A stretch of 64,000 bases of DNA from a virus. The DNA lies in UHGV virus genome UHGV-0171787; one strand, written 5' to 3'. Positions 1 through 64,000 of the stretch are shown in pieces (positions within the stretch are counted from its first letter, which is position 1; each line of letters opens with the position of its first letter). The translations under genes were made by a program, and so were the position numbers. The notes under the pieces were generated by a model that worked only from the letters and a program-made list of their open reading frames with translations, ran no database searches and had not been told where the DNA came from.

Positions 1-1
1 T

Positions 2-1960
2 TCTGATGCTGCTGATGTAGCAACTAAACTAGTTAACCAAATTCTTCTGCGTGATAATCCGGGATATAATATTATCTCTTCTGCTGCACAAGAATGTCTG
101 GTTACTCGTAACTCTTTTATCAAATATTATTGGGATGAGCAAACTTCTACTCAAACTGAAGAGGCTGAAGGTGTACCACCGGAAGCATTGGCTGCATATG
201 TTCAGGGATTAGAAGCTGGTGGACTCAAGAATCTGGAAATCTTCACTGAAGAAAATGAAGATGGTACAGTAGATGTTAAAGTTACTTACGAACAAACTGT
301 TAAACGTGTGAAAGTTGAATATGTTCCTTCAGAGCAAATCTTTGTTGATGAACATGCTACCTCTTTTGCAGATGCACAATACTTCTGTCATCGTGTACGT
401 CGTTCTAAAGAAGATCTGGTTGCTATGGGCTTCCCTAAAGATGAGATTGAAGCATTCAACGACTGGACAGATACGATGGATACCACTCAATCTACAGTTG
501 CTTGGTCTCGTACTGACTGGCGTCAGGATATTGATGCTGATATTGGCACAGATACCGAAGATATTGCTTCTATGGTTTGGGTTTATGAGCACTACATTCG
601 TACAGGTGTTCTAGATAAGAATAAAGAGTCTAAACTCTATCAGGTTATTCAAGCTGGTGAGCATATCCTTCACACTGAAGAAGTAACTCACATTCCGTTT
701 GTAACCTTCTGCCCATATCCTATTCCGGGTTCCTTCTATGGTCAATCGGTCTATGACATTACGAAAGATATTCAAGATTTACGTACCGCGTTAGTTCGTG
801 GTTATATCGATAACGTCAACAATGCTAACTATGGTCGATACAAAGCTCTTGTTGGTGCATATGATCGTCGCTCTCTGCTTGATAACCGTCCCGGTGGAGT
901 GGTTGAAATGGAACGTCAGGACGCTATTGACCTGTTCCCATACCATAACCTACCTCAAGGTATTGATGGCCTCCTAGGTATGTCTGAGGAGCTTAAAGAG
1001 ACACGTACAGGTGTAACCAAACTAGGTATGGGTATCAACCCTGATGTGTTTAAGAATGATAACGCTTATGCAACCGTAGGCTTGATGATGAATGCTGCAC
1101 AGAACCGTCTCCGTATGGTATGTCGTAACATTGCTCACAATGGTATGGTTGAATTGATGCGTGGTATTTACAGCCTTATCAGAGAAAATGGTGAAGTTCC
1201 TATCGAGGTACAAACCCCTCGTGGTATGGTTCAGGTTAATCCGAAACAATTACCAGCTCGTCACAATCTTCAAGTTGTTGTAGCTATCTCCCCTAATGAG
1301 AAAGCAGAACGTGCACAGAAACTGATTAGCTTGAAACAGCTGATTGCAGCAGATGCACAGTTAGCACCTCTCTTTGGTTTGGAGCAAGACCGTTACATGA
1401 CTGCACAGATCTTTGAGTTGATGGGTATTAAAGATACACATAAATACCTTCTGCCTCTGGAACAATATCAGCCTCCAGAACCTTCTCCGATGGAAATCCT
1501 CCAGCTCGAGATGACTAAAGCACAGGTTGAGAACGTACAGGCTTCTTCTCAGAAGATGATTGCTGATGCATTCGACCAACGTGAACGTACTACATTCGAA
1601 CAGCAGAAAGCTGCGGATGAATTAAGTCTGCGTCAGGAAGAGTTGCAGTTCAAGCAAGAAAATGCAGCAGATGCAATGACTCTGGAAAACCGTAAAGAAG
1701 ATAACAATGCTACTCTGGAACAAGCTAAGCACAAGTTAGCTCTTATGCAACAGCAGGTCCGTCAGTATGAATCTGTACTAAAAGAGTTGCAGATGGTTAT
1801 GTCTCATCAGGTTGACCAAGAGAAGCTTAATGAACAATCACGCATTCAAAACAAGACTTTGGAACTCCAAAAGAAAGAAGCTAATGTAACTAAGAAAGAG
1901 CAACAAACTTCTCTCAAAGATTCACGGATTCAAGGCAAACGTCTTGGAAGTAAAAAGTAA
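2..1960 (+). CDS. portal protein (5' end lies outside the window)
   Basis: The reading frame is open from position 2 into the listed ORF 188..1960. Large protein directly upstream of scaffold and capsid genes, with a long Q/E-rich helical C-terminal region as in podovirus portals. Confidence 0.7.
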   Translation, partial: SDAADVATKLVNQILLRDNPGYNIISSAAQECLVTRNSFIKYYWDEQTSTQTEEAEGVPPEALAAYVQGLEAGGLKNLEIFTEENEDGTVDVKVTYEQTVKRVKVEYVPSEQIFVDEHATSFADAQYFCHRVRRSKEDLVAMGFPKDEIEAFNDWTDTMDTTQSTVAWSRTDWRQDIDADIGTDTEDIASMVWVYEHYIRTGVLDKNKESKLYQVIQAGEHILHTEEVTHIPFVTFCPYPIPGSFYGQSVYDITKDIQDLRTALVRGYIDNVNNANYGRYKALVGAYDRRSLLDNRPGGVVEMERQDAIDLFPYHNLPQGIDGLLGMSEELKETRTGVTKLGMGINPDVFKNDNAYATVGLMMNAAQNRLRMVCRNIAHNGMVELMRGIYSLIRENGEVPIEVQTPRGMVQVNPKQLPARHNLQVVVAISPNEKAERAQKLISLKQLIAADAQLAPLFGLEQDRYMTAQIFELMGIKDTHKYLLPLEQYQPPEPSPMEILQLEMTKAQVENVQASSQKMIADAFDQRERTTFEQQKAADELSLRQEELQFKQENAADAMTLENRKEDNNATLEQAKHKLALMQQQVRQYESVLKELQMVMSHQVDQEKLNEQSRIQNKTLELQKKEANVTKKEQQTSLKDSRIQGKRLGSKK

Positions 1961-1969
1961 GGACGTCGA

Positions 1970-2206
1970 ATGAACATTAGGCATCAATTCAATAAAGAGC
2001 ACGCCGCCGCTTTGGCGGCTCTCAATCTTAACGGCAGTCTTGACGCAGCATTAGAGGCATTGAAAGAAAGACTCATGACCGAGATAGTTCAAACTGAACC
2101 TCATGAGAATAAGAAACGCGAAGATTGTTATCAAAAGTATAAAATGGTGGGTAGCTTAAAAGAGGTCATAAAAGCTGCTATCAATAGTGCAGGAGATGTT
2201 TCATAA
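1970..2206 (+). CDS. hypothetical small protein between portal and scaffold
   Basis: 78-aa ORF, same strand, tightly packed; its stop overlaps the next start. Confidence 0.45.
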   Translation: MNIRHQFNKEHAAALAALNLNGSLDAALEALKERLMTEIVQTEPHENKKREDCYQKYKMVGSLKEVIKAAINSAGDVS

Positions 2207-3282
2207 TGCCACAAGATAATTATATTGACCCGAACGATTTTAAATCTTTCCTCCAACTGGATGACCTGAAAGGTTCTTTCAAAGAAGAACTCGGTCGATT
2301 AGAATCTGAACAAGAGCCAGAAGTGGACATTGACGATGAGTTCCCGGAAAAAGACGGTGACGATTTCGACTTTGATACCGACCTTCTCGGTGAAAGCGAT
2401 GAGCTTAAGTTCGAAGATGAAGATGGTTGGGAAGATCATGATGAGGAAGGCGAAGTCGAAGAAGATGAAGATGAATCCTCTGAAGCAGAAGAGCAAGAGG
2501 AAGAAGATTCAAGTGATGCAGGGTATGAAGATGATTCTGCTGACGGTGAAGGTGAAGTCTTTGATGTAGACTACGAAACCGTTATCACCCTTCCTGATGG
2601 ACGTGAGATGACTATTGAAGAACTTTCTAATGGCTATCTTACTGGTGCTGATATGACAGAACGAGAATCAACTCTTCAGCGTCATATGGAAGCATTTGAG
2701 GAACGTGTAGTAGGTTTGAAGGATGTATTAGAATTAGCGTCTTTAGAAGCAGACCGAGTAATTGAAGATTACAATGGTTTTGATTGGGACAAGCTTGCAG
2801 TAGAAGATCCTCAAGCATATGTTGAAAACAAACGTTTCCTAGAGAAGTACACAGCTCGTCGTAACCAGCTTGAACAGGCTCAAGTCCGTATTAAGCAGGA
2901 AGCAGCAGCTAAAGAGCAGGAAGCTTTCCAAGCCAAGAGTGTTGAGTGCGTTAATATTCTGAAACGTGAGATTCCAAATTGGGATGAAAACTTATATCAA
3001 AACTTAATGCAATATGCAATTGACTTAGGTGCTACTGAAGAAGAAATATTGAAGGAAAACCGTCCGTCTATTTTCCTAGCTCTCCACAAAGCATACCAAT
3101 TTGATAAAGGTAAGCAGCAGGTGATGGCTAAGATTAAACGTCCCGGTGCTCCACGCAAGGTTGTGAAGTCTGATGCTGCAAAGTCTCGTACTTCCAATAA
3201 GCCCGACAACGCTAAGGTTGCCAAGGCATTCGCAGAGGGTCGCGTTAGTCACGAAGACGCATTCAAATTCCTCGTAGATTAA
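2206..3282 (+). CDS. putative scaffolding protein
   Basis: 358 aa with a very acidic D/E-rich N-terminal half and a helical C-terminal half; sits between portal and major capsid genes. Confidence 0.55.
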   Translation: MPQDNYIDPNDFKSFLQLDDLKGSFKEELGRLESEQEPEVDIDDEFPEKDGDDFDFDTDLLGESDELKFEDEDGWEDHDEEGEVEEDEDESSEAEEQEEEDSSDAGYEDDSADGEGEVFDVDYETVITLPDGREMTIEELSNGYLTGADMTERESTLQRHMEAFEERVVGLKDVLELASLEADRVIEDYNGFDWDKLAVEDPQAYVENKRFLEKYTARRNQLEQAQVRIKQEAAAKEQEAFQAKSVECVNILKREIPNWDENLYQNLMQYAIDLGATEEEILKENRPSIFLALHKAYQFDKGKQQVMAKIKRPGAPRKVVKSDAAKSRTSNKPDNAKVAKAFAEGRVSHEDAFKFLVD

Positions 3283-3322
3283 TCGACAAATTAATTATTA
3301 ATAGTATAGGAGCTAATATAAC

Positions 3323-4384
3323 ATGGCTAGTCCAACTTTATTTGTATCGTATGACCAGAATGGTAAAAAACTTTCTTTTGCTAACTGGATTTCTGTTCTG
3401 TCCCCTCAGGATACCCCGTTCGTATCTATGACCGGTAAAGAGTCTATCAACCAGACTATCTTTAGCTGGCAGACCGATGCACTGGCAAGCGTTGACGGTA
3501 ATAACGCACACGTCGAAGGCTCTCGTGCTGAAGACGGCGAAATGAAACCGACTGTTATCAAATCTAACGTTACTCAGATTCTGCGTAAGGTTGTTCGTGT
3601 TTCTGATACTGCTAACACCACCGCTAACTACGGTCGTGGTCGTGAACTGATGTATCAGCTGGAGAAGAAAGGTAAAGAGATCAAGCGTGACCTCGAGAAA
3701 ATCCTTCTGTCCGGTCAGGCTCGTACCGACGTTCTGGCTGACCAGTACCTGACTAACTCTGCAACTGATCCTGCTGTTGTTGGTCTGAATGACACCCATA
3801 CAGCTCGTAAGACTGGTGCATTCCAGTTCCTGTGTGCTCACGGTGGTCTGGCTGGTGGTGTTGTTGACAAGACCAAGAATGGTCCTGCTGACCCGGATAC
3901 TGGTGCAATCACTGTTAAAGTTGCACAGAATGCTTCTAACCCGACCACTAACATTGGTTTCGACGAAGCTGATATCTTTGATATGACTCTGCAACTGTAT
4001 ACCGCTGGTTCTGAAGCAGATATCATCATGATTAACCCGGCTCATGCTAAGATCTTCGCTGGTCTGCAAGAAAATACTCAGGGTTCACGTAAGCGTATCT
4101 TTGAGAACACCAAGCAGTTCATCTACGAAGTTAACAGCATCACTGACCCGCTGGGCCAGAGCTACAAAATCATCGTTAACCGTTGGATGCCTACCGATGC
4201 AGTTTACTTCTTCCGTAGCGCTGACTGGACTCAGATGGTTCTGCGTGCTCCGAAACGTACTGAACTGGCTAAAGATGGTTCTTATGAGAAATGGATGATT
4301 GAAATGGAAGTTGGTCTGCGTCACCGCAACCCGTATGCTTCCGGCGTTCTGTTCACTGCTGCGGGAAAGGTAGCGGCGGCGTAA
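3323..4384 (+). CDS. major capsid protein (zero-frame product)
   Basis: 353-aa ORF after the scaffold gene with a good RBS context (aggagctaatataacATG); canonical capsid position. Confidence 0.75.
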   Translation: MASPTLFVSYDQNGKKLSFANWISVLSPQDTPFVSMTGKESINQTIFSWQTDALASVDGNNAHVEGSRAEDGEMKPTVIKSNVTQILRKVVRVSDTANTTANYGRGRELMYQLEKKGKEIKRDLEKILLSGQARTDVLADQYLTNSATDPAVVGLNDTHTARKTGAFQFLCAHGGLAGGVVDKTKNGPADPDTGAITVKVAQNASNPTTNIGFDEADIFDMTLQLYTAGSEADIIMINPAHAKIFAGLQENTQGSRKRIFENTKQFIYEVNSITDPLGQSYKIIVNRWMPTDAVYFFRSADWTQMVLRAPKRTELAKDGSYEKWMIEMEVGLRHRNPYASGVLFTAAGKVAAA

Positions 4385-5487
4385 CAGTAGATTCCGTAAC
4401 TGTTAGTCCTTCGTCGGTTGCAAGCCTTCCGACGGGGGCTACTCAGCAGTTTACAGCTACAGCAGAAATGAGTGACGGCTCCACAAGCACAACTGGATTT
4501 AATTGGTCCGTTGAAGGCGGTGGGGCTATTTCTGTTTCTGGGCTATACACTGCACCGAGTGCGTCGCAAGAAACCCCAGCAATTATTACGGCAACGAAGT
4601 CATCCAAGAAAGGGACGGCTACTGTTAATTCTATCTACGAACCAGCGACTATTGTATCAAAAGGTCCTATTACTGGTAAGATTGGTGGCAGCACTACAGC
4701 ATTCACCACAATGTTTACAGCAACCAACTCAGCATTCTCTGATTATGAGTTTGAAATCACTCCTCCGTCAGCAGGTTCTTTTAACCTGTCGGGTGTATTT
4801 GGTTTAGATGACAATGCATCTGGAACAGTGACTGTAAAAGCAACGCATAAAACTCAAACCTCAGTTACTGCAACAGGGACAATCAGTGGTGTAATTCCTA
4901 AAGCTACTATCACAGGTAAGTCTCTTACCGGTAAGGTTGGTGGTGATGTGATTCCTTTTACTGACATGTTTACTAGTAACAAACCAGCATCGGAATTTAC
5001 TTACGCACTGACTCCTGATGGTGAAGTTGGTTCAATCAACACTACTACTGGTGCACTGACTTTAGCACTGGCTCCTACAGATGAACTTATGAGTGTTAAA
5101 GCAACCCATAAAACACAAACTTCTGTAACAGCTACTGCTACAATTACAGCAACACCGAAGTTGACAGGTCTTGTCCTTTCTTCTGTGACTAACACCACGG
5201 TTACTGGAAGCCCTGCGGTTCCGGCTGAATCTGATACAATTACTATCACTGATTCAGGTGTTGCAGGTGTTGCTCGTGTAGATGGGGTTCCTCAAGGAGC
5301 TTTAACTGGAGCTTTGGCCTATGATGTAGAAGGTACAGATTCTTCATTGATGACAGTGGATTTAACCAGCAATGTGTTAACTATCACCCTGTCAGCACCG
5401 ATTACCAGTGAAGATACAAAAATTACCATCCGAACTAATCCGGGTTCTGATGTTTTCCGTACTTATATTGTTAAATCTGGTGCATAA
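3323..5487 (+). CDS. capsid / Ig-like (Big_2-type) fusion protein made by -1 frameshift at 4363-4369
   Basis: The -1 frame reads ...GKGSGGVTVDSVTVSPSSVASLPTGATQQFTATAEMSDG... straight across the capsid stop. The Ig-domain sequence begins before the ATG at 4468, so the listed ORF 4468..5487 is a truncated view of this extension. Confidence 0.55.
4363..4369 (+). other. candidate -1 programmed ribosomal frameshift site (G GGA AAG)
   Basis: X XXY YYZ heptamer in the capsid frame, five codons before the capsid stop. The -1 frame is open from 4303 and encodes Big_2-like Ig domains through 5487. Inverted repeats follow at about 4382-4404 and 4414-4436. Confidence 0.6.
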
Positions 5488-5493
5488 GAATAA

Positions 5494-5524
5494 AGCCGCC
5501 TTCGGGTGGCTTTTCTTGTTTTAA
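5494..5524 (+). terminator. rho-independent terminator after the capsid/Ig gene
   Basis: AGCCGCC-UUCG-GGUGGCU hairpin followed by a T-run. Confidence 0.6.
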
Positions 5525-5586
5525 GACCTATACAAGTCAGTGTGTAATGTATATTCTTTGTCTACATATAACAAGGAGGACAACCT

Positions 5587-6339
5587 ATGGCAATGCCAGA
5601 TGTGGCCTATCCGATTAACACGTATGGCTGGCTTAAGAAAGCTGTTGCCTTGTGGGCCGATCGGGACGATGATGAATTTGTCAATCAAATTCCAAACTTT
5701 ATTAACTTTGCAGAGAAAGAGATCTATCGTAACTTACGTATTCCTCCTCTGGAAAAAGAAGTGTATTTAGATATCAAAGATGGAGTGGCTTATATTCCTC
5801 CTGATTACTTAGAAGCTCAATGGATGATGAGAGCCAAAGATGGTGCAATCTTCCAAGTAACATCTCCTGAAGAGATTAGCTATCGTAGACAGCATGGAAC
5901 AATTAATCCATCTCACTGGAATAACCAACCTGTTAACTTTGCTCGTTTCGGGAGTCGTTTCATTTTCTACCCTAGTATTGAAGCAGATACTCCATACTAC
6001 CCTGATGATGGAAGCCCTTTGATTCCAGCAGAAAACTCAGTAATTCTTAGTTATTATGCAGATCCACCGGAATTCCACGAAGATACAGATACCAGCGCTA
6101 TTCTTACTATAGCACCAGAACTTCTTCTGTATTTTACCCTACGTCATGCTTGTCTGTTTGTTCAAGATGATAACGGTGTTCAGAAATGGTCAGCATTAGG
6201 AAAAGCTATCCTTGATGAAATGGTAGAGCAGAACAAGAAACAAGAGTACTCAGGTTCACCTATCGCAATTCCGAATAACATGACTCGACTTCAGAGCAGC
6301 TTGCCTGATATTTATGGTATTCGCACTTCACGTGTATAA
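5587..6339 (+). CDS. virion structural protein (function unassigned)
   Basis: 250-aa ORF with an RBS (aaggagga) immediately downstream of the capsid module. Confidence 0.5.
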   Translation: MAMPDVAYPINTYGWLKKAVALWADRDDDEFVNQIPNFINFAEKEIYRNLRIPPLEKEVYLDIKDGVAYIPPDYLEAQWMMRAKDGAIFQVTSPEEISYRRQHGTINPSHWNNQPVNFARFGSRFIFYPSIEADTPYYPDDGSPLIPAENSVILSYYADPPEFHEDTDTSAILTIAPELLLYFTLRHACLFVQDDNGVQKWSALGKAILDEMVEQNKKQEYSGSPIAIPNNMTRLQSSLPDIYGIRTSRV

Positions 6340-6348
6340 GGAGAAAAC

Positions 6349-9081
6349 ATGATTAGTTACAACAATTCAGCACCTAAAGCGGTAAATAATGTAGGGCAAT
6401 TCGGTGCTACAGAAGGGTCCATTGGTGCATATAAATCAGCAGCTGAGTATGCGTCTGATGCTAAATACTGGGCACTTCTATCCCAAACTAAATACTCTTC
6501 AGTAGAGGATATTCTGGCTGAAGTAGAACGCCTGTATGCTCAAGGTTATCTACTGGAAGAAGATATTAAACAGCTTAAGAGTGACTTTGAGTCACAAGAG
6601 CAAGTGCTCTTAGGCTTGATTCAATCCACAGGAACTGCAATTGACAACACTAATGCAGCAACTGAACTTTCAAAAGAGGCAACTCAAAATGTTCTAGCAC
6701 AACTTGACATTATCTCTAATATGACAGTTCAAACAACGCTACTCCCTCCCGGAAGTTTAGCAACTGGATCTTATGACAACTTAACTGGAGAGTTTTCTTT
6801 TGGTATTCCAGAAGGTAAACCGGGCCGTGATGGGACAGATGGTACGATTTCTGATATCGGCAGTGTTCCTATTGGTACCCCTGTTACTGATGACTTCGGT
6901 TTCTATGTAGATCAGGATGATGGTGGTTTATACCGAGCCAATATGTCTGATATTGCCAACCTAGTGCCTTCTATCCGATCTATCTCTATCAACGGCGGTG
7001 CAGAGCAGACGGGTACTGTATCTTTTAACTCTGTATCTAGTTTTAACACTCGTACCGGAGATGTTGTATCACAAACTGGTGATTATGAAGTAAGTCAAAT
7101 CACAGGGGCGGCTGCTAGTGGTGATAATTCAGATATTACATCCCTTTCTGGCCTTACTACAGCAATATCTGTTTCACAGGGTGGTACAGGGGCTACATCT
7201 GCTGAGAATGCTCGAGTAAATCTTGGACTCGGTTCAGTGTCTGTGGAAAATGTAACCCCTTTAACTAAAGGAGGTACAGGAGCTACTACACCTTCTGGTG
7301 CACGTAGTAATCTTGGCTTAGGTTTAGTTTCAACTGAATCTATCGTGCCAATCACTAAAGGTGGTACAGGGGCTACATCTGCTGAGAATGCTCGATTGGC
7401 ATTGGTTGCAGCTAAAAGCGGTGCTAACTCAGATATTACATCAATGACAAATAGCGTCACTTTTACCCAGCCAATATCTATTGCCGATGGGGTAAGTGCT
7501 ACAAACGCTGTGAACCTCGGTCAAATTTCCTCAAATCAAGGGGCTTCTTTAATTGGTGTTAAGCAACCCTTTACAAACACAGTAGCTCGGACACAATACG
7601 ACAAGAATGCGGAGATGATATCCATTCGTGACTTCCATCAGAGCACTGACCCTGACTGGACGCTTGCGTTTAATCGTGCGTCAACAGTATCTGCACAGCA
7701 GGGGAAAATTATATTCGTACCTGCCGGTGAGTACAAAATATCAGATTCTATCCTTCTCTATGATTCGGAAGATGTTTACAACGAGAAATATTATCAGCCA
7801 CCAGGGAGCCGATTTGTCGGGGAGGGCCGCGCATCTATTATTCGCAAGACAGCGGTAGGGACTCAGGACATTAACGCTGTTTTCTACAACAAAGGTAAGC
7901 GCGGTAATGTTGTCCGTGGACTGCGCATTCTGGATGAGACAACGGATAGTTACGGGTATTACACACCCAATACAGCTGTATACCAGGAATTTAGCGATCT
8001 GTTTATCCTGGCACAAAAATGGGGAATGTATTTTGGAGGTAATACCTTTGTTGGTGTTTCCCTCCGCGAAATCGTTGTCCAAGGTTCAAACGCTACGGGT
8101 ATATATGGTGGTATTCATATCCATGGCGGGACGAGCTACGTAGTATCTCAATGTAATGTGTTTAAAGCGAACTACTGTTCCTTTGAGTTGACTGGCTCAT
8201 ACTGCGAAGTGGGACCATTAGCATCTGATGATTGCACTGGGACTCCGTATATTTTTAACGCAGGCTCGTACAGCGTTTCATCTTTAGGCTGTGAGCAGCC
8301 TTCGCGCCAGAACAGTGGAACAATTATTAAGGGAACCGGGGCTAACTTGCAGATAGACAATATACATCTGTATGACCAAACGCAGATTGCCGGTAGCTAC
8401 ATGTTTGACCTATCCGGCTATGCGAAAGTAAGTATTAAGCAACTAATCACCAGCTCAACCACTACTTTCAATGGTGCGATGGCCCGTTTAAACAACGGTG
8501 CTAAGTTAGAAATCGTGTACAGCAATAAGGTTGAAACGTCGTGGCCTCAAAGGAATTCTTATGACACAACAACAACAACTTTCGCTACGTTAGGAAGTCT
8601 TGGTGGTGTGGCAACCATCCCGACATTCGGAACTACTATGTGCCGAGATATAGCTCTACCAAATCCGAACCAGGAGAATGGTCCCTACTATCGTATTGTT
8701 GGTGGTCAATATGGAACTCGTGGTTGTATTGGAACTATATTCACTCTACGTAGTGGTACTGGTATGACTCCTATCGCAGGTGCTTATAATCTTAACACAG
8801 TAAGCAGTAACACTGCTACGAACGCAAAATTAGTTAAAGCTGCTCATTGCGACACTGAAGCCCTCAAAGACTATGATAAATGGTTCACTGGTACGTACGA
8901 AGGGACGTCTTATCTATTTATCCGTATGCCTATTGAAGGCGGGGATCGCAACCTCGGGACATTCTTCTCTGGTGTTGTTTTTGGACAAGATCGAAATATG
9001 TTCAAAACCTTGTTAGGGAGTGAGATCTCCGGACTAACTGAATATTCGTCGGGTAGTATTCTTACCGCGCAGGCAACTTAA
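6349..9081 (+). CDS. tail fiber / tailspike protein with fiber-repeat region
   Basis: 910 aa with three tandem copies of a (T/S)(K/Q)GGTGATSAENAR.NLGLG-type fiber motif; the C-terminal part looks like a beta-helix-type domain by composition only. Confidence 0.55.
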   Translation: MISYNNSAPKAVNNVGQFGATEGSIGAYKSAAEYASDAKYWALLSQTKYSSVEDILAEVERLYAQGYLLEEDIKQLKSDFESQEQVLLGLIQSTGTAIDNTNAATELSKEATQNVLAQLDIISNMTVQTTLLPPGSLATGSYDNLTGEFSFGIPEGKPGRDGTDGTISDIGSVPIGTPVTDDFGFYVDQDDGGLYRANMSDIANLVPSIRSISINGGAEQTGTVSFNSVSSFNTRTGDVVSQTGDYEVSQITGAAASGDNSDITSLSGLTTAISVSQGGTGATSAENARVNLGLGSVSVENVTPLTKGGTGATTPSGARSNLGLGLVSTESIVPITKGGTGATSAENARLALVAAKSGANSDITSMTNSVTFTQPISIADGVSATNAVNLGQISSNQGASLIGVKQPFTNTVARTQYDKNAEMISIRDFHQSTDPDWTLAFNRASTVSAQQGKIIFVPAGEYKISDSILLYDSEDVYNEKYYQPPGSRFVGEGRASIIRKTAVGTQDINAVFYNKGKRGNVVRGLRILDETTDSYGYYTPNTAVYQEFSDLFILAQKWGMYFGGNTFVGVSLREIVVQGSNATGIYGGIHIHGGTSYVVSQCNVFKANYCSFELTGSYCEVGPLASDDCTGTPYIFNAGSYSVSSLGCEQPSRQNSGTIIKGTGANLQIDNIHLYDQTQIAGSYMFDLSGYAKVSIKQLITSSTTTFNGAMARLNNGAKLEIVYSNKVETSWPQRNSYDTTTTTFATLGSLGGVATIPTFGTTMCRDIALPNPNQENGPYYRIVGGQYGTRGCIGTIFTLRSGTGMTPIAGAYNLNTVSSNTATNAKLVKAAHCDTEALKDYDKWFTGTYEGTSYLFIRMPIEGGDRNLGTFFSGVVFGQDRNMFKTLLGSEISGLTEYSSGSILTAQAT
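7180..7395 (+). repeat. 36-bp perfect direct repeat (two copies) inside the tail fiber gene
   Basis: ggtggtacaggggctacatctgctgagaatgctcga occurs at 7180-7215 and 7360-7395, encoding the repeated fiber motif. Confidence 0.8.
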
Positions 9082-9085
9082 AAAT

Positions 9086-9110
9086 AAGGCCCTGTTTGGG
9101 GCCTTTTAGC
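9086..9110 (+). terminator. rho-independent terminator after the tail fiber gene
   Basis: GGCCC-UGUUU-GGGGCC hairpin plus T-run. Confidence 0.55.
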
Positions 9111-9176
9111 AGTATCACACTGCGATAAGTAATGAATATACTATACTTAAGAGGTTAAATAATAGGAGGATGATAG

Positions 9177-9395
9177 ATGAAAATAATGAAACAAGTTACA
9201 TACGGATTAGCGTGTCTAAGCACCGGGTTTGTGATTTCAACCGCACTTCCAGTAACAGCAGGACACTCTCTGATTACTACCTCTGCACCAGCAGAGAAGC
9301 TTAGCTCTCATTGTAAGCAACGTACTATACAAAATAACCTCGTTGTTATCTGCCCTGATGCTGAATCTAACGCCCTGAGAAAGATGCTACCTTAA
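9177..9395 (+). CDS. small exported or membrane protein upstream of the endolysin (holin candidate, weak)
   Basis: 72 aa with an N-terminal hydrophobic segment and RBS aggagga; adjacent to the lysozyme gene. Confidence 0.35.
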   Translation: MKIMKQVTYGLACLSTGFVISTALPVTAGHSLITTSAPAEKLSSHCKQRTIQNNLVVICPDAESNALRKMLP

Positions 9396-9422
9396 TAAAG
9401 GGACTACAAAAGGAGGTTAGAA

Positions 9423-9914
9423 ATGGATAACGTCGCATTGCCACCTGTACATTTAAACTTAAGCCCAGCTGGAATGGAATTCATCATGAAGCATGAGGGT
9501 ATGAGAACTAAGGCTTATAAGGATTCCGCAGGTATCTGGACGATATGTGTAGGGGCTACGCGCGATATGAATGGTTATCCGGTTAGGCAAGGATTAACAT
9601 ATTCTATAGAGGATTGTCTAGCTCTGCTAGATAGAGACACACAAGACTCTGTTCGTGCTACTCAGAAAAACATAAAGGTTCCTTTGCTTGTTCATGAGTT
9701 CGATGCACTCACCTCTTTCAACTTCAATGTTGGCAGTGGGGCTTTGAGCACATCTAAGCTGAGGAAGGTTATCAATGGAGAAGTCAAAGGTGATATTTAT
9801 TCCGAATTTCTTCGTTGGGATAAAATCACGGTTAAAGGAGAGAAACGGAGAAGTCCGGGTCTTCATAACAGAAGGGTTGCAGAAGCTGATCTTTATACAG
9901 AAGCTAAATATTAA
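9423..9914 (+). CDS. endolysin, GH24 lysozyme (T4 e / lambda R / P22 gp19 type)
   Basis: Motifs EG.R.KAYKDS.GIWTI.VG, then FDALTSFNFNVG, then RR..E.DLY match GH24 muramidases. Confidence 0.8.
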   Translation: MDNVALPPVHLNLSPAGMEFIMKHEGMRTKAYKDSAGIWTICVGATRDMNGYPVRQGLTYSIEDCLALLDRDTQDSVRATQKNIKVPLLVHEFDALTSFNFNVGSGALSTSKLRKVINGEVKGDIYSEFLRWDKITVKGEKRRSPGLHNRRVAEADLYTEAKY

Positions 9915-9926
9915 TGGAGGTGCCTC

Positions 9927-10730
9927 TTGGCTATTGAAACTAATGCGGTAGTAGTTACCGACTTAAACCCTCTCTATCCTCGTGATAGAGATTATATCTA
10001 TGAAGGTGCAGCCCAGCTGCGCCTAGTTAAACAGGTATTACAGAACACGTTCCCTAATTTGACAGAACCTATGACTGTTAATTCTGATACGCTAGCCGCT
10101 ATCTCTGATAAGATTTCTTTTGCTGGAGATTATATGGACGTTGGTGGTCTAATGATTAAGAATGGTACAGCAGGTACTGGAAATAATGATTTTACAACCA
10201 AAGCTCAAATGGAAGCTTTTATGCTTAACTGGATGCAAAACAAGATTTACAGGGTTGGGTCTTATTATATCACTGAGGAAGATATCAATCCGGGAGATTC
10301 TACATCTCTAGGGTTTGGTATCTGGACAGCTGTTACTGGTGTTATTATGGGTGCCGGGGTTGTGAATCCTGATGGGACAGTCCCTAATGCTCAGCGTGTG
10401 GAGTTTACTGCTGGTGCTACTGGTGGTCGTGTCTACAACACGATTAAGACGGAGAATCTGCCATTGACCACAATCTCTGGTTCTAGTTTCTCTCTTTCTA
10501 ATTATACACACACCCATACAACAACGTTTGGACGAGGTGATGCCAGTGGTCACAACAGCTCTCCTAACTGGTACAGTCCGGGAAGCGGTTATTCTGCTGT
10601 AACAAGCTCTGATACCCACACCCACTCTATTACGGGCGAAGCAACATTTGGTTATGATGACGTATCTCGTCAACCCATAAATACGTTACCACCTTTCCGT
10701 GCAGCATATATTTGGAGACGTATCAGCTAA
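9927..10730 (+). CDS. putative tail fiber / receptor-binding-like protein
   Basis: 267 aa, G/T/S-rich with HTHTTTF and DTHTHSITG His-x-His motifs. Confidence 0.4.
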   Translation: MAIETNAVVVTDLNPLYPRDRDYIYEGAAQLRLVKQVLQNTFPNLTEPMTVNSDTLAAISDKISFAGDYMDVGGLMIKNGTAGTGNNDFTTKAQMEAFMLNWMQNKIYRVGSYYITEEDINPGDSTSLGFGIWTAVTGVIMGAGVVNPDGTVPNAQRVEFTAGATGGRVYNTIKTENLPLTTISGSSFSLSNYTHTHTTTFGRGDASGHNSSPNWYSPGSGYSAVTSSDTHTHSITGEATFGYDDVSRQPINTLPPFRAAYIWRRIS

Positions 10731-10739
10731 GGAGGAAGT

Positions 10740-13697
10740 ATGGCTCTCTACCCAATAAAATCTTTGGGTGCGGTTGGTGTTATTGCCGACCAATCTCCTA
10801 CAGATCTGGCTCCTAATGCATTCACTAATGCAATCAATGCTCGGTTTGTAGAACAGCGTGTGTTTAAGACGGGGGGCTCTGCCCCTCTTTCTTACGTTGA
10901 GAGTGATAAAGGAATAAAACCATTATCATTCACTTCAATGCCTTTTGACTACTTCAGTGCTAACAACAGTTTCTTGCTGGTAGGTACAGATAAGAGTATT
11001 TTTAGGCTAAATAATGAATCTATGATTGATGTTAGTCGAAGAGTGGCCACAGTCACCAAAAAGGCTGTGTCTTACATTAAGATAAACCCTGTGCTAACAG
11101 AGATTGTCCCCAAAGAAACATCTGTCATTATGAGTTTTAATGAAAGCAAAGTTCTCGAGGTATCTCTTCTTCCAGAGGGTGTTACTACTCCATCTCTTGT
11201 GTGGGAAGTTAGCAATCCTTCTTATGGTTCAATACTAGTTGACCCTGACGATAACAAGAAGGCTACATTGAGCGTCTTGTCTAATGAGGGAAGCTTCACT
11301 GTCACCATCTCTAATGAAGAGGAATCTGTTACTGCCAGTATTTCCGTAAAAGTTGTTGATTCGGATTCTGGTATATTTCTTAACCGAGACTCTGTCCAAC
11401 TCCGGAAAGGTGGGACAACTACCCTTACAGCAACAACAAGTAAGACCCCTCTAACATGGACTTCTTCTAACCCAGCCATTATCTCTGTAGCGCCTAATGG
11501 TGACACTACTACCGCAGTGTTAACCGCTCAAGGAGTAGGTAATGCACTGATAACTGTAAGCAACGGGTCTAAGACCTCAGAATGTTCTGTTAGCGTTATT
11601 AATCAGATTGACAGTATATCTTTGAGTCAAACAGACTTACAAATTAACCGTGGGACGTCTTATGTCTTATATGCTAGCTTGACCCCATCAAATGCTGCAA
11701 ATCAGAAAATAACTTGGACCTCCTCTAATCCAAATGTTGCCACTGTTTCAGGAACTAGCCTTCAAGGAACTATCTCTGGACTCACAGCTGGGTTTACAGT
11801 TATAACAGCAACTACGGAAGAAGGCGAGAGGACAGCCACCTGTAATGTCAGGGTTGAGTTATCAAGCAGGACTCTTTTTGCTGCTGCATCGGCTCCTCCT
11901 GAAGAGTCTAGTTCTACGGATTCAGATATTGACACCTCAGCTATGTCAGAGGGGAACTCTTTTTATGACTACTCTATGGTTGATGGCGTTGAAGCCTATT
12001 CAATAAATGAAGTCATGTCTAGATCAACTCAGCTTGAATCCTTAACTCTTGATATTGTGGATACTGAAATTGATGTTGGGGATGAGTTAGTAATAACTGC
12101 AACGGCAGCCCCTGAAGGGGAGTATCTTTATAGTTGGGTGGTAGACCAGCCGGGGTACATATCCTCTACTTCCACTACCGAGCCTTCCTTTACTTTAACT
12201 GCAATTAAGACTGGCAAAGTGAAGATAACCTGTACTGCTAGTCAAGTAGCTCGTAGAGATTATGAAGCGTTTGAAGAATACCCTTGGTATAATACCATCA
12301 TCTCTAACTGTGCAGTGTTCACTACTCACTATGAAACACCTCAAGTAAAAGAGTTTGCCTCTGAATACTTCACAGATCTTCCGGGGTGGGGAGAGCAGAC
12401 GATAGTTGATGCTAATGGGAACCCTTCTGTTGTAAAATATAACTGGAAGTGCGAAAGGATTCGTGCATTCAATAATCGCCTATTTGCTCTTAATATGCGA
12501 GAGTCTAATGCATCAGGGGTTACTACTCACTACCCTCTTCGACTTCGCTGGTCTAACTATGCTAATGAGAACAAGGCACCTACCTTGTGGGATGACTTTG
12601 CTTATGACAGATATGTGACTTCAGATTTAGCAGCAAATGTTGTAGGTCAAACTGAGGCTCTAGAAAATGGATATGCCGGATACATAGATTTAGCTGACTC
12701 AAACGGTAGCTTAGTTGAGATTCTTCCTCTTAAGGATTATCTATTTATCTATACGGAGTTTGAGACTTACATTGGATCCCCAACTAACAACACATATCAA
12801 CCTCTAATGTTCAAGAAGCTCTTCAATGATTCTGGAATCTTAGCACCTGAGTGTGTGGTTGAAGTTGAGAGTGGTCACTTTGTTGTTACTCAGAATGATG
12901 TTATTCTACACAATGGTGCAACTAAGAAGTCTATTGCATCCAACAGGGTCAAGAATATGCTTATCAACGAGGTGTGTTTAGTAAACCCTTTAGCCACTAA
13001 GGTTCACCTACATCAAGATAAGAAGGAAGTGTGGATTCTCTATGTTGGACCCGGAGAACCCGCTGGGAGTTTTGCTTGTACAAAAGCTGCCGTATGGAAC
13101 TACGAGTTTGATACATGGTCTTTCCGTACAATCCCATTCTCTCATTGCATTGGTTTGGTGGATCCTCCGACTTTAGAAAAAGGTCCTACTTGGGTTGATT
13201 TCCAAGAGTACACTTGGGATGATCCCTCAATCAATGAACTTGTGTGGAGAAAGGATTCTACTAACTTCCGTCAGAGAGTCACTGTAGTAGGTTCTTGGAT
13301 GAAAGGCTTTTACCAAGTAGATGTAGGTCCTTATGACTACTCATATGATAGGTTGAATGACGTTGTTGTCAAGAAGCCATTAGAGATGAGATTGGAGAGA
13401 ACTGGTATAGACTTTGACAATGTAACTAACGAGTGGAATCAGAAGCACATAAACAGGTTCCGCCCACAAGTAACAGGGTCAGGTACATACATATTCCAAG
13501 CGGGTGGTAGTCAGTATTCTGACCAAGAAGATAGACACATTCATAGTGAAAAGTCTTATACGATCGGTGTTGACAGACATATAGGTGTCCGACTGAACCA
13601 TCCGTATCTATTCTATAATGTTATAGATAATGATGTTAACAGTAATGCAGCTATCAATGGACTAACTATTGAGTTTGCTGTTGGCGGGCGAAGATAA
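10740..13697 (+). CDS. large virion protein with Ig-like (Big_2) domains
   Basis: 985 aa with several Big_2-like segments (for example VQLRKGGTTTLTATTSKTPLTWTSSNPAIISVAP...). Confidence 0.5.
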   Translation: MALYPIKSLGAVGVIADQSPTDLAPNAFTNAINARFVEQRVFKTGGSAPLSYVESDKGIKPLSFTSMPFDYFSANNSFLLVGTDKSIFRLNNESMIDVSRRVATVTKKAVSYIKINPVLTEIVPKETSVIMSFNESKVLEVSLLPEGVTTPSLVWEVSNPSYGSILVDPDDNKKATLSVLSNEGSFTVTISNEEESVTASISVKVVDSDSGIFLNRDSVQLRKGGTTTLTATTSKTPLTWTSSNPAIISVAPNGDTTTAVLTAQGVGNALITVSNGSKTSECSVSVINQIDSISLSQTDLQINRGTSYVLYASLTPSNAANQKITWTSSNPNVATVSGTSLQGTISGLTAGFTVITATTEEGERTATCNVRVELSSRTLFAAASAPPEESSSTDSDIDTSAMSEGNSFYDYSMVDGVEAYSINEVMSRSTQLESLTLDIVDTEIDVGDELVITATAAPEGEYLYSWVVDQPGYISSTSTTEPSFTLTAIKTGKVKITCTASQVARRDYEAFEEYPWYNTIISNCAVFTTHYETPQVKEFASEYFTDLPGWGEQTIVDANGNPSVVKYNWKCERIRAFNNRLFALNMRESNASGVTTHYPLRLRWSNYANENKAPTLWDDFAYDRYVTSDLAANVVGQTEALENGYAGYIDLADSNGSLVEILPLKDYLFIYTEFETYIGSPTNNTYQPLMFKKLFNDSGILAPECVVEVESGHFVVTQNDVILHNGATKKSIASNRVKNMLINEVCLVNPLATKVHLHQDKKEVWILYVGPGEPAGSFACTKAAVWNYEFDTWSFRTIPFSHCIGLVDPPTLEKGPTWVDFQEYTWDDPSINELVWRKDSTNFRQRVTVVGSWMKGFYQVDVGPYDYSYDRLNDVVVKKPLEMRLERTGIDFDNVTNEWNQKHINRFRPQVTGSGTYIFQAGGSQYSDQEDRHIHSEKSYTIGVDRHIGVRLNHPYLFYNVIDNDVNSNAAINGLTIEFAVGGRR

Positions 13698-13702
13698 TAA
13701 CA

Positions 13703-13733
13703 AGGGAGCTTCGTGCTCCCTTTTCTTGTTTAT
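13703..13733 (+). terminator. rho-independent terminator
   Basis: GGGAGC-UUCGU-GCUCCC hairpin followed by a T-run. Confidence 0.5.
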
Positions 13734-13747
13734 TATAAGGAGGGTCT

Positions 13748-14716
13748 ATGGGTGCTGGTGGCTTTCGTAAGAATACCGGAAGAAACAACACAACACAACC
13801 TTACAGTGTGGGCTTTCTAAACACCTCTGAGAGTGTAGAAACTAACAACGTTGCAATATATGATGAACTACAGAACATTAGCACTGCAACTAACCAAATG
13901 TTCCAAGCTATAGATGAAATCCATGAGGAGATTGATGTTCGTATTAAAGCTCTTCATGCTATGAATTTACAATTTGATGAATTAGAGAATCGTGTTACGA
14001 CAGAGATTGAGACTGCCATCGCAGATATTATAACACAAATGGGTAACCTATCCACCGATGATATTTGGGATAATTCAGTTAGTCCTCCTGTTAAGTTAGA
14101 TTCAACTATGTCTGGTATTAAGACTTCTATAGAAGGTAACACAGCATCTATACAGACTGTTGAAGGGATTGTTAATGATCAAGGACAAGAGATTGCCCTT
14201 ATCCAATCTGACCTGACGAACGGAACAGGTAGTGCATCTCAGTATATGAAGCTCACTGAGTACGAGGCTACTTGGGGCGTTAACTCCACGGTGAATGGTA
14301 AGACAGCAGGGGTAAAACTGACAAATAATGGTTCTACAAGCCAATTCCAAGTCACTGCTGATAAATTCCTTGTTTCCGATGGCACATCAGGGAGTACTCC
14401 TTTTAAAGTAGTTGGTGGAAGGGCAGTTATGGAGTTTGCTGATATTACTAACGTTGTGATAACAACTGCTCAGATAGCAACAGCTAGGATTCAGTGGGCA
14501 CAAATTGATAACGTTAGCATAACAAATGCACAGATTACAAGTTTGTCCGCTGATAAGATAACAGCTGGGTCAATGTCAGGAACTAATTGGCGTCTTACGG
14601 TTGGTGGTGATTTTGTTTTGGGTAGGACTTCTAGTTCTCAGCTTTGGATGAATGGTAGTCGTATCGACTTCTATGATGCAAGTGGTACTCTTCGTATTAG
14701 AATAGGGAGTTGGTAA
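13748..14716 (+). CDS. putative tail protein
   Basis: 322-aa ORF in the structural module with a helical N-terminus and beta-rich C-terminus; stop overlaps the next ORF. Confidence 0.45.
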   Translation: MGAGGFRKNTGRNNTTQPYSVGFLNTSESVETNNVAIYDELQNISTATNQMFQAIDEIHEEIDVRIKALHAMNLQFDELENRVTTEIETAIADIITQMGNLSTDDIWDNSVSPPVKLDSTMSGIKTSIEGNTASIQTVEGIVNDQGQEIALIQSDLTNGTGSASQYMKLTEYEATWGVNSTVNGKTAGVKLTNNGSTSQFQVTADKFLVSDGTSGSTPFKVVGGRAVMEFADITNVVITTAQIATARIQWAQIDNVSITNAQITSLSADKITAGSMSGTNWRLTVGGDFVLGRTSSSQLWMNGSRIDFYDASGTLRIRIGSW

Positions 14717-14717
14717 T

Positions 14718-15752
14718 ATGGCGTATGGAATATGGACAACGCCAGTCGGACCGGGACCAGCTTCTCCGGCTGAGCTTTTTATTGATAGTGATTCTACTTT
14801 CCCTCAATTCAAGAACAGGGTTAGTGGTAATTACAACTTTAATGGGGGTAGTAGAGATTTCCCTATTTCTGGATGGGATGGCTCAGGCCAAATCGTTGTA
14901 GTCCCCACCGGCTCTTTGTGTTGGCAATGGGAAGTCCCTCCTAATCTTGTCCCTGATGTGTATGTTGTAAACAATATCAGTATTGTAAATAACTCAACTT
15001 TCAGGGTTAGTATAAACATGAATCCCGGAAGTAATCCACTGTTTGACGTGGCTTTCAATGTATACCAAATATGGCCTAGAGCCAATAGAAACTATGGTAT
15101 AACCTTTTCAAACACAGCTGATTACTTCTCTATATCAGATGCTGGAGTTGTTGGTCAATGTATTTGGGCTTGGGAAGGAAACATTAATGGCTCTATGCAA
15201 ATACCAGCAATCAGTGGTTTTGATATGTCTAGAGCTTCAGTGTTTGCTAACTGGTCTGGAGGACAAGGTTTACTCTATGATGCTGGGAGTCGTAATATCA
15301 GGGTTTACCAAAACAGAACCTATGATAACGGAAACAACAACCAAACAGGAACAATTAATAATGTGAGAGTTGCAGTGTTCTGTAACGGGGCTGGTGTTCC
15401 TACTCACAATGGTGGATTAAACATATATTCACCTAATGGTTCTCAGTGTGTATTTTCTACTTACAGAACACCTTTTATGGTTGATCGTTTTATGGCTATG
15501 AGTGGAGGGAATACTGGACTTACATATCCTATGATACCTCTGACGAACGGGGCAGGTTCTATTAGGGGTCAGGCGGGGAGTTGGTATTTCCAACATGCTA
15601 GATCTCATACGATGAACGGCTCTTCTTTTGGTACAGGGTATGGTCGATATATGTTCCAGTGGGATAGAAACTACGATATGGGTGGTGGTGGGGCTATCTC
15701 CCTTCAGATTCCAGTCCTAGATGCTAGGAAGATTTTTAGAAGCATACAATAA
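14718..15752 (+). CDS. putative tail protein
   Basis: 344-aa N/G/S-rich ORF in the structural module. Confidence 0.45.
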   Translation: MAYGIWTTPVGPGPASPAELFIDSDSTFPQFKNRVSGNYNFNGGSRDFPISGWDGSGQIVVVPTGSLCWQWEVPPNLVPDVYVVNNISIVNNSTFRVSINMNPGSNPLFDVAFNVYQIWPRANRNYGITFSNTADYFSISDAGVVGQCIWAWEGNINGSMQIPAISGFDMSRASVFANWSGGQGLLYDAGSRNIRVYQNRTYDNGNNNQTGTINNVRVAVFCNGAGVPTHNGGLNIYSPNGSQCVFSTYRTPFMVDRFMAMSGGNTGLTYPMIPLTNGAGSIRGQAGSWYFQHARSHTMNGSSFGTGYGRYMFQWDRNYDMGGGGAISLQIPVLDARKIFRSIQ

Positions 15753-15761
15753 GGAGAACTT

Positions 15762-16544
15762 ATGGCAATTAGAATGGGTATAGAAGAATTAGACCCGATG
15801 GTTCAACAGGCTTCAAAGAAGTATGGTATACCAGCTGCTTTGATTCATGCTGTAATTCAAAGGGAGTCTAGTGGTCGTCCTAAGGTGGCTTCCGGAACTG
15901 GTCCTGTTGGTTTGATGCAGATCAGTAAAGGGTTAGCTAAAGATTACGGTTATAAACTAGAAGATAGGCTTGACCCAGCTAAGAATATCGACATGGGTGC
16001 TCGCTATATCAGAGATAACCTTAAAGCTTTTAATGGTGATGTTAAGAAAGCAATGGTTGGTTATTCAGAAGGTATTGGTGGAGCTAAGCAGATGTTCGCT
16101 GGTAAAAGAGGGTTTACTCCTCAGGCTCTCGACTCTATGAATAATAAGCACTTCCTTCCTTTCTACGGTGATGCAGCTTCTCAGATTGCTAACCCTATTG
16201 GAGCTTTACAAGCTATCCAACCAGTCAACCAGTTTAATCCTGACTTACTAGACAGAGAGAAAGCTGCACAAGCTCCAACTCAGGCGGAGATTGCTGCTTC
16301 TAAGACAGGAGCTTTAGGAGGTAATCCGGTAGAGTTTTACTCTGATGAAGTGCAGGAAGGGGAAGATCAGAAGCCTCAACAGAACTTTGGTAATGCAGTA
16401 TTAGGAGTAGCTGCTATGCTTGCTGGTAAACCTCCTACTTCTCAAACAGTTCAGAGGGCAAGTGCACCACATGCAGCAGGTTCTCAGTACAGTCCACAAA
16501 CACAAGCAGTGCTTAGACGTTTGGCTAGCATTGGTGTAAAGTAA
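15762..16544 (+). CDS. virion-associated lytic transglycosylase (SLT domain)
   Basis: Motif AVIQRESSGRP...GLMQIS...GARYIRD matches the SLT catalytic region. Confidence 0.7.
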   Translation: MAIRMGIEELDPMVQQASKKYGIPAALIHAVIQRESSGRPKVASGTGPVGLMQISKGLAKDYGYKLEDRLDPAKNIDMGARYIRDNLKAFNGDVKKAMVGYSEGIGGAKQMFAGKRGFTPQALDSMNNKHFLPFYGDAASQIANPIGALQAIQPVNQFNPDLLDREKAAQAPTQAEIAASKTGALGGNPVEFYSDEVQEGEDQKPQQNFGNAVLGVAAMLAGKPPTSQTVQRASAPHAAGSQYSPQTQAVLRRLASIGVK

Positions 16545-16563
16545 TAATCTTTAAGGAGGACTT

Positions 16564-17616
16564 ATGTCTTTATTTGGAAAATCAGCTTCTAGCAAAACCA
16601 CAGTGGCCCCTTCCTCTCAGGTTGATGCCCTGCTGAAGCAGATTGTTGCTAATGCTCAGAAGATGCAGAACAACGATCAGGGATTCATCTCCCAACAGCT
16701 GGCTGGGTTTAATAACAATCAACAAGGTGCTCTGAACAACTTATCAGCTTCTACAACTCAGAAGCAACTGGCTGACATGTACACACCTCGTACACAGCAA
16801 GGGCTGGACCAACTTAACTCTCTTGCTCAACAGTATCAGAATATTGTCAATGGTGGTGGAGTGACAGCCGAGGGGGTTAATAACTTTAGTAAAGGGTTAA
16901 ATAATTCTGCTCTTGCTCAAGCAACTAGTAAAGCAGCTTCTAATGTATCTCTCGGAAATGGTTCTGACTCAGGTTCTCTCCGTAGAGCTGCTGCTCAGGG
17001 TGCTGCTCTGAACGGTGCTAATACAAACTTAGCTCGTACTATCAGTGGTAAGAATATGGGAATCAGTGCCCTGCAACAAGACCAGAACTTCCAGAGAGGT
17101 TTGCTTGGTGCTCAGTCTGGTCTAGCTGGACAGAATCTCAATCTTGGTGCTCAAGGTGTTCAGGCAACTCAACAAGCTATTCAGAATCAACTTATGGCTG
17201 GCAATCTACAACAGCAACAGGCTCAAGCACAAGCTGATATCAATTGGCAGAACGCTATTGGTTCTCAGCAGTACGGATGGAATCAGCTTAACAACCAACT
17301 TAATGTATTAAATAGTGTAAGCCCAATGGCTGGATATACAATTAAGAATGCCGCTCCGGGCGTTAACGTAGGACAACAGCTCCTAGGTGCTGGTATCACT
17401 GGTTTAGGTATTGCGGGTCGTATGGGTGCTTTCTCTCCTAACCAACAGACTCAGAATGCTTGGAGTTCATATAACAACTCGGGTGGGCAATCTGGAATGG
17501 CTGGTCCTATGATTGGAGGTTCTAATCTTTCTCAACAGAGGGGTCAGTCTAACTGGTTATCCACGGCAGGGAGTAATATCTTAGGTGGGGTCTTGGGGGC
17601 ATTTGGAGCAAACTAA
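16564..17616 (+). CDS. Q/N/G-rich low-complexity virion (internal) protein, paralog 1
   Basis: 350 aa starting MSLFG...SKTT, sharing GFNNNQ..ALNNL and a Gly-rich C-terminus with the next ORF. Confidence 0.45.
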   Translation: MSLFGKSASSKTTVAPSSQVDALLKQIVANAQKMQNNDQGFISQQLAGFNNNQQGALNNLSASTTQKQLADMYTPRTQQGLDQLNSLAQQYQNIVNGGGVTAEGVNNFSKGLNNSALAQATSKAASNVSLGNGSDSGSLRRAAAQGAALNGANTNLARTISGKNMGISALQQDQNFQRGLLGAQSGLAGQNLNLGAQGVQATQQAIQNQLMAGNLQQQQAQAQADINWQNAIGSQQYGWNQLNNQLNVLNSVSPMAGYTIKNAAPGVNVGQQLLGAGITGLGIAGRMGAFSPNQQTQNAWSSYNNSGGQSGMAGPMIGGSNLSQQRGQSNWLSTAGSNILGGVLGAFGAN

Positions 17617-17628
17617 AGGAGAATATCT

Positions 17629-18597
17629 ATGTCACTTTTTGGTGGAGGCGGAAGTAAAACTACTTCCCAAATGATTCGCCCTGAATACATTCAACAGTAT
17701 ATTGACCAGCTTAATAAGCAGATTGGTAATACTAGTTCAGGGGATTATGTTTATCGAGATAATGTAGGGTTTAATAACAATCAGACAGAGGCACTTAATA
17801 ACCTAGCACAATCTGGCGCTTTAGGCACTCTCTCACAGCAATATATGGATGCAGCAGGTCAAGGCTTGGGTTATCTAGATAATGCCTATAAAGGCTATCA
17901 GAGCCTCTCTGGACAAGGTGGGATTACTGGAGAACAAATTGGTGCTCTCGCTGGTCAACTGTATGATGATGATGCTGTGCAAGCAGCTATTACAGCTAAT
18001 AACGAGCAGGTTCAACAGAACTTGGCACGTAATGCTCTTCCTCAATTAGCTCAACAGTATGCTGGTCAGCAAGGCTCAGGTGCTCGTATGGCTAAATCTT
18101 TTGCCCAAGGTGATGCTCTGAATCAGATGCAAGGGCAAGCAACAGATATTACCAACAGTGCCTATAACTCTGCTATCAACCAAGCTGAAAGCATTCTCTC
18201 TGGTAATAGACAGAATCAGGCAGCTGCTCTCTCTGGTCTTTCTACTATTGGTTCTAACCTTTCTAACCTAGGTCAGCAGGGTGCTAATTTGTCTCAACAG
18301 CAAATAATGAATCAATGGAATGCAGGGTTGCAGCAACAACAGCAACAACAGAATGAATATGATAATGCCTACCAGAACGCTCAGAACGCAGCTAATTGGG
18401 GATGGCAAGATATCAACAACCAACTCGGTGCAGCAGGTGTACTTAACGGTGCTCTCGGACAAACTACAACTACTAAAACATCTGGTGGTAGTGGTGGCTT
18501 CTTAGGTGGGGCCATGAGCGGTGCAGCAGCAGGCTCTGCGTTTGGGCCTTGGGGTGCATTAGCTGGGGGTGTAATCGGTGGGTTGGCTAGTACTTAA
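17629..18597 (+). CDS. Q/N/G-rich low-complexity virion (internal) protein, paralog 2
   Basis: 322 aa starting MSLFGGGGSKTT; same motif set as 16564..17616. Confidence 0.45.
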   Translation: MSLFGGGGSKTTSQMIRPEYIQQYIDQLNKQIGNTSSGDYVYRDNVGFNNNQTEALNNLAQSGALGTLSQQYMDAAGQGLGYLDNAYKGYQSLSGQGGITGEQIGALAGQLYDDDAVQAAITANNEQVQQNLARNALPQLAQQYAGQQGSGARMAKSFAQGDALNQMQGQATDITNSAYNSAINQAESILSGNRQNQAAALSGLSTIGSNLSNLGQQGANLSQQQIMNQWNAGLQQQQQQQNEYDNAYQNAQNAANWGWQDINNQLGAAGVLNGALGQTTTTKTSGGSGGFLGGAMSGAAAGSAFGPWGALAGGVIGGLAST

Positions 18598-18610
18598 TTA
18601 GGAGATAAAT

Positions 18611-20260
18611 ATGCAACAGACAACTTACGCTCAGGTCAGAAGTCGTGACCCGAGAAATACTTTCTATGGTGTTAATCCGGGAGCGGCTTCGGCCTCTCCT
18701 TATATGGCTAGACCCGTTCAGACAGCAGATATTTCTATGTATCAACGACCTGCTGTACCTGCTGGGTTATCTGCTCTAGTAGGTCAGGCTTCAGTTGATC
18801 ATCAGAATATGTTAAATCCTGTTCAGAGTAATGGTCTTCCTTCTGACATTCCGAATGATGTACAACCTCAAGCACAACAGGCTGTAACTCTTCCTGAGTT
18901 TGAGAATCAAGAAACCATGCAAGCTGCTGGGCTTTCTCCTTCTTCTATTCCTCCAGAATCAGAACCTCTTCCGGTAACACCTCCTACTAAACCGTTAGAA
19001 GCTGGTCCTATGGAGTTTACTCCTTCTCAGGTGGAACAGGCACAAGGTGTGGTTAACACTCTTGCTCAAGGACAAGACACTGGTGATGGGATGGCTGCTG
19101 CTACTCGCGCTAAAGATCAAGAGCGTGTTAACAATGATATCTTGCAAGTTGCTAAAGCTAAAGACCCTTCAGAAGCTTGGAACAAGCTACAGAAAGAGCC
19201 ATTCTATCAGAACTCTAGTTTCTATACAGGTTTGATGGGTGTAGGTCTTTCCATTATGTCAGGTAAATCCCCTATCGAAGCTTTCCAAATTGGTCAGGGA
19301 ATGGCTAATCAAGATGAGACTAAGAAGCAATTGGAAGCTAACCGTGATGCATTGGTTGAGCAAGGTTTCTCTCAAGACTCTATTGCTGCTGCTATTGCAA
19401 GCGGTGACCCTTCTCTTCTGAAGATGAAAACTAAAGACCCACTCCAACAGGAGGCTCTGTATGCTGCTCGTGAAGAACGACAGAATGCTGAATGGGATAG
19501 ACGTCAACGGATTCAAGAGCAGACTATGCGTGAGCGTGCTGATGAGACTCGTCGTGCCGCTGAAGAAAGGGCTAACCTGAACTTTGAACGTCAGAAAGAG
19601 TTGATTGGCTTCCGTGATAAGGTTAAGGCTGAACGTGCTGAACAAGCTGCTCAGAGTTTTAACTTTAACCCGAAAGAAGTTCGTCTTGCTCAGAACACAG
19701 CTGAAGGTACAGTTGCTAAGCAGTGGGCGGAGAAAGGTGGTCTATTTAATCAATCCAACAAAGACTTGGATTTGGCTGACAAAGCAGTTAAAGATAAAGA
19801 TTATCAGACAGCTCGTTCTGCTTACATGCAGGCTATCATGAACTCCGCAAGGGCTGAAATCGGTGCTACTCGTTCACTTACTGAAGAGGACTTGGGACAC
19901 TTCGCAGAAGACCCGTCGGTCTTTGTTCGTGTTGGCAACAAGTTTGCACTGAAGTCTGGATGGCGTCCTACTGATGCTGCTCTTTCTTATGCTCGTAAGC
20001 AAGCTAACGTTGGTCACACCTCTGCAATGAAAGGTGTTGCTGATGCTAAGAAAGCGACAATTGAAGCTTACATCGGTTCTGGTATGGATAAGAAGAGAGC
20101 TACTGCATTGGTTAACCGTGCAATTCCTTCTGGTGGTTTCTATGACCCTCTAGGTGTTTTCTCTGAGCAAGCGGAAGAATCTGTTGGGGGTGCAGCAACC
20201 AACCCTAAGCTTAATGGTGCTTTATCAGCTGTCGAAGACACTAGCTGGTTCACTCAATAA
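18611..20260 (+). CDS. putative internal virion protein
   Basis: 549-aa ORF in the structural arm with a P/Q-rich N-terminus and charged helical C-terminus. Confidence 0.45.
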   Translation: MQQTTYAQVRSRDPRNTFYGVNPGAASASPYMARPVQTADISMYQRPAVPAGLSALVGQASVDHQNMLNPVQSNGLPSDIPNDVQPQAQQAVTLPEFENQETMQAAGLSPSSIPPESEPLPVTPPTKPLEAGPMEFTPSQVEQAQGVVNTLAQGQDTGDGMAAATRAKDQERVNNDILQVAKAKDPSEAWNKLQKEPFYQNSSFYTGLMGVGLSIMSGKSPIEAFQIGQGMANQDETKKQLEANRDALVEQGFSQDSIAAAIASGDPSLLKMKTKDPLQQEALYAAREERQNAEWDRRQRIQEQTMRERADETRRAAEERANLNFERQKELIGFRDKVKAERAEQAAQSFNFNPKEVRLAQNTAEGTVAKQWAEKGGLFNQSNKDLDLADKAVKDKDYQTARSAYMQAIMNSARAEIGATRSLTEEDLGHFAEDPSVFVRVGNKFALKSGWRPTDAALSYARKQANVGHTSAMKGVADAKKATIEAYIGSGMDKKRATALVNRAIPSGGFYDPLGVFSEQAEESVGGAATNPKLNGALSAVEDTSWFTQ

Positions 20261-20327
20261 GACCTAAGTCCTGCCTTCTATAATGTATATAGGGGGTAGG
20301 ACATTTTTATTTATAAAAGGAGACGTT

Positions 20328-23300
20328 ATGGCTAACATTAAACCGTGGGAAGAAGCTTCCAAAGCTCCTGCGTATCTGAATGCCTCTCCGGAGCAACAAG
20401 CTCAAATGAGAGAACAATATAAGGCAGCAGGTGGCTCTATTCCTGAGGAACAACCAGTAGCACAACCACAACAAGAAGAACGTGGTGCTATAGGTGAGTT
20501 TGCTCAAGGTGTGTCAAATGCTCTTCAGTCCGGCAGTGCTAACATCTCTGCTAATCTTGCTAGGGGTATTGGAGGCTTAGTTGAGATTGGTGAAGATCTA
20601 ACTGGAGCACAAACCGGTTACGGGAAGCGTATGCAAGAGAACGCTCAAAATCTCTTGAAAGAACGTATGGATAAGATTGAGGATGGGATTGGTAAATCTG
20701 CTGGTCAGTATGCTGGGGTGGTTGCCGACATTGGTCTGACAGTTGCTAACCCATTAGTTGCCGCTGCTATCATCGCAGGTCGTGAGACAGGTCGTGCATA
20801 TGCAGACCAAACCCCTGAAGAGGGGGAAGATAAGTCTGTTCTAGATGCAGCCCTAGTTGGTGGTGCTAACTATGCAGCTCAAAGAATCCTTCCGGGTGCT
20901 GTTGGGACAGCTGAATCAGCTCTTGGTCGTATCGGTCAGAACGTTGCTAGTAACGCAGTGGCTGGTGCTAAAGGTGGTGCTCTTGTTGGTGCTGCTGAGG
21001 TTCAGAACAAGTATGGTGATGACAATGATCTAGCTAAGACATTGGAAGGTGTTATCGAAGAAGGTGCTATGGGTGCTGCATTCGGTGGTGCAGTTGGTGG
21101 GGTTCATGGTTTGATTAGCCGTCCGGATTCTGCTGTCTTCAGGAATACTCCAGAGTATGCGAAGACTGATATTGCTGCTGATGACGAACTGATTCGTAGT
21201 GCTAAGAATGTTGATGAATTGAAAGAGGCTTACTCTAAAGCTGAAACTGCTAACGCTGCTTCTGCTCTGAACCTTCTCGATGAGAATGGATTCCGTATTA
21301 CAGATGCTGTTGCTGTAGATTCTCCTGCTGCTCAGCGTATTCTTAATACTGACCAAGCTCGTGCTGAGAAAGCTGCTTCCGTTCAGAAAGAGCATTCCAA
21401 CATTCCGGGCCTTAATCCTTTAGCTTCTCCTGCTAAGACTCGTGGTAAAGCATTCGCTGATAATGAGCACAACCAGAAGCAGGCTGTTGCTATGAAGGAT
21501 GCAATGGCTGACTACACCAAAGACAACACGAAAGCTCTTACAGATGTTCTGGATAACCTAGATCGTGAATTAACTTCTCTCCGAGCTTCTGGTGATTTTA
21601 CTGGTAGTCCGATTGATATTAAGAACCGTACACAAGCCGACCGTGATTTCATTGATGCTTACAAGACTTTCTACAATGAAGCAAATCGATTCAAAGCTCG
21701 TGATGGTGAAGACTTTAATAACTTTGTAGAGAAAGCTGCTGAACTACAGAAGATGGCTGATAATGTTTCTCCAGAGATGAAGAAAGCTATTGGTGGGTTG
21801 AAGAAACTGAAAGGTATGCCTGAAGGTTTTAATCCTATCCAAGATGCTTACACTCTGAACAATACAGCTAAGTTCATGAGCAATCAAGATCGTGGTTGGA
21901 CTTCCCTGACTGATGATGGCTTCCGTGAGGCTTCTTCACCTAGTCTGGTAATGAACACTCTTGGTGCTGCTAAGTATGCTCTGAATCGCTTCTCTTCTCA
22001 GCGTGCTCGTTCTCAGCGTGTTAAGCAACAAGAGTCTAACAGCGAAGCTATCCGCTCTCTGGCTCGTGGTGATTTGGAAGTTGCTCGTGCTAAATCTACT
22101 GCTGATGAAGCTCGCGCTAAGATGGAAGAAGAACCAGTTGTTGATGACATTAAATTTAAGATGCAAAATGATGTAGAAACCGAACCGGTTCGGGAGCCTT
22201 CTTCTAGTACTGTGACGGAAGAAAATCTTCCTTCTTCTGTTCCTCAAGAAGCCCCTCTTACGGCTCGTGATTTAGTTGCTCAAAGACGTGCAGTTAAGCA
22301 GGTGGAACAGCGTCGTGCGCAAGAAGAGGCCGCACAGGCTCCAGAATCGACCGTAGAGGAACCAACCATCAAAGCTGAGCCATTACCTGCCCGTGCCCCT
22401 AAAGCTCCTAAGGAAGCTGTACAGGATGTTAAACCATCAATTGGTGTAGAACGTTTAGCTGCCATGTCCAGTGCTGCTCGTCAAGCTACTAAAGATCGTG
22501 CAGAACGTTTTGCTCGTTCTCTGTACTCTAAGGCTGCTAAGGCTAAAGCAACTGCTGAGAACTTCTTATCTTACAAGGGTGATCCTAAGGAGTTGATGCG
22601 TCGTATTCGTCAGGAAGATAATGCTATCAACACTGAACGTCATGAAGAAATGGCTCGTAACCAGCTGGCTTCTCAGCAAGGCATTGCTACTGCTAAGAAC
22701 AACACGGTACGAACTAATTTTGCTGAATGGGTTAAGGAACGTGGTCTTCCAGAAGACATTGCTACTAAGGCATTACGTGCTGAAGAGAAAGGTTTAGGTG
22801 GGAACGTAACTAACTTGGATAGCCTGAAACGTCGTGCAGAAAGGTTATATCAGAAGCAGCGTGAGGATGAGTTTGATAGGCTGTATCAACAAGCTCTTGA
22901 AGAGAACAAAGCTTTCGATAATAAGAATGCTCCTAAGCTGGTTGACCAGAAGAAAGAGCTTCAGTCTGAGATTGATGCTTTAATTGATTCAGAACCTTTA
23001 CGTCCTGCTCAGAAAGATGCTATGCGTAAGCTGATGAATGACTTTGTAGATGGGAAGTTTAAATCTTCAGAGAAGGCTGGTAGGGAAGAGGCTTTGGAAG
23101 TTGGTCAGATGAAGGATATTTGGGATGGGTTTATCAACACCTATAACAGAGAAGTGAATGCCTTCAACAGAGCTAATAAGAACTCTCAGTATGAAGCTTT
23201 TGCTAAACACATACAGGCTCGTGAAGAACGTCTTGCTACTCTGAAAAATAAAGCTCAGGCTCGTTCAGATGCCAAGGCTGCTGTTGAGAATGAACGTAAA

Positions 23301-24635
23301 ACTCTAGAAGCTATTGCAGCTCAAAAGAGTGAGATTGAGAAGATGATGGAAGGTTTACCTAAACCTGTTCGTGAGGCTCAGGAATCTCGTACATTGAAAC
23401 AGTTGGCTGCTCACCACGACAAGAACTCTCCAGTTCCTCCAGAGAAGTTCCGTAGTTACATTGAACGTATCCATAACGCCGAGTCAGATTACCTTGATCG
23501 TCAGCGTCGTTTAACTGATGCAGAGGAAGATGCTCGTCAGGCTAAATGGAATAGGATGTATGAGCAAGCGGAAGAGATGAATCGTAAGTTTGATGTGGAC
23601 AAGAGAGTTAAGCGCAGTGAAGAGCTTAAAGCGGCCCAAGAGCGTGAGAATGACCTTATGGCAGTACAACGTCAACGTGATGACATCCATCGCCGCCTGA
23701 TGCGTACTATGGAAGATAAGGGCATATCTAGAGAGGATGCTGAAGCATTTGCTGGTTCCTACATGGACAACCGTTATGCACTTCTTGAGAAGCCTATGAC
23801 TCCTACTGAACATCAGAATGCTCGTTCTCGTATCGAAGCTGATGTTGAGAAATTCGCTAAGAAGTACGAATCAATGACTCCTATCGAGAAAGAGATTGTT
23901 AAGGTTACTGGAGATACTGAAGGTAAGCTTGATAACTTGGATGCGGATACTAGGAAGGCTATTGAGGAGGCTCAGAAGGTTGACTCCGATATTAAGAAAC
24001 TGCAAGAGGAAGAATTGGAGATGGAGAAGATTCGTTCTGCTCTGCCTGATGATGAAAAATCTCAAGCAAATTCTGATATCTTGGAAAGCATTAAACAGCA
24101 GGAAGAAGCCTTTGCTGATAAAGCAGAGAAAGCTTTCTTGAATGGGAAGAGCTTGGACGAATTAGTCAGTGTGGCTGAAGTTTTAGACAGAGTGCATGGT
24201 GCAGACAAGGCTGGTAACAACCGTCGCTTTGTACGTGCATTGCAGACTGCTGCTGAAAACAAGAAGAAGTATGGAGATAATCCGGTAGCTTGGTTTAGTG
24301 CTGATGATTATTCTGCCATTGCTAAACTTGGTGCTTCTTCCGCAGGTGGTAACAAATCCAGAGCACTGGAGAAGATTTTTGGTTCTACAGCTGAACAGGC
24401 TAAGAGTAAGTTGCTTGGTAGGGATGATGTAGCGAAGATGAGACGTGTGATTGAAGAGAACCCTGATATTAAGATTCCTTCTTACAAGACAACGAATCGT
24501 ACTGAGTACTTGCAGTTCTTGGAGAAGTTTAATGACGAAGGGAAGCCGAAGATTAAACGTGGCTCATTGTCAGAGAAGCTTGAACGCAGTAAGCGTCAAT
24601 CGAGACTCCGTGTAAGAGTTCGACCTAAGGAGTGA
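20328..24635 (+). CDS. very large internal virion / ejection-type protein
   Basis: ORF 20283..24635; start preferred at the ATG at 20328, preceded by aaaggagacgtt. About 1435 aa, Gly/Ala-rich N-terminus then long charged helical region; last gene of the plus-strand arm. Confidence 0.5.
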   Translation: MANIKPWEEASKAPAYLNASPEQQAQMREQYKAAGGSIPEEQPVAQPQQEERGAIGEFAQGVSNALQSGSANISANLARGIGGLVEIGEDLTGAQTGYGKRMQENAQNLLKERMDKIEDGIGKSAGQYAGVVADIGLTVANPLVAAAIIAGRETGRAYADQTPEEGEDKSVLDAALVGGANYAAQRILPGAVGTAESALGRIGQNVASNAVAGAKGGALVGAAEVQNKYGDDNDLAKTLEGVIEEGAMGAAFGGAVGGVHGLISRPDSAVFRNTPEYAKTDIAADDELIRSAKNVDELKEAYSKAETANAASALNLLDENGFRITDAVAVDSPAAQRILNTDQARAEKAASVQKEHSNIPGLNPLASPAKTRGKAFADNEHNQKQAVAMKDAMADYTKDNTKALTDVLDNLDRELTSLRASGDFTGSPIDIKNRTQADRDFIDAYKTFYNEANRFKARDGEDFNNFVEKAAELQKMADNVSPEMKKAIGGLKKLKGMPEGFNPIQDAYTLNNTAKFMSNQDRGWTSLTDDGFREASSPSLVMNTLGAAKYALNRFSSQRARSQRVKQQESNSEAIRSLARGDLEVARAKSTADEARAKMEEEPVVDDIKFKMQNDVETEPVREPSSSTVTEENLPSSVPQEAPLTARDLVAQRRAVKQVEQRRAQEEAAQAPESTVEEPTIKAEPLPARAPKAPKEAVQDVKPSIGVERLAAMSSAARQATKDRAERFARSLYSKAAKAKATAENFLSYKGDPKELMRRIRQEDNAINTERHEEMARNQLASQQGIATAKNNTVRTNFAEWVKERGLPEDIATKALRAEEKGLGGNVTNLDSLKRRAERLYQKQREDEFDRLYQQALEENKAFDNKNAPKLVDQKKELQSEIDALIDSEPLRPAQKDAMRKLMNDFVDGKFKSSEKAGREEALEVGQMKDIWDGFINTYNREVNAFNRANKNSQYEAFAKHIQAREERLATLKNKAQARSDAKAAVENERKTLEAIAAQKSEIEKMMEGLPKPVREAQESRTLKQLAAHHDKNSPVPPEKFRSYIERIHNAESDYLDRQRRLTDAEEDARQAKWNRMYEQAEEMNRKFDVDKRVKRSEELKAAQERENDLMAVQRQRDDIHRRLMRTMEDKGISREDAEAFAGSYMDNRYALLEKPMTPTEHQNARSRIEADVEKFAKKYESMTPIEKEIVKVTGDTEGKLDNLDADTRKAIEEAQKVDSDIKKLQEEELEMEKIRSALPDDEKSQANSDILESIKQQEEAFADKAEKAFLNGKSLDELVSVAEVLDRVHGADKAGNNRRFVRALQTAAENKKKYGDNPVAWFSADDYSAIAKLGASSAGGNKSRALEKIFGSTAEQAKSKLLGRDDVAKMRRVIEENPDIKIPSYKTTNRTEYLQFLEKFNDEGKPKIKRGSLSEKLERSKRQSRLRVRVRPKE

Positions 24636-24643
24636 TAAAAGAA

Positions 24644-24684
24644 AAGCCCTCAAGGTGAAATCCAAGAGGGCTTTATTTATTTCT
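24644..24684. terminator. terminator at the convergent arm boundary
   Basis: AAAGCCCTC...GAGGGCTTT inverted repeat flanked by an A-run on one side and a T-run on the other. Confidence 0.55.
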
Positions 24685-24921
24685 AGATCTTCTTGTAGGT
24701 GATAGTTCCTTCTTTAACAGCTTTATCATAAGCTGCTTTGAATTTTTCTATCATAGCGATTTTACTCTGTTTTATCTTTTCAAAATCCATCAAATTCATC
24801 CTCATACATCCCAATTTTCCTCAGAAGTCTGGGTGTTCATCTTCAAAGCACCCTGAGACACCGCCATAGAACCAATCGGATTTACTGCCAAGAATAACAA
24901 CTTCTTCATTCATATTTCCTC

Positions 24922-25149
24922 CTAGATCAAATCATAATATTGAATAATATCTGAGAGCTTGAACTCTCGAATCTCATCTTTCTCTATATCAATTGCTGTC
25001 ATAATCCAACAAGGTTTGCCACCGTTATGAAAACGGGAGCTAGCAACGGAGGTTCGGAGTGGAATAACGGACCGGTCAGCAACCTCGCCTCTCCAATTGC
25101 GATAGCGAAAGCGAAGCACTTGTTGCGTAGATTTTTGATCATTACTCAT
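24922..25149 (-). CDS. hypothetical protein (start uncertain)
   Basis: ORF 24922..25290; an internal Met start at 25149 would avoid long overlap with the HNH gene. Confidence 0.35.
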   Translation of the reverse strand: MSNDQKSTQQVLRFRYRNWRGEVADRSVIPLRTSVASSRFHNGGKPCWIMTAIDIEKDEIREFKLSDIIQYYDLI

Positions 25150-25543
25150 TTCCTTTTTTGAATTGTTTTCTTGCATCATTCTCTTCTTTTGTTTTAATCT
25201 TATGACAAGGGTCTTTACACAGAACCTGAAAACCTTCTTTCTCACACAGAGCACGAGAGATGATCTCATCCCAAGTTGCTTCATGGTCAAGAGGGACTAT
25301 AGGCTCTATGTGGTCAATAGCCATATCCTTTACAGGGTGGTCAGAACCACACATGGCACACTTAAAGTGCATTGCCAGTCTACCTGTCTTCGGGTTAATC
25401 TTCTGCTCTGTCTTGGAGTCTGCTAGTGCATCAAACATGGGCTTCCACTTTCTAGTCAGAGAACGAATCCCTGACTTGATGAATGAGTTGTAACGAGCTT
25501 CAGTCCACGTTCCACTACAGCGTGTCTTCTCAGACTTCGCCAT
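25142..25543 (-). CDS. HNH endonuclease
   Basis: Motif CAMCG...IDHIEPI...LC..CH.IK is an HNH / zinc-finger signature. Confidence 0.65.
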   Translation of the reverse strand: MAKSEKTRCSGTWTEARYNSFIKSGIRSLTRKWKPMFDALADSKTEQKINPKTGRLAMHFKCAMCGSDHPVKDMAIDHIEPIVPLDHEATWDEIISRALCEKEGFQVLCKDPCHKIKTKEENDARKQFKKGNE

Positions 25544-25709
25544 AATCAGCTTCTTCCCAAACTCGTTTGTTTACACGATGACTTACTTTACCCTCACGAG
25601 GAATACGACCAGTCCGCTGATCAAATAGTTGATGTTTAATTTTTTGGTCTTTACGGGATTCACGATTGGAGGAGTTTTCATCATATGAACGATAATCAAA
25701 TTTACCCAT
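25530..25709 (-). CDS. hypothetical small protein
   Basis: ORF 25530..25817; internal Met start at 25709 follows the stop of the upstream gene. Confidence 0.35.
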   Translation of the reverse strand: MGKFDYRSYDENSSNRESRKDQKIKHQLFDQRTGRIPREGKVSHRVNKRVWEEADYGEV

Positions 25710-25719
25710 TATAATATCC

Positions 25720-26541
25720 TTATTTCCAAGTTTTTTCGAGCCATGACCAATCAAATAGGTCTTCCGGAGTCTGACCAACAAATAGAAGCCGAGCATTCTC
25801 AAGCATCTTCTCTTCATCTTCAGTATCGAACTTCTTATAATATTCCATTCGTACTATATGATACATGGTCCACTTATCTGTAACATCAGCCAGTAATTTA
25901 GCTGCTGCCCTCTTCCCTATGCCTTGACGTCGAAGCTGAAGCTTACCACCCCACATAACCTCTTTACGTTCCCCACATCCGGGAATATTATCCGTACCAT
26001 CCCCAATCAACATTTGATAGAAGAAGTTTTGCCATGAGACTAAATCAGATACGTAGTGAGGGGGTACCTCTTTCTGCCTTTCTCCACAAGCCCAGCGATA
26101 GTGCCATCCGGGGGTTATTAATAAATCTTTGTCTCTAGTACAAATGATAGTGTTCTTGTCTCTACGTTGCCTTTCAGCTAGTGCATCATCAGCCTCTCTC
26201 CCAAATACATCTATGTATTCATATTTACCTTTAATATAATCACCAACATTTTGCCAGTGAAAAGGTCTTTCTCCGGGAGGTCTATTTGCTTTGTAGTCTT
26301 GCTGCTTAGCGACATCGAAACGGAAGTTACCACCTTCGCTGAAGTAGAACACAACCTTACTACAACCTGAGCGAGCAATGATAGTATCTATCTTGTACTG
26401 AAGTCGTTCAATCATGAAATTATAGTCAACTGGAACACGTCCTGTGTCAAGAAAGGGATGCTCCTGAGTAAGAGCACCTACTTCATAACGAAGAACATCC
26501 GCGTCCACAATTGCTACTTCAGGGAGCTTAACATCTCCCAT
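25720..26541 (-). CDS. 5'-3' exonuclease / flap endonuclease (T7 gp6 / FEN-like)
   Basis: N-terminal acidic PIN-like region and the H3TH-type motif LIGDGTDNIPG. Confidence 0.65.
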   Translation of the reverse strand: MGDVKLPEVAIVDADVLRYEVGALTQEHPFLDTGRVPVDYNFMIERLQYKIDTIIARSGCSKVVFYFSEGGNFRFDVAKQQDYKANRPPGERPFHWQNVGDYIKGKYEYIDVFGREADDALAERQRRDKNTIICTRDKDLLITPGWHYRWACGERQKEVPPHYVSDLVSWQNFFYQMLIGDGTDNIPGCGERKEVMWGGKLQLRRQGIGKRAAAKLLADVTDKWTMYHIVRMEYYKKFDTEDEEKMLENARLLFVGQTPEDLFDWSWLEKTWK

Positions 26542-26542
26542 A

Positions 26543-27713
<1,171 letters not shown>

Positions 27714-27957
27714 AATGCATCTCTTTATAAACCGTTTCTGTATTCTTCTTCCAGTCGGATAAACCGGTAAGAACTCTCTGAGCAACTTCATCAGCTGCCT
27801 TACTTCTTTCAATCTCTAACTCTTGTTGATGCTTCTCTCTATCAAGATTGTTACTATCTGTTCGGTATTCATTGAACTTCATACCTCCAAAGAACACGAG
27901 AGCAGAGAAGATGATAAAACCTACATTATCACTTAATGTACTTTTCATATTGTCTCC

Positions 27958-27985
27958 AACGAAAAAAGCCACCCGAAGATGGCTA
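27958..27985 (-). terminator. rho-independent terminator after the SSB gene
   Basis: On the minus strand AGCCAUC-UUCG-GGUGGCU followed by UUUUUU; the G-U pairs exist only in the minus orientation. Confidence 0.6.
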
Positions 27986-28005
27986 AGCTATAACAAGGAG
28001 AGTTA

Positions 28006-28752
28006 TTAGAATGGGCTATCGTTGTCGTCTTCGTAAGTAGAAGCAGGTTCTTTATCAATCGTAGGGATTGAAGGAGTAGCTTCTTTCTGTTCTGTTTCAG
28101 AAGCACGAGTAATTTCACGACCAGCCAGAGGCATGTTCTTAGCGTCAATAGCTTGGGTAAGCAGGTTGCGCTGGAACGGGAACATCAGTTGATAGGATGC
28201 TACGTTCTCATCGGTTTCAGCATACGGTTCGAAGAATACCAGAGGACTACGAGCTTCACCAACTGCTGCACGATATTTGGTTGGGATTGGAGAAATGGTC
28301 TTGATGGAGTTTTTAACTTCACCAGCTTTGTTAGTGTAAGAATTAACCAGAATGTTAACAGGCTGACCTAACAACACATCCTTAAACCAAGACAGATCAC
28401 CTTTCAGTGCTTGGATGCTTGGGTCAATCATCTTGCAGAGATCAAGGATACCAGAGTTCTTGGCTCGTGGGTTTACATCATAGCTCTTGAACTGGCAAGC
28501 CGGACGCGGTTCTAATGCCTTACCATCGGAATCTTTACCAGTAGCATCAACACCAATCAGCTCGAAAGCCAAATCCATACGGAAAGCCGGATTCTTAGGG
28601 GTTACTGCTTTGGTCTTCGGGTCAATCCAAGGGTCACGATTGTGAACACCCAAACCTACTACACGAACGATACGTGCTTCGTATTCACCATCAGGGATTA
28701 CATCGTAGTTGGATTTACGGGAAGCAGTTGCGATAGTTGGGATCATGCTCAT
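28006..28752 (-). CDS. single-stranded DNA-binding protein (T7 gp2.5-like)
   Basis: 248 aa with an acidic C-terminal tail ending in Phe (...YEDDNDSPF), the hallmark of gp2.5-type SSBs. Confidence 0.55.
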   Translation of the reverse strand: MSMIPTIATASRKSNYDVIPDGEYEARIVRVVGLGVHNRDPWIDPKTKAVTPKNPAFRMDLAFELIGVDATGKDSDGKALEPRPACQFKSYDVNPRAKNSGILDLCKMIDPSIQALKGDLSWFKDVLLGQPVNILVNSYTNKAGEVKNSIKTISPIPTKYRAAVGEARSPLVFFEPYAETDENVASYQLMFPFQRNLLTQAIDAKNMPLAGREITRASETEQKEATPSIPTIDKEPASTYEDDNDSPF

Positions 28753-29318
28753 TATTAATTTCCTTATTTAATTTGAAAGATTGTTGCTCTCTTTGAGCGG
28801 TTATGTATAATATACATTACATATATAGTGTAGGAACTACCGGAAGGTAGTAGGTTTTGTCCAAACAAAAGTCTCTTTAGAGTTATTTGTTGGGGACTGT
28901 CTCTTATAAACCCGAGACTGTCTAGCAGTTACATAAGCTCTAGCTTTTTCTGTAGCTGCATACTTATGATTAAATTTCATGGTAGTATATCTCTAAGTGC
29001 TATAATATATATAAGTTATAGCTGATAAAGTTATTGCACGGGACTGACGACGATAAGGCGCAGACGACAACCTCTCATAAGTTTGTAAGAAATTGAGAGA
29101 CTACCGGAAGGGCAGGAGCCACCTGCGAGATAAAAATAGAGAATTAAGGAATCCTTGATTTAGGTTGTAGGGACTCCTAGGGACTTTGATTCTCTATTTA
29201 AAAGAATAAATAATTATTACATCTAACACTAAACAAACTGAAACAAAGATAAGAAACTTCTTATAAATACTCATTACTTATCACTTAAACAGTTAACTAG
29301 CCTCTGATATAAAGAAGT

Positions 29319-29507
29319 TTAAATCAAGCATCCATCACAAACATAATCTCCACTAAGAGATTCTTGTAGCAAGCGATTTTGTTCCTCTGAATATAGAGAA
29401 TCTACTAATTCTTTTAACTCTGAAAGAGTAATGAAATCAATAGTATTTCCATTATCTAAAATAGAAGAGTTGAGTATATATTCATTATCTTTAATTTTAT
29501 TGATCAT
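29319..29507 (-). CDS. hypothetical small protein
   Basis: 62-aa ORF; its start overlaps the stop of an upstream small ORF (ATGA). Confidence 0.4.
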   Translation of the reverse strand: MINKIKDNEYILNSSILDNGNTIDFITLSELKELVDSLYSEEQNRLLQESLSGDYVCDGCLI

Positions 29508-29644
29508 TTTTCTATTCCTTTTACTTCAGCGTATACTTTAACTTCTCCCTTAAGGATTACCTTGGAAGCATTAGCGCTTTCTTCGGAGTGGTGTACAACG
29601 GTCATCTCTTTCTTTCCAATCTTATATGTGTGAATCCAAATCAT
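29504..29644 (-). CDS. small ORF (46 aa) below the ORF-track cutoff
   Basis: Hand translation MIWIHTYKIGKKEMTVVHHSEESANASKVILKGEVKVYAEVKGIEK; stop overlaps the next start. Confidence 0.3.
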   Translation of the reverse strand: MIWIHTYKIGKKEMTVVHHSEESANASKVILKGEVKVYAEVKGIEK

Positions 29645-29660
29645 TATTTCTTAATCCTTT

Positions 29661-29690
29661 TAGACAAGAAAAGCCGCCCTAAGGCAGCTT
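29661..29690 (-). terminator. rho-independent terminator
   Basis: Minus strand AAGCUGCC-UUAG-GGCGGCUU followed by UUUUCUUG. Confidence 0.5.
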
Positions 29691-29695
29691 CTTAT

Positions 29696-29872
29696 TTAAC
29701 TGTTCACTTTAGCTTCAAGTGTTTCGTTTTCAATACTCAAGTCAATCACTACACCAGTAAGCTCAACGACTGCTTGGCGAAGGGCATCTTTACCCATAGA
29801 GTGTACTTGAGATAAGAAGAAAGCTTTCCCTTCTTCAGTGGATAGGGTTTCTTTCAGTTCAGTTGCAGTCAT
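29696..29872 (-). CDS. small ORF (58 aa) below the ORF-track cutoff
   Basis: Hand translation MTATELKETLSTEEGKAFFLSQVHSMGKDALRQAVVELTGVVIDLSIENETLEAKVNS; RBS gagaggaaaaga upstream; followed by the terminator. Confidence 0.4.
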   Translation of the reverse strand: MTATELKETLSTEEGKAFFLSQVHSMGKDALRQAVVELTGVVIDLSIENETLEAKVNS

Positions 29873-30065
29873 TCTTTTCCTCTCTCTCTTTCCATAGTTC
29901 AGCTAATTCTAAATAGTATTGTGCTTCATCAGCACGTCCTTGTTCATTACAGATGGCGCTTTGACGATAACACCAATCCGATGGCATCTCTTCCACTTCA
30001 ATCTCCTTATGATGAACTAATCAATAAGACTAGTTCATTTGTGTTCCTGTCTTTCAGTTCTGCCT

Positions 30066-31910
30066 TTAGTGCGTATGCATCCAATTTAATCCAATCTGAC
30101 AATCAGAAGCCAGAGGACATTCCATGTTCAAGTACTCACCAGCCTTCTTAACACAAAGCTCAGTGTGCTCTTTGAGTTTCTGTACATCATTACGATTTAC
30201 TGAGAATTGGCCCTCATCGTGCATATCAATTACCTTAGCACAACGAACCCCATCCTTCTCAATCCACTTGTTAAGGAACATCATAGCATATTTCATAACA
30301 ACAGCACCAGCACATTGCAGGAGTGTGTTAAGGGCTTTATGAACCATAACTTTACCAGTGGCATCTCTTCTCATTGTAATCTTACGACCATCAACTCCAA
30401 TCAAGTATCCTTGAGCAGCTTTCTCTGTCATACGATCAATGAGGATTGCAATACACGGGTTCTCTGCTAAGAAACGCGCTCGCATCACTGAACCTTCGTC
30501 AGCCCCACCACCTACAATTGAACCAAGCTTAGCATCACCAGCACCGTAGTTGAATGCATAGATAAATGTCTTAGCGTTGTCACGAGTAGGAAGACCAGCA
30601 AGTTTCTGGTTGTGGGAGTGGATATCACCTTCAAGGAGAATATCACGATACATAACAGCAGAAGCTAAACCGCGTTCTGCCAGAGCTTTCTTAGCTGGGT
30701 TATTCTCTTCGATTGCTTCAGCAAGCATATCTCTACACTCTTTGATGAGGTAGTGAGCGAGCATACGAAGTTCAAGTCCAGAACCATCATACCCTAAGAA
30801 TATTTCTTTACCAGCGGGTATGTAATATTTGTAAGCACCTACAGGTTTGTCTTTCTTCCCCGGCTTACCTTTCTCGTAAATTACGTTAGTACCTTTTCGT
30901 ATATAACAATCATCAGGAACAACGTTAGTAATAACGAAAGGACGAGAGTGATCACTGTCTGAGTTATAGTCAGACTCAAACAAACTGCGACACTCATGAC
31001 CAAACAAACCACGGGAGGGAATATTAACCACGATACGATGTTTGAATCGAAAAGTCGGCGTAGCACAGCTGTTAGCTTCTGCCGAAAGTTTACCATCTTT
31101 GCGTTCCTTTGCTATGAGTCCGCTGATAAGGCCTAGCCTGTGAGCCGCTACAACACGTCTCTTAAGCAAACTTCCGACACTCCCTAGCTCACCCCCTAAT
31201 CCTTCTTCAAGGGTCTCCTCGAGGTTTGTAGGAGCTGTAGGCCACTTGTTTGAGGTAGCTAGTGCTATCTTAATCTCGTCAAAAGTGATAGGCCTACGTC
31301 GGTTAGGATTTAAACCTAAACCAAATACATAAGCCTTCATGTAGTTCTTAGTCTTAAACCTAAAATGCTTCTCTAAGAACTTCCTGATATCAGCGTCAAC
31401 CATCTCGGCTGTCTGCTTCTGTTTAGCATTACCTCGCATCCAAGCTGAATACCATGCTTGGTATGTTCCATACTTTCTCATATCTTTCTTAATTTCAAAA
31501 GTATTCCAAGGCTTCTTAGATACGTTAAACTCTGGAGGAAGAAAGCCCTCATCCATAAGAGCTTCTTTAACTCGTGCATCCTTCGATGGGTCAAAGTCTA
31601 CGTATTCGACACAGGTAAAAGCTCCACCAATGTCTTCTCTCTTCAGCCCAACCCTATCGCAATAAGCTTGAGGCCACTTCTGCAAAGCCCCAGACTTCTT
31701 AAATGGCTTCATATAAGTAGAGCCATCTAATCTCATCTTAGGTAAGAGAGGAATTAGTTCTTTATCAATATTAACAATAATCTCTTTAAGGAGGTGAACA
31801 TACCACCGAGCATTTCTTCGGTTGAAACTCACTCCGTGCTTTGCTTGCTTAGAGATTATATCAGCGACAGTCATCTCTGTCAAAAATGGGAGAGCGTCCG
31901 GGTTGCTCAC
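30066..31910 (-). CDS. DNA polymerase, family A polymerase domain (no exonuclease domain)
   Basis: Motif A DGSGLELR, motif B RDNAKTFIYAFNYGAG, motif C HDEGQF. Confidence 0.8.
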   Translation of the reverse strand: MSNPDALPFLTEMTVADIISKQAKHGVSFNRRNARWYVHLLKEIIVNIDKELIPLLPKMRLDGSTYMKPFKKSGALQKWPQAYCDRVGLKREDIGGAFTCVEYVDFDPSKDARVKEALMDEGFLPPEFNVSKKPWNTFEIKKDMRKYGTYQAWYSAWMRGNAKQKQTAEMVDADIRKFLEKHFRFKTKNYMKAYVFGLGLNPNRRRPITFDEIKIALATSNKWPTAPTNLEETLEEGLGGELGSVGSLLKRRVVAAHRLGLISGLIAKERKDGKLSAEANSCATPTFRFKHRIVVNIPSRGLFGHECRSLFESDYNSDSDHSRPFVITNVVPDDCYIRKGTNVIYEKGKPGKKDKPVGAYKYYIPAGKEIFLGYDGSGLELRMLAHYLIKECRDMLAEAIEENNPAKKALAERGLASAVMYRDILLEGDIHSHNQKLAGLPTRDNAKTFIYAFNYGAGDAKLGSIVGGGADEGSVMRARFLAENPCIAILIDRMTEKAAQGYLIGVDGRKITMRRDATGKVMVHKALNTLLQCAGAVVMKYAMMFLNKWIEKDGVRCAKVIDMHDEGQFSVNRNDVQKLKEHTELCVKKAGEYLNMECPLASDCQIGLNWMHTH

Positions 31911-31926
31911 TTTATACTCCTTTAAA

Positions 31927-32331
31927 TTATTGGTAAAGTAAATCTGTAAATGCTTGATTGTCAGCTATTGCATCTAGGTCATTAGGAGATACTCGGATAG
32001 TGTTACCTTCAACTCTCCACGGAGTTGGCGTAGGTGAAGACCTAACTTCAAGAGGCTGCTCTCTGACTAGATGGGCCATGACCTCCTGATCGGCAACTTC
32101 CTCTCTTTCTCGAATATCTCTCTGGATGTAGGCCAGCTTCATGCCCCAAGCTTCTTCAAACTCTTGAGGGTGTTTATCACTGATCACTACATATCGACGA
32201 TTGACGGAAAACCTTCTTGCTTTCAAAATAAGATTGCAAAGATCTTCTACTTCATCTTCTTCTAGGTTGTTATAAATATCATCCCACTTCACTACACAGA
32301 AGCGGTTTTGGTGTCTAGTTGGTAGTGGCAT
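31927..32331 (-). CDS. hypothetical protein
   Basis: 134-aa ORF in the operon. Confidence 0.45.
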   Translation of the reverse strand: MPLPTRHQNRFCVVKWDDIYNNLEEDEVEDLCNLILKARRFSVNRRYVVISDKHPQEFEEAWGMKLAYIQRDIREREEVADQEVMAHLVREQPLEVRSSPTPTPWRVEGNTIRVSPNDLDAIADNQAFTDLLYQ

Positions 32332-32334
32332 AGC

Positions 32335-32619
32335 TTAACCTTTCGGGAATGGCATTAAAGATTCCATAGCAGATTTAATTTCGCTATTGATTCGAGCATC
32401 ACGATAAGAGATAAATTTACCTTTGCTATCACGTAACATTACATGGGTTCTGGCTGTTTCGTGAGGAAGCAGTGTGATACTGGTTGGGATAGTATCAATC
32501 CCTACAGGTAGTTTGTAAATAGTCTTACTCTCAGCTAGTAGGTAAGACCAAGTACATGGTTTCTTCTCCGGATGGTTAGGGTATGTATCTCTAATCTGAA
32601 CCATAGCTAATTTATTCAT
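32335..32619 (-). CDS. hypothetical protein, tandem paralog A
   Basis: C-terminus ...TARTHVMLRDSKGKFISYRD...MESLMPFPKG parallels the adjacent ORF. Confidence 0.45.
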   Translation of the reverse strand: MNKLAMVQIRDTYPNHPEKKPCTWSYLLAESKTIYKLPVGIDTIPTSITLLPHETARTHVMLRDSKGKFISYRDARINSEIKSAMESLMPFPKG

Positions 32620-32620
32620 A

Positions 32621-32872
32621 TTAAACTCCTTTAGGAAATGGGATGAGGTTTTCTATTGCAACACGGAAAGGTTTTTCTACATTCTTATTTTTATAAGAGA
32701 TGAACTTCCCATCAGCCCCACGAAGGATTACGTTAGTGCGAGCTGTATTGGGATCTAGATTGATCATAGAGGTGATGTTCTTTTTTGAGTTGTTGTAGTT
32801 GTTATCGAAAGTCCACTTATCCAGATGATTAGCTATTACATCAATAATAGTTACAGTTTTTACAATAGACAT
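32621..32872 (-). CDS. hypothetical protein, tandem paralog B
   Basis: C-terminus ...TARTNVILRGADGKFISYKN...IENLIPFPKGV parallels 32335..32619. Confidence 0.45.
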   Translation of the reverse strand: MSIVKTVTIIDVIANHLDKWTFDNNYNNSKKNITSMINLDPNTARTNVILRGADGKFISYKNKNVEKPFRVAIENLIPFPKGV

Positions 32873-32904
32873 ATTTGTTACCTAAGAAATTTAATTTAGT
32901 TTAT

Positions 32905-32938
32905 ATAAAAGAAAAGGCCACCCGATTGGGTAGCCTCA
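32905..32938 (-). terminator. rho-independent terminator
   Basis: Minus strand GGCUACCC-AAUC-GGGUGGCC followed by UUUUCUUUU; same hairpin family as 55585..55612. Confidence 0.55.
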
Positions 32939-32940
32939 TA

Positions 32941-33258
32941 TTACGATGAGCTTAAAGCTCCTTTGCGAGATCCAGCTGCTTTTCCAGCTCGATCACCACT
33001 TTTGCCGCCGTTTGAACGGTTTGAGCTGACTGATTCAACACGTAAGTTGCTTGACGCATTAGAGCCTCCAGACTTGATAGCTCGTTTGTGTCCAACATCT
33101 TTACCTCTGACAGCAGCTTTTCCATCGCGCTTTTCAACGATGCGACGTGCACGGTGGCGCTGAGCATCTCCGCTCTTGCTCCCAATGCCTGTCTCACCAC
33201 GGGCAATTGCGGTACGTCTTTCTTGTGCATAATCTCTCTTTCCTACATGGTCTGCCAT
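32941..33258 (-). CDS. basic G/S/K/R-rich low-complexity protein (KGG/YciG-like composition)
   Basis: 105 aa, with a strong RBS (taaggag) before the ATG; preferred over the overlapping alternative-frame ORF 32952..33230. Confidence 0.4.
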   Translation of the reverse strand: MADHVGKRDYAQERRTAIARGETGIGSKSGDAQRHRARRIVEKRDGKAAVRGKDVGHKRAIKSGGSNASSNLRVESVSSNRSNGGKSGDRAGKAAGSRKGALSSS

Positions 33259-33314
33259 TTAGAACTCCTTAATATATCAGTGTACACTAAGGAGTATACA
33301 TTATAAGTTACTGT

Positions 33315-34052
33315 TTAAGCTTTCTTTTCCATTGCTTTAACAATCGCCTTACAGAAACCAGAACGAACAATGTCATCCGATTCGCCGTCTACAATCTCAG
33401 CAAACTCATACAGATCGTGTTCATCAATAAAGTTAGTAGCCCAAGTTAGACCACTCTCGCGACCACGCATATCATGCTGGTTTGTATCACCCATGCAGAA
33501 CAATTGAGAGGTTTCTCCCAATCGAGTCATGATAGAGAAGGCTTCATCTTTAGTGGTGTTCTGGAACTCATCCACGATAACAATGGCATCATTGAAGGAA
33601 CGACCACGGAGATATTCCAGAGGTACAAATTCAATGTTACCATTTCCGATCTGGCATTCATAGAATCCCTTACCATATCGCTGAGTGATAACATCAATGA
33701 TAGGCATCAGGTAAGGTTCAAATTTCTCACGCATTCCTCCCGGAAGTAATCCAAGAGAATTACCCATACCAACTGAAGGACGACTAAGAATGATCTTTTG
33801 AATCTTACCGCTCTTCAGTGCATCGATAACTGTGGAGGTAATTACAAAGGTCTTACCACAGCCCGCAGGAGCGTCTGTGAACACAACTTGCTTAGTCTTG
33901 ATAGCATTGAGTAGCTCAGACTGAAACTGGTTCTGAGGGACTACAGGCTTTGCTAAAACCACCTCTTCATACTCTCGCTTACCCTTACGAGTAACGAGTG
34001 CTTCCCGACGAAGGTCTTTCCGTGATTCTTTCCGTGATTGACGACGACTCAT
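33315..34052 (-). CDS. phoH: PhoH-like ATPase
   Basis: Walker A APAGCGKT plus the GLLPG and DEFQN...GD.NQ.D motifs. Confidence 0.75.
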   Translation of the reverse strand: MSRRQSRKESRKDLRREALVTRKGKREYEEVVLAKPVVPQNQFQSELLNAIKTKQVVFTDAPAGCGKTFVITSTVIDALKSGKIQKIILSRPSVGMGNSLGLLPGGMREKFEPYLMPIIDVITQRYGKGFYECQIGNGNIEFVPLEYLRGRSFNDAIVIVDEFQNTTKDEAFSIMTRLGETSQLFCMGDTNQHDMRGRESGLTWATNFIDEHDLYEFAEIVDGESDDIVRSGFCKAIVKAMEKKA

Positions 34053-34234
34053 TTACGCTCTCCAATTTCTTCGTAATGACACTCAGTAGTTAAGCAGTCT
34101 TTACAGATTGCTGTATAAACCCTGACGTTAGTAAATCGTTTGTTCTTCCCTTTGGTTGGAGAGTCTTTGGCAAGCTCTCTGATAACCTTGTTACTTAAAT
34201 GAAGGTTTGTTCCTTCACATCTAGAGCACTTCAT
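34049..34234 (-). CDS. small zinc-ribbon protein
   Basis: 61 aa with two Cys pairs (CSRCEG ... CKDCLTTEC). Confidence 0.45.
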   Translation of the reverse strand: MKCSRCEGTNLHLSNKVIRELAKDSPTKGKNKRFTNVRVYTAICKDCLTTECHYEEIGERK

Positions 34235-34550
34235 GGTTCATATCTTTATGAATCCTGTAAACAGCTGTCGCCATACAAGCAACAGCCTCATTGTGTGGGA
34301 GGTGCATCCCTGTAGAACCATCCCAATCTTTGAACTCATTGTCAAAGACTCCAGTAGGTTCTGGATACAGAGCTTGCAGCTCAACCAAATCATTAGCAAC
34401 TTGTTGCCATTTATCATCAGACCAGATAGGGTCATCCAACCAGTAATACAAATAGGAATGGATGATCAATTGCCTTCTGTGCCGATTAATTATTTCAGCG
34501 GGACTTATCTCACTTCCGTTTGAAGTCCTAAATGTATTACTGTCAATCAT
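34221..34550 (-). CDS. hypothetical protein resembling the N-terminal Ia domain of NAD-dependent DNA ligase
   Basis: Pattern LIIHSYLYYWLDDPIWSDDKWQQVANDLVELQALYPE resembles the LigA Ia helix motif; a weak, memory-based similarity. Confidence 0.3.
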   Translation of the reverse strand: MIDSNTFRTSNGSEISPAEIINRHRRQLIIHSYLYYWLDDPIWSDDKWQQVANDLVELQALYPEPTGVFDNEFKDWDGSTGMHLPHNEAVACMATAVYRIHKDMNHEVL

Positions 34551-34552
34551 GA

Positions 34553-35209
34553 TTACTTATTCCAAGTAGTTGATAAGGCTTTCCAAGAGATTGGATAGAG
34601 CTTCTTCATCTCTTCATCAATAGTTTGTGCAAATAGTCGGACCTCATACTGAGCGTGTTCTGACAGACGTTGACGGCATACTTCTGACCAGCCATATAAG
34701 GAGCCAGTCCAGATCCACTCCGTCGTCATTCCCTGAGGTAGGACAAACCGAGCTTGCTCAGGGGCAATCAGGTCAATCAGTTTTTCATAATTACTAACAG
34801 CTACTTCATATGCCTCGTTAATCAGTGTGAGAGCTTCTGCACGGGCTTCGTCTTGTAATAGGATACCAGAACCTTTGTGAAGGTCTTCAGGTCGGGAGAA
34901 GATCTCTTGTGGAATGAATACATCAACGTCTCCATCTTTATATCGACGGCTCATCTCATTCCAGCTAAACCCCGTCTGATGTTTTCCTAGCTGGCGAGCA
35001 ATAGCAATAGGTGCTACACATCGGAAGGTTACTTGTGGGTGCCTAAAAGGAGTCACATGTTTTTCACGAGCGAGGAAGTTGATGAGACGTTCATCACGTT
35101 CATTTAAATCACCTTCACGGGTTACTCCAAAGGATACACGAGCTGCATTTACTACAGTTTTATCCGAGCCTAAAAACTCTACCAGTTCTGCTTTAAGCTG
35201 ATCATTCAT
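34553..35209 (-). CDS. thyX: ThyX-like flavin-dependent thymidylate synthase homolog with a divergent RHR motif
   Basis: NAARVSFG ... TPFRH ... ARQLGKHQTGFSWNEMSRRY ... RQRLSEHAQYE align with ThyX signatures; the canonical R-H-R reads K-H-Q here. Confidence 0.6.
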   Translation of the reverse strand: MNDQLKAELVEFLGSDKTVVNAARVSFGVTREGDLNERDERLINFLAREKHVTPFRHPQVTFRCVAPIAIARQLGKHQTGFSWNEMSRRYKDGDVDVFIPQEIFSRPEDLHKGSGILLQDEARAEALTLINEAYEVAVSNYEKLIDLIAPEQARFVLPQGMTTEWIWTGSLYGWSEVCRQRLSEHAQYEVRLFAQTIDEEMKKLYPISWKALSTTWNK

Positions 35210-35240
35210 TACTTTTTCTCTCCATCCATGAATTTCCTTA

Positions 35241-35450
35241 TTAATATTCTTTTACATAATAAACCACTAAGGTTCCCATCTCTGACAATGTTGATTTATG
35301 TAAGCTTACTTTACTATAAATCTTTGGAGACATCTTAAGAGCCTTCTTAAAACGGCGAGCGTCTTTACGAGTAGCAAAGTGCTCTGTAACAGGTATAGCC
35401 GGGTCTTGGTAGAGGTAGTATACCACCGTCCAATATTTTTTCATAATCAA
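35241..35450 (-). CDS. small hypothetical protein, paralog of 36926..37120
   Basis: Shares MKK(Y/F)W...R.(D)AR.FKK...(S/L)HK pattern with the ORF after the dCTP deaminase gene. Confidence 0.4.
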   Translation of the reverse strand: MIMKKYWTVVYYLYQDPAIPVTEHFATRKDARRFKKALKMSPKIYSKVSLHKSTLSEMGTLVVYYVKEY

Positions 35451-35719
35451 ACACCTAGGGCAGTAGTTAAGAATGCTTTCAGGTTTGCTTCGGTTTGCAT
35501 ACCAGAGAGGCTGTAATGTGCACCACTGTTACGGTCAGGTACAACGAAAGCAGGGATGCTACGAACTCCGTACTTAACAGCTTGTTCACGACCATCACCT
35601 TCAAGGATGTTAATCTCTTCCACTTCTACATCGAACTCCTTAACAACCTTCTCAAAGATAGGAGCCATTGCTTTACATGGAGCACACTGATCACTATAAA
35701 ACTTAATCACTTTAGACAT
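35447..35719 (-). CDS. thioredoxin / glutaredoxin-like protein
   Basis: 90 aa with a CAPC active-site motif near the N-terminus. Confidence 0.65.
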   Translation of the reverse strand: MSKVIKFYSDQCAPCKAMAPIFEKVVKEFDVEVEEINILEGDGREQAVKYGVRSIPAFVVPDRNSGAHYSLSGMQTEANLKAFLTTALGV

Positions 35720-35727
35720 GTAAACCC

Positions 35728-35907
35728 TTATGCAGTCAGGAGGTGAAGCAGGAATGGGATAACAACAGCTACAATAACCATGATGGTTGATGCTGTTTGA
35801 AGCTCACCTTTCTTGTCAGGGGTTTCTTCAATAAGCTTACCAGAAGCCCAATAAACACCACCACCAATAAAGATAGCCCAAATACCCCATACGATTGCTG
35901 ATAACAT
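35728..35907 (-). CDS. small two-TM membrane protein (59 aa), not in the ORF track
   Basis: Hand translation MLSAIVWGIWAIFIGGGVYWASGKLIEETPDKKGELQTASTIMVIVAVVIPFLLHLLTA; stop abuts the thioredoxin start. Preferred over the overlapping ORF 35769..36068. Confidence 0.4.
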   Translation of the reverse strand: MLSAIVWGIWAIFIGGGVYWASGKLIEETPDKKGELQTASTIMVIVAVVIPFLLHLLTA

Positions 35908-35967
35908 ATATCTATATCCTTATAAATAAGTTCGCCCCACCTCGGGTTAGGAGACAGGGCGTAGGTT

Positions 35968-36531
35968 TTAGTAAGACACATCACCACTTGAATGGGACAT
36001 GTTGCTCTTGACAAAGTAACAATACTTGCCAAGACCTTCATTAATTTCTTGAAGCATACTCTGATCAACTGGATAAGTAGCTAAATCGCCATCAAACTCA
36101 TCCATCTTCTCAATAATACACATCAAGGTCATGCACATATCAGAGAGCATACCATCCATGTCTAGATCAGCATTACCCTCTGAGAACCAAGCATGAGAGA
36201 GGTAGTTAGCTGCTGTAGCATCCACTTTAACACAGTGGTAGCGCATACGTTCAGCAATACGATCTCCTACTTGTCGTGCGTAATCTTCCAGCTCGTCAAA
36301 CATACCATGAACACCCTGAAACCCTGCACCAGAGACGTTCCAGTGGTAGTTCTTAGCTTTGATATGCAAGAGTTCCATGTTAGCTTGTAAGCAGCTCAGG
36401 ATGTGTTCTAGGCTGTTTCCGCTAATCATGCCTTGCATCGTTTCAAGGCGAGAGATTGAAAGCTCAGACCGGTCTAACACACTATAGCTGTCACGACCAA
36501 TCTCAGGTAAATCAAAAACATTCTTATGCAT
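35968..36531 (-). CDS. Dps / ferritin-like protein
   Basis: NYHWNVSGAGFQGVHGMFDELEDYARQVGDRIAERM resembles the Dps ferroxidase helices; start preferred at MHKNV (36531) with an upstream ggag. Confidence 0.55.
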   Translation of the reverse strand: MHKNVFDLPEIGRDSYSVLDRSELSISRLETMQGMISGNSLEHILSCLQANMELLHIKAKNYHWNVSGAGFQGVHGMFDELEDYARQVGDRIAERMRYHCVKVDATAANYLSHAWFSEGNADLDMDGMLSDMCMTLMCIIEKMDEFDGDLATYPVDQSMLQEINEGLGKYCYFVKSNMSHSSGDVSY

Positions 36532-36853
36532 TTGGCTTTTCTCCATCAAGTTCAACTGAATTAGCAACGTTACGTTCCAGATTGTCAATTACCTGCTGGG
36601 TAATTACGATGCAGTTCTGTGGATCTACTGACTTAGAACGCCCCATTTCAGGGTCATACACCTTAACACGCTTAGCAGTTGAACCTGTAACCTGAAGAAC
36701 CTTCAACAGATATCCCTGATTACCAATAGACCAAGCAACAACATCACGATTCTTGATAAAGCGACCAAGCATATCACGATGATAAAACTGTTGCATCACC
36801 TTGGATTTTGTAATCTCTTCAGTGGGCGGGGCCACTTTACTCAAATCTAACAT
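36524..36853 (-). CDS. hypothetical protein
   Basis: 109-aa ORF. Confidence 0.45.
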   Translation of the reverse strand: MLDLSKVAPPTEEITKSKVMQQFYHRDMLGRFIKNRDVVAWSIGNQGYLLKVLQVTGSTAKRVKVYDPEMGRSKSVDPQNCIVITQQVIDNLERNVANSVELDGEKPNA

Positions 36854-36925
36854 AACTCTCTCCTGTAAAATACAAATTCTTATTGTACTCTATATACATT
36901 TGAGAGTTACCATATCTACTACCAA

Positions 36926-37120
36926 TTAGTAGTGTACTTTTCCACTGAGATAAACACGACCAGAGGAATATTCTCTGGCCTTATGGATGCTAACGCTCTT
37001 AGTTAAGTCCCCATGAAACATAGACTTTTTAAAATCTCGAGCCCGTTGACGAGTAGGTAATGAGGTCATAGTCGTACAACCAGATGACCACTTAATCTTC
37101 ACTAACCAGAACTTTTTCAT
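36926..37120 (-). CDS. small hypothetical protein, paralog of 35241..35450
   Basis: ORF 36926..37153 trimmed to the MKKFW start, which removes overlap with the dCTP deaminase gene. Confidence 0.4.
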   Translation of the reverse strand: MKKFWLVKIKWSSGCTTMTSLPTRQRARDFKKSMFHGDLTKSVSIHKAREYSSGRVYLSGKVHY

Positions 37121-37127
37121 AATGATA

Positions 37128-37661
37128 TCACACACCTTTAGACGCAACCACACCTTCAGAGTTATTATAACGACCCTTCACTGCATAAGAATGCTCTCCT
37201 GCATGAGAGTGCTCAAACATAACCATCTGACCAACACGCATACCAGAACGGATTCTTAAGCTGTGATGTTTGGTCACATTATGAAATTCAAACGTCAATT
37301 TACTGTTATTAAACCCCCCATCTGCCCACCCGGCGTGAAGATGGTTCAAACCACAACGAGCCATAGATGAACGAAGAACAAACAAGCTTGAGATGTTATC
37401 TGGAAGGTTAAACTCTTCCATAGAGTGAGCCAAGAAGAACTGACCCGGAGTAATAACCAAACCCTCTTCAGGAATCTTTACTTCCTTCCACTGAAGATTC
37501 TCTTTCGCATCAATATCAACGATGCCATCAGCCTGTTCTTCAACAAGGATAGTATCACCAATACGGATATCCACACTAGCAGCGTTAACATACTTATGCT
37601 CCGCATCCAAATAGCCATTGTCAATTACATCGTGCAGTTCAACACTTCCTAGTAAACTCAT
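37128..37661 (-). CDS. dcd: dCTP deaminase (Dcd/dUTPase superfamily)
   Basis: LRSSMARCGL, RSGMRVGQMVMFE and a C-terminal YNNSEGVVASK parallel E. coli Dcd motifs. Confidence 0.7.
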   Translation of the reverse strand: MSLLGSVELHDVIDNGYLDAEHKYVNAASVDIRIGDTILVEEQADGIVDIDAKENLQWKEVKIPEEGLVITPGQFFLAHSMEEFNLPDNISSLFVLRSSMARCGLNHLHAGWADGGFNNSKLTFEFHNVTKHHSLRIRSGMRVGQMVMFEHSHAGEHSYAVKGRYNNSEGVVASKGV

Positions 37662-37682
37662 TCTTATTCCTTAGTTATTTGT

Positions 37683-38984
37683 TCACACTTCAAAAGAGAA
37701 ACCGCGACCCGATTCATCGGCAAACCGAACTGTACGGGTTTGAGGTTCTAATACTTCAGGGTTGTTGGCAACAAATCTATCAGCGAGGCTATCTCCTAAA
37801 TCCTCTATCACATCTTCATCAGTCCACACAGTCCTAACCGGTACATCAAAGTCACCAGCAACAAAACCCTGACCGGAGAATTGACGTGCGCTGACAGTAA
37901 AGTCATTTGACCGACCACGAGAAGAACCAGTCATCCACCGCTCTGTAGAACCGTTCGTAATACCAAGAGCCTCTTCAAAAGATGTTCTAGGATCGGGGCT
38001 TTCACTTCGTGACTCTTGTGCTCGACGCATTTCAGGGACTGCAAACACCCCTTCCATTGTGTTGTGATGATTAGTCTCATCTTCCCGACCAAGTAGATCT
38101 CCACTTGTATTGGTTGTTAAGTTTGTCAACCCTTCAGACCAATACGCACTAATCTGACTAGATCCATGAACACTTGACATTAACTGGATTTCTTCATAAG
38201 GGATTCCAAAGAATCGACTCATGTCACGATTAACACAATACTGAGCACTTGTTGTATCCTCAACAAGAGCAACCTGACCCCATTCATTGATCAGATGACT
38301 GACCGGTTGAGGTGTGGGAAGATATCGAGATTGTGCCATATATTGGTATGCAACAGATGGAGCGGAGAATCTTAATACCTGTGAATTAGGCCACTTCTTG
38401 TGAACATACTTGATTTCACGACCAGAAACAACTACTGGACAGGGGGAGGTCATAGCCAAATATCCATGAGGGGTCATGAATAGATTGTCAAGAGTAATCG
38501 CACCACGGCACATCATAGGAAAGCTGTCCAACACCTCTTCAATAGAAGTAGGATAGTTAAACATGAATTGGATACGAACCCCACTCCACTGGAACTCAAT
38601 AATATCGGTAAATGTTAACAGAGATCCTTCAGCGTAGGCTTCATTCGTAGCTTCAGCAAGAAGGGAAGAGTACTCAATATCTTGAGACTCGAGCCACTCT
38701 TTCACGTTACTTTCAACCTCTCGTCCGAGATCTTGCCACTGGTCATGGTGGATAAAGGTGTTTCGAGTTCTTGGGGCCTGTCCTCTGACAATAAAGATAT
38801 CAATGTCATGAGGTGCTCTGTTATTAAGAACAGCATCACGAACAGCCCCACCAGTGATGATGGGACAAATACAGTCTGGAATCAAGTTGTTGTTAATCAG
38901 CTGTTCAATGAAGTGACGACCAACAGCGATATCAGGTTGTTGAGCAACCTTATCTGCAATTCGGTTAATCGGGATAACAATCAT
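37683..38984 (-). CDS. nucleotidyltransferase (CCA-adding / poly(A) polymerase-type head domain) with an unassigned C-terminal domain
   Basis: GGAVRD followed by DIDIF matches the class II NTase signature; start taken at Met 20 of ORF 37683..39041 to abut the upstream stop. Confidence 0.5.
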   Translation of the reverse strand: MIVIPINRIADKVAQQPDIAVGRHFIEQLINNNLIPDCICPIITGGAVRDAVLNNRAPHDIDIFIVRGQAPRTRNTFIHHDQWQDLGREVESNVKEWLESQDIEYSSLLAEATNEAYAEGSLLTFTDIIEFQWSGVRIQFMFNYPTSIEEVLDSFPMMCRGAITLDNLFMTPHGYLAMTSPCPVVVSGREIKYVHKKWPNSQVLRFSAPSVAYQYMAQSRYLPTPQPVSHLINEWGQVALVEDTTSAQYCVNRDMSRFFGIPYEEIQLMSSVHGSSQISAYWSEGLTNLTTNTSGDLLGREDETNHHNTMEGVFAVPEMRRAQESRSESPDPRTSFEEALGITNGSTERWMTGSSRGRSNDFTVSARQFSGQGFVAGDFDVPVRTVWTDEDVIEDLGDSLADRFVANNPEVLEPQTRTVRFADESGRGFSFEV

Positions 38985-38985
38985 T

Positions 38986-39543
38986 TTACATTTTCCAATA
39001 TAATGAAGGTGGGTCGTAAGGGTCAAATCCTGTGAGTTCACACAAGTATTTATAAACCTTAACAGTTAAATTAACGTCCTGTTCACAATAAGTAAACATA
39101 TCCTCAGTGAAAGCATCCCATGCTTCCTCTTGCTCACCGTAATCACCTTTAAGTTCCCCTAAGAACTCACCCCATTGCTTCAAGCCATGACCTCTTGGGC
39201 CATGTCTAGGGTCGCCTTTCGGGTACTCAGGACTGTCACCAATACGGTCAGGTTTAAGATATCGACTAAGACATAAAGTGTCAAAGACGTTAAAACGATA
39301 GTTAATCAGATTGGGATACATCTTCTTCAGAGCACAAAGGTCGAAGTCAATAATATTGTGACCCACGAGCACATCTGCTTCTGTAAGTTTATGAATCCCA
39401 TCTTCAATTTGGTGAGGCCGATAGCCCCACCTTTCACCAGTTTCAACATCGAAAACATAAATACACCATACTTTGGTTATATCATCGTATAGTGCATTAC
39501 TCTCAATATCGAATGCAAACACTTTCTTCTTTTTCTTTACCAC
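38986..39543 (-). CDS. 3'-5' exonuclease (DnaQ/DEDD-like), encoded separately from the polymerase
   Basis: Exo I-like FAFDIES and a downstream Y..EQD motif; GTG start overlaps the helicase stop. Confidence 0.55.
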
Positions 39544-40079
39544 GGTGAAGCTCCATCTGCTTGGCTGACGAGAGAAGCTGCATCCTCTCCGTTAGTTAAA
39601 ACGAATGGATTATCTTCATCAACTTCAAAGTCTTCCCTTTCTACAAGTCTACCGGTTTCACTGATATACTTAGTATAACAGACACCTGTCTGACCGTAGT
39701 TACGTTCTTTCAGTAATCGAATGACTGAGAGGTTCTTAGCTAAGCCGTCAGCTTGCTTGTCACGCTCAAAGCCAATGATACACTGACACCAACGCATAAG
39801 AGAACGAGAGCCAGTGAACTGTACTTCACGTACCTGTCCACCTTCTTCATGAGGAGCACCACCTGCCGGAGCATTAAGGTGAGATAGCACGAAAGCGGTA
39901 AAGTCTAACTCTTTACACATACCAGCAAGCTCGGAAGCGATCTTACTGATTTCAGTGTTAATCTCTGAAGGTGTTAAATGAGATACCAGAGCGGTAATGT
40001 TATCAAGGATGATAAATTTACACTGGTTTTCAACTACCCAGAAACGAATACACTGTTTAATGTCTTCCCATTCGTTTTG
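39537..40079 (-). CDS. primase-helicase, exon 2 (helicase C-terminal part: Walker B and later motifs)
   Basis: [11 protein letters not shown] (Walker B / H2) and FVLSHLN; joins in frame to exon 1 after intron removal (...FLYDNFG|QNEWEDIK...). Confidence 0.7.
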
Positions 40080-40332
40080 CAATAATTCAATGAAGGACGC
40101 AACTCCTTCACCCGTAGCATTATATCTACTGCCCGTGGTTTCCCACGGGATTGGACTATATCATCACTCCTATTAAGGAGGCTAGGCGCTTCCACTAGCA
40201 TTAGCTTCTAGTGTACTCCTTTCGGATAGTCTCTGCACTTTCTAGGATGTATCCTAGCTTAGCTCAGGATTGGCATATCTTTCGACTTAGCTTTCCCTGA
40301 ATTCACCTAGTTTTACTTCGGCCATTGTGTTA
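40080..40332 (-). ncRNA. group I self-splicing intron (ORF-less, 253 nt) in the primase-helicase gene
   Basis: Intron RNA starts with UAA after an exon-terminal U and ends in G. P1: exon CUUCGGU pairs with intron GCCGAAG with U-G at the splice site. Conserved R element GUGCAGAGACUA (plus 40227-40238) and S element GAUAUAGUCC (plus 40153-40162). Confidence 0.75.
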
Positions 40333-50592: not shown

Positions 50593-51798
50593 CTAACCTT
50601 TTATTTTCCTAAAAAATAATCCGCTCATAACACCATCCCATTCAGAAGATGGAACCACTGAATACTCCGAACTTCGGTCCAGAGTTCCACTACTAAATCG
50701 CTGAACAATGTTATAGATGTTGAACATATCTTTAGTCTCAATACGATTACCGTAGATTAACTTTTCAGCTGTTCTTTCATTTTTAGACACGCGACGGGTA
50801 AAGTTAACCAAAAGGTTATCACCTTTAAGTATCTCTGACCCATCTTTTACTAGATCGGGATGCATCACTGGCAAGAACATTGAGTTGTTCACTCGTAATT
50901 CTGCTGTTTCATCATTCTCATAATGAATCCACTTAAAATCTTCATCACGAAAGTGACCGCATCCATCTCTGTATGACTGTTGACGCCAAGGCACTTGAAA
51001 TGCTTCAGCGTATTTATCAGCCATACCAACTGTAAATAGCGACGCTGGGAAGATACAAGCATCCCAATCATTACCAACCAGAGTTGCTTTCGTTTCACCC
51101 AAGAGGTTAGTGTAAGTGCTAACCATTCGTGAGTAAACATAAGCCTGAAGGATTGTCCAGCCTTCAACCAACCATTTATGGAGGAAGGTTTCAACTTGAC
51201 TCTCTTCATCTTCACAATAGAAGGTTCGATCTAACATCAAATAGAACAGACAGCGATCAGCAGGAACATTTTCAGTTGCTACACCCATAAAACCTTTCTC
51301 GTGCCAGCGTAAACAGGAGGGACGATCTTTGTCCACAAATGCTTCCATAGCTTCCAGTACAGCACGAGGTGTGGTTCGATGCTCAGGGTTTTTGTCATTC
51401 CAACGTTCAATGTTGTTTTTAAGCTCGCCTTCGTAATCAATAGCACCCCAACCCAAAGCTGCGGATACAGGTTTTTCATCACGCCAACGTATAAAACCTA
51501 ACATCTTCATGTGAGTTCCGGAGTTCCAGATATGCTTAATTTTACACATATCCATTTCTTTACTTAACAGGAACTCTTCCCCATCAGAACTACGAACGTT
51601 ATCTTTTTCATGCCACACTCGAACGTGCATATTCCACCCATGAGTTGCCTCATACATGTTAAGGTCGAAGTAGTCACCATCTTCGTCATCGTTTTCATCA
51701 ACGCCACCGTTATAGTTGCGAAGCTGAAGGAACCCATAACAAGGAGGGTTGACCGTTAAAACATTACCTTCAGTATCTTCTAATGTTACTGGAAACAT
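50593..51798 (-). CDS. hypothetical protein within the cluster
   Basis: 401-aa ORF. Confidence 0.45.
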   Translation of the reverse strand: MFPVTLEDTEGNVLTVNPPCYGFLQLRNYNGGVDENDDEDGDYFDLNMYEATHGWNMHVRVWHEKDNVRSSDGEEFLLSKEMDMCKIKHIWNSGTHMKMLGFIRWRDEKPVSAALGWGAIDYEGELKNNIERWNDKNPEHRTTPRAVLEAMEAFVDKDRPSCLRWHEKGFMGVATENVPADRCLFYLMLDRTFYCEDEESQVETFLHKWLVEGWTILQAYVYSRMVSTYTNLLGETKATLVGNDWDACIFPASLFTVGMADKYAEAFQVPWRQQSYRDGCGHFRDEDFKWIHYENDETAELRVNNSMFLPVMHPDLVKDGSEILKGDNLLVNFTRRVSKNERTAEKLIYGNRIETKDMFNIYNIVQRFSSGTLDRSSEYSVVPSSEWDGVMSGLFFRKIKG

Positions 51799-51809
51799 TA
51801 TACCAACCT

Positions 51810-52172
51810 CTATTGGTTTTTAATCAACTCAATCGACTTACGGATATAAAGAATATCTCGGAAGTTTCGATAGTTGTTCATAAATTGGTGCTTCTGGAAA
51901 GTAGCTTCTTCCAGAGCTTTCTTTGCTTCTTCGTAGTTTTTACGGGCAAGATGTACAACCCGCTCTGGTAACACATTTGCACGACGGATGATATACTTGT
52001 GAGCTTTCATGTTGCTTTGCTCACGAGCAATCTTACTTTTAGCAACTTTGATACCATTTGCAATCCAAGCAAGTTCTTGCTCAAGCTCATCGTTGGACAT
52101 ACCACCGAGGTTTGATGCAACCTTGTTCAGAGTTTCAATATTAACGTTGCCCTTAATGGGACGTGTATTCAT
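51810..52172 (-). CDS. hypothetical protein
   Basis: 120-aa ORF. Confidence 0.45.
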   Translation of the reverse strand: MNTRPIKGNVNIETLNKVASNLGGMSNDELEQELAWIANGIKVAKSKIAREQSNMKAHKYIIRRANVLPERVVHLARKNYEEAKKALEEATFQKHQFMNNYRNFRDILYIRKSIELIKNQ

Positions 52173-52174
52173 AC

Positions 52175-52327
52175 TTACTCCTGTTGTTTACACTCGTCAG
52201 TAACCCACTGATAAGTGGATTGCCCAGAAAAGAAACACTGAATAAATCCAGATGTTCTCTGCGTTACCAGTGCTAGTGCACAAATCACTACCGCTGCTGC
52301 TAGCAGTTTTAAACCTAATTTAGACAT
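52175..52327 (-). CDS. small membrane or secreted protein (50 aa), not in the ORF track
   Basis: Hand translation MSKLGLKLLAAAVVICALALVTQRTSGFIQCFFSGQSTYQWVTDECKQQE; RBS gagaggaaat; stop overlaps the next start. Confidence 0.4.
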   Translation of the reverse strand: MSKLGLKLLAAAVVICALALVTQRTSGFIQCFFSGQSTYQWVTDECKQQE

Positions 52328-52593
52328 ATTTCCTCTCATTGAATTTAAAAAAGGACTCTCCGAAAAGAGCCAAGCTTTAAATCCAAAAAAAAGATATTAC
52401 CCAATATCTGTGGATAACCTGCTCTTAAAATATCTATCCGACGGATGTTTGAGGAACACTCCTCGCCCTAGCATCGGCCCCATACGGGAAATATATTAAG
52501 ATTAGGTTAGTTGAGTTAGAATAACTCACATAGCCCTCCGAAGAAGGCTATAGGCGTTACTACAACTAAAAATCACCTGATTTTACAAAATCA

Positions 52594-52827
52594 TCACTCG
52601 CCTTTCTTAGCACGATCTTTGGCAGTTTTGCCAGTGCGGATGCGATAGGAAACGTTAACCAGAGTGCCACCATCAACTACGGTAACGCTCTTGTTTTTAG
52701 CCAGATCAAATACAGTCTTCTCTGTGCCACCCAAGCGAATCTGCTTAGGCTCGCTGAAGGTTTGGGTTGATTTGGATTGGAACTGGAACGGTTGACGGAT
52801 TGCATCGATTGCGCTTACTTTAGACAT
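52594..52827 (-). CDS. hypothetical small protein
   Basis: 77-aa ORF preceded by a conserved motif and hairpin. Confidence 0.45.
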   Translation of the reverse strand: MSKVSAIDAIRQPFQFQSKSTQTFSEPKQIRLGGTEKTVFDLAKNKSVTVVDGGTLVNVSYRIRTGKTAKDRAKKGE

Positions 52828-53058
52828 AGGGGAAATTCCTTAAAAAGTTATGGCTGCGTAGAGGGAATTCCCTACGCAAATTGGGCCGCCTACAGAGAGG
52901 CGTCATAGTACTAAAAGGAGGAGAGAAGAAGGCTTATTTAGCTACCTTTTTCTGTCCATTTACGAACCAGATAATTGAACCGTCAGGCTGTCGTTGACCG
53001 AAGCCTTTCTGGGTAATCATATCGTCATAAGAATATGCTTTACGTCTCATTTGTTTTC

Positions 53059-53307
53059 CTATGGAGTTAAGATAATTTCAGCCTTACTAAACTTCTCACC
53101 AACAACCATATCTCCAGAGATGACACGTAGTTCTCCAGTACCCAAATTAACAGCTCCAGCAGGTTGGCAACCTCTGCTCTTAGCTGTCATCATGTAAATC
53201 TTTTTATTCTGGCACTCTTGAAGTGTGAACACATCAGACATGTTTAGATCTTTAACACGAAGAACTATCTTTTCTATGGAATCAACCTTGATACTGATAG
53301 TGCTCAT
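53059..53307 (-). CDS. hypothetical small protein
   Basis: 82-aa ORF. Confidence 0.4.
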   Translation of the reverse strand: MSTISIKVDSIEKIVLRVKDLNMSDVFTLQECQNKKIYMMTAKSRGCQPAGAVNLGTGELRVISGDMVVGEKFSKAEIILTP

Positions 53308-53312
53308 TGGTA

Positions 53313-53558
53313 TTACTCCTGAACCACTGACATGCGAATCATTTCCACCTGAGTATCAGCACCTTTAGCACATAAGACCCCTGTGAGAAGATTTACCACA
53401 GTAATCCAACCGTTAACTACACTAATATTGCTAGAAGTGTTTTCAACTCTCATGTAATATTGAGGAGATGCTGAGCCACGTTGAATTACGAATGGGTTTC
53501 CGGGAATGATAGTAGACAAGGAAACAGTATTATCTTTAATCTTGGGAATGATCTTCAC
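53313..53558 (-). CDS. hypothetical small protein
   Basis: 81-aa ORF. Confidence 0.4.
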   Translation of the reverse strand: MKIIPKIKDNTVSLSTIIPGNPFVIQRGSASPQYYMRVENTSSNISVVNGWITVVNLLTGVLCAKGADTQVEMIRMSVVQE

Positions 53559-53566
53559 ATTGATTC

Positions 53567-53878
53567 CTATTTAAGTTTGAGGCTAATATTAAGGTGCATA
53601 CATGCCCTGTTCTGTACAGCAGCATAACTTCTACCGAGCATGTCAGCCATTCTCTGAATAGACATGAACCCGGCATTACGGATAACAAACTGATCTTCTT
53701 CTTCAGACCACTTTAATCGAGCTTTAGCGCGAGAGATTTTAAAACGAGAGCACGCAGCATTAATAATCTGTGCTGTTGTTCCCATCATCTCTGCTACTTC
53801 TTCAACTGTGTGATCTTTAATCAGAGTCTTTAGCAAATCAATTTGCCAAGGAGTCCATTGAATCTGTGCAGGTTTCAT
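53567..53878 (-). CDS. putative helix-turn-helix DNA-binding regulator
   Basis: Two HTH-like segments (TVEEVAEMMGTTAQIINAACSRF and IQRMADMLGRSYAAVQNRA). Confidence 0.4.
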   Translation of the reverse strand: MKPAQIQWTPWQIDLLKTLIKDHTVEEVAEMMGTTAQIINAACSRFKISRAKARLKWSEEEDQFVIRNAGFMSIQRMADMLGRSYAAVQNRACMHLNISLKLK

Positions 53879-54172
53879 ATACCCTCCAATTAAACATTTA
53901 TATAAGACTTGCTTAGATAAAGATTCAATAAATAGGGGGAGGGGACGAATCCTCCCTTATCCTATTAGTTACTATTGCATGTAAGATCTAACAATCGGTT
54001 GCCTTTGTAGGAATAAGCGTTATGCTAATCCAGCACTAAACTCCCGCCCCCTTAGTGGGCTGGGTTATTAAAGGGTAACGCCCTTATGGGCTAGTTACAT
54101 GAATGTTAGTTTGATAGGAGATCTGAAGTCCTATCTCAAAGGACTCTCGTAAGAATCCTTCACGATAAGTTC

Positions 54173-54370
54173 TTAATACACTAAGCCGTGTAAAAGAAAC
54201 ACCCTCTTTGTAAGCTCTGCTTTAGCTCTGTAATAAGCCCTAGAACCTAACAGACGGCTCTTAACAAAGAACTTAATGTCATTGCTAACATCTTGTATTA
54301 AACGCTCCTGTACAGCTTCTGAGGAGCTATTAATCGAATCAATTAACACCTTTGTAGATGTGTAATTCAT
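54173..54370 (-). CDS. hypothetical small protein
   Basis: 65-aa ORF. Confidence 0.35.
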   Translation of the reverse strand: MNYTSTKVLIDSINSSSEAVQERLIQDVSNDIKFFVKSRLLGSRAYYRAKAELTKRVFLLHGLVY

Positions 54371-54469
54371 GTCACTACTCCCTACTAATTACAGCCTGTA
54401 AGGGCCACACAGACGATGAAGATACAGATTAAGGATATTACACCACCCCAACTCATAACACACCTCATT

Positions 54470-54985
54470 CTATTTAGTTAACCAAAAACCTTTCGGCTTT
54501 TTAACAACACCAAGAATCCTACATCTCTTATGGACAGCCGAATCACTAACACTCAGTAACCTCCCTACTACGTACACGGGGTAAATGTCTATTAAAGACT
54601 GAAGAGATTCTTTTGTTATTTCAAACCGTCTGCTATCTAATTTGGCACAAAGCTGTGAGCAAAACCTTTGGTTGCTATTCTCTGAAACAAGGTAAATCTC
54701 TCCACAAAAAGAACATAATCTTTCTTCCATAACAGCCCCATGATGATGCCTGCTATGCTCCTCATAAGTCATGATTTCTAAATTAGATGGTTCGTTGTTT
54801 AACTTATTCTCATCCTTGTGATGAACCACTAGGTCAGAGTTCAGTTCGACACCGTAGAAATTTTGAGCAACATACCTATGAACATACACCTTTCCAGCTT
54901 TATTGGCCATAGGGTGTGTTGGTTGGTACACATACAAATAACCAACACCTTTATCAACAACTGCTTTACTTAGATCTAGCTTCAT
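54470..54985 (-). CDS. HNH homing-endonuclease-like protein
   Basis: VVHHKDENKLNNEPSNLEIMTYEEH is HNH_3-like; a Cys-pair region follows. Confidence 0.65.
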   Translation of the reverse strand: MKLDLSKAVVDKGVGYLYVYQPTHPMANKAGKVYVHRYVAQNFYGVELNSDLVVHHKDENKLNNEPSNLEIMTYEEHSRHHHGAVMEERLCSFCGEIYLVSENSNQRFCSQLCAKLDSRRFEITKESLQSLIDIYPVYVVGRLLSVSDSAVHKRCRILGVVKKPKGFWLTK

Positions 54986-55005
54986 AATACCTCAAGAACT
55001 CTTAG

Positions 55006-55084
55006 CGAGGGTGACAGGACTCGAACCTGCATACTCCATTTACTTCTTTAACGACCACTTAGAAGGCGGGGAAGATACACCCTC
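55006..55084 (-). tRNA. tRNA-like element (non-canonical; could not be folded into a standard cloverleaf by hand)
   Basis: Minus strand has a 7-bp acceptor-like pairing GAGGGUG/CACCCUC and a T-arm GCAGG-UUCGAGU-CCUGU; 79 nt before the discriminator; a CUUCUAA loop would fit anticodon UCU but D-arm pairing is not evident. Confidence 0.3.
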
Positions 55085-55105
55085 ACTAAGAGCTCTCGTT
55101 AATCC

Positions 55106-55357
55106 TCAAGCACAAGCAGGGAGTGTGATGATCTTATACTTACCTTCAAACTCTCCAAACAAACCCAAGAATGTAGGACTGTAGGTTCCAGTACAAACAA
55201 ACTCATCAAACAATTCGTTATAGCTAGGCTTAATCTTCCAAGCCCATACATAACCCATCCTATCAATCGCAATGTAACGAGTGTTCAGAGGAACAGTCAT
55301 CATCACACCATCAACTTCAATCACTTTAGTTATTGGTGCAGCTTGAAAGTTTTTCAT
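55106..55357 (-). CDS. hypothetical small protein
   Basis: 83-aa ORF. Confidence 0.4.
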   Translation of the reverse strand: MKNFQAAPITKVIEVDGVMMTVPLNTRYIAIDRMGYVWAWKIKPSYNELFDEFVCTGTYSPTFLGLFGEFEGKYKIITLPACA

Positions 55358-55530
55358 ACTTTACCTTTGATAAAAATATCATTACCACAGACACAGCATG
55401 AACGAACAACAGTAGCGCCACGCTGAACGATACGAACCTCTTCCTTAACCAGATTAATACGAGCACCGCAGCAAGGAGAATTGACATAAGAGTAACCAGC
55501 TTGTGTATTCTTGATTGTTTGCTTAGACAT
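55354..55530 (-). CDS. small Cys-rich (zinc-ribbon-like) protein, 58 aa, not in the ORF track
   Basis: Hand translation MSKQTIKNTQAGYSYVNSPCCGARINLVKEEVRIVQRGATVVRSCCVCGNDIFIKGKV; RBS agaggaag; ATGA overlap with the next gene. Confidence 0.4.
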   Translation of the reverse strand: MSKQTIKNTQAGYSYVNSPCCGARINLVKEEVRIVQRGATVVRSCCVCGNDIFIKGKV

Positions 55531-55584
55531 TTTTAGCTTCCTCTTGTTAGTTTAAGTAAGAGTTGTCCCTTAATTAAAACAACA

Positions 55585-55612
55585 AAGGCCACCCGATTGG
55601 GCAGCCTTTTTA
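55585..55612 (-). terminator. rho-independent terminator
   Basis: Minus strand AAAGGCUGCCC-AAUC-GGGUGGCCUUU followed by a U-rich tract; related to the hairpin at 32905..32938. Confidence 0.5.
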
Positions 55613-56056
55613 TTTGTTAGCTGTTATAAGTCCAACCACCTTGCTTGTTACGAATGGCAGACATTGCATGAAGCCAGAAGTCTTCCAGTTTCAGAGCACC
55701 GTTAGCTACTGCATCCATACGTTCAGGGCGGTTCATACGTTTGGTTGATACTTTCATACCTATCTCTCTTTGTTAGTGGAGGCATTATTGCCAGTTGATA
55801 TAGCGGATAGCTCTCACTATAGAGCCAACTACTCTACAAACTGGTGAAGACTCCCTACCCCTAGGAAGTCTCCTGAATCCCAAACCAATACGTACCCCTA
55901 CATATCGGAAAGTCTTTCGAAAATTAACAGGTTTTAGTCTAGCACCGGATGTTCGAGCAAGCTCTCCCTAGCGGTGTGGCATATGCCTGAATTAATAAGT
56001 TAATGAGGAACACCCTCACATAGCCCTCTGATGAATACAAGGGCTATAAGTCGGTG

Positions 56057-56353
56057 TTACTTATCAGCTTCAATCTCTTGATGCTTAGCAATAGCTACTC
56101 GCAAGTCTTCATTAGCACGAGCAAGGCGTAAGACTTCGTGGTTGAGATTCTGAAGACGGTTGTTTCTGTCTTCAACTTGCATAACAAGATCATTAAGAGT
56201 TACTTTAACTTTCTCGCTATACATTTCATCTACTTGAATCAGAGATTTATACTTTCTCTCCCAGCTTGCTGCTTTGTTTCTAAGAATAATAAATCCTATA
56301 ACACTGATAGTTAAACAGCTTACAAAAAGGAATTTATATACTTCTAAAGTCAT
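56057..56353 (-). CDS. membrane-anchored coiled-coil protein
   Basis: 98 aa with an N-terminal TM segment then a helical region. Confidence 0.45.
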   Translation of the reverse strand: MTLEVYKFLFVSCLTISVIGFIILRNKAASWERKYKSLIQVDEMYSEKVKVTLNDLVMQVEDRNNRLQNLNHEVLRLARANEDLRVAIAKHQEIEADK

Positions 56354-56552
56354 ATTATTTACCCTTTATCAGAGATTAAAAGTAATATTATTTAAGTAAG
56401 TTATATTTAGTAAACTTATTTTCTAAGAAATTTTCAAAGGGTCTATATACAGAGCATTACTCATAGTCCCAGAATACTACCATCTTTTTCAATAAATTTA
56501 CTAAGTGGTTGGTTTATAAAGGAATTTAGTTTGTCAAATCTGGCACTAGTGA

Positions 56553-56942
56553 TTATTCCCTAGAGCTATTATCGAATACTAAATCACCACAATACATAGG
56601 ATTGGCATACCATTTTGGCACCCCTTCGCTCTTACTCTGAAAGTAAGTCCCACTGTACAGCGGAACATAATTCTTCTTAAGGGCACGTTTAGCTAGCTGC
56701 TCACTTTCTCCAATGGCTTGCTTAGTCATCGGATTTTTATCACGAATCAGCTTCACATAACGTTTATAAGGTTTCTCCTGTTTTAATAGTACCGGAATCC
56801 ACTCAAACTGGTTCTTTTGTCTTATCACCTGTTCAGCGGTCAGTTTTCGTTGAGCCATTCTATTTATTACGGTATCCGCAACCATAGCTTTACATGCGGT
56901 TGGCTGATTCCCTGCCTCATAATAAATAGTCAATGTCAACAT
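56553..56942 (-). CDS. putative cell-wall hydrolase (SleB-like)
   Basis: YYEAGNQPTACKAMVADTVINRMA resembles the SleB-family signature; memory-based. Confidence 0.4.
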   Translation of the reverse strand: MLTLTIYYEAGNQPTACKAMVADTVINRMAQRKLTAEQVIRQKNQFEWIPVLLKQEKPYKRYVKLIRDKNPMTKQAIGESEQLAKRALKKNYVPLYSGTYFQSKSEGVPKWYANPMYCGDLVFDNSSRE

Positions 56943-57016
56943 TAGCTGGGCCGTTGTTATCAGAACTTGCTACCTCCTTTGTTTATAGGCCCCCAATTGT
57001 GGGGGCCTTCAGTCTG

Positions 57017-57427
57017 TCATTCAATAACTTTGTAAGATATTACGTCGCCACCGTTTTTGTGTATGTTCCAGTTCACATCTTCGGACTTTATGACCTCTTT
57101 TCCGCCATCCCGATATATAACACTAACAATTTTACCGGTGGCTGGGTTTTCTCCGCCTCCCCAATAGCTCCACCATTTAGAGGACTCTTCATTTTCATCG
57201 GTTGTGACAGACTCTATTGCTTTGTATTTTCCGACTGTGGACCCTGAAGAGTTCATAGCGTAGACTACGCTATACACTAAAGCGTCGCCTACTTCCTTTA
57301 AGTGTAAAGTGAACGGTCCATCAGAATCAACCGCATCTATTTTATTGCTTTTAGCGTGGTAGGAGAAAGTTTTAACCTCATATAGAGATTCTGACCCATC
57401 GTTACGCATAGCTTTTAATGTAAACAT
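57017..57427 (-). CDS. hypothetical protein (start revised)
   Basis: ORF 57017..57520; the listed N-terminus runs through a terminator-like hairpin, and an internal Met (MFTLKAM) has a strong RBS (gaaggagaataat). Confidence 0.45.
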   Translation of the reverse strand: MFTLKAMRNDGSESLYEVKTFSYHAKSNKIDAVDSDGPFTLHLKEVGDALVYSVVYAMNSSGSTVGKYKAIESVTTDENEESSKWWSYWGGGENPATGKIVSVIYRDGGKEVIKSEDVNWNIHKNGGDVISYKVIE

Positions 57428-57666
57428 ATTATTCTCCTTCTTCGTAGTTAAGAAATAATCTCGTTTTACAGGCATAAAAAAGCCCCAGCCGTAGCCGGGG
57501 CAAACCTGAAAGCAACACATGACCGTTGCTATAAATACACTCGCAAATGCACTTACAGCAACGCAAAAAGCCGCTCAAAGGCGGCTATGCGGAAGCTTCA
57601 AATGGGGAGAGGGCACGACGCTACAGAAAGAGCGTCACAGTACTAAAAGAGGGGGCTATATTCCTA

Positions 57667-58110
57667 CTACTTAACCCTTGCTTCTTTGATGGGGTCGATG
57701 TATTTCTCAACTCCCCACTTGTGTTTACTATCTGCGTAGAATACATCAGGTGCACACTGGCTAGTCTTAGGAAAAGCCTGCGGGTCTTTCGTGCTACCCT
57801 TAAACTTCTGTTTACCACGGGTGCGACCATTACAGAAGATTTCTAACTTCTTCTCCTCTTCTGTTTTAGCTCCCCCGCTCTGTAATAAAGAGCGTTTATG
57901 ATCGGCTAACAATAACGCATCAGCACGATGGACACGATGGCCTACACGTTTTGTCACACTGGAAGGAACATGGGATTCAGCCTCAACCTTTGCAGCACGA
58001 CGTTTTAAACTACGCTTACTAACGTGATTGGTTGCCTTTGGTTTCTCTTTCTCCAGTTCAGAGATAGAAAAACAACGACCGCCCTTCATGCTGATTTTAG
58101 ATTTAGCCAC
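57667..58110 (-). CDS. basic hypothetical protein
   Basis: 147 aa, K/R-rich. Confidence 0.45.
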   Translation of the reverse strand: MAKSKISMKGGRCFSISELEKEKPKATNHVSKRSLKRRAAKVEAESHVPSSVTKRVGHRVHRADALLLADHKRSLLQSGGAKTEEEKKLEIFCNGRTRGKQKFKGSTKDPQAFPKTSQCAPDVFYADSKHKWGVEKYIDPIKEARVK

Positions 58111-58179
58111 AATCTTATTCCTTTTAGTGATAAGTTATATCGGGCAAGCCCATCAAGGCGATAGGCTTGAACAAACAAC

Positions 58180-58386
58180 TTAATTAAGTAAACCGAACGA
58201 CTTCCAACTACGTGTTAAAACTGTACCATCATCCATCTTAACGGACATATTGAGAAATTTCTTTCCTTGTGTACTAATCGTTGCAACTACTCCCGTCATT
58301 GCCTTACCTTTATTTAAGTATCGGTATGAAACACGACGCCCAAGAAGGGCTATAGGAGTCTTACTAAAAGGTTTAATATTAATCAT
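58180..58386 (-). CDS. hypothetical small protein
   Basis: 68-aa ORF. Confidence 0.4.
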   Translation of the reverse strand: MINIKPFSKTPIALLGRRVSYRYLNKGKAMTGVVATISTQGKKFLNMSVKMDDGTVLTRSWKSFGLLN

Positions 58387-58607
58387 GCTGCTTGATACCT
58401 TTTCATATATTCGATGCGGTGGGAATGTGTGTATGACGCTTTAATTGCCATTGCTCTGACTTCTTCTAAGCGTTGGTTTTCGTAAACCTTCTTTGCTTCT
58501 TCATGGTTATGTCGTTTCTGGAGAATCTTACTACATTTACGATGGTTTCCCGTGCTGCGATGTTTCTCACAAATAGGACACTTACCAAAGCCTTCACTAA
58601 TGATCAT
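58383..58607 (-). CDS. small zinc-binding protein
   Basis: CPICEKH...H..C motif near the N-terminus. Confidence 0.4.
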   Translation of the reverse strand: MIISEGFGKCPICEKHRSTGNHRKCSKILQKRHNHEEAKKVYENQRLEEVRAMAIKASYTHSHRIEYMKRYQAA

Positions 58608-58867
58608 TTTCTCAATCCTACCTTACGTAGTACACGGCCTAACGTTGTTTCTTGCGTGATGGTATAACTAATCGCTTCACGTTCTAACGTCTCAATCTTC
58701 ATTGGCGACGGATACCATTCACCGGTAAGCATACATTTATATTCAATGCCATACTTCTTAGATAGGCGGTAATGTTGACCGTTTCGAAGGTTTCTGTAGA
58801 TCGTGGTATGTGTAGTTAACATAGTCATCACCTTTGATTGGATTCTTTGATTAATGCACTGAATCAA
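58604..58867 (-). CDS. hypothetical small protein
   Basis: 87-aa ORF. Confidence 0.4.
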   Translation of the reverse strand: MIQCINQRIQSKVMTMLTTHTTIYRNLRNGQHYRLSKKYGIEYKCMLTGEWYPSPMKIETLEREAISYTITQETTLGRVLRKVGLRK

Positions 58868-58874
58868 TGCACTG

Positions 58875-58912
58875 ATAAAAGAAAAGGCGCTACCCGTTAA
58901 GATAGCGCCTTA
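58875..58912 (-). terminator. terminator after gene 58934..59842
   Basis: Perfect inverted repeat AGGCGCTA...TAGCGCCT flanked by A/T-runs. Confidence 0.5.
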
Positions 58913-58933
58913 TGTTTATTTAAATTGTCTTAC

Positions 58934-59842
58934 TTATGCTGCCTGACGTGCTGCCATAATTTCAGCCGCTTTGCGCAGTACTTCTTCCTCTTCTGCTTTC
59001 GCAGCTTGCTCGGTACGAGTAGCAACCGTTGAAGAGATACGACCGCGCAGACTTTCTAACTTCTCCTGCATAGCTGCAACAGCCTTTTCCATTTCATCAG
59101 CGTATGAATCAAGTGATTCCAATTCCTTGCTTGATGCGTTCATCAGGTAGTCATCAGAGATTGCTACCGTTGAGGCCGTGACTTTCTTGATGAGTGAATC
59201 AAAGGACTTTTTAACTTTGCCGACTTCTTCGCTCAGGGCAATAGTGTTATCACTAGTTGCGCCGTTGCGCTCATCAGCTAGTAATTTAGCTTCAATACGG
59301 ATTGCATTCAAGCGTTCAACCAAAGCGTAAATATCTTGGTTAAAATCTTCCTTGTTTTTCGCCGGGATTTGCAGGTGTGCCGCTACGTTGTCGTTGCAAC
59401 CTTTGTAGAAGTTAGGATTATCAACTTCAATTTCACGACCTAAAGCAAAGTTTTCGAAAGCGTTTGACCAGCGAGCGCGGTTTTGTTCCATTTTGGTCTT
59501 AATCTGCGCTTCTTTCGCATCTTCTTTCGCTTTCGCTTCACCTTCCAGATTAATCCACTTTTTACGACCATTTGCCGCATCGGTGTTAAACTTGATAGGG
59601 GTTAAGAAAGTGATTGCGGTAGCAATAACATCCATATCGCGGAAGCGTTCAGTTAACAGGAAATCAACCGCCGTCTGTAATACGTCCAGTTTCTTACCGT
59701 TGCTGCGGAAGTGCTGCAAATGACCTAACAGGAAGTTAGAAACATCTTGTTTGATCGCCGCGTTATTGCTACGAATGTTGTTAGCCAGAGCATTAAAACC
59801 GGATTCGTTAACCAGAGTAAAGATTTTAGCCATGATATTCAC
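58934..59842 (-). CDS. hypothetical protein; first gene after the ORF-free 59843-61446 region
   Basis: 302-aa helical, charged protein, bounded by the ORF-free region upstream and a terminator downstream. Confidence 0.5.
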   Translation of the reverse strand: MNIMAKIFTLVNESGFNALANNIRSNNAAIKQDVSNFLLGHLQHFRSNGKKLDVLQTAVDFLLTERFRDMDVIATAITFLTPIKFNTDAANGRKKWINLEGEAKAKEDAKEAQIKTKMEQNRARWSNAFENFALGREIEVDNPNFYKGCNDNVAAHLQIPAKNKEDFNQDIYALVERLNAIRIEAKLLADERNGATSDNTIALSEEVGKVKKSFDSLIKKVTASTVAISDDYLMNASSKELESLDSYADEMEKAVAAMQEKLESLRGRISSTVATRTEQAAKAEEEEVLRKAAEIMAARQAA

Positions 59843-60755
59843 CTTTCAATTGTAAGGGCACTTTGCCCCGCTCTCTATGAGCTTGCTTAAGTCACTATTA
59901 ACTTAACTCTAACCACTCACTATTAAGTAGTTATAGGTAAGTGGAGCGGTCTTATCAGGAATTAACCTTGCCGCTCCCTTATCCGTGATGTTTCATCTGG
60001 TATCTTTAATTAGTCGCTATAAACAAAGCCGACCTGATAGCGATGATCAATCATCACAATAAGGCAGTGCGTCCGACTCTAATTAGTTACGTTATTGTAA
60101 CCGTCGGCAATATCGTCTACTTTGCTTTCGCTCTCGCCTATCCTTTTGTATCAACTCTCAATCGCTAGTCATCGCCCACTACGGGATACTATTGCGAAAG
60201 AGTCATTGACCGTCTAATATTCCGACGTTTTATATCTTTCAGCGAGTTTACTACATAAACCGACTATGTACTTTCATCATGAGATGAATCTCAAGCCGTT
60301 CACATTGTAAACGTTCACACTAAACCTTATTGTTAAATAGCAATTTGCCACTTTTTAACCACTCCCCGCCGCTCTCAATTGAGCGTTAATTCGTCGGACT
60401 TATCTACCCTGATTAACTTCTTTCACCGTAGCGCCTTGTTAGCGATGACCGCCGCTACCCTTAACCGTGGGCGATTAGCTTAAGTCGATGCGTGCACTCG
60501 ATGAATCTGCTTATCAGTGGTGATGTTTCCAGTAAGGGATTGTAAGGCTGTTTTCTCTGATAGTTTAGAGAGTCTTACACCGTTTTATCTGGTATGCTTT
60601 CCGATGGTTATTATCATCAAGCATATTCAACCGATATAGGAGAACGTTTAAATTGTTAAAGAGCGGTAAATCTATCAGCGCGCTTTCTCACGCTATGCAA
60701 CTGTTAGCCGTTGTTACGCTATTCACTGAAGCGGTGATTTGCTTAAGTGATGCTC

Positions 60756-60784
60756 ATTATGAATCATGTTGTTTTAGCTGTCAA
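60756..60784 (-). promoter_or_regulatory. sigma-70-like promoter candidate (TTGACA, 17-nt spacer, CATAAT)
   Basis: Plus-strand tgtcaa at 60779-60784 and attatg at 60756-60761 read on the minus strand as TTGACA-17-CATAAT; two similar TTGACA elements lie at 60936-60941 and 61083-61088. Confidence 0.35.
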
Positions 60785-61446
60785 CCACTTTTTTAATCTT
60801 TTTCGTCGTTCCCGTTATTGGGAGGATATACCAATCAGCTTTATTCGATTGGAGATTAAGCGGTAAGGCTTAACTTATGATTCATATTTTTAAAGAGCGG
60901 TTACTACATTCACAGCTTAACACATCGTGTTAGCTTGTCAACTCTTTTTATCATCTTCTTTGAATTCCTTTCCCTTATCTCGCGTGAATCTCTGCGAAAG
61001 GGCAAGATGATAAGTTTTTAAAGAGCAATTGCAAGTTTCCTTGCTTTGTTTCTGATACCCATCTTACTACATTTGGGCATCTTGTCAATCTTTTTATTTC
61101 TTATCGATTACCTGTTTTTCGTACGACTTATCAGGTTGTCTACTTGGCACTGCTTAACCGATGAATAGATAATAGTGGAAGTGAGGGAGGAAAGCAACAC
61201 TTATTTTGATTATTTTCAGGGAAGGAAGATATAAAAGAACGCGCACGCGAATAACATACTAAAACAGGCTTGTAAAGCACTAGTTGACGCTCTCAGACGC
61301 ATCACAACGAGCTAAAAGGAAGTAAGGCATACAATCACCTTATAAAAGAGAAAAGCCTCACTAGGAGGCTTACAGGAAGGATTAGAGAATCAGATAGATT
61401 ATGACCATAGGCATGACTACGGCACAATACAGGAGAAAGATTAAGC

Positions 61447-61812
61447 CTATGGATTTACACATTGACCGTTGCCGGATTTTATTTCGTTCATAGACTCGTC
61501 AAAGAGCGTCAACGACGAGCGCAACAAGTGATCGACCGTAATTTGTTTGCCAGTGGTTTCGTTAGTCATATAGATAGACTTGTCATAGACTACAACACTC
61601 TCAAAATCTTCTACATGTAAAATAATAACTTTAGGTGACTGTTTACCAGTTTCATAATCTTCTATCAAATAGGTGCACTGTAGACCTTCGATAGTATCAG
61701 GTGTGAACGTTGCAGCCTTCACACTACCCATAGACGATAGCAGGACACCTAACAGGAGAACAACAAGGAAGAAGCCTACAACCGTTTTAACGACGAATTT
61801 AATAAACCACAT
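61447..61812 (-). CDS. membrane-anchored or secreted protein
   Basis: N-terminal hydrophobic segment FLVVLLLGVLLSSMGSVKA. Confidence 0.45.
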   Translation of the reverse strand: MWFIKFVVKTVVGFFLVVLLLGVLLSSMGSVKAATFTPDTIEGLQCTYLIEDYETGKQSPKVIILHVEDFESVVVYDKSIYMTNETTGKQITVDHLLRSSLTLFDESMNEIKSGNGQCVNP

Positions 61813-61906
61813 AGCAGTAAACCTTTTTAGTCAGAGAATGTAAGAATACAGCATATCAGCGACGAACAACGCTACCGTAACGACGAACAAGCAACGCCAA
61901 AAATAA

Positions 61907-62170
61907 TCATGAAGCATCATTGCTACCCTCGACAAAAAATACTATACTGATTTGTTCCACTTCTTCCAGCGACAGGAGAATCCCACGTTGAGCTAAATAC
62001 TTCCCAATAGCGAGATAATCTTGCACTAAATAGACCGCAGGAAAGCTAACGGTTTTTATCTTACCCTTCGTAAGAAAAGACAAATAAGCATAGTCGATTG
62101 ACTCATCAAAGGAGAGCGTAACGCCACCGTAATTATGCGTATCAATCAGCGCAATAGTTTCATTACCCAT
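61907..62170 (-). CDS. hypothetical protein (start revised)
   Basis: ORF 61907..62437 overlaps the lipoprotein gene by about 160 bp; an internal Met (MGNETIAL) removes the overlap. Confidence 0.35.
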   Translation of the reverse strand: MGNETIALIDTHNYGGVTLSFDESIDYAYLSFLTKGKIKTVSFPAVYLVQDYLAIGKYLAQRGILLSLEEVEQISIVFFVEGSNDAS

Positions 62171-62276
62171 TGGTATCACACTCCCAAAACAACTAACAGA
62201 TAGTAAGCGATTGCAGTAGCAATCACCGTGAAAATTAAAGATAAAATGGTTGAGCTGGTATTGCAAACCATTCTTT

Positions 62277-62606
62277 TTAAATGTCCCATTCTTTACCTTT
62301 AGTGGAAGTGTTGCCACCGCAATGAGTTGCTCGGGAGATAAAGTCTGACTTCTTCCAATCAGCTTGTGTTTCCATATCACGCTCACGATAGGCTTTCTCA
62401 TCAACAGATCCACCATTAGAGCAGCTAGCACCTTCATACTTCATATCAATTTCACCAGAAGGAACCTTAACCCCATCTTTCCAACGCATTACACAAGTAC
62501 CCTCAACTCCCAGAGCACACCAACCGTTGGGACGCGGAGAAGAAGAACATCCAACAGTTGAGAGAACAGCTACAGATAAAAGAGCAGATGCAATCAGAGT
62601 TTTCAT
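62277..62606 (-). CDS. putative Cys-rich lipoprotein
   Basis: MKTLIASALLSVAVLSTVGC: signal peptide with a lipobox-like VGC, followed by a Cys-rich domain. Confidence 0.5.
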   Translation of the reverse strand: MKTLIASALLSVAVLSTVGCSSSPRPNGWCALGVEGTCVMRWKDGVKVPSGEIDMKYEGASCSNGGSVDEKAYRERDMETQADWKKSDFISRATHCGGNTSTKGKEWDI

Positions 62607-62675
62607 TGTCTTGATTCCTTTAGTGTTGTCTTGATGAGGTAATAATACTGCCAATCAATAACCGTGTCAACAACT

Positions 62676-63152
62676 TTATTTTGCTTTAACACAATCACCC
62701 ATCTGGAAGCGGAACGTCCAGATACTATTATCAGCAGCATAGACGGAAGTGGCTAACATGGTTTCTTGCATTGTGCCATACGTTACCAGATTAGTCACAA
62801 CTTTAGAGCCTTTGATAGTCTGCACATCGCCAAAGGTAATCAACTCAGGGTCATTGTCTTTGCGAGAAAGGAGAATATCCTCATTGTTCTGATTGTCAAG
62901 TGTATGAGTAGACAGCACCATACCACGATTGGTTACGTTAGATAACTTAACCTTCATCAACGTAGTGACATTATCTGAATCCAACCCTTTACAAACCATC
63001 CAACCTTTAGGAGCGTTGCTAACGAATGTATCAGCAGCATCATTCACAACTACAGCAGCTTGAGCAACTGGAGCACTAGCAATCTTGTCAGCGATAGCCA
63101 TGCTACCGAAGGTTAATATCAGAGCACCGATTACAAAGTTTGACTTAGTCAT
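62676..63152 (-). CDS. secreted / periplasmic protein
   Basis: N-terminal signal peptide (MTKSNFVIGALILTFGSMAIA...). Confidence 0.5.
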   Translation of the reverse strand: MTKSNFVIGALILTFGSMAIADKIASAPVAQAAVVVNDAADTFVSNAPKGWMVCKGLDSDNVTTLMKVKLSNVTNRGMVLSTHTLDNQNNEDILLSRKDNDPELITFGDVQTIKGSKVVTNLVTYGTMQETMLATSVYAADNSIWTFRFQMGDCVKAK

Positions 63153-63514
63153 GATTGATTCCTTTAGTTGGTATGCTTCGTTTCAATGAGATAACTATAC
63201 TTCTTACTACACAACAAGTCAACAACTAATTTTAATTCTTTTATGATTCACGATGTAGCCTGAGCAACCGCAGTTCTCAGAGAGCCATTACTCACTTGGC
63301 TTCTCCAGTGACCCGATAGTGTTCCAGCCTTAGCCAGTCAATCGCGGAGTCCTTACATCTAATCACTTTCCACTACTTAGGACGATTATCCTTCATGGAA
63401 CCTACTACTATCTAGCTACTTGGTATCGCTACTTCGCTTCGATGAATACAATTTACTACTTCTTACTAAGGAAAGCAAGCGCTACGGGTAAAATATTTCT
63501 ACTATCTATATAGG

Positions 63515-63955
63515 ACGGGGAGATAACAACCGCAGGACAGACCACGGGGAAGGGTAGCCAGATAGTGCGGTAATAATATACCACTTAAATAATTGTATAA
63601 CTCAAACATCAAAGACCGTTCGTACTACGTACTCACCATTCGCTACGCTCATGTACGCTGAAAAAGAAAGTAATAAAAGAATATAATAAACATCAAACAT
63701 AATCTTTCCACTTAATTAATACATACATCATTATTGCACTCATAATAACAACTATTGAAACTATTATCAACGTAACTATGGGGGCTTGTGACTGTTACTC
63801 ATGGGCATTATATCGCCTTAATCTATTGGTACAGTGGAAGACCATTATCAGTGCTAGCCTTTCATCCATTCAGTAAAGGGGAACTAAATAAACGGGTAGG
63901 TAATGAATAGGATGGTATACACGGGGAAAGAATAACGGGGAGTAGGCACGGGGAA
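63515..63955. repeat. cluster of short G-rich repeats (ACGGGGA) in an ORF-free region
   Basis: ACGGGGA(A/G) occurs at about 63515, 63544, 63921, 63936 and 63949. Confidence 0.5.
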
Positions 63956-64000
63956 GGTTGGAACGTTGAAAGGGAAGGTAAAGGCATTCCCATATGAGCT

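Follow-up and report, generated by a model that had tools for sequence, protein, structure and literature searches.

The major capsid gene of the virus genome UHGV-0171787, analysed here as a window of 64,000 nucleotides, very probably corresponds to a Kuravirus major capsid gene subjected to a programmed -1 ribosomal frameshift. The occurrence of such a frameshift in the capsid gene of the Kuravirus (phiEco32-like) phages of E. coli is correct and is not new, having already been published and annotated. According to the proposed mechanism, most ribosomes would read positions 3323-4384 through to the stop codon and produce the 353-aa capsid protein, while a minority would slip back by one base on the heptamer G GGA AAG, with tRNA-Gly on GGA in the P site and tRNA-Lys on AAG in the A site. 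The slipped ribosomes would go on from position 4369, translating a Gly-Ser linker and then four Ig-like β-sandwich domains, to terminate at 5485. The resulting 721-aa isoform would replace some of the normal subunits in the prolate head, because its capsid body is complete, and its four domains would be exposed on the outer surface of the head as a built-in decoration. The signal and its phase, the open frame, the limits of the domains, the absence of an independent start and the conservation across relatives are shown here, whereas we infer the assembly into the shell and the surface exposure of the domains. By analogy with the role generally proposed for the Ig-like domains of phages, the four domains would likely bind carbohydrates weakly on host or environmental surfaces.

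Slip site, reading frames and conservation

The features of the capsid region, all located on the + strand, are as follows, with the evidence used for each of them in brackets:

3308-3312, +: Shine-Dalgarno sequence AGGAG common to the 353-aa and 721-aa products (read from the sequence)
3323-4384, +: major capsid protein, zero-frame product of 353 aa, HK97 fold, SU10_MCP (Pfam, PHROG, identity)
4303-4384, +: overlap in which the zero and -1 frames are both open (no -1 stop between 4300-4302 and 5485)
4363-4369, +: slippery heptamer G GGA AAG, putative site of the -1 shift (phase, conservation)
4369-5487, +: part of the fusion CDS read in the -1 frame, with 372 codons and the stop, which joined with 3323-4369 would give the 721-aa capsid-Ig isoform
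4369-4380, +: Gly-Ser linker, read as GSGG in the -1 frame and as VAAA, a variable tail, in the zero frame (translation)
4382-4405, +: hairpin 1, TAACAGT/ACTGTTA with a 10-nt loop (arms 4382-4388/4399-4405)
4387-4617, +: domain 1, Big_2 bacterial Ig-like, starting 81 nt upstream of ATG 4468 (Pfam PF02368, AlphaFold)
4404-4441, +: hairpin 2, 12 bp, outer stem 4404-4410/4435-4441 and inner stem 4413-4417/4429-4433 (RNAalifold consensus)
4468-4470, +: ATG from which gene callers begin a separate 339-aa 'Ig domain protein', considered here as internal Met 34 of the extension (several tests)
4642-4899, +: domain 2, predicted β-sandwich repeat without a Pfam family (AlphaFold, pLDDT above 90)
4900-5160, +: domain 3, second copy of the domain 2 repeat (AlphaFold, 43% identity to domain 2)
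5161-5484, +: domain 4, predicted C-terminal β-sandwich (AlphaFold strands at residues 267-370)
5492-5523, +: intrinsic terminator, a 9-bp stem with a downstream T run, closing the capsid transcription unit (sequence)

The heptamer GGGAAAG, read directly from the sequence at 4363-4369, belongs to the X XXY YYZ type and occurs in the phase G GGA AAG with respect to the capsid frame. The zero-frame codons at the end of the capsid gene read GCG GGA AAG GTA GCG GCG GCG TAA, with the stop codon at 4382-4384; the AAG of the heptamer is the fifth codon ahead of this stop, and the heptamer as a whole is located some 5-6 codons from it. In the -1 frame, a TGA occupies 4300-4302, and no further stop occurs from 4303 until the TAA at 5485-5487. 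An initial annotation of this DNA had placed the heptamer five codons before the capsid stop, which is exact in both coordinates and phase, and had described a -1 frame open from 4303, which is borne out and runs to 5487. It had also predicted a fusion of roughly 720 aa with the junction AAGK/GSGGVTVD, in agreement with the computed product of 349 + 372 = 721 aa, which displays the junction ...FTAAGK/GSGGVTVDSVTVSP and a junction peptide, ...AAGK-GSGGVTVDSVTVSPSSVASLPTGATQQFTATAE..., with that same beginning.

The frequency of GGGAAAG in the window does not exceed the chance level (7 copies versus 7.2 expected), and the argument for frameshifting therefore rests on phase, position and open frame. 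Among the seven copies, that at 4363 is the only one occurring in phase within a long ORF, with 349 open codons upstream and 372 open -1 codons downstream; the remaining six copies are preceded by just 2-30 open codons. The GGA of the heptamer is the single GGA among the 26 Gly codons of the capsid gene, and is clustered with all four GCG codons of the gene at 4361-4381. Across the shift, GC3 drops from 0.456 to 0.282 and the share of CTG among the Leu codons from 19/23 to 5/19, a relaxed codon use which would fit a thinly translated region.

The capsid protein itself is readily assigned, with E-values of 1.5e-76 against Pfam PF17236 (SU10_MCP) and 3.5e-118 against PHROG 1328 (major head protein), and an amino acid identity of 93-99% to the Kuravirus capsids. 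The site equivalent to AGGAG 3308-3312 is annotated in the GenBank record of phage Paul as the RBS of both CDSs, and the terminator lies 3' of the extension rather than 3' of the capsid stop; the same terminator is annotated in the Paul record, and SU10 likewise possesses a terminator after the Ig ORF. No convincing terminator or promoter was found between the capsid stop and position 4468. The gene order, i.e., scaffold, capsid, extension and adaptor, is syntenic with that of the Kuravirus relatives.

Relatives were compared in about 30 of roughly 100 Kuravirus genomes. In a metagenome scan, an 18-mer taken around the site matched 115 stretches; 9 of them proved to be genuine ends of Kuravirus capsid genes, and the others were chance matches. 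GenBank and metagenome sequences of the Kuravirus type, 24+ distinct ones in all, carry the heptamer unchanged at the same capsid codon, and it also occurs in the Proteus phage Privateer, which shares 57% capsid identity. Each column of the site corresponds in the alignment with Paul, YF01 and phiEco32, and the window displays the whole Kuravirus-type arrangement: flanked by the scaffold and adaptor genes, an SU10_MCP capsid carries GGGAAAG at the ...TAAGK codon, and a Big_2 domain follows in the -1 frame. In a large protein collection, each of the 38 close homologues is called as a separate 'Ig domain' or hypothetical protein, its internal start being chosen arbitrarily.

The Ig-like extension and the status of ATG 4468

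The extension is predicted by AlphaFold to consist of four all-β domains built up from β-sandwiches, with a mean pLDDT of 93.1. Domain 1 matches Big_2 (PF02368) over extension residues 7-83, with an E-value of 1.7e-5 and 25.1 bits versus a cut-off of 22.8, a match which passed the gathering threshold only with the segment scanned alone (extension residues 1-94) and was not reported in the Pfam scans of the full 721-aa fusion or the 372-aa extension. No significant Pfam match was found for domain 4, and domains 2-4 are Ig-like by predicted fold only, domain 1 being the sole domain assigned to Big_2 by sequence. The suggestion that the -1 frame encodes Big_2-like Ig domains consequently holds for domain 1, the other three being Ig-like in fold but not Big_2, whereas the accompanying statement that the Ig sequence begins at the capsid stop, upstream of ATG 4468, agrees with a domain 1 starting at 4387. 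Foldseek retrieved titin, DSCAM, protocadherins, LigA and chains of the SU10 virion and tail, with E-values of 1e-8 to 1e-12. The LigA of this fold match, from Leptospira, is a bacterial Ig-like protein.

Depending on the relative, the extension varies in size by whole modules, from 178 to 545 aa: it comprises 178 aa in phiEco32, about 545 aa in Paul and YF01, and 372 aa in EP335, which possesses four domains like the window. The linker in the -1 frame of the relatives reads GGG, GGS or GSG. At the nucleotide level, the extension shares 83% identity with EP335 and 90% with Paul, and the remainder of the window shares about 91% with ES17.

The gene callers, together with most GenBank records of the relatives, describe the extension as a separate 'Ig domain containing protein', and gp10 was treated in the SU10 cryo-EM paper as a possible minor capsid protein, loosely bound. 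An independent 339-aa gene starting from ATG 4468, the product of which would be a free decoration protein non-covalently bound to the capsid, nevertheless appears very unlikely. ATG 4468 is the sole ATG, GTG or TTG codon of the -1 frame before 4600, and no Shine-Dalgarno sequence was found ahead of it (the preceding sequence being AGTTTACAGCTACAGCAGAA), whereas the neighbouring genes carry AGGAG or AAGGAGG. Instead of Met 34, the phiEco32, ECBP2, MN05 and Bas94 types carry Lys, while L040, L145 and L146 carry Leu, and for such clades the annotators resort to unrelated GTG codons. Every one of these sequences possesses the heptamer in unaltered form. Domain 1 begins about 27 codons upstream of ATG 4468, and the 99 nt of open -1 frame from the slip site to this ATG (4369-4467) code for conserved domain sequence. 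AlphaFold places strands of the extension at residues 7-13, 25-27 and 29-34, Met 34 being located inside the last of them, and domain 1 would be deprived of its first three β-strands in a product initiated at this Met. An independent decoration gene resembling Hoc or gp10 of epsilon15 is thus at variance with the missing Shine-Dalgarno sequence, the unconserved Met and the truncation of domain 1. Frame, domain boundary and start codon, along with the literature, support instead the capsid-Ig fusion which the initial annotation had preferred to a separate 339-aa gene.

Another reading considers the extension as a decaying relic, effectively unexpressed for want of a shift occurring at a useful rate, as in the laboratory stock of SU10. 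In this phage, a 1-nt indel breaks the -1 ORF, and no extra density was seen on the head by cryo-EM (SU10 cryo-EM paper). The extension is dispensable in culture in this respect, SU10 having lost -1 continuity and exhibiting a head devoid of decoration; since the indel breaks the -1 ORF, however, the missing density speaks for dispensability and does not count against the mechanism. Chance cannot keep a frame of 372 codons open, and all four domains fold with high confidence in the predictions. Conservation over 24+ sequences extends to heptamer, linker and domain 1, and the modular change in domain number (178-545 aa) indicates an ongoing selection on the extension. A relic accordingly seems slightly less credible still than a separate gene. 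Transcriptional slippage by the RNA polymerase and readthrough of the stop codon, which are both known to yield C-terminally extended isoforms in phages, have nothing specific in their favour here and may be regarded as practically negligible: readthrough of the TAA cannot reach the extension because the latter is in the -1 frame, and a run of three A is far too short for transcriptional slippage, the sites of which need far longer homopolymer runs. Ribosomal slippage on the heptamer is by far the preferred explanation.

Possible RNA structure downstream of the heptamer

The inverted repeats that had been pointed out downstream of the heptamer are indeed present, at 4382-4388/4399-4405 and at 4412-4417/4429-4434, the latter within hairpin 2. 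The 5' arm of hairpin 1 opens with the capsid stop codon, at a distance of 12 nt from the heptamer; across 16 haplotypes its stem columns show no variation, whereas the third-codon positions of its loop vary in 4 cases out of 4. Hairpin 2, which starts 34 nt after the heptamer, is paired in 99.6% of the cells of the alignment, a value matched by none of 500 shuffles. The stems of both hairpins are retained in the 16 haplotypes; over the two hairpins, third-codon variation affects all nine loop sites (9/9) versus three of the ten stem sites, and these three still pair. The base pair 4416-4430 is found as G-C (8), U-A (6) or A-U (2), its changes affecting at once a Ser position, where they are synonymous, and another position, where they are not.

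Folded as a single sequence, the region that follows the heptamer shows no significant gain in stability over shuffled sequences (z = -1.31 and -1.77), and an RNA structure could therefore not be claimed from the window alone. The scan of 4250-4550 gave no Rfam match, and no classical stimulator was found at the usual distance of 5-9 nt from the heptamer. The idea that the repeats serve as stimulators is thus supported only in part, by their conservation and some compensatory change, while the spacings of 12 and 34 nt and the z values of -1.3 to -1.8 run against it. Tentatively, and with rather more doubt than confidence, both hairpins might be taken as a conserved Kuravirus RNA element tuning the amount of the capsid-Ig fusion. 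They could act on frameshifting at an unusually long spacing or, alternatively, at the zero-frame stop codon which forms the first arm, by influencing termination and ribosome traffic there. The distant relatives L009-L011 apparently combine a weak A_AAG motif with a strong hairpin located at 6 nt, the canonical spacing, in place of the strong heptamer; if this is true, the capsid family would constitute a natural series for the compensation between slip-site strength and stimulator strength.

Two other structures were considered. The stem-loop CTGCTGC/GCGGCGG with the heptamer in its loop, put forward by the SU10 authors (SU10 2014), is not favoured because its 5' arm would be inside the ribosome at the time of the shift and its 3' arm is unconserved (GGATCCG in Bas94). 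A long-range helix given by RNAalifold for columns 3-10/87-95 of alignment A1 (window 4358-4365/4442-4450) is uninformative, since every column is invariant and the pairing takes in the G residues of the heptamer itself.

Published frameshifts and comparison with known systems

The slip has been described for this group of phages in the SU10 2014, Privateer 2021 and YF01 2023 papers, and G_GGA_AAG is rated as highly shift-prone in E. coli (Atkins 2016 review). A joined CDS is annotated in the GenBank records of Paul, YF01 and Privateer, the Paul record bearing the note 'Frameshift at GGGAAAG; Frameshift in PhiEco32 major capsid protein product as well'. Frameshifted products have been reported in the virions of SU10 and, as relayed second-hand by later papers, in those of phiEco32 (primary proteomics, PMID 18294652). 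In Privateer virions, a minor capsid protein was detected by mass spectrometry, although, as the authors point out, the two isoforms cannot be fully distinguished when whole virions are analysed in this way (Privateer 2021).

The case consequently carries little weight as a discovery, the recoding event being published for the genus and representing a standard route by which Ig-like domains are attached to phage structural proteins. Its practical use lies in annotation, the right gene model consisting of a 353-aa capsid CDS plus a 721-aa joined CDS. The modular extension (178-545 aa) and the natural knockout offered by SU10 may be of interest to users of Kuraviruses, e.g., ES17, in gut phage therapy. 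Ig-like domains displayed on the head are candidates for adherence to mucus or glycans; the mucin binding of ES17 has been attributed instead to the tail fibre.

The Kuraviruses phiEco32, Paul, YF01 and SU10 and the Proteus phage Privateer share with the window the SU10_MCP capsid, the direction of the shift, the first Big_2 domain and the gene order. GGGAAAG occupies the same capsid codon in the Kuravirus relatives and occurs directly before the stop in Privateer, and the window differs from all of these phages only in the size and make-up of the extension. In the podophages T7 (10A/10B) and T3 (gene 10), a -1 shift late in the major capsid gene likewise yields a minor, C-terminally extended subunit which is built into the shell, and the extension of T3 gene 10 is also Ig-like; both phages, however, use another capsid family and another slippery sequence, and their extension is much shorter. 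The G-T frameshift of phage lambda reportedly uses the identical heptamer G GGA AAG (Levin, Hendrix and Casjens, 1993), and is not known to have a strong stimulatory structure in its vicinity. In contrast to the structural decoration considered here, it concerns a tail chaperone gene, the product of which is an assembly factor absent from the virion. A slippage of about 3.5% is quoted for lambda G-T and a frameshift rate of about 10% for T3 and T7 (YF01 2023); judging from the lambda figure, the slipping frequency in the window would probably amount to a few percent. Ig-like domains joined C-terminally to phage structural proteins by programmed frameshift form a recognized class (Fraser et al. 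2006; Atkins et al. 2016), of which the window represents a textbook instance, with no difference in kind.

The capsid locus and its slip site

A total of 126 phage records match positions 3323-5487, nearly all of them phiEco32-like podophages of E. coli (subfamily Gordonclarkvirinae), for the most part from the genus Kuravirus. Phage Paul is the top match (90% nucleotide identity), and the following 24.5 kb are about 91% identical to phage ES17. The local gene order, consisting of a portal-sized ORF, a 78-aa ORF, scaffold, capsid, extension, adaptor and tail fibre, is that of Kuravirus. The 353-aa ORF is an SU10-type major capsid protein with the HK97 fold (Pfam SU10_MCP, E 1.5e-76; PHROG major head protein). 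The features of the region, all on the strand presented, are:

3323-4384: capsid gene, 353 aa
4363-4369: heptamer GGGAAAG
4369-5487: extension in the -1 frame, 372 codons plus stop
4382-4405 and 4404-4441: hairpins 1 and 2
4468: ATG internal to the extension
5492-5523: strong intrinsic terminator, AAAGCCGCC-TTCG-GGTGGCTTT plus a T run, directly 3' of the extension stop and not after the capsid stop
5587: adaptor gene, downstream of the terminator

The same terminator is annotated in Paul, and the Ig ORF of phage SU10 likewise has a terminator on its 3' side.

The GGGAAAG heptamer reported at the capsid end by the initial annotation is found there in the X_XXY_YYZ phase, the capsid frame reading GCG GGA AAG GTA GCG GCG GCG TAA, with AAG as the fifth codon before the stop. 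The -1 frame, closed by a stop at 4300-4302, is then open until 5485-5487, and a -1 slip reproduces the predicted junction ...FTAAGK/GSGGVTVD..., yielding 349 + 372 = 721 residues. The heptamer is not enriched within the window (7 copies, 7.2 expected); only one of the seven, the copy at 4363, lies in phase within a long ORF, preceded by 349 open codons and followed by 372 open codons of the -1 frame. GGA is used for one of the 26 Gly codons of the capsid gene, the one located in the heptamer, and GCG for four of the 36 Ala codons, all at 4361-4381, i.e., in the slip site and the short overlap tail. Past the shift, codon usage relaxes sharply, GC3 passing from 0.456 in the capsid gene to 0.282 in the extension. 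A 721-aa capsid-Ig isoform is very probably made by -1 slippage at 4363-4369.

Fold of the extension and the internal ATG

Read as an independent gene, the extension would encode a 339-aa protein initiated at ATG 4468, the only start codon (ATG, GTG or TTG) in the -1 frame before 4600. No Shine-Dalgarno sequence occurs upstream of this ATG, and the Met is replaced by Lys in the phiEco32, ECBP2, MN05 and Bas94 types and by Leu in three other relatives (L040, L145 and L146), in which genomes annotators choose unrelated GTG codons as the start. Scanned alone, the extension passes the Pfam Big_2 threshold over residues 7-83 (nt 4387-4617). The AlphaFold model, obtained from an input alignment of 45 homologues, has a mean pLDDT of 93.1 and comprises four all-beta domains (approximately residues 5-88, 92-177, 180-263 and 266-372), domains 2 and 3 being repeats with 43% identity. 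Foldseek matches it to tandem Ig and cadherin-like arrays (titin, DSCAM, protocadherins), to Leptospira LigA and to chains of the SU10 virion and tail. In the model, strands 1-3 of domain 1 (residues 7-13, 25-27 and 29-34) are coded upstream of Met 34, the residue of ATG 4468, so that a protein initiated there would start within the beta-sandwich. As modelled, the annotated Met start cuts the domain, which we consider the decisive point and a structural proof. Both the Big_2 match and the modelled strands bear out the earlier claim that the Ig-domain sequence begins upstream of the ATG; with the missing Shine-Dalgarno sequence, the non-conserved Met and the cut domain, we judge the initial annotation right in its observation and in its meaning, a capsid-Ig fusion.

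The 721-aa isoform would be assembled into the shell. We infer a shift frequency comparable to the rates quoted in the YF01 paper (2023) for lambda (~3.5%) or T3 and T7 (~10%), which in a head of 715 subunits would amount to some tens of four-domain arms displayed on each virion, possibly devoted to carbohydrate adhesion.

Conservation, modularity and downstream hairpins

Capsid ends were compared among GenBank relatives (L001-L003, L015-L026, L142), IMG/VR contigs (L004-L014), nine metagenome contigs and five Logan or NCBI contigs. All Kuravirus-type sequences compared (at least 24 distinct haplotypes) possess GGGAAAG at the same capsid codon and a -1 frame that runs uninterrupted into the same Big_2 domain. 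Proteus phage Privateer shares just 57% capsid identity, yet exhibits GGGAAAG directly before the stop. Depending on the relative (window 4369-5484 versus L001-L026, L040, L045, L046 and L143-L147), the extension measures 178, 217, 264, 271, 351, 372, 437, 443, 455-459 or 542-545 aa. The length differences between phages that are otherwise closely related amount to entire domains, while capsid, heptamer and domain 1 are nearly constant; around the slip site the metagenome contig L045 does not differ from the window, yet its extension has 545 aa. These alignments suggest that modules have often been gained, lost or recombined.

The inverted repeats noted downstream as candidate stimulatory structures are present at 4382-4388/4399-4405 and 4412-4417/4429-4434. 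RNAalifold, applied to 16 distinct aligned haplotypes, retains both hairpins and lengthens the second to 12 bp (4404-4441), with 99.6% of cells pairing, a value attained by none of 500 shuffles. At 4416-4430 the pair is G-C in 8 sequences, U-A in 6 and A-U in 2; at 4417-4429 it is G-C in 12 and U-G in 3, with a single mismatch. All 9 unpaired third-codon positions are variable, versus 3 of the 10 in stems, pairing being kept in those three (Fisher p = 0.003), in a test which is partly circular since the structure derives from the same alignment. The first hairpin starts 12 nt past the heptamer (9 nt in the phiEco32 type) and the second 34 nt past it, the usual distance being 5-9 nt. Single-sequence folding downstream of the heptamer was not significant (z = -1.3 and -1.8), and an Rfam scan of the hairpin region gave no match. 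With few independent substitution events among closely related sequences, the covariation support for the two hairpins is suggestive but limited.

In SU10 (L142:1891-2434, KM044272) the heptamer is retained, and the loop of the first downstream hairpin has a 1-nt indel that shifts the Ig ORF into the zero frame, with the stops TAA and TAG ahead of it. This confirms the defect behind the published remark that SU10 alone lost the extended isoform, the YF01 paper (2023) having noted a premature -1-frame stop in SU10 alone. It is also consistent with the cryo-EM head of SU10, made of 715 capsid subunits with no decoration density.

Other arrangements and known systems

In more distant contigs, L009 (4861-5427), L010 and L011 from IMG/VR (82-90 kb) and L012 (4861-5190), with 58-66% capsid identity, no X_XXY_YYZ heptamer occurs over the 20 codons where the zero and -1 frames overlap. 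Despite this, the -1 frame runs on into a Big_2/Ig-like domain. The likeliest in-phase shift-prone motif would be A_AAG, located in G GUA AAG, two codons ahead of the stop, the sole other in-phase tetramer being C_CCA/C_CCG at Asn-Pro codons. L009 and L010 possess a 6-bp GC hairpin exactly 6 nt downstream and, after it, a second, long hairpin (fold z = -4.9 and -3.6). Here a strong stimulator seems to accompany a weak slip site, the inverse of what is seen in Kuravirus.

Tandem capsid paralogs take the place of the frameshift in Salmonella phage SE131 (L022:1485-4261; a 312-aa capsid gene, then a 586-aa paralog with an in-frame Ig-like extension), Aeromonas phage APT65 (L024:551-4745; four capsid-like ORFs of 310, 310, 307 and 428 aa) and contig L014 (89-4909; four of 411, 447, 361 and 307 aa). 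From these gene arrangements, duplication appears to be an alternative route to decorated capsid subunits in prolate podophages.

In nearly all extension entries (homologues P0001-P0038 of a large protein collection; EP335, SR02, SGF2, Bas89, Bas94, MN05, ShigP1, Ptacy1479) the ORF stands alone and starts at an internal ATG or GTG; its product is named "hypothetical" or "Ig domain containing protein", or, in ShigP1, a second "major head protein". Mis-annotation is systematic, since a joined CDS occurs only in Paul, YF01 and Privateer among the GenBank records examined. The present additions are modest, namely the correction of this genome's gene model, a survey in which the heptamer is invariant while the extension spans 178 to 545 aa, a Met start that cuts a modelled domain, and the limited covariation in favour of two putative hairpins.

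The capsid frameshift itself is not new: publications and annotations already cover it in this genus. G_GGA_AAG is listed as highly shift-prone in E. coli by the Atkins 2016 review, where frameshift-added Ig-like domains on phage structural proteins form a recognised class. In the Privateer paper (2021), mass spectrometry of virions revealed the minor capsid protein, and the authors stated that the product of the frameshift had been observed in both phiEco32 and SU10. The YF01 paper (2023) covered the whole group, describing the heptamer, the two isoforms and the varying size of the extensions.

Follow-up and report, generated by a model that had tools for sequence, protein, structure and literature searches.

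A gene assigned to the long tail fibre in the phage genome UHGV-0171787 contains two identical stretches of 36 nt. They raise the question of how two parts of one gene came to be identical to the last nucleotide, and whether this repeat affects the length or the host range of the fibre. The DNA analysed, hereafter the window, is 64,000 nt long. An earlier annotation of the letters alone (the sequence-only reading) had proposed that the two copies could promote in-frame expansion or contraction, altering fibre length or host range.

Fibre gene and genomic context

The gene and its main parts are as follows.

5587–6339, + strand: adaptor gene; its 250-aa product matches PF24175 (SU10_adaptor) and would dock the fibre N-terminus
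6349–9081, + strand: long tail fibre/tailspike fusion gene, 910 aa; SU10 gp12 homologue with a tailspike-type C-terminal half
6349–7062, + strand: N-terminal virion-attachment and coiled-coil part, aa 1–238; conserved among Kuravirus fibres and aligned to SU10 gp12 residues 1–234
7552–9078, + strand: receptor-binding tailspike module, aa 402–910; common to P22-like E. coli prophage tailspikes

A phmmer search of the PDB matched the 910-aa protein to 7z47_D, the long-tail-fibre proximal protein of SU10, with an E-value of 4.3e-92 (query residues 1–238 to chain residues 1–234). PHROG 10305 ('tail fiber protein') and phrog_21710 matched aa 1–227 (E 4e-81) and aa 389–910, respectively. An identical 910-aa protein is present in nr under the title 'MAG TPA: tail protein'. 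Gene positions 9–666 showed 84.8% nucleotide identity to ES17/myPSH2311, and the identity to Kuravirus ES17 was 91.9% over 87% of the first 25 kb. The gene order was PF17236 (SU10_MCP), PF24175 (SU10_adaptor), fibre, a 72-aa ORF, lysozyme, Gp10_C short fibre and Big_2 nozzle, so that the fibre gene follows the adaptor gene and precedes the genes for holin, lysozyme, short fibre and nozzle. The interval from the fibre gene to the 72-aa ORF and the lysozyme gene held no gp13-like gene for a distal fibre protein. In SU10, residues 1–90 of gp12 bind the adaptor (PMC9509320). The N-terminus was homologous to SU10 gp12 and the gene was positioned directly downstream of an SU10-type adaptor gene; on homology and gene order, this is the long-tail-fibre gene of a Kuravirus-like podophage of E. 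coli. The earlier description of the gene as a tail fibre gene was thus borne out by the 7z47_D match and by this position.

An exact repeat within a three-unit array

A repeat search located the 36-mer GGTGGTACAGGGGCTACATCTGCTGAGAATGCTCGA at 7180–7215 and again at 7360–7395, with 100% identity and starts 180 nt apart. The identity spanned 36 nt exactly, and the bases flanking both copies differed on either side. Both copies are in frame within the 910-aa ORF and are translated to GGTGATSAENAR (aa 278–289 and aa 338–349), and so the two perfect copies of a coding motif at 180-bp spacing were confirmed as the sequence-only reading had described them. The pair was the sole exact direct repeat of at least 24 nt in the whole 64-kb window. 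The chance expectation for exact 36-mer pairs in 64 kb of the window's composition was about 1e-12, and a chance origin of the pair was rejected.

A third copy in the same register, 64% identical to the exact pair, was found at 7270–7305. The array therefore has three units with a period of 90 nt (30 aa), which was missed by the sequence-only reading, where only the pair was seen. The exact pair corresponds to the glycine-rich cores of units 1 and 3 of this structural repeat in the fibre shaft. The features of the array are listed below.

7180–7449, + strand: three-unit array; 90 nt (30 aa) per unit, with a core of 12 aa and a tail of 18 aa; units start at aa 278, 308 and 338
7180–7215, + strand: unit 1 core, GGTGATSAENAR; identical in all 36 nt to the core of unit 3
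7270–7305, + strand: unit 2 core, GGTGATTPSGAR; 23/36 identical to units 1 and 3
7360–7395, + strand: unit 3 core, GGTGATSAENAR; last unit, conserved family-wide, followed by LALVAAKSGANSDITS
7108–7142, + strand: bracketing motif AASG(D/A)NSDITS, first copy; 80% identical to 7408–7442 at 300-nt spacing (direct repeat family D3)
7408–7442, + strand: AAKSGANSDITS motif, second copy; marks where the conserved connector leading to the receptor-binding domain begins

The 18-aa tails that follow the cores of unit 1 and unit 3 were unrelated (VNLGLGSVSVENVTPLTK vs LALVAAKSGANSDITSMT), and the sequences preceding the cores also differed. Outside their cores, the units have diverged too far for Tandem Repeats Finder to report the array; the output of this program held only a 22-nt match with a 9-nt period and a score of 30. 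The repeat in the window's fibre is of the GGTGA type, a 30-aa unit common to many phage tail fibres: two or more cores of the form GGTGxxxxxxAR stand in register, with xNLGLG or LALVAAKSG tails behind them. Units of this type also occurred in 36 relatives, SU10, WFI101126, Ptacy1479 and 1-6bf, and the motif GGTG[SA]TSAENARLALVAAKSG of unit 3 was found in most of the 36 relatives. Among the PHROGs, 15 families contained the GGTGA-type motif, and most of them carry a tail fibre or tail protein annotation. A search of the 910-aa protein against Pfam-A with hmmscan returned no family at E-values up to 1; the repeat therefore could not be placed in Phage_fiber_2 (PF03406) or another curated Pfam repeat family. 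An antisense ORF at 7095–7460 (121 aa) overlaps the array. We treated it as a by-product of the composition of the repeat, and the conserved amino-acid pattern belongs to the + frame.

Number of units in related fibres

A search of viral contigs for related loci with aa 1–404 matched 19 pattern stretches, none of which was confirmed, and the 36-mer with two degenerate positions was not found in the viral or metagenome contigs scanned. The DNA of relatives was therefore taken from contigs encoding homologous proteins and from GenBank phages. A homologous-protein search with aa 1–400 gave 22 mostly distant matches and missed the close relatives, probably because common repeat words swamped the candidate list. 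Units were counted in 36 related fibres, and core nucleotide sequences were compared in 11 relatives with DNA.

Two, three, four and five units were present in 8, 17, 9 and 2 of the 36 fibres, respectively, which is the comparison of repeat number among relatives that had been proposed as a check. L002 and L007 each lacked exactly one 90-nt unit, and L002 had only three differing positions from the window between 7049 and 7190, yet one 90-nt unit fewer. One allele family comprising P0109, XT73 and XT32 had 2, 5 and 7 units, respectively, of which as many as five stood in tandem as 90-nt copies without a single difference. The XT copy numbers are those of deposited assemblies, and assemblies can miscount perfect tandem repeats. 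The flanks of the three XT genes were mutually 99.8–99.9% identical, and the P0109 and XT fibres were 90–93% identical in amino acids. XT18 carries a suspicious 31-nt partial unit. Length polymorphism across isolates was thus found at the level of the array, both in L002 and L007 and in P0109, XT73 and XT32, and expansion and contraction of the array among relatives are, as these alignments indicate, real.

The window's own allele was represented by the identical 910-aa protein on all four contigs carrying it, with no length variant among them. The exact pair would be the best substrate in the gene for an in-frame deletion of 180 nt, which would give an 850-aa fibre with one unit, and the reciprocal duplication would give 970 aa and five units. 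A one-unit array, the product expected from deletion between the exact pair, was present in 0 of the 36 relatives. The proposed in-frame expansion and contraction therefore held for the arrays of relatives, but neither a variant of this allele nor the product of recombination between the pair was seen. A length of 36 nt lies near the minimum for homologous recombination to be efficient, and events at the pair may therefore be rare. The window's allele may vary in length in the same way, and a change in unit number could have a phenotypic effect.

Receptor-binding module and mosaic junction

BLASTP aligned aa 402–909 to residues 132–639 of P0010 (640-aa E. coli prophage tailspikes) with 86% identity, and nucleotide homology of 81–84% spanned window positions 7648–9006. 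The Sf6 tailspike (2vbe) gave a weak match to the fibre protein (E 5.7e-7). The 86% identity and the 2vbe match identify this part as a P22-like tailspike C-terminal receptor-binding domain. The protein is not a full P22-like tailspike: the head-binding domain PF09008 was absent, with no Pfam match, and the alignment started at prophage residue 132. In place of the first 131 residues of the prophage tailspike, the window's fibre has the N-terminus and shaft of a Kuravirus fibre, and the receptor-binding domain is fused to the proximal protein, as in ES17.

Along the gene, the closest relative switched from L006 (6484–6843) to L002 (6979–7203) and then to L003/L012 (7339–7473). The stretch between the two copies, 7204–7338, had no close relative, the best matches being 34–37/45 nt per segment. 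In 32 of 36 cases, the N-terminal similarity to relatives stopped at aa 344–429. The array is a conserved motif of the fibre shaft. It lies immediately before the conserved connector, beyond which relatives carry different receptor-binding domains, and it probably doubles as a crossover zone for swapping the downstream module. Host range is set by the C-terminal domain. An effect of the repeats on host range, as the sequence-only reading had suggested, is doubtful because receptor binding resides in the C-terminal tailspike module (aa 402–910) and the repeats lie upstream in the shaft.

Origin of the identity between units 1 and 3

In the 11 relatives with DNA, the cores of unit 1 and unit 3 shared 15–29 of 36 nt and never all 36. 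The window core was identical at 34/36 positions to the orthologous unit 3 of L003/L005 and at 24–32/36 positions to any orthologous unit 1, and unit 1 of the relatives mostly codes for another peptide, for example ATTPEASR. L006 and L009, orthologues whose peptide is identical, differed at 5–6 synonymous positions of the 36 nt, and the nucleotide sequence is therefore not constrained. The low sharing between cores in relatives, together with these synonymous differences in orthologues, therefore argues for recent copying and not for conservation. Other pairs of units have been homogenised elsewhere: units 1 and 2 of L006 share 32/36 nt, units 3 and 4 of L009 share an exact run of 27 nt, and XT73 and XT32 contain perfect 90-nt units. 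Taken as a whole, the probable explanation is that the identity of the 36-mers results from recent, lineage-specific copying within the gene, in an array that gains and loses units and serves as a crossover zone. The sequence-only reading had not recognised such a copying origin of the identity.

We infer the mechanism and direction of this conversion as follows. Misaligned units would have undergone gene conversion or template switching, by which a patch of 36 nt would be homogenised and the unit tails left diverged. Unit 1 of L011 is already 32/36 identical to that of the window, and the converted tract could therefore be as short as about 13 nt. The direction may have been mixed, with positions 12–13 unit-1-like and positions 18–30 unit-3-like. 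The codon after unit 1 is GTA (Val) in the window vs ACC/ACT (Thr) in relatives, and this is unaccounted for by the copying model.

A rather unlikely alternative is that the identity remains from a tandem duplication of 180 nt in the recent past, or from unequal crossing-over between two fibre alleles at the GGTGA core, and that the pair is no short conversion patch but marks a mosaic junction left by recombination. The switch from L002-like sequence upstream of the array to L003/L012-like sequence downstream would fit such an event, as would the interval 7204–7338 without a close relative and the existence of perfect tandem duplications of this unit in XT73/XT32. However, a recent duplication should leave similar tails, and here both the 18-aa tails and the sequences before the cores differ; moreover, a simple homologous crossover at a shared motif yields one copy and not two.

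It is very improbable that selection or codon bias made or kept the copies of an ancient repeat identical, by convergence or conservation and without recent DNA exchange. GGTG[SA]TSAENAR in unit 3 is strongly conserved family-wide and the codons used are among the commoner ones, but with the peptide and the phage's codon usage taken as given, all 12 codons would match with a probability of 2.6e-6. Against it also stand the 5–6 differences in 36 nt between orthologues with the same peptide and the other peptide (ATTPEASR) that unit 1 of relatives mostly encodes, and a function at the nucleotide level is not suggested, with orthologous cores varying freely at synonymous sites.

A host-recognition gene is a typical site for a dedicated variation system, but a diversity-generating retroelement (DGR), a site-specific recombinase switch or a simple-sequence contingency locus is extremely unlikely here. 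As a DGR target, the repeat was rejected because the copies are 100% identical, without the adenine-specific mismatches of a DGR, and lie in the shaft in the middle of the gene and not in a C-terminal ligand-binding fold. No reverse transcriptase or invertase was encoded among the neighbouring genes (capsid, adaptor, holin, lysozyme, short fibre and nozzle). Switching by an invertase of the Gin/Cin/Min type was rejected since the repeats are direct, not inverted, and there were no alternative C-terminal cassettes downstream. Inverted repeats in 5000–10000 were 14–20 nt long and imperfect (80–86% complementary), consistent with chance. A simple-sequence contingency locus was rejected on the 90-nt in-frame unit, compared with a tract of 1–7 nt, and on the single 9-nt-period, score-30 match of Tandem Repeats Finder. 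An assembly artefact is equally improbable: the window is from a MEGAHIT-style MAG contig (k119_152547), but 36 nt is far below the read and final k-mer length, the ORF is intact, the unit architecture agrees with that of 36 relatives, and the identical protein occurs on four contigs of 50–200 kb.

Significance

The number of units in the array and the identity of the 36-mers are real but ordinary, a known kind of feature with no new mechanism. Within the copying explanation, the locus is a small, well-documented case in which a repeat in the shaft of a phage tail fibre shows concerted evolution and a change in unit number. The junction where Kuravirus fibres exchange their receptor-binding domain, here one shared with P22-like prophage tailspikes, is located as well. 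This is of use for annotating and engineering these fibres, for which the array and connector (aa 278 to about 400) offer natural splice points. As a caution, genomes from short reads may have the fibre gene mis-assembled or split. A bolder proposal, which we consider improbable, is that the Kuravirus GGTGA array is a selected length-tuning cassette, in which recurrent homogenisation keeps the units recombinogenic, populations constantly generate fibres with shafts of 2 to 7 or more units, receptor-binding domains are swapped at the array and reach is adapted to the thickness of O-antigen or capsule. If so, the exact 36-mer pair of the window would be one snapshot of an ongoing process.

Comparison with known systems

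A search of the literature on the peptide motifs NSDITSL and QGGTGA and on the XT phages found nothing relevant. PDB 8vbx is the PhiM1 fibre gp47, and its paper gives no detail on the repeat region. An AF2 monomer model built on a 49-sequence alignment had a mean pLDDT of 52.7, with 40–65 in the array; with low confidence it suggested one short helix per unit core, reaching a few residues into the tail, and it was too poor to define the fold.

The shaft motif also matched the Shaft of R-pyocin fibres with E-values of 0.01–0.03 over a single unit. That Shaft consists of helix-plus-turn repeats, and motif duplication is said to permit adjustment of fibre length (PMC6116203). The pyocin segment LPLARGGVGSNTAAGARSTIGAG aligned with unit 2 of the window and, by a residue mapping deduced from chain indices, would lie in the C-terminal Shaft before the binding domain if the crystallised fragment starts near residue 323–328. 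The match is, however, weak and limited to one unit, and the HxH iron site is absent from the window's fibre.

SU10 gp12 (7z47 chain D) shares with the window's fibre a homologous N-terminal 238 aa (E 4e-92), the same place after the adaptor gene and NSDITSLSGLTTxxSxSQ-GGTGA...ARxNLGLG units at residues 456–543. In SU10, two units are present and the distal part of the fibre is a protein of its own, gp13, whereas the window has three units, a fused P22-like tailspike domain and no gp13 (PMC9509320). There is no solved structure of the SU10 repeat because only residues 1–90 of gp12 were built (PMC9509320). The 'tail fibers protein' of ES17 is listed with SU10 gp12 as a Kuravirus long tail fibre proximal protein. 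The Escherichia phages vB-EcoP-XT73, XT32 and XT18 (OR757436, OR757435 and OR757434, respectively) carry an orthologous array with the first unit at aa 278, a 30-aa period and a last unit reading GGTGA...ARLALVAAKSGANSDITS. They contain 3 or 5 perfectly identical whole units from recent tandem amplification, whereas in the window only a 36-nt core patch is shared, between non-adjacent units with diverged tails.

In fibre genes, unequal or homologous recombination takes place at short, conserved coding motifs that recur, with in-frame duplications and module exchange as the outcome. Tetart et al. reportedly described in 1996 the duplication of a short repeated motif in the tail-fibre adhesins of T-even phages (His-box region of T4 gp37), and Haggard-Ljungquist et al. 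in 1992 and Sandmeier in 1994 are said to have described the shuffling of tail-fibre genes through such motifs. In T4, the duplicated segment is in the receptor-binding tip and directly alters host range, whereas the array of the window is in the shaft, upstream of the receptor-binding domain.

Tail-Fibre Gene and Its Phage

The window represents a Kuravirus-like E. coli podophage (Gordonclarkvirinae); its identity to phage ES17 is 91.9% across 87% of the first 25 kb. The genes are ordered as SU10-type capsid, adaptor, fibre gene, 72-aa ORF, lysozyme, short tail fibre and nozzle, with the 72-aa ORF 3' of the fibre gene annotated as a holin in relatives. No separate distal-fibre gene was found in the fibre-gene neighbourhood of the window, as is also the case in ES17. 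The GenBank record MZ417522.1 ('Mycolicibacterium phage J1', 24,953 bp) matches window positions 6349-7014 with identity and bit score equal to those of ES17 and looks mis-attributed or contaminated.

The 910-aa fibre protein is chimeric. Its first 238 residues correspond to gp12, the proximal protein of the SU10 long tail fibre (PDB 7z47_D, E 4e-92), and residues 402-909 share 86% identity with residues 132-639 of P22-like E. coli prophage tailspikes 640 aa in length, with nucleotide homology to P22-like prophages from about 7648 to 9006 (81-84%). These tailspikes have their own head-binding domain, whereas here a Kuravirus fibre N-terminus stands in its place. The receptor-binding half (7552-9078) also matches a hypothetical protein from the T4-like Salmonella phage SKML-39, at 37% identity. 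Because of the matches to both the prophage tailspikes and the SKML-39 protein, one receptor-binding module is common to a lytic Kuravirus, temperate podophages and a myovirus.

Exact Repeat and Three-Unit Array

The sequence-only reading had claimed an exact 36-bp direct repeat in the tail fiber gene, and both copies were found: GGTGGTACAGGGGCTACATCTGCTGAGAATGCTCGA is present at 7180-7215 and 7360-7395 with a 100% match. The adjoining bases differ between the copies on each side, so the identity ends at exactly 36 nt. This pair is the sole exact direct repeat of at least 24 nt in the whole 64-kb window, and about 1e-12 exact 36-nt pairs were expected by chance. A third in-register copy at 7270-7305 is 64% identical to the 36-mer, and the three copies form a three-unit array with a 90-nt period. 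The array was absent from the Tandem Repeats Finder output because the units have diverged outside the cores. The features, including two further repeats in the window, are as follows:

6349..9081, + strand: tail-fibre gene, 910 aa, both 36-nt copies in frame
7180-7215, + strand: unit 1 core, encoding GGTGATSAENAR, aa 278-289
7270-7305, + strand: unit 2 core, encoding GGTGATTPSGAR
7360-7395, + strand: unit 3 core, encoding GGTGATSAENAR, aa 338-349
7108-7142 and 7408-7442: bracketing motif AA(S/K)SG(D/A)NSDITS, 80% identical, 300-nt spacing
16705-16746 and 17767-17808: 42-nt direct repeat, 76% identical, 1062 nt apart
32904-32936 and 55575-55607: 85%-identical pair AAAGGCCACCCGATTGGG(T/C)AGCCT with a GC-rich hairpin inside; the copies may be shared terminators

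The bracketing pair encodes AASGDNSDITS (7108-7142) and AAKSGANSDITS (7408-7442) on either side of the array. Four-unit relatives repeat the NSDITSLxxLTTALSVxQ-GGTG segment, so that a super-unit of ~100 aa results.

Shaft Repeat as a Protein Motif

The units are made up of 12 core residues, GGTGxxxxxxAR, and 18 tail residues; the tail sequence is xNLGLGxVSxExxxPxxK for units 1 and 2 and LALVAAKSGANSDITSMT for unit 3. Every one of the 36 Kuravirus-type fibres retrieved from the protein database contained GGTG-core units, which were also present at residues 456-543 of SU10 gp12, in isolates WFI101126, Ptacy1479 and 1-6bf, and in fifteen PHROG families, mostly labelled tail fibre or tail protein. 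Pfam holds no model for the shaft repeat. In the SU10 structure, gp12 was built for residues 1-90 only (PMC9509320), so the repeat lies beyond the resolved part. Weak matches were obtained to Pectobacterium phage PhiM1 gp47 (8vbx) and to R1/R2 pyocin fibres, where the aligned stretch, as mapped from chain indices, seems to lie within the Shaft domain. The pyocin-fibre Shaft is composed of helix-plus-turn repeats, which, according to the authors, let fibre length be adjusted via motif duplication (PMC6116203). An AF2 monomer model, with a pLDDT of only 40-65 in the helix regions, hints at one short helix per unit core (285-291, 315-321, 345-356), with the helix end reaching slightly into the tail, by a few residues.

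Origin of the Core Identity

Because the relatives' cores differ, including at synonymous sites, the core identity appears to stem from a recent event in the window's lineage, by which a short patch was made the same in two units that are not adjacent. In a DNA comparison with 11 related fibre genes, the unit 1 and unit 3 cores were identical in none (15-29 of 36 nt shared). The window 36-mer matched the orthologous unit 3 at 34 of 36 positions in loci L003 and L005 and at 33 in L011 and L012, and the relatives' orthologous unit 1 at only 24-32 (32 in L011). The last units of L006 and L009 encode exactly the window's peptide with 5 and 6 synonymous differences, respectively, so nucleotide-level selection cannot explain the identity.

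An assembly artefact of the window is an unlikely source of the pair, since the repeat is 36 nt long and the ORF, recovered four times, is intact. Recent duplication of a whole unit is also unlikely: the tails following the two identical cores are unrelated. Convergence through codon bias is excluded statistically and by variation among orthologues; for one and the same peptide at the codon usage of this phage, identity at 12 of 12 codons has P = 2.6e-6. Three dedicated variation systems (DGR, invertase switch, contingency locus) were rejected, since the locus lacks features that define each of them.

Homogenisation of the patch could have proceeded by gene conversion within the fibre gene or by template switching. 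Starting from an L011-like unit 1, positions 18-30 would have been changed towards unit 3, and starting from an L003-like unit 3, positions 12-13 towards unit 1; since changes in both units would be needed from these candidate ancestors, the exchange may have been short or two-directional. At the patch boundary, the codon after the unit 1 core (7216-7218) is GTA (Val) in the window and ACC or ACT (Thr) in all three- and four-unit relatives with the orthologous unit, a three-base difference for which simple conversion from unit 3 does not account. Concerted evolution in the array is recurrent, because other unit pairs are homogenised: units 1 and 2 of L006 have 32 of 36 nt in common, units 3 and 4 of L009 share a 27-nt exact run, and Escherichia phages XT73 and XT32 carry perfect 90-nt unit copies.

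Gain and Loss of Units

The array does expand and contract in relatives. Among 36 related fibres, 2 units were found in 8, 3 in 17, 4 in 9 and 5 in 2, and in some fibres the GGTGA cores were separated by longer cassettes (63-66 aa). Across 7049-7190, L002 and the window differ at three positions only, yet L002 has exactly one 90-nt unit fewer, as does L007. Phages XT73, XT32 and XT18 were isolated on one host strain from one source type (chicken-farm sewage), and their fibre-gene flanks are 99.8-99.9% identical. XT73 has 5 units, XT32 has 7 and XT18 has 5 plus a 31-nt partial unit, with three or five copies being perfectly identical 90-nt repeats, whose numbers in deposited short-read assemblies can be wrong. 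The fibre protein P0109, from an independent genome, has 2 units only, with 90-93% full-length identity to the XT fibres; the distinctive AINTTIAR unit is present in zero versus several copies, a contrast that a collapse artefact cannot have produced.

The 31-nt partial unit of XT18 breaks the frame inside the 90-nt tandem array, and the gene is annotated there as two overlapping CDS (L014, OR757434.1, 3496-3556). The element looks like an artefact of assembly, its size being that of a k-mer; alternatively, slippage really produced it. The fibre gene of myPSH2311 is unannotated, with a frame 0 stop at codon 374, and that of 1-6af is annotated as two CDS, with a frame 0 stop at codon 182; both stops are probably frameshift errors or genuine disruptions.

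The proposal that the repeats could change fibre length in frame is thus supported by unit number in relatives and weakened for the window's own allele, of which no length variant was found: 4 of 4 contigs carrying it encode an identical 910-aa protein. Were the exact pair to recombine, two units would be lost and a single one would remain in the array, a state that occurred in 0 of 36 relatives. The predicted deletion junction (SQ-GGTG...AR-LALVAAKSG) resembles natural last-unit junctions, e.g., that of Ptacy1479.

Recombination Zone and Host Range

The N-terminal half of the window's fibre gene is a mosaic. The closest relative was L006 at 6484-6843, L002 at 6979-7203 and L003/L012 at 7339-7473, and no close relative was found for 7204-7338. 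In 32 of 36 relatives, N-terminal similarity stops at aa 344-429, namely at the last GGTG core, past the NSDITS motif or past the GQISSxQGAxLIG connector. Because unrelated receptor-binding domains follow, the repeat and connector region is the junction for their exchange. Host specificity is held by the C-terminal tailspike domain and not by the shaft, which makes the suggestion that the repeats alter host range doubtful.

Significance

These results can help annotation and the choice of splice points when fibres are engineered, and they warn that the fibre gene may be mis-assembled. The window provides a case of a shaft motif repeated within a mosaic tail-fibre gene, with probable gene conversion and with unit-number change. 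The phenomenon in general is already established for phage fibres, as in the length adjustment through repeats described for pyocin fibres, the duplications of T4 gp37 and the motif-mediated shuffling of phage fibre genes.

Follow-up and report, generated by a model that had tools for sequence, protein, structure and literature searches.

Between phoH and the DNA polymerase gene of the virus genome UHGV-0171787, of which we analysed a stretch of 64,000 nt (hereafter, the window), lies a short minus-strand ORF that raises two questions: whether it, and not the ORF that overlaps it, is the gene at this locus, and what a protein of such biased composition might do next to a DNA polymerase gene. 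The ORF runs from an ATG to a TAA codon, and its product of 105 aa (10,958 Da) is dominated by G (15.2%), R (14.3%), S (14.3%), A (13.3%) and K (9.5%), with G, S, R and K jointly accounting for 53% of the residues. A Shine-Dalgarno sequence, AAGGAG, occupies positions 33270-33265, at a spacing of 6 nt from the ATG. The initial annotation had described a highly basic Gly/Ser/Lys/Arg-rich protein with a strong ribosome-binding site (RBS), overlapped by an alternative-frame ORF that lacks such a site. This description, which leaves out only the strand, is borne out by the translation, the pI of 11.46 and the AAGGAG; the second ORF shares the strand of the first but is read in the +1 frame, and no canonical Shine-Dalgarno sequence precedes its ATG, the sequence at this position being GGAAAGAGAGATT. 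The account that we favour, and consider reasonably probable as a whole, is that the locus harbours a real middle gene encoding an HNH protein that nicks or cuts DNA during phage replication. The coordinates of the features discussed below are collected in Table 1.

Several independent lines of comparison indicate that the basic frame is almost certainly a genuine, expressed gene. The window represents a phiEco32-like coliphage (Kuravirus and relatives), and a 1.8-kb query around the gene matches 99 phage records at 80-99% identity; the gene was found in each of these 99 Kuravirus-like records. The 105-aa frame matches PHROG 4590 (E = 1.5e-40), with residues 4-101 aligned to profile positions 2-99 of 100. 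Homologs of the protein number 76 in a set of 5.8 billion proteins, with identity down to 45%, and an exhaustive search with the family profile yielded 901 cluster representatives at E<=1e-3. Comparison of the window gene with diverged Kuravirus clades gives a main-frame dN/dS of 0.15-0.24. The exact 105-aa product is already public as DAF78558.1, as found in a collection of 15 billion proteins.

The orthologs from phiEco32 (gp58; YP_001671803.1) and SU10 (gp56; AIF71809.1), both annotated as 'hypothetical protein', occupy the same slot between phoH and the DNA polymerase gene, carry the same promoter and terminator as the window gene and differ from it in nothing of substance. The window protein is 97.6% identical to them over residues 1-83, the part aligned by tblastn, and phi32_58 is syntenic with the window gene and equal to it in length. 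A literature search on phiEco32 gp58 retrieved no paper mentioning gp58 and no experimental study of family members. The SU10 ortholog (CDS56, SU10_056) consists of 104 aa in the same frame and is listed in the mass spectrometry (MS) table of the SU10 paper as a protein of 10.8 kDa, with 2 peptides and 18.3% coverage. The calculated mass of SU10_056, 10,826.8 Da, equals the listed value, indicating that the detected product belongs to the main frame. Thus, the PHROG 4590 match, the homologs, the dN/dS values and the SU10 data all single out the basic frame as the gene, as had been proposed. The authors of the SU10 paper class CDS56 among the middle-gene products and describe it as one of the few middle genes common to all five C3-morphotype phages. 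Their MS preparation was precipitated with PEG, without CsCl purification, and also contained the DNA polymerase, PhoH, thioredoxin and the sigma factor.

Table 1. Features of the locus in the window (all on the minus strand)
Feature	Coordinates	Strand	Basis or remark
Basic-protein CDS	32941..33258	-	ORF listing, synteny with phi32_58, PHROG 4590, SU10 MS
HNH core, codons 54-83, DVGHKRAIKSGGSNASSNLRVESVSSNRSN	33010..33099	-	H57, N71, N80 motif
Middle promoter for phage sigma factor gp36	33283..33310	-	TAATGTATA motif at 33303-33295
13-bp hairpin, ACUCCUUAGUGUA paired with the Shine-Dalgarno region	33264..33295	-	RNA fold
Intrinsic terminator, GAGGCTACCC-AATC-GGGTGGCCTT followed by TTCTTTTATA	32904..32937	-	Terminator scan
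Near-invariant segment, codons 27-50, 72 nt	33109..33180	-	Alignment, 99 records, Bas87 comparison
+1-frame ORF, 92 aa, pI 6.7	32952..33230	-	Most likely not a gene

The low-complexity character that had been attributed to the product holds for the loop at residues 20-29 and for the C-terminal ~20 residues, to which it is limited, but not for residues 30-83, which are predicted to be folded (pLDDT ~78-81). This central part contains the signature of an HNH nuclease. The consensus of the family alignment across the core, V[D/G]HKxxxKxGGSNxxSNLRVxSxSxNxS, matches the HNH motif DH...GG...NL...CxxC[NH] with the spacing intact: the GG pair (G64-G65) precedes N71-L72, and N80 is located 9 residues past N71, which is the NLxxxCxxC[NH] spacing. 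In alignments of 39 and 76 sequences, H57, G65 and N80 are invariant, and the family alignments show G64, N71 and L72 to be near-invariant, each in at least 90% of the sequences. The canonical Cys positions of the HNH motif are occupied by S76 and S79, and in 178 of the 183 motif-bearing members the motif is devoid of Cys. Read against the motif, H57 would serve as the general base and N80 as a metal ligand, whereas N71 is the structural Asn.

Profile and structure comparisons point in the same direction. Among 39 family members, 20 match the Pfam HNH family (PF01844), below threshold, and 13 match HNH_3, and one member, P0120, attains a Pfam HNH score of 23.5, versus a gathering threshold of 21.4, and matches the family profile with 98.5% probability. 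The window protein gave no Pfam match of any kind at E<=1, HNH included, and belongs to no NCBIfam family; given that it reaches no curated model, its HNH membership is transitive only, through relatives. A profile search of PDB sequences returned nothing relevant. In the AlphaFold2 models (mean pLDDT 66-70; 78-81 in the core, residues 30-83), a strand at residues 54-57 ends at H57, a second strand at residues 72-75 comes after N71, and a helix at residues 77-82 bears N80, so that the predicted topology is that of the beta-beta-alpha-metal fold. A Foldseek comparison with the PDB gave no significant match, the hits being mostly HNH proteins with the HNH-bearing type I-F Cas8 as the best one, and four matches at E<=1e-3 were obtained in a viral structure library, the named ones mostly being 'HNHc domain' or 'HNH endonuclease'. 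We are highly confident that the 105-aa protein is homologous to HNH nucleases and represents a zinc-less form.

Some depositors have labelled relatives of the protein 'HNH endonuclease' or 'McrA'. The ortholog in PQ863256.1 (Ptacy1479) is labelled 'Cas8 protein', presumably by automated carry-over from the HNH-bearing type I-F Cas8, and genes in its vicinity are called 'autotransporter adhesin' in other records; we regard both kinds of label as annotation noise and not as evidence. The PHROG 4590 domain is also found at the C-terminus of fusion proteins of 252-958 aa (P0133, P0138, P0143, P0153, P0189 and P0158), encoded on metagenome contigs at loci such as L020 (1547-3907) and L021 (4408-6768), and the N-terminal parts of these proteins have no Pfam, PHROG or PDB-sequence match, the contigs offering no informative context. 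The neighbours of the fusion-protein genes include one with a weak PD-(D/E)XK nuclease match.

The gene is equipped with expression signals of its own. The SU10 paper gives the consensus of the promoters recognized by the gp36 sigma factor and its position relative to the start, lists the identical 41-nt sequence as a middle promoter between CDS56 and CDS57, and reports, in a statement and in table S2, that the promoter before phiEco32 gene 58 was mapped experimentally. The motif TAATGTATA occurs in 4 copies in the window, versus 0.91 expected, and a run of 22 nt within the promoter (33304-33283) is invariant in all nine Kuravirus genomes aligned. Transcription would start near 33288, at the A that follows TT at -2/-1. 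The three further exact copies of the motif (5545-5553 and 20281-20289 on the plus strand and 28811-28819 on the minus strand) probably serve as further promoters of late and middle genes. A 10-bp palindrome, AGTGTACACT (33288-33279), is located at the putative start site.

Downstream of the promoter motif, the Shine-Dalgarno region can pair with upstream sequence to form a hairpin with a predicted energy of -14.7 kcal/mol (z = -2.69), with 3 of 200 shuffled sequences folding as well. The stretch from the promoter to the RBS is near-invariant in three Kuravirus clades, and the adjoining upstream sequence is not conserved. The anti-Shine-Dalgarno arm of the hairpin overlaps the promoter region from -7 to +6. 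Because this 5' arm lies upstream of the putative transcription start, the RBS would be masked only in read-through transcripts arriving from the phoH side, to which sequestration would accordingly be restricted. [quoted passage not shown] In the more distant relatives GAP52, LAh_8 and PaP3, the homologs likewise have a strong Shine-Dalgarno sequence upstream and a hairpin just past the stop codon. Overall, the promoter, gene and terminator form a cassette capable of high output, and, since the terminator directly follows the stop codon, the protein can exceed the products of the downstream genes.

These features suggest the following mechanism. The ~11-kDa basic protein would comprise an N-terminal helix, a long basic helix (RHRARR), the zinc-less HNH core and a flexible Gly/Lys/Ser/Arg tail, its expression being driven by its own gp36-sigma middle promoter and strong Shine-Dalgarno sequence, with the terminator ending the transcript. 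The basic helices and the tail would hold DNA, and the HNH core would make single-strand nicks or structure-specific cuts by a one-metal mechanism, with H57 acting as the general base and N80 and an acidic residue as the metal ligands; with position 56 being Gly, the acidic ligand in this clade would be D54. Replicating or recombining phage DNA would be the substrate. A DNA-directed function for the protein, which the initial annotation had envisaged in the form of DNA binding, is plausible. For the catalytic activity of the core, we see the prospects as evenly divided, and participation of the protein in replication could, in our estimate, go either way.

One argument against catalysis concerns the residue that precedes the His. 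The metal-binding Asp that is usual at this position, and present in 152 of 183 relatives (83%), is replaced by Gly in the window protein and its clade, and activity may have been lost as a consequence. The HNH core could then be catalytically dead in this clade, and the protein would be an abundant histone-like architectural or DNA-coating protein that binds phage or host DNA stoichiometrically by means of its basic helices and Gly/Lys/Arg tail. We regard this as unlikely, albeit a possibility to be taken seriously. The pI of 11.5 would suit such a protein, and so would the combination of its own promoter, strong RBS and terminator, which suggests bulk production and thus fits stoichiometric DNA binding better than an enzyme; the strong RBS and the hairpin recur in other genera. 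Furthermore, the SU10 ortholog was readily seen by MS in a crude preparation despite its size of only 10.8 kDa. However, H57, N71 and N80 are strictly conserved within the Gly clade and family-wide, which would be unexpected had catalysis been abandoned. Moreover, the Gly variants nearly always keep an acidic side chain on the same face of the strand: D or E is found two residues before position 56 (D54 in the window protein) in 33 of 34 Gly variants, compared to 102 of 152 Asp variants, so that the loss of activity is not certain. We retain the account with a potentially active core as the preferred one.

The genomic context is informative with respect to the role of the protein. In the window, the gene belongs to a replication and nucleotide-metabolism module. 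Across ten lineages, the homolog is located 0.5-3.3 kb upstream of a family-A DNA polymerase gene and is co-oriented with it; these lineages are Kuravirus (the window, phiEco32 and SU10), Crifsvirus GAP52, ECO319P1, Salmonella PKM.Hi.22.6, Lahexavirus LAh_8, Bruynoghevirus PaP3, Photobacterium PhCF1.2, Escherichia PJNS034, Proteus 3H10_20 and Vibrio SJSY21. In PaP3, the homolog is found between the exonuclease and polymerase subunit genes, and in Vibrio SJSY21 it directly follows phoH, as is the case in the window. The gene has been inherited vertically as part of the replication module, and its universal, syntenic distribution speaks for involvement in DNA replication or processing and against a selfish homing endonuclease. 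Between the 105-aa gene and the DNA polymerase gene of the window, there are two tandem paralogs on the minus strand (32621-32872 and 32335-32619), both assigned to phrog_6814; the two proteins are 49% identical over the C-terminal 49 residues and end in PFPKG.

Relatives of the window phage contain extra ORFs at two points that flank the gene, corresponding to window positions ~33310-33324 and ~32959, which are insertion hot spots on both of its sides. For instance, phi32_59 separates phoH from the promoter, and two other ORFs, SU10_055 and Bas89_0051 (the second of which carries the annotation HNH endonuclease), are located at or after the 3' end of the gene (coordinates of the inserted ORFs in the relatives' loci: L001, 3986-4318; L010, 2372-2665; L016, 1809-2303). 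Such insertions, together with the HNH fold, which is the classic fold of homing endonucleases, and the 'HNH endonuclease' and 'McrA' labels on relatives, would be compatible with the gene being a free-standing selfish homing endonuclease that came to lie near the polymerase gene by chance, but this is very improbable. Homing genes are sporadic, whereas the gene studied here is present in 99/99 Kuravirus-like records and in ten syntenic lineages from several genera and families. Furthermore, at only ~100 aa, the protein is devoid of an added DNA-recognition domain, and its gene is served by a dedicated, phage-specific middle promoter and by a strong RBS.

Part of the coding sequence is conserved beyond what is seen elsewhere in the alignment. 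A 44-nt stretch (33134-33177) at the core of the near-invariant segment is identical in 9/9 Kuravirus genomes, which makes it the longest invariant run of a 3.3-kb alignment, surpassing even the promoter. The entire 72-nt segment is found at 99% identity or higher in 93 of 99 phage records, and no exact match between the window and 50 kb of phage Bas87 is longer. The gene shows the lowest pS, 0.344, of ~47 orthologous pairs in the comparison with Bas87, with the other pairs ranging from 0.51 to 0.88. The adjoining codons 14-27 vary freely. We found no signal of RNA structure in the segment (z = -0.72), only a sub-threshold, meaningless match in Rfam, and no conservation of its nucleotide sequence in other genera. 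A cis-acting DNA or RNA element, short tracts of gene conversion or of a sweep, and dual coding are possible causes, and the insertion points on both sides of the gene bear on the gene-conversion idea. The island contains an 8-bp palindrome, CGTGCACG. Elsewhere in the window, further long exact matches to the diverged Bas87 sequence are found at 37528-37592 (65 nt), 47006-47063 (58 nt) and 54111-54167 (57 nt).

Dual coding would imply that the +1-frame ORF is translated as well. In every Kuravirus relative examined, this frame is open and keeps its start and stop; it is broken in GAP52, ECO319P1, PKM.Hi.22.6, LAh_8 and the viral contig L008. Its product has no match among PHROG or Pfam families and is absent from the 15-billion-protein collection in which the main-frame product is present. 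For a stop codon to arise in the +1 frame, the main frame requires a codon ending in TA or TG, and, with only 13 L, I, V or M residues among the 105 of the main-frame protein, an open +1 frame is half-expected. Indeed, when codons were shuffled or synonymous codons resampled, the +1 frame stayed open for at least 96 codons in 5-26% of the trials, and an ORF of at least 92 codons starting with ATG was obtained in 0.5-6% of the same null simulations. The dN/dS in the +1 frame is 1.4-2.4, with pN exceeding pS, a pattern shared with other spurious alternative-frame ORFs in the window, and the substitutions include changes involving Pro and changes of charge; given that the main frame constrains synonymous sites, this ratio is uninformative alone and was used only beside the other tests. 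Most likely, the +1 ORF is a by-product of composition, arising from the scarcity of Leu, Ile, Val and Met in the main-frame protein. PaP3 provides a parallel: its orf38 (L012; AY078382.2, 4014-4283) was deposited in what is the +1 frame relative to the HNH-like gene, the true PaP3 homolog being the f+2 reading of 4014-4283. The +1 frame, which is open for 89 codons there because of the same compositional effect, misled the annotator.

We hold it highly unlikely that the +1-frame ORF is a Kuravirus-specific overprinted gene whose translation would explain the suppressed synonymous variation. In its favour, the +1 start and stop are kept in three Kuravirus clades that differ by 9-13% in the main-frame protein, ATG ORFs of this length are rare in the null simulations, an invariant run of 15 nt spans the alternative ATG, and the pS of the gene is the lowest among the ~47 pairs. 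Nevertheless, the absence of a Shine-Dalgarno sequence, the disruption of the frame in five more distant relatives, the seemingly unconstrained +1 substitutions, the scarcity of codons able to create +1 stops and the fact that the +1 product has never been called in public data all speak against it. Furthermore, the synonymous constraint is packed into 72 nt and does not extend over the whole ORF.

The near-invariant segment also invites a more elaborate reading, whereby the protein would be a replication-initiating nickase with its cis site inside its own gene (33109-33180), as in the case of gene A of phiX174 and P2 or of lambda O and ori. The dedicated promoter just upstream would activate this site, and the nick would prime synthesis through strand displacement by the exonuclease-less family-A polymerase, the gene of which is located ~1 kb downstream. 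The same reading would make the family the source of nicks in other phages: Pseudomonas phages tf and Rembedalsseter and the LUZ24/PaP3 group carry localized single-strand nicks at the motif TACTRTGMC. We consider this extended scheme a long shot. The window shows no enrichment of TACTRTGMC (3 sites, counting both strands, versus 1.87 expected), an unbiased k-mer search of the window returned no 10-mer with at least 5 copies, and the four 9-mers with 6 single-strand copies in the window share no common flanking context. The lack of an enriched nick-type motif also weighs against the favoured account of a nicking or cutting enzyme.

The suggestion of the initial annotation that the product is a KGG-repeat or stress-type low-complexity protein, or an internal protein of the virion, is hardly tenable: it would accommodate the G/S/K/R-rich composition, the disordered tail and the detection by MS in a phage preparation, but is at odds with the ordered HNH core, with the lack of PF10685 (KGG) matches for the window protein (E<=1) and for 39 relatives (E<=0.1), which largely refutes the KGG idea, with the location of the gene, which has a middle promoter and belongs to the module for replication and nucleotide metabolism and not to the late structural genes, and with the nature of the SU10 sample, which was not purified on a CsCl gradient and, as mentioned above, held non-structural products such as the DNA polymerase and PhoH.

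For the window alone, the result is mostly an ordinary one, namely, a real gene that had been rightly spotted and a guess at its family that was wrong. A near-identical ortholog had already been deposited, the HNH superfamily is well known and some relatives carried an HNH label; what emerges here is a zinc-less, polymerase-linked subfamily. The zinc-less HNH fold offers a structural and functional handle on PHROG 4590, a family of ~900 representatives, annotated almost throughout as 'hypothetical', that constantly accompanies the DNA polymerase gene in several groups of phages, some of them therapeutic (Kuravirus, Bruynoghevirus). Annotation of these genes calls for caution, given that the +1 frame tends to stay open and that at least one GenBank record (PaP3 orf38) is mis-annotated for this reason.

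Comparison with characterized HNH proteins brings out the distinctive traits of the family. Small HNH nicking endonucleases of bacteria and phages, namely, the Geobacter Gme HNH protein (PDB 4H9D), the HNH protein of phage GVE2 (5H0O) and the HK97 gp74 type, possess two CxxC zinc sites, and the genes of packaging HNH proteins are located next to terminase genes. By contrast, the 105-aa family has Ser at the Cys positions, with 178/183 members lacking motif Cys, the residue preceding the His in the window protein is Gly and not Asp, and the gene is part of the replication module. We accordingly rejected an assignment to the HK97 gp74-type packaging HNH proteins, given the lack of Cys in the motif (178/183) and the position of the gene between phoH and the DNA polymerase gene.

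Among the HNH nickases, I-HmuI (PDB 1U3E) is a homing enzyme of 174 aa, compared to ~100 aa in the family described here. It has extra DNA-binding modules, is encoded in an intron and is sporadically distributed. The members of the 105-aa family, unlike I-HmuI, are free-standing, universal in their phage groups and expressed from their own promoter. With regard to the nicked Pseudomonas phages, Bruynoghevirus and Vicosavirus genomes encode family members beside their polymerase genes, whereas the literature consulted contains no report of nicks in Kuravirus. On the strength of this co-occurrence only, it is attractive to think that the family includes the nickase behind the nicks of tf, Rembedalsseter and LUZ24; should the family prove to be an active nickase, it would be the obvious candidate for introducing the site-specific nicks into genomes of the LUZ24/tf type.

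Follow-up and report, generated by a model that had tools for sequence, protein, structure and literature searches.

The window is a stretch of 64,000 nucleotides from the virus genome UHGV-0171787, read 5' to 3' on one strand. We found that it carries, on the minus strand at 35968..36531, a gene (dps) encoding a protein of 187 aa (21.2 kDa, pI 4.7) that is the orthologue of gp67 (phi32_67) of phage phiEco32. The open reading frame begins with the ATG at 36531, its translation starts MHKNVFDLPE, and its stop codon ends at 35968. These are exactly the coordinates given in a preliminary description of this DNA, which did not name the strand. A GGAG Shine-Dalgarno sequence lies 9 nt 5' of the ATG, and the ATG and the stop codon of the upstream gene overlap by 8 nt (ATGCATAA), an arrangement typical of translational coupling.

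The 3 kb around dps are 91 to 94% identical to the corresponding DNA of about 100 genomes of Escherichia and Shigella phages of the phiEco32 group. Judged by its sequence, the window comes from a Kuravirus (Gordonclarkvirinae), a phiEco32-like prolate C3 podophage of E. coli. The dps product is equal in length to phiEco32 gp67 (YP_001671812.1; 98.9% aa identity, 2 substitutions) and to CDS67 of phage SU10 (96.8% aa identity), and both of these genes are placed like that of the window, between gp68 and gp66/thioredoxin. We used tblastn to look for homologues and found them in 137 of 50,697 phage records, 98 of which were at least 80% identical. Relative to its phiEco32 orthologue, dps has 22 synonymous and 2 non-synonymous differences (dN/dS, 0.019). 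Because identity of at least 80% is kept in those 98 records and dN/dS is about 0.02, the reading frame is not due to chance. The GC content of the gene is 0.429 versus 0.424 for the window. These comparisons point to an old resident gene under strong purifying selection.

The preliminary description had placed the gene among genes of nucleotide metabolism, and this is the setting that we found: dps is flanked by the dCTP deaminase gene (37128..37661, minus) and, at its other end, by the genes for thioredoxin, ThyX, and PhoH. The neighbors that act in deoxynucleoside triphosphate (dNTP) metabolism (dCTP deaminase, thioredoxin, and ThyX) are conserved across genera and in uncultured relatives. 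Relatives also have NrdD (Aeromonas phage BUCT695) or a stand-alone ATP-cone protein (Salmonella phage 7-11, Proteus phage P59, and the uncultured locus L007) beside dps. In the 7-11-like phages, the gene right after dps encodes about 100 aa that match only the N-terminal ATP-cone of NrdD (phrog_36488/phrog_487, PF03477). It lies at 3911-4207 in L003 (Salmonella phage 7-11), at 3469-3765 in L007, and at 3859-4194 in L004. Some records name the protein "anaerobic ribonucleoside-triphosphate reductase," and in BUCT695 a full-length NrdD stands at that position. We had considered a glycyl-radical fragment for this small ORF in 7-11 and rejected it, since the sequence matches the ATP-cone of NrdD instead.

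Several other genes of this region deserve mention in their own right. A 59-aa ORF between dps and thioredoxin (35728..35907, minus) is a homologue of phiEco32 gp66 (phrog_9296). By inspection its product is largely hydrophobic and may reside in a membrane, which one would not expect of a protein encoded among nucleotide-metabolism genes. The ORFs at 35241..35450 and 36926..37153 (both minus) flank the thioredoxin-dps-gp68 block and are weak paralogues of each other (31% identity over 51 aa; pairwise E, 3e-5). Both products start MKK(Y/F)W and share the motif TR(K/Q)xAR(R/D)FKK. Between dCTP deaminase and gene 68 the window has one such small ORF, versus three small genes (gp69-71) in phiEco32. 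At 34221..34550 (minus) lies a gene for 109 aa that correspond only to domain Ia, the N-terminal NAD+-binding part, of NAD-dependent DNA ligase (PF22745; E, 1.5e-35). Its phiEco32 homologue, gp62, is annotated as "DNA ligase," and the product cannot be a ligase alone because it is without the adenylation and OB domains. Adjoining the dCTP deaminase gene, a gene at 37683..39041 (minus) encodes a 452-aa nucleotidyltransferase that matches the PolyA_pol/CCA-adding head domain only weakly (E, 0.0019). It has been proposed that this nucleotidyltransferase and dCTP deaminase might together underlie a DNA modification that would explain the resistance of these phages to restriction systems (BASEL paper, PMC11990801).

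Directly upstream of dps lies gene 68 (36524..36853, minus), which encodes the 109-aa homologue of phiEco32 gp68 (phrog_10984) and whose stop codon overlaps the dps start. We found no Pfam match for gp68, and its PHROG matches are only to groups without an assigned function. Its structure was modeled as a small five-stranded β-barrel with moderate confidence (pLDDT, 65.9), and the fold matches Tudor/SH3-like domains below significance (best E, 5e-3; TM-score, 0.47). A gp68-family gene stands immediately upstream of dps, with abutting coding sequences, in Proteus phage P59, in Aeromonas phage BUCT695, and in uncultured contigs of 101 kb and 68 kb. Counting the window, the adjacency is found across five divergent lineages (the other gp68-family genes at 3139-3423 in L004, 3190-3459 in L005, 2681-3001 in L006, and 2720-3001 in L007). 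In phage 7-11, the gp68-family gene and dps lie apart. Genes of the gp68 family and dps have the same distribution over phage genera, and in the Kuravirus relatives the mean column identity is 82% for gp68 versus 66% for Dps.

The 72 nt that precede gene 68 contain an element of the promoter type recognized by the phage sigma factor gp36, AAATGTATA (36893..36901, minus; consensus, tAATGTAtA). The sequence around this element is identical in phiEco32, and gene 68 is one of six phiEco32 genes for which a gp36-dependent promoter has been located by experiment (PMC8948821). An exact search for TAATGTAT gave no promoter upstream of gene 68, where the element is found only with one mismatch. The relaxed motif had 222 matches versus 254 expected and is thus not enriched over chance. 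Since the motif count is not above chance, we based the promoter assignment on the position of the element, its identity in phiEco32, and the published mapping. Right after the dps stop codon, at 35933..35961 (minus), lies a terminator-like hairpin with an 11-bp stem (7 G-C pairs) followed by AACTTATTTA. Two terminator-like sites were found in the scanned region versus 1.0 ± 1.0 expected, which makes this a weak signal. Genes 68 and 67 look like a two-gene middle transcription unit.

The dps product is a Dps-type mini-ferritin, a conclusion that rests on its Pfam score, its sequence matches in the PDB, its predicted fold, and its ferroxidase residues. The protein matched Pfam family PF00210 (Ferritin) with 31.1 bits (E, 2.5e-7), above the gathering score of 24.5, and PF00210 is also the precomputed Pfam assignment for all of the homologues. 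It matched PHROG 3636 with an E value of 2.6e-55. When we searched the sequences of the PDB, every match below an E value of about 0.5 was a Dps protein, and the top matches were M. smegmatis Dps2, B. subtilis MrgA, and B. anthracis Dlp-2 (E, about 1e-9). We also built an AlphaFold model of the monomer from a 66-sequence alignment (pLDDT, 88.8). The model has helices at residues 41-65, 71-98, 107-112, 125-146, and 154-176, of which 107-112 is the short B-C loop helix characteristic of Dps, and its C-terminal 10 residues are disordered. In a Foldseek comparison with the PDB, the best 50 matches listed were all Dps-family proteins, with an rmsd of 1.1 Å to Dlp-2 and a TM-score of 0.92 relative to Dlp-1. 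With regard to the 24-subunit ferritins and bacterioferritins, we found no helix after helix D (no E helix) in the model and none of these proteins among the best 50 fold matches listed. A search for a ferritin-like domain and a prediction of a four-helix bundle had been named in the preliminary description as checks on a Dps-like protein, and both the domain and the bundle were found.

That description had also reported ferroxidase-helix motifs like those of Dps. These are present. The codons for H63, (W64), H75, D79, D90, and E94 lie at 36250..36345 (minus), in helices A and B, and the residues belong to an intersubunit site. They align without gaps, at a constant offset of 12, with H51, W52, H63, D67, D78, and E82 of E. 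coli Dps, and the ligands have the same spacing in Listeria Dps (H31, H43, D47, D58, and E62). The reference sequences in this alignment were PDB 1f30_A for E. coli and 1qgh_A for Listeria, and the identity of each was confirmed. All five ligands and W64 are invariant in the 14-sequence phage clade. Across 66 diverse homologues, H63, W64, H75, D90, and E94 are invariant, and D79 is the exception. PDB entry 2bjy is, by its title, the H31G-H43G mutant of the Listeria protein, and both of these histidines align with H63 and H75. Homology and a ferroxidase site that requires the two-fold dimer suggest that the subunits assemble into a hollow cage of twelve, and the window Dps would be expected to have ferroxidase activity.

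The best matches in both sequence and structure were bacterial Dps proteins that are tail-less or do not bind DNA, namely B. anthracis Dlp-1 and Dlp-2 (1ji5 and 1jig), Listeria innocua Dps (1qgh), MrgA (2chp), and M. smegmatis Dps2 (2z90), with rmsd values of 1.1 to 2.3 Å, TM-scores on the target of 0.8 to 0.92, and E values of about 1e-9. Like the phage protein, they have the ferroxidase ligands and the short B-C helix and are acidic overall, at only 22 to 27% identity to it. In contrast to them, the phage protein is extended at both ends, by 40 aa with an additional predicted helix at the N terminus and by a 10-aa tail with a final Tyr at the C terminus, and its gene appears to be co-transcribed with that of the phage-specific gp68.

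The Dps of the host is much farther away. E. coli Dps (1dps and 1f30) has the fold and the five ferroxidase residues in common with the phage protein, and it was among the weakest PDB sequence matches (about 15 bits; E, 0.1 to 0.2 with phmmer). The NCBIfam equivalog model for E. coli Dps, NF006975, gave 34.5 bits, below its cutoff of 114. We considered a recent capture of the gene from the host and rejected it because of this great sequence distance; the GC content is also that of the phage average. Dps had been called a host DNA-protection protein in the preliminary description. Membership in the Dps family holds; a copy of the host Dps does not, since the match is weak and the basic DNA-binding tail is missing. 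When 1.84 billion representative proteins were searched exhaustively, only 13 were found at an E value below 1e-10, and the phage Dps clade is therefore isolated in sequence space.

The gene had further been called unusual for a phage. This is correct across phages in general, given the 137 records with a homologue, and incorrect for the prolate (C3) podophages, in which dps is a core gene of the whole lineage. The prolate podophages of the Grimontviridae (Salmonella phage 7-11, Proteus phages Privateer and P59, and Aeromonas phage BUCT695) have Dps homologues that are 35 to 45% identical. They share the catalytic residues and the replication/nucleotide module, and a gp68-family gene is present in the same genomes, usually directly upstream. 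They differ in being 146 to 154 aa long, with short basic N-terminal tails and no C-terminal tail, and in that their dps adjoins the NrdD or ATP-cone gene. Outside this lineage, Lactobacillus myophages and gut "Gratiaviridae" phages have DPS-like genes near genes of DNA metabolism, as in the window phage, and these belong to lineages and hosts unrelated to those of Kuravirus. Papers on them proposed that the DPS-like genes limit iron and peroxide damage. The dps genes of the C3 podophages are not mentioned in the papers on Lactobacillus and "Gratiaviridae" DPS, and one paper stated that DPS had been seen in seven Lactobacillus phages only, overlooking the C3 podophage lineage. Our literature searches found no phage Dps that had been studied by biochemistry or genetics.

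What might such a protein do for the phage? We think it fairly probable that it is a canonical Dps ferroxidase cage that shields phage DNA during its replication, and the enzymes of nucleotide synthesis, from damage by iron and peroxide. The family, the catalytic residues, the selection, and the operon come from this analysis and the expression from the literature, and from these we infer the dodecamer, the activity, and the role. According to this model, four-helix-bundle subunits, twelve by homology, would form the hollow cage. The ferroxidase sites would lie between paired subunits, with H63, H75, and D79 contributed by one chain and D90 and E94 by the other. They would oxidize Fe2+, as in Dps preferentially with H2O2, and the ferric iron would be deposited inside the cage. 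Removal of Fe2+ and H2O2 would take away both Fenton reagents. In Kuraviruses, protection would probably be chemical, by removal of iron and peroxide, and not a physical coating of DNA.

The middle-gene class of SU10 CDS67 and the detection of its product by mass spectrometry count in favor of this model, as do the gp36 promoter upstream of gene 68 and the conserved nucleotide-metabolism module. According to the model, the sigma factor of the phage directs transcription of dps and gene 68 in the middle phase, when phiEco32-type phages would already have shut off host σ70 transcription and the cell could therefore not induce its oxidative-stress response. In phiEco32, gp79 inhibits the σ70 holoenzyme in vitro and may cause the shut-off of host transcription, and phage 7-11 is without such a shut-off (PMC8948821). 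The rationale is weakened by this last point because 7-11 keeps dps without shutting off host transcription. A protective enzyme also does not predict the presence of Dps in the CsCl-purified virions of Privateer, which counts against the model, and the function of gp68 could change the picture of what Dps does.

A more specific version of the model gives gp68 a part in it. Here gp68 and Dps would be a dedicated, lineage-wide module in which gp68 docks on the iron cage and targets it to a particular site, for example the capsid, the replisome, or the complex that synthesizes dNTPs. In Kuraviruses, docking would perhaps use the N-terminal extension of Dps with its MHNNxFDLP peptide. We regard this module as speculative and its existence as doubtful.

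Another reading of the locus is that Dps stores or donates iron instead of giving protection, supplying the metalloenzymes of dNTP synthesis (the host di-iron NrdB working with the phage thioredoxin, or NrdD/NrdG in the relatives). The conserved position among dCTP deaminase, thioredoxin, and ThyX speaks for this, as does the location of dps directly beside NrdD or the ATP-cone protein in the relatives named above. Against it, we found no phage ribonucleotide reductase in the Kuravirus annotation examined, and in a compact phage module adjacency says little about functional coupling. In addition, the main task of Dps proteins is detoxification, and their iron cores are small (about 500 Fe). 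We consider an iron donor unlikely.

We give a similarly low probability to a DNA-binding, nucleoid-compacting protein that coats or condenses phage or host DNA as Dps does in stationary-phase E. coli. The family is named for that activity, and most records are annotated accordingly. In E. coli Dps, DNA binding is mediated by a Lys-rich N-terminal tail with a charge of +3. We looked in the window protein for the Lys/Arg-rich tail that marks the DNA-binding subclass of Dps and found none. The phage tail is longer than that of E. coli Dps and net negative. Its 40 aa (36412..36531, minus) have 1 Lys and 3 Arg versus 6 acidic residues (net charge, -2), the 10-aa C-terminal tail has a net charge of -1, and the whole protein has a pI of 4.72 and a net charge of -15. 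The extension is specific to the Kuravirus clade and consists of a conserved MHNNxFDLP start, a variable linker, and an S-x-x-R-L-E-x-M helix, predicted at residues 19-37 with a pLDDT of 61 to 71. Among Kuravirus-like Dps proteins, the N-terminal tail is 24 to 48 aa long, has a conserved S-x-x-R-(L/M)-(D/E)-x-M motif and often the MHNNxFDLP start, and is in all cases between -2 and +1 in net charge. The extension is absent from the 7-11-like homologues, which have tails of 9 to 18 aa instead, with net charges of +2 to +4 and basic motifs such as MLxARPKR and RSRPSLRR. These 7-11-like tails resemble the Lys-rich tail of E. coli and are a point in favor of DNA binding, as is the co-purification of the Privateer homologue with DNA-filled virions. 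An acidic surface is also no strict bar, since divalent cations could bridge protein and DNA. The closest structural matches of the window protein are nevertheless of the tail-less type. A Dps protein that has no free basic tail generally fails to bind DNA, as is the case for Listeria Dps, B. anthracis Dlp-1 and Dlp-2, and A. tumefaciens Dps. For the Kuravirus clade, the label "DNA-binding protein" is probably an over-transfer.

Less probable still is that Dps is associated with the virion, inside the prolate capsid or attached to it, and perhaps carried into the next cell. The best argument for this comes from Privateer, where a study from 2021 detected Dps among about ten proteins by mass spectrometry (MS) in virions purified by step and equilibrium CsCl gradients (PMC7881722). 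The Privateer protein is without the Kuravirus N-terminal extension, and a particle of about 9 nm, dense if loaded with iron, could co-band with the phage. In SU10, the product of the middle gene CDS67 was detected by MS in 2014 in a PEG-concentrated lysate (35.8% coverage, 6 peptides; PMC4281155). That sample was PEG precipitated and not purified on CsCl, it also contained DNA polymerase and thioredoxin, its authors allow for products of middle genes, and the detection speaks to abundance only. The SU10 cryo-EM/MS study of 2022, which used CsCl-purified virions, names gp20-24 as ejection proteins and never mentions Dps. The gene itself lies in the middle-class replication module, outside the late structural module. 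The conserved MHNNxFDLP peptide on its variable linker could in principle be a docking signal. We rejected Dps as a Kuravirus virion component as unsupported, given the unpurified SU10 lysate of 2014 and the silence of the later study. Finally, dps orthologues are labeled "integrase" in many GenBank and UniRef records (e.g., IME267, DE5, EK5, KM01, 172-1, and ES17), a reading for which these labels are the sole argument and which the results rule out with near certainty, since a Pfam scan at E values up to 10 found Ferritin only and no tyrosine or serine recombinase domain, the predicted fold is the Dps four-helix bundle, and one protein so labeled, P0005, has PF00210.

The Dps identity of the gene is already known. 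It has been in the databases since the phiEco32 reference genome was deposited, where the RefSeq product name of gp67 is "DNA binding protein; member of the Dps family," and it also appears in the SU10 and Privateer papers. The SU10 study reported a DPS domain in CDS67, classed it as a middle gene, and found CDS67, thioredoxin, and CDS68 in all five C3 phages then known (PMC4281155). In the Privateer study, a Dps-family protein was reported in purified virions and its function was termed unverified (PMC7881722). The new points are modest: the acidic, non-basic tails of the Kuravirus proteins, the pairing of gp68 and dps behind a phage-sigma promoter, and the "integrase" mislabel.

As a discovery, the gene thus has little weight: it belongs to the core genes of the prolate podophages, and its homology to Dps has been recognized ever since the sequencing of phiEco32. 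In practice, screens of candidate therapeutic phages could mistake strictly lytic Kuraviruses for temperate ones because of the "integrase" label, and the "DNA-binding protein" label has probably been carried over to an acidic, tail-less version of Dps. If the gp68-Dps module is true, these phages would have a targeted nanocage that scavenges iron and peroxide and not a free-floating copy of a bacterial stress protein. More broadly, dps genes recur in unrelated phage groups and bear on whether phages handle iron and peroxide stress during replication.

Follow-up and report, generated by a model that had tools for sequence, protein, structure and literature searches.

The 64-kb stretch of viral DNA that we analyzed (the window) follows the genome of Escherichia phage phiEco32 (Kuravirus, Gordonclarkvirinae) collinearly between phiEco32 positions 4128 and 77506. 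A 68-kb ENA metagenome contig (ERZ27289133 k119_152547) is 100% identical to the window over the 7251 bp around the locus described here. The genes around positions 40080-40332 are on the minus strand. A first-pass annotation of the window had noted that helicase motifs lie in two ORFs with 253 nt between them, and we found Walker A in the upstream ORF and Walker B in the downstream one. The locus is organized as follows.

40333-41580, minus strand: exon 1 of the primase-helicase gene (amino acids 1-416), with zinc-finger cysteines, a Toprim region, and Walker A; ends in FLYDNFG, with U 40333 as its last base
40080-40332, minus strand: group I intron of 253 nt without an ORF; its initial UAA is an in-frame stop for exon 1, and its terminal G (omega-G) is at 40080
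39537-40079, minus strand: exon 2 of the primase-helicase gene (amino acids 417-596), beginning QNEWEDIK, with Walker B and the remaining helicase motifs

As called by ORF finding, the upstream ORF (40330-41580, minus strand; 416 amino acids) ends in FLYDNFG and then TAA (40332-40330). This TAA opens the insert, immediately 3' of the exon base U 40333. The downstream ORF (39537-40082, minus strand) opens at a TTG and reads MQNEWEDIK; in the frame that follows the insert, CAA AAC GAA TGG encodes QNEW.

A primase-helicase gene in two pieces

If position 40333 is joined to 40079 in silico, the result is a protein of 596 amino acids that is identical to gp75 of phiEco32 at 594/596 positions, without gaps. 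Removing the 253 nt joins FLYDNFG to QNEWEDIK in frame, as had been proposed. Exon 1 is 100% collinear with gp75 and has a weak match to Toprim_2 (Pfam). In the joined protein, Walker A (GGGVGSGKT) occupies amino acids 335-343 and Walker B (FIILDN) amino acids 438-443, with the junction between them, after G416. The joined protein is similar to structures of T7 gp4 (PDB 5ikn, 6n7i, and 1q57; E = 1e-31 to 1e-32) over amino acids 117-571, and the alignment runs uninterrupted through the junction (LYDNFG/QNEWEDI versus LYDSFAEAETDRL in T7; the slash marks the junction). Against Pfam's DnaB_C, for which the cut-off is 27 bits, the joined protein scores 41.9 bits, exon 2 alone scores 21.3 bits, and exon 1 alone has no match. 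Because neither piece passes this cut-off on its own and the alignment to T7 gp4 spans the junction, we consider the two ORFs to be halves of one domain and not two genes. The product combines Toprim with a DnaB-family helicase that has both Walker motifs, all in one polypeptide, and is a bifunctional primase-helicase of the T7 gp4 type. The primase-helicase gene is essential in T7-like replication systems.

Comparison with intron-less relatives, which the first-pass annotation had recommended, gives a contiguous gene of 1791 bp. The 2044-nt gene region of the window matches about 70 records of Kuravirus and Shigella phages in two pieces that together span exactly this length (2044 - 253). An 80-nt probe over the intron-less junction is contiguous in 68 INPHARED records, with the same 253 nt missing to the base. 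None of these records has an exact match to the window's own spliced junction. The intron-less alleles read GGA/CAG and the window reads GGU/CAA, and both changes are silent. The base just before the insertion site is U in 12 of 12 intron-bearing copies and A in the intron-less alleles that we examined (phiEco32, SU10, and contig L033). A U in the intron-bearing copies fits a group I intron because the U.G pair at the splice site requires it.

Identity and fold of the intron

Rfam's group I intron family (RF00028, Intron_gpI) matches positions 40342-40132 on the minus strand at 86.3 bits (E = 1.4e-20; full model, positions 1-253), as compared to a gathering score of 50 bits. This was another of the checks that had been suggested, and it yielded the sole Rfam match in the 64-kb window. 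We also built a covariance model from two sequences, the window copy and the relative closest to it; this model has a single match in the window. The folding z-score is -5.3, and 0 of 200 shuffles fold as stably. A complete secondary structure is formed with all standard pairs (P1, P3, P4, P5/P5a, P6/P6a, P7, P7.1, P7.2, P8, P9, P9.1, and P9.2), including the P3/P7 pseudoknot and a P7 with a bulged A. Its elements, from 5' to 3' on the RNA, are listed below.

40315-40340, minus strand: P1 hairpin; exon ACUUCGGU and intron UA pair with the internal guide UGGCCGAAGU, with U(40333).G(40322) at the splice site
40237-40300, minus strand: P4-P5-P6 domain, with P4 (40295-40300/40264-40269), P5/P5a with a GAAA loop (40273-40291), and P6/P6a (40237-40263)
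40242-40257, minus strand: P6a hairpin, CUAGGA-UACA-UCCUAG; in relatives, the site of a loop of about 500 nt that holds an HNH ORF and is closed by CCCUUCUCC/GGAGAAGGG
40227-40238, minus strand: R element GUGCAGAGACUA, comprising J6/7 and the 5' strand of P7 with its bulged A
40193-40226, minus strand: P7.1 (40217-40226, GAAA loop) and P7.2 (40193-40213), between P7 and the 3' strand of P3
40182-40188, minus strand: 3' strand of P3, CGCCUAG, which pairs with CUAGGUG at 40304-40310
40153-40180, minus strand: P8 hairpin (40167-40180), then J8/7 and the 3' strand of P7, which is the S element GAUAUAGUCC (40153-40162)
40092-40149, minus strand: P9 (40132-40149, GAAA loop), P9.1 (40114-40129), and P9.2 (40092-40109)

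The boundaries of the intron are where the first-pass annotation had placed them, with an RNA that starts with UAA (40332-40330) right after the exon's U 40333 and ends in G 40080. That annotation had also described P1 as CUUCGGU paired with GCCGAAG, with a U-G at the splice site. We find that 40339-40333 pairs with 40322-40316 and that the helix is three pairs longer: the exon's ACUUCGGU pairs with GCCGAAGU, and U40333 and G40322 form the wobble. The R and S elements are present as claimed (GUGCAGAGACUA at 40238-40227 and GAUAUAGUCC at 40162-40153) and pair with each other as P7. The 3' end, AUUGAAUUAUUG/CA with G 40080 as the omega-G, is kept in 12 of 12 copies at this site. P10 is weak, with just two pairs (C-G and A-U) between the first two bases of exon 2 and the UG that lies just 5' of the guide. 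A P9.0 of two pairs (AA/UU) is possible but is not supported by the cross-phage alignment, in which the 3' ends are not comparably aligned.

The presence of P7.1 and P7.2 between P7 and the 3' strand of P3 marks the intron, as modeled, as being of the subgroup-IA type. It has P9.1 and P9.2, a bulged A in P7, and no P2, and its likeness to IA2 is one of architecture only. A missing P2 is unusual for the textbook IA2 fold. Several of the intron's relatives also have no P2, and the Rfam model tolerates its absence.

A DNA search with the intron shows that many unrelated phages have related sequences. The genes that contain them encode the major head protein, ribonucleotide reductase, DNA polymerase, the large terminase, and the tape measure protein. 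Most of these related introns score 75-114 bits with Rfam. We aligned 15 full-length related introns to the two-sequence covariance model described above. Standard pairs occupy 93.8% of the cells in this alignment, as compared to 31-42% if the 3' partners are slid by 1-3 columns; fitting the alignment to a window-derived model inflates the pairing somewhat, which the slid controls address in part. Changes on both sides were seen in 57 of 75 pairs, and 0 of 500 shuffles reached any of the observed measures. In P1, 10 of 10 pairs have changed on both sides. P3 is 97% paired (both-side changes in 5/7 pairs). P4 and P5a are each fully (100%) paired, and P5a has both-side changes. P7 (100% paired) and P8 (93%) have compensatory changes, and P7.1 (100%) and P7.2 (95%) have both-side changes in all of their pairs. 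P9, P9.1, and P9.2 are 99%, 96%, and 90% paired, respectively.

[quoted passage not shown] We are confident that positions 40080-40332 (minus strand) are a genuine group I intron of the subgroup-IA type, in the T7-gp4-like primase-helicase gene of a phiEco32-like coliphage.

Copies with an endonuclease and the origin of the ORF-less form

The longest ORF within the intron has just 40 codons and no family match, in keeping with the earlier statement that it carries no homing endonuclease. Its sister copies usually do. The only INPHARED record with an intron at the same site is Escherichia phage VTCCBPA_211, whose 739-nt intron holds an ORF of 176 amino acids with matches to NUMOD4, HNH_3, and a helix-turn-helix. 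In that record, the three pieces are named “DNA directed DNA polymerase,” “hypothetical protein,” and “helicase.” A look-up of exact matches to the 416-amino-acid ORF of exon 1 gave 17 contigs. Among the 10 that we examined, nine carry an intron of 739-741 nt with an HNH ORF of 168 or 176 amino acids, and one (ERZ27289133 k119_152547) carries the identical 253-nt ORF-less intron. The look-up lists four further similar places for the same arrangement. Exact intron strings were absent from IMG/VR and from the GTDB genome collection (both with few Kuraviruses), and in the JGI metagenomes (also with few Kuraviruses) they were found in only two contigs, both already identified. A literature search with partial coverage returned no report of an intron in Kuravirus or phiEco32 or of a primase-helicase group I intron of this type. 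The intron is un-annotated in the public records of related phages that we examined.

In the longer copies, the HNH ORF sits in the loop of P6a, above the stem CCCUUCUCC/GGAGAAGGG, and its reading frame runs on through P7, P7.1, and P7.2. The match of these copies to the window extends as far as 40257 and resumes at 40242. Their HNH protein shares about 35% identity with those encoded in DNA polymerase introns of the SPO1/SP82 group. Judging by sequence, the ORF-less intron is one variant of a mobile intron whose copies in sister phages have a NUMOD4/HNH_3 endonuclease, similar to I-HmuI, in P6a. The endonuclease-bearing copies score 31-33 bits with Rfam, which is below the gathering threshold, because the large insert in P6a lowers the score. 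Rfam at its gathering threshold misses them, and Rfam screens will therefore under-count this intron.

We compared the same-site copies with an ORF-trimmed alignment and with a covariance-model alignment; MAFFT misplaces the 5' part of the 253-nt copies relative to the 739-nt copies. Across 12 copies, nearly all changes in the helices keep the pairing. Examples are A-U to G-C and G-C to U-A in P7.2, G-C to A-U in P9.2, and wobble changes in P9; in P8, one pair is lost on both strands. Because these changes preserve pairing, we argue that the RNA structure is under selection.

In some relatives (L018, L023, and L033), another group I intron interrupts the primase-helicase gene 288 nt downstream of the first (between window positions 39792 and 39791). 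This second intron has a length of 620 nt, has an ORF for an HNH_3 protein of 111 amino acids in its own P6a, forms P1 from AUGCGU/GCGCAU, ends in G, and scores 41.7 bits with Rfam. The P4-P6 domains of the two introns are nearly identical. A related intron-like element also occurs just downstream of the primase-helicase gene.

How did the ORF-less form arise? Outside of P6a, the window's intron is closest to the L020/L026 lineage, which has the 176-amino-acid endonuclease: the 5' 71 nt are 100% identical and the 3' 159 nt are 98.7% identical. The same 159 nt are only about 90-92% identical to the other endonuclease-bearing lineages. The window's intron thus nests among endonuclease-bearing copies, and loss of the endonuclease is therefore favored. 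We rejected a simple deletion as the source of this loss: the hairpin CUAGGAUACAUCCUAG has no counterpart in the endonuclease-bearing introns, and its 6-mers are absent from them, apart from one chance GGATAC. The P6 flanks of the window's intron (GAGCUAAGCUAG...UAGAAAGUGCAG) are also those found in the second intron of L018 and L033. Seen from the second intron, its flanks (GAGCUAAGCUAG...UAGAAAGUGCAGAGACUA) are the same as those of the window's ORF-less intron; first-intron copies with an endonuclease have different flanks. This match suggests that the endonuclease was lost via recombination between introns. Furthermore, the second intron of L033 has a P7.1 of the first-intron type, so segments do move between the two introns. 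It seems somewhat probable, from these sequence comparisons, that the ORF-less state arose when recombination with a related intron (gene conversion) replaced the endonuclease-bearing P6a.

Alternatively, the ORF-less intron might be the ancestral empty form, with different HNH genes having entered P6a later at each of the two sites. This would account for the P6 flanks that are common to the window and to the second intron, whose endonuclease lies within a CUAG...UAG frame, and for a hairpin that cannot be derived from the endonuclease-bearing form by simple deletion. But outside of P6a the window's intron is nearly identical to L020/L026 (100% and 98.7%, versus about 90-92% over the 3' 159 nt for the others) and so nests within the endonuclease-bearing copies, and L033 gives direct evidence of recombination between these two introns. 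We give this alternative an appreciable chance, while doubting it. Replacement of P6a by recombination is the reading that we prefer.

An ORF-less copy is presumably unable to home by itself because it has no endonuclease gene. The first-pass annotation had pointed to free-standing HNH genes elsewhere in the arm, and two were indeed found in the window.

42209-42757, minus strand: free-standing NUMOD4/HNH_3 gene, 177 amino acids (Pfam matches)
54470-54985, minus strand: free-standing HNH_3 gene (Pfam match)

The first of these has no DNA-level match in INPHARED; it lies in a 594-bp segment that is inserted relative to phiEco32, directly upstream of the gene for gamma-glutamyl cyclotransferase. 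Its protein is 36-38% identical to the intron-encoded enzyme. It might form a collaborative homing pair with the ORF-less intron, in which the enzyme would mobilize the intron in trans by cutting intron-less primase-helicase alleles at the insertion site. Such pairs have precedents in T3/phiI-like phages and in cyanophages, and ORF-less introns and the homing cycle have been reviewed (PMC3984707). As in those systems, an ORF-less intron and a free-standing HNH gene share a replication-gene cluster. The intron and the HNH gene are both rare, each being absent from about 70-100 INPHARED records of Kuravirus, the two co-occur in the window and in the ENA contig, and the free-standing and intron-encoded enzymes belong to the same family. 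However, L033 has exactly the same 177-amino-acid HNH protein beside an empty, ordinary first-intron site (UUUGGA/CAGAAC), and an enzyme that cut there would cut its own genome. Also, the HNH gene lies 1.9 kb upstream, separated from the site by two genes and exon 1, whereas the partners in known pairs are adjacent. Finally, 36% identity says nothing about which target is cut. Given the co-existence in L033 and the distance, we put little weight on collaborative homing and think it quite unlikely.

Proposed splicing and relation to known introns

From its sequence, the 253-nt intron is predicted to splice as follows. The pre-mRNA would fold into the P1-P9.2 structure, and a free guanosine bound in P7 would attack the phosphate 3' of U 40333, which would be held in place by the U.G wobble in P1. 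The terminal G 40080 would next occupy the G-binding site, and the freed 3'-OH of exon 1 would attack 3' of G 40080, so that GGU is joined to CAA. The spliced mRNA would encode a single primase-helicase of 596 amino acids. On unspliced RNA, UAA as the first intron codon would halt ribosomes. In T4 introns, a stop placed in this way protects the folding of the ribozyme, and the leading UAA may, by analogy, have a protective role here.

A more speculative suggestion is that the intron serves as an expression valve and that, by occupying the site, it shields the phage from the HNH enzymes of sister phages. Unspliced mRNA would yield a protein of 416 amino acids with a complete zinc-finger and Toprim primase and a truncated ATPase. 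The efficiency of splicing would then set the ratio of primase-only to full-length protein, in loose parallel to the two products of T7 gene 4. The site would be filled without the cost of an endonuclease gene, and the phage would be immune to the HNH of co-infecting sister phages. We consider this to be unlikely.

Could the intron instead be a decayed relic that no longer splices, leaving a primase-helicase that is broken or that works as two fragments? The window matches a metagenome contig rather than a cultured isolate, P10 is weak, and no endonuclease is left, as in the late homing cycle. But the core helices are all intact, differences from sister copies keep the pairing, and the R, S, and J8/7 region is identical to that of the same-site endonuclease-bearing copies. 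The pairing of R with S in P7 is retained in 15 of 15 related introns. The exons are under full purifying selection, given the 594/596 identity to gp75 of phiEco32, in a gene that is essential in T7-like replication systems, and the four further similar places in the look-up have the same arrangement. A dead relic is therefore very improbable.

Least credible of all, to the point that we hardly entertain it, is that these are two naturally separate genes (primase plus half of the ATPase, and the C-terminal half of the helicase) with a structured spacer that is not spliced, whose products associate as proteins: gene callers and the GenBank record of VTCCBPA_211 do give separate CDSs, and the TTG at 40082-40080 permits a 181-amino-acid ORF to be called. 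But Walker A and Walker B, which flank the split, belong to a single RecA-like fold, and the gene is continuous in about 70 close relatives. The spacer itself scores highly as a group I ribozyme, with its U.G splice site and terminal G exactly at the boundaries, and the only Shine-Dalgarno-like sequence (GAAGGAG) is 23-29 nt upstream of the TTG and buried in P9.2.

We conclude that the intron is well supported but is an ordinary representative of a familiar class of mobile elements, with no new mechanism. Classic group I introns of phages are those in td, nrdB, and nrdD of T4, in the DNA polymerases of SPO1 and of T7-like phages, and in the multi-intron genes of Twort. The introns of T4 td, T4 nrdB/nrdD, and SPO1/SP82 (I-HmuI/I-HmuII) share with the window's intron the group I core, P7.1/P7.2, and an extended P9.1/P9.2. 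IA2 introns of the T4/SPO1 type likewise fall within a conserved motif region of a gene for DNA metabolism and have a stop at or near the start of the intron, and the SPO1/SP82 group has the HNH relatives (at about 35% identity) of the enzyme that loops out of P6a in the window's sister copies. Unlike these introns, the one in the window is predicted from sequence, lies in a Kuravirus primase-helicase gene, and has neither P2 nor an ORF.

The window's intron belongs to one ribozyme family with the introns of Bas93/Bas94 and Vi06 (80-82% identical to the window's over the core from P7 to the 3' strand of P3) and with those of Bas89, KBNP1711, and LAMP (86% identical over P1-P5). Introns are found in the DNA polymerase genes of podophages such as phiI/W31, Vi06, LUZ24, Pf-WMP3, and the BASEL phages Bas89 and Bas93; some are ORF-less and some bear an HNH gene. 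Several of these polymerase records annotate the intron with a joined CDS, whereas the window's intron is in a primase-helicase gene and lacks annotation in the records examined. Group I introns are also described in the helicase genes of the Staphylococcus Twort-like myophages Romulus and Remus (as cited in PMC5526547). Compared by description only, these are likewise introns of the self-splicing type in a replicative helicase-type gene of a phage, but the phage family and the host are unrelated to the window's. The systems with collaborative homing (PMC3984707) differ in that the window's HNH gene is 1.9 kb away and, in L033, co-exists with an empty site.

Our understanding of how group I introns work is unchanged by this finding. 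Its consequences are for annotation and for the biology of Kuravirus. Phages similar to phiEco32 have been isolated in large numbers for phage therapy. Records of such phages omit the intron or label the exons as unrelated genes (as in VTCCBPA_211), and recognizing the intron restores an essential replication gene. The replication module of Kuravirus holds a small family of related group I introns, with at least two sites within the primase-helicase gene, in endonuclease-bearing and endonuclease-free forms that have visibly exchanged segments. These introns are a compact natural data set for the homing cycle (invasion, loss of the endonuclease, and recombination) in coliphages that are easily grown.

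Probable relic reading frame in the first intron

In the ORF-less intron of the window, one frame of the intron core (40182-40238, minus strand) translates to VQRLSERSTLEANASGSA followed by a stop codon. Except for its first residue, this peptide equals the C-terminal end of the 176-aa enzyme found in a relative, L020. The intron core matches the end of this enzyme because the L020 ORF overlaps P7, P7.1, P7.2, and P3'; the one residue that does not match sits inside the replaced P6 segment. Judging from this match, the frame of the lost endonuclease appears to persist in the window's intron as a relic.

A second intron in the primase-helicase gene

Besides the first site, the primase-helicase genes of some relatives (L018, L023, and L033) contain a second group I intron, whose site in the window is empty.

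Second intron site and a related element
L018 5276-5895 (corresponds to window 39791/39792, minus strand): second intron, with codon R512 of the spliced product immediately before the insertion point
L032 (phage O18-011, NC_070985.1) 2056-2890: group-I-like element with an HNH ORF (Rfam, 31 bits)

The second site lies 288 nt downstream of the first. The second intron is 620 nt long, holds a 111-aa HNH_3 ORF in P6a, has AUGCGU/GCGCAU as its P1, and ends with G; its Rfam score (41.7 bits) is below the gathering score. The first and second introns are nearly identical in their P4-P6 domains. Furthermore, a comparison of the second introns of L033 (6698-7291) and L018 (5276-5895) shows a mosaic. 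The P7/P7.1 segment in L033 (ACUAUCCGAAAGGAGUA) is of the first-intron type, unlike that in L018 (ACUAGGGUGGUCAUAAGACC...), which indicates that the introns of the two sites have recombined.

In phage O18-011, the primase-helicase gene itself is intact, and the group-I-like element, which encodes a 164-aa HNH ORF, is placed between the stop codon of that gene and the polymerase-exonuclease gene. At its 3' end, the element carries a copy of about 45 nt of primase-helicase exon sequence (...GGTACGTGAGGTACAGTTCACTGGCTCTCGTTCTCTTA), and this sequence normally sits directly 5' of the second intron site.

Database annotation and the split polymerase genes

In the GenBank record of VTCCBPA_211 (PP989838.1, 1501-4030), the primase-helicase exons carry the labels "DNA directed DNA polymerase" (exon 1) and "helicase" (exon 2), and the intron endonuclease is given as a "hypothetical protein"; the record has no annotation for the intron.

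Downstream gene in the window
38986-39543 (within region 37683-39543), minus strand: separate 185-aa gene for a DNA polymerase 3'-5' exonuclease domain

This gene is followed by a nucleotidyltransferase-like gene of about 450 aa (with a weak match to the PolyA_pol head domain), and the coding sequence of the polymerase domain itself lies at a distance of about 7 kb. As in the window, phiEco32 has a separate gene for the exonuclease domain. The split arrangement, a known feature of phiEco32, has no relation to the intron.

Further HNH and Endonuclease_7 genes

Free-standing and inserted genes
42209-42757 (within segment 42206-42799), minus strand: free-standing NUMOD4+HNH_3 endonuclease gene, an insertion relative to phiEco32
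54470-54985 (within segment 54168-55098), minus strand: gene for a 171-aa HNH_3 protein in a window-specific segment
L020 5526-5969 (in window coordinates, the junction near 39528-39536): 147-aa Endonuclease_7-family ORF

The NUMOD4+HNH_3 gene and the gamma-glutamyl cyclotransferase gene overlap at the start of the latter. The endonuclease gene had no DNA-level match in any INPHARED record and was found in eight contigs of a larger collection, one of which (L033) has an empty first-intron site. The 171-aa protein, whose segment (931 bp) has no match in phiEco32, is likely another free-standing homing endonuclease. In L020, the Endonuclease_7-family ORF is inserted with the primase-helicase on one side and the polymerase-exonuclease gene on the other, and in L024, another relative, a different gene (173-aa HNH_3) separates the primase-helicase gene from that of the cyclotransferase. 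Homing endonuclease genes appear to have a hot spot in the replication module of Kuravirus.
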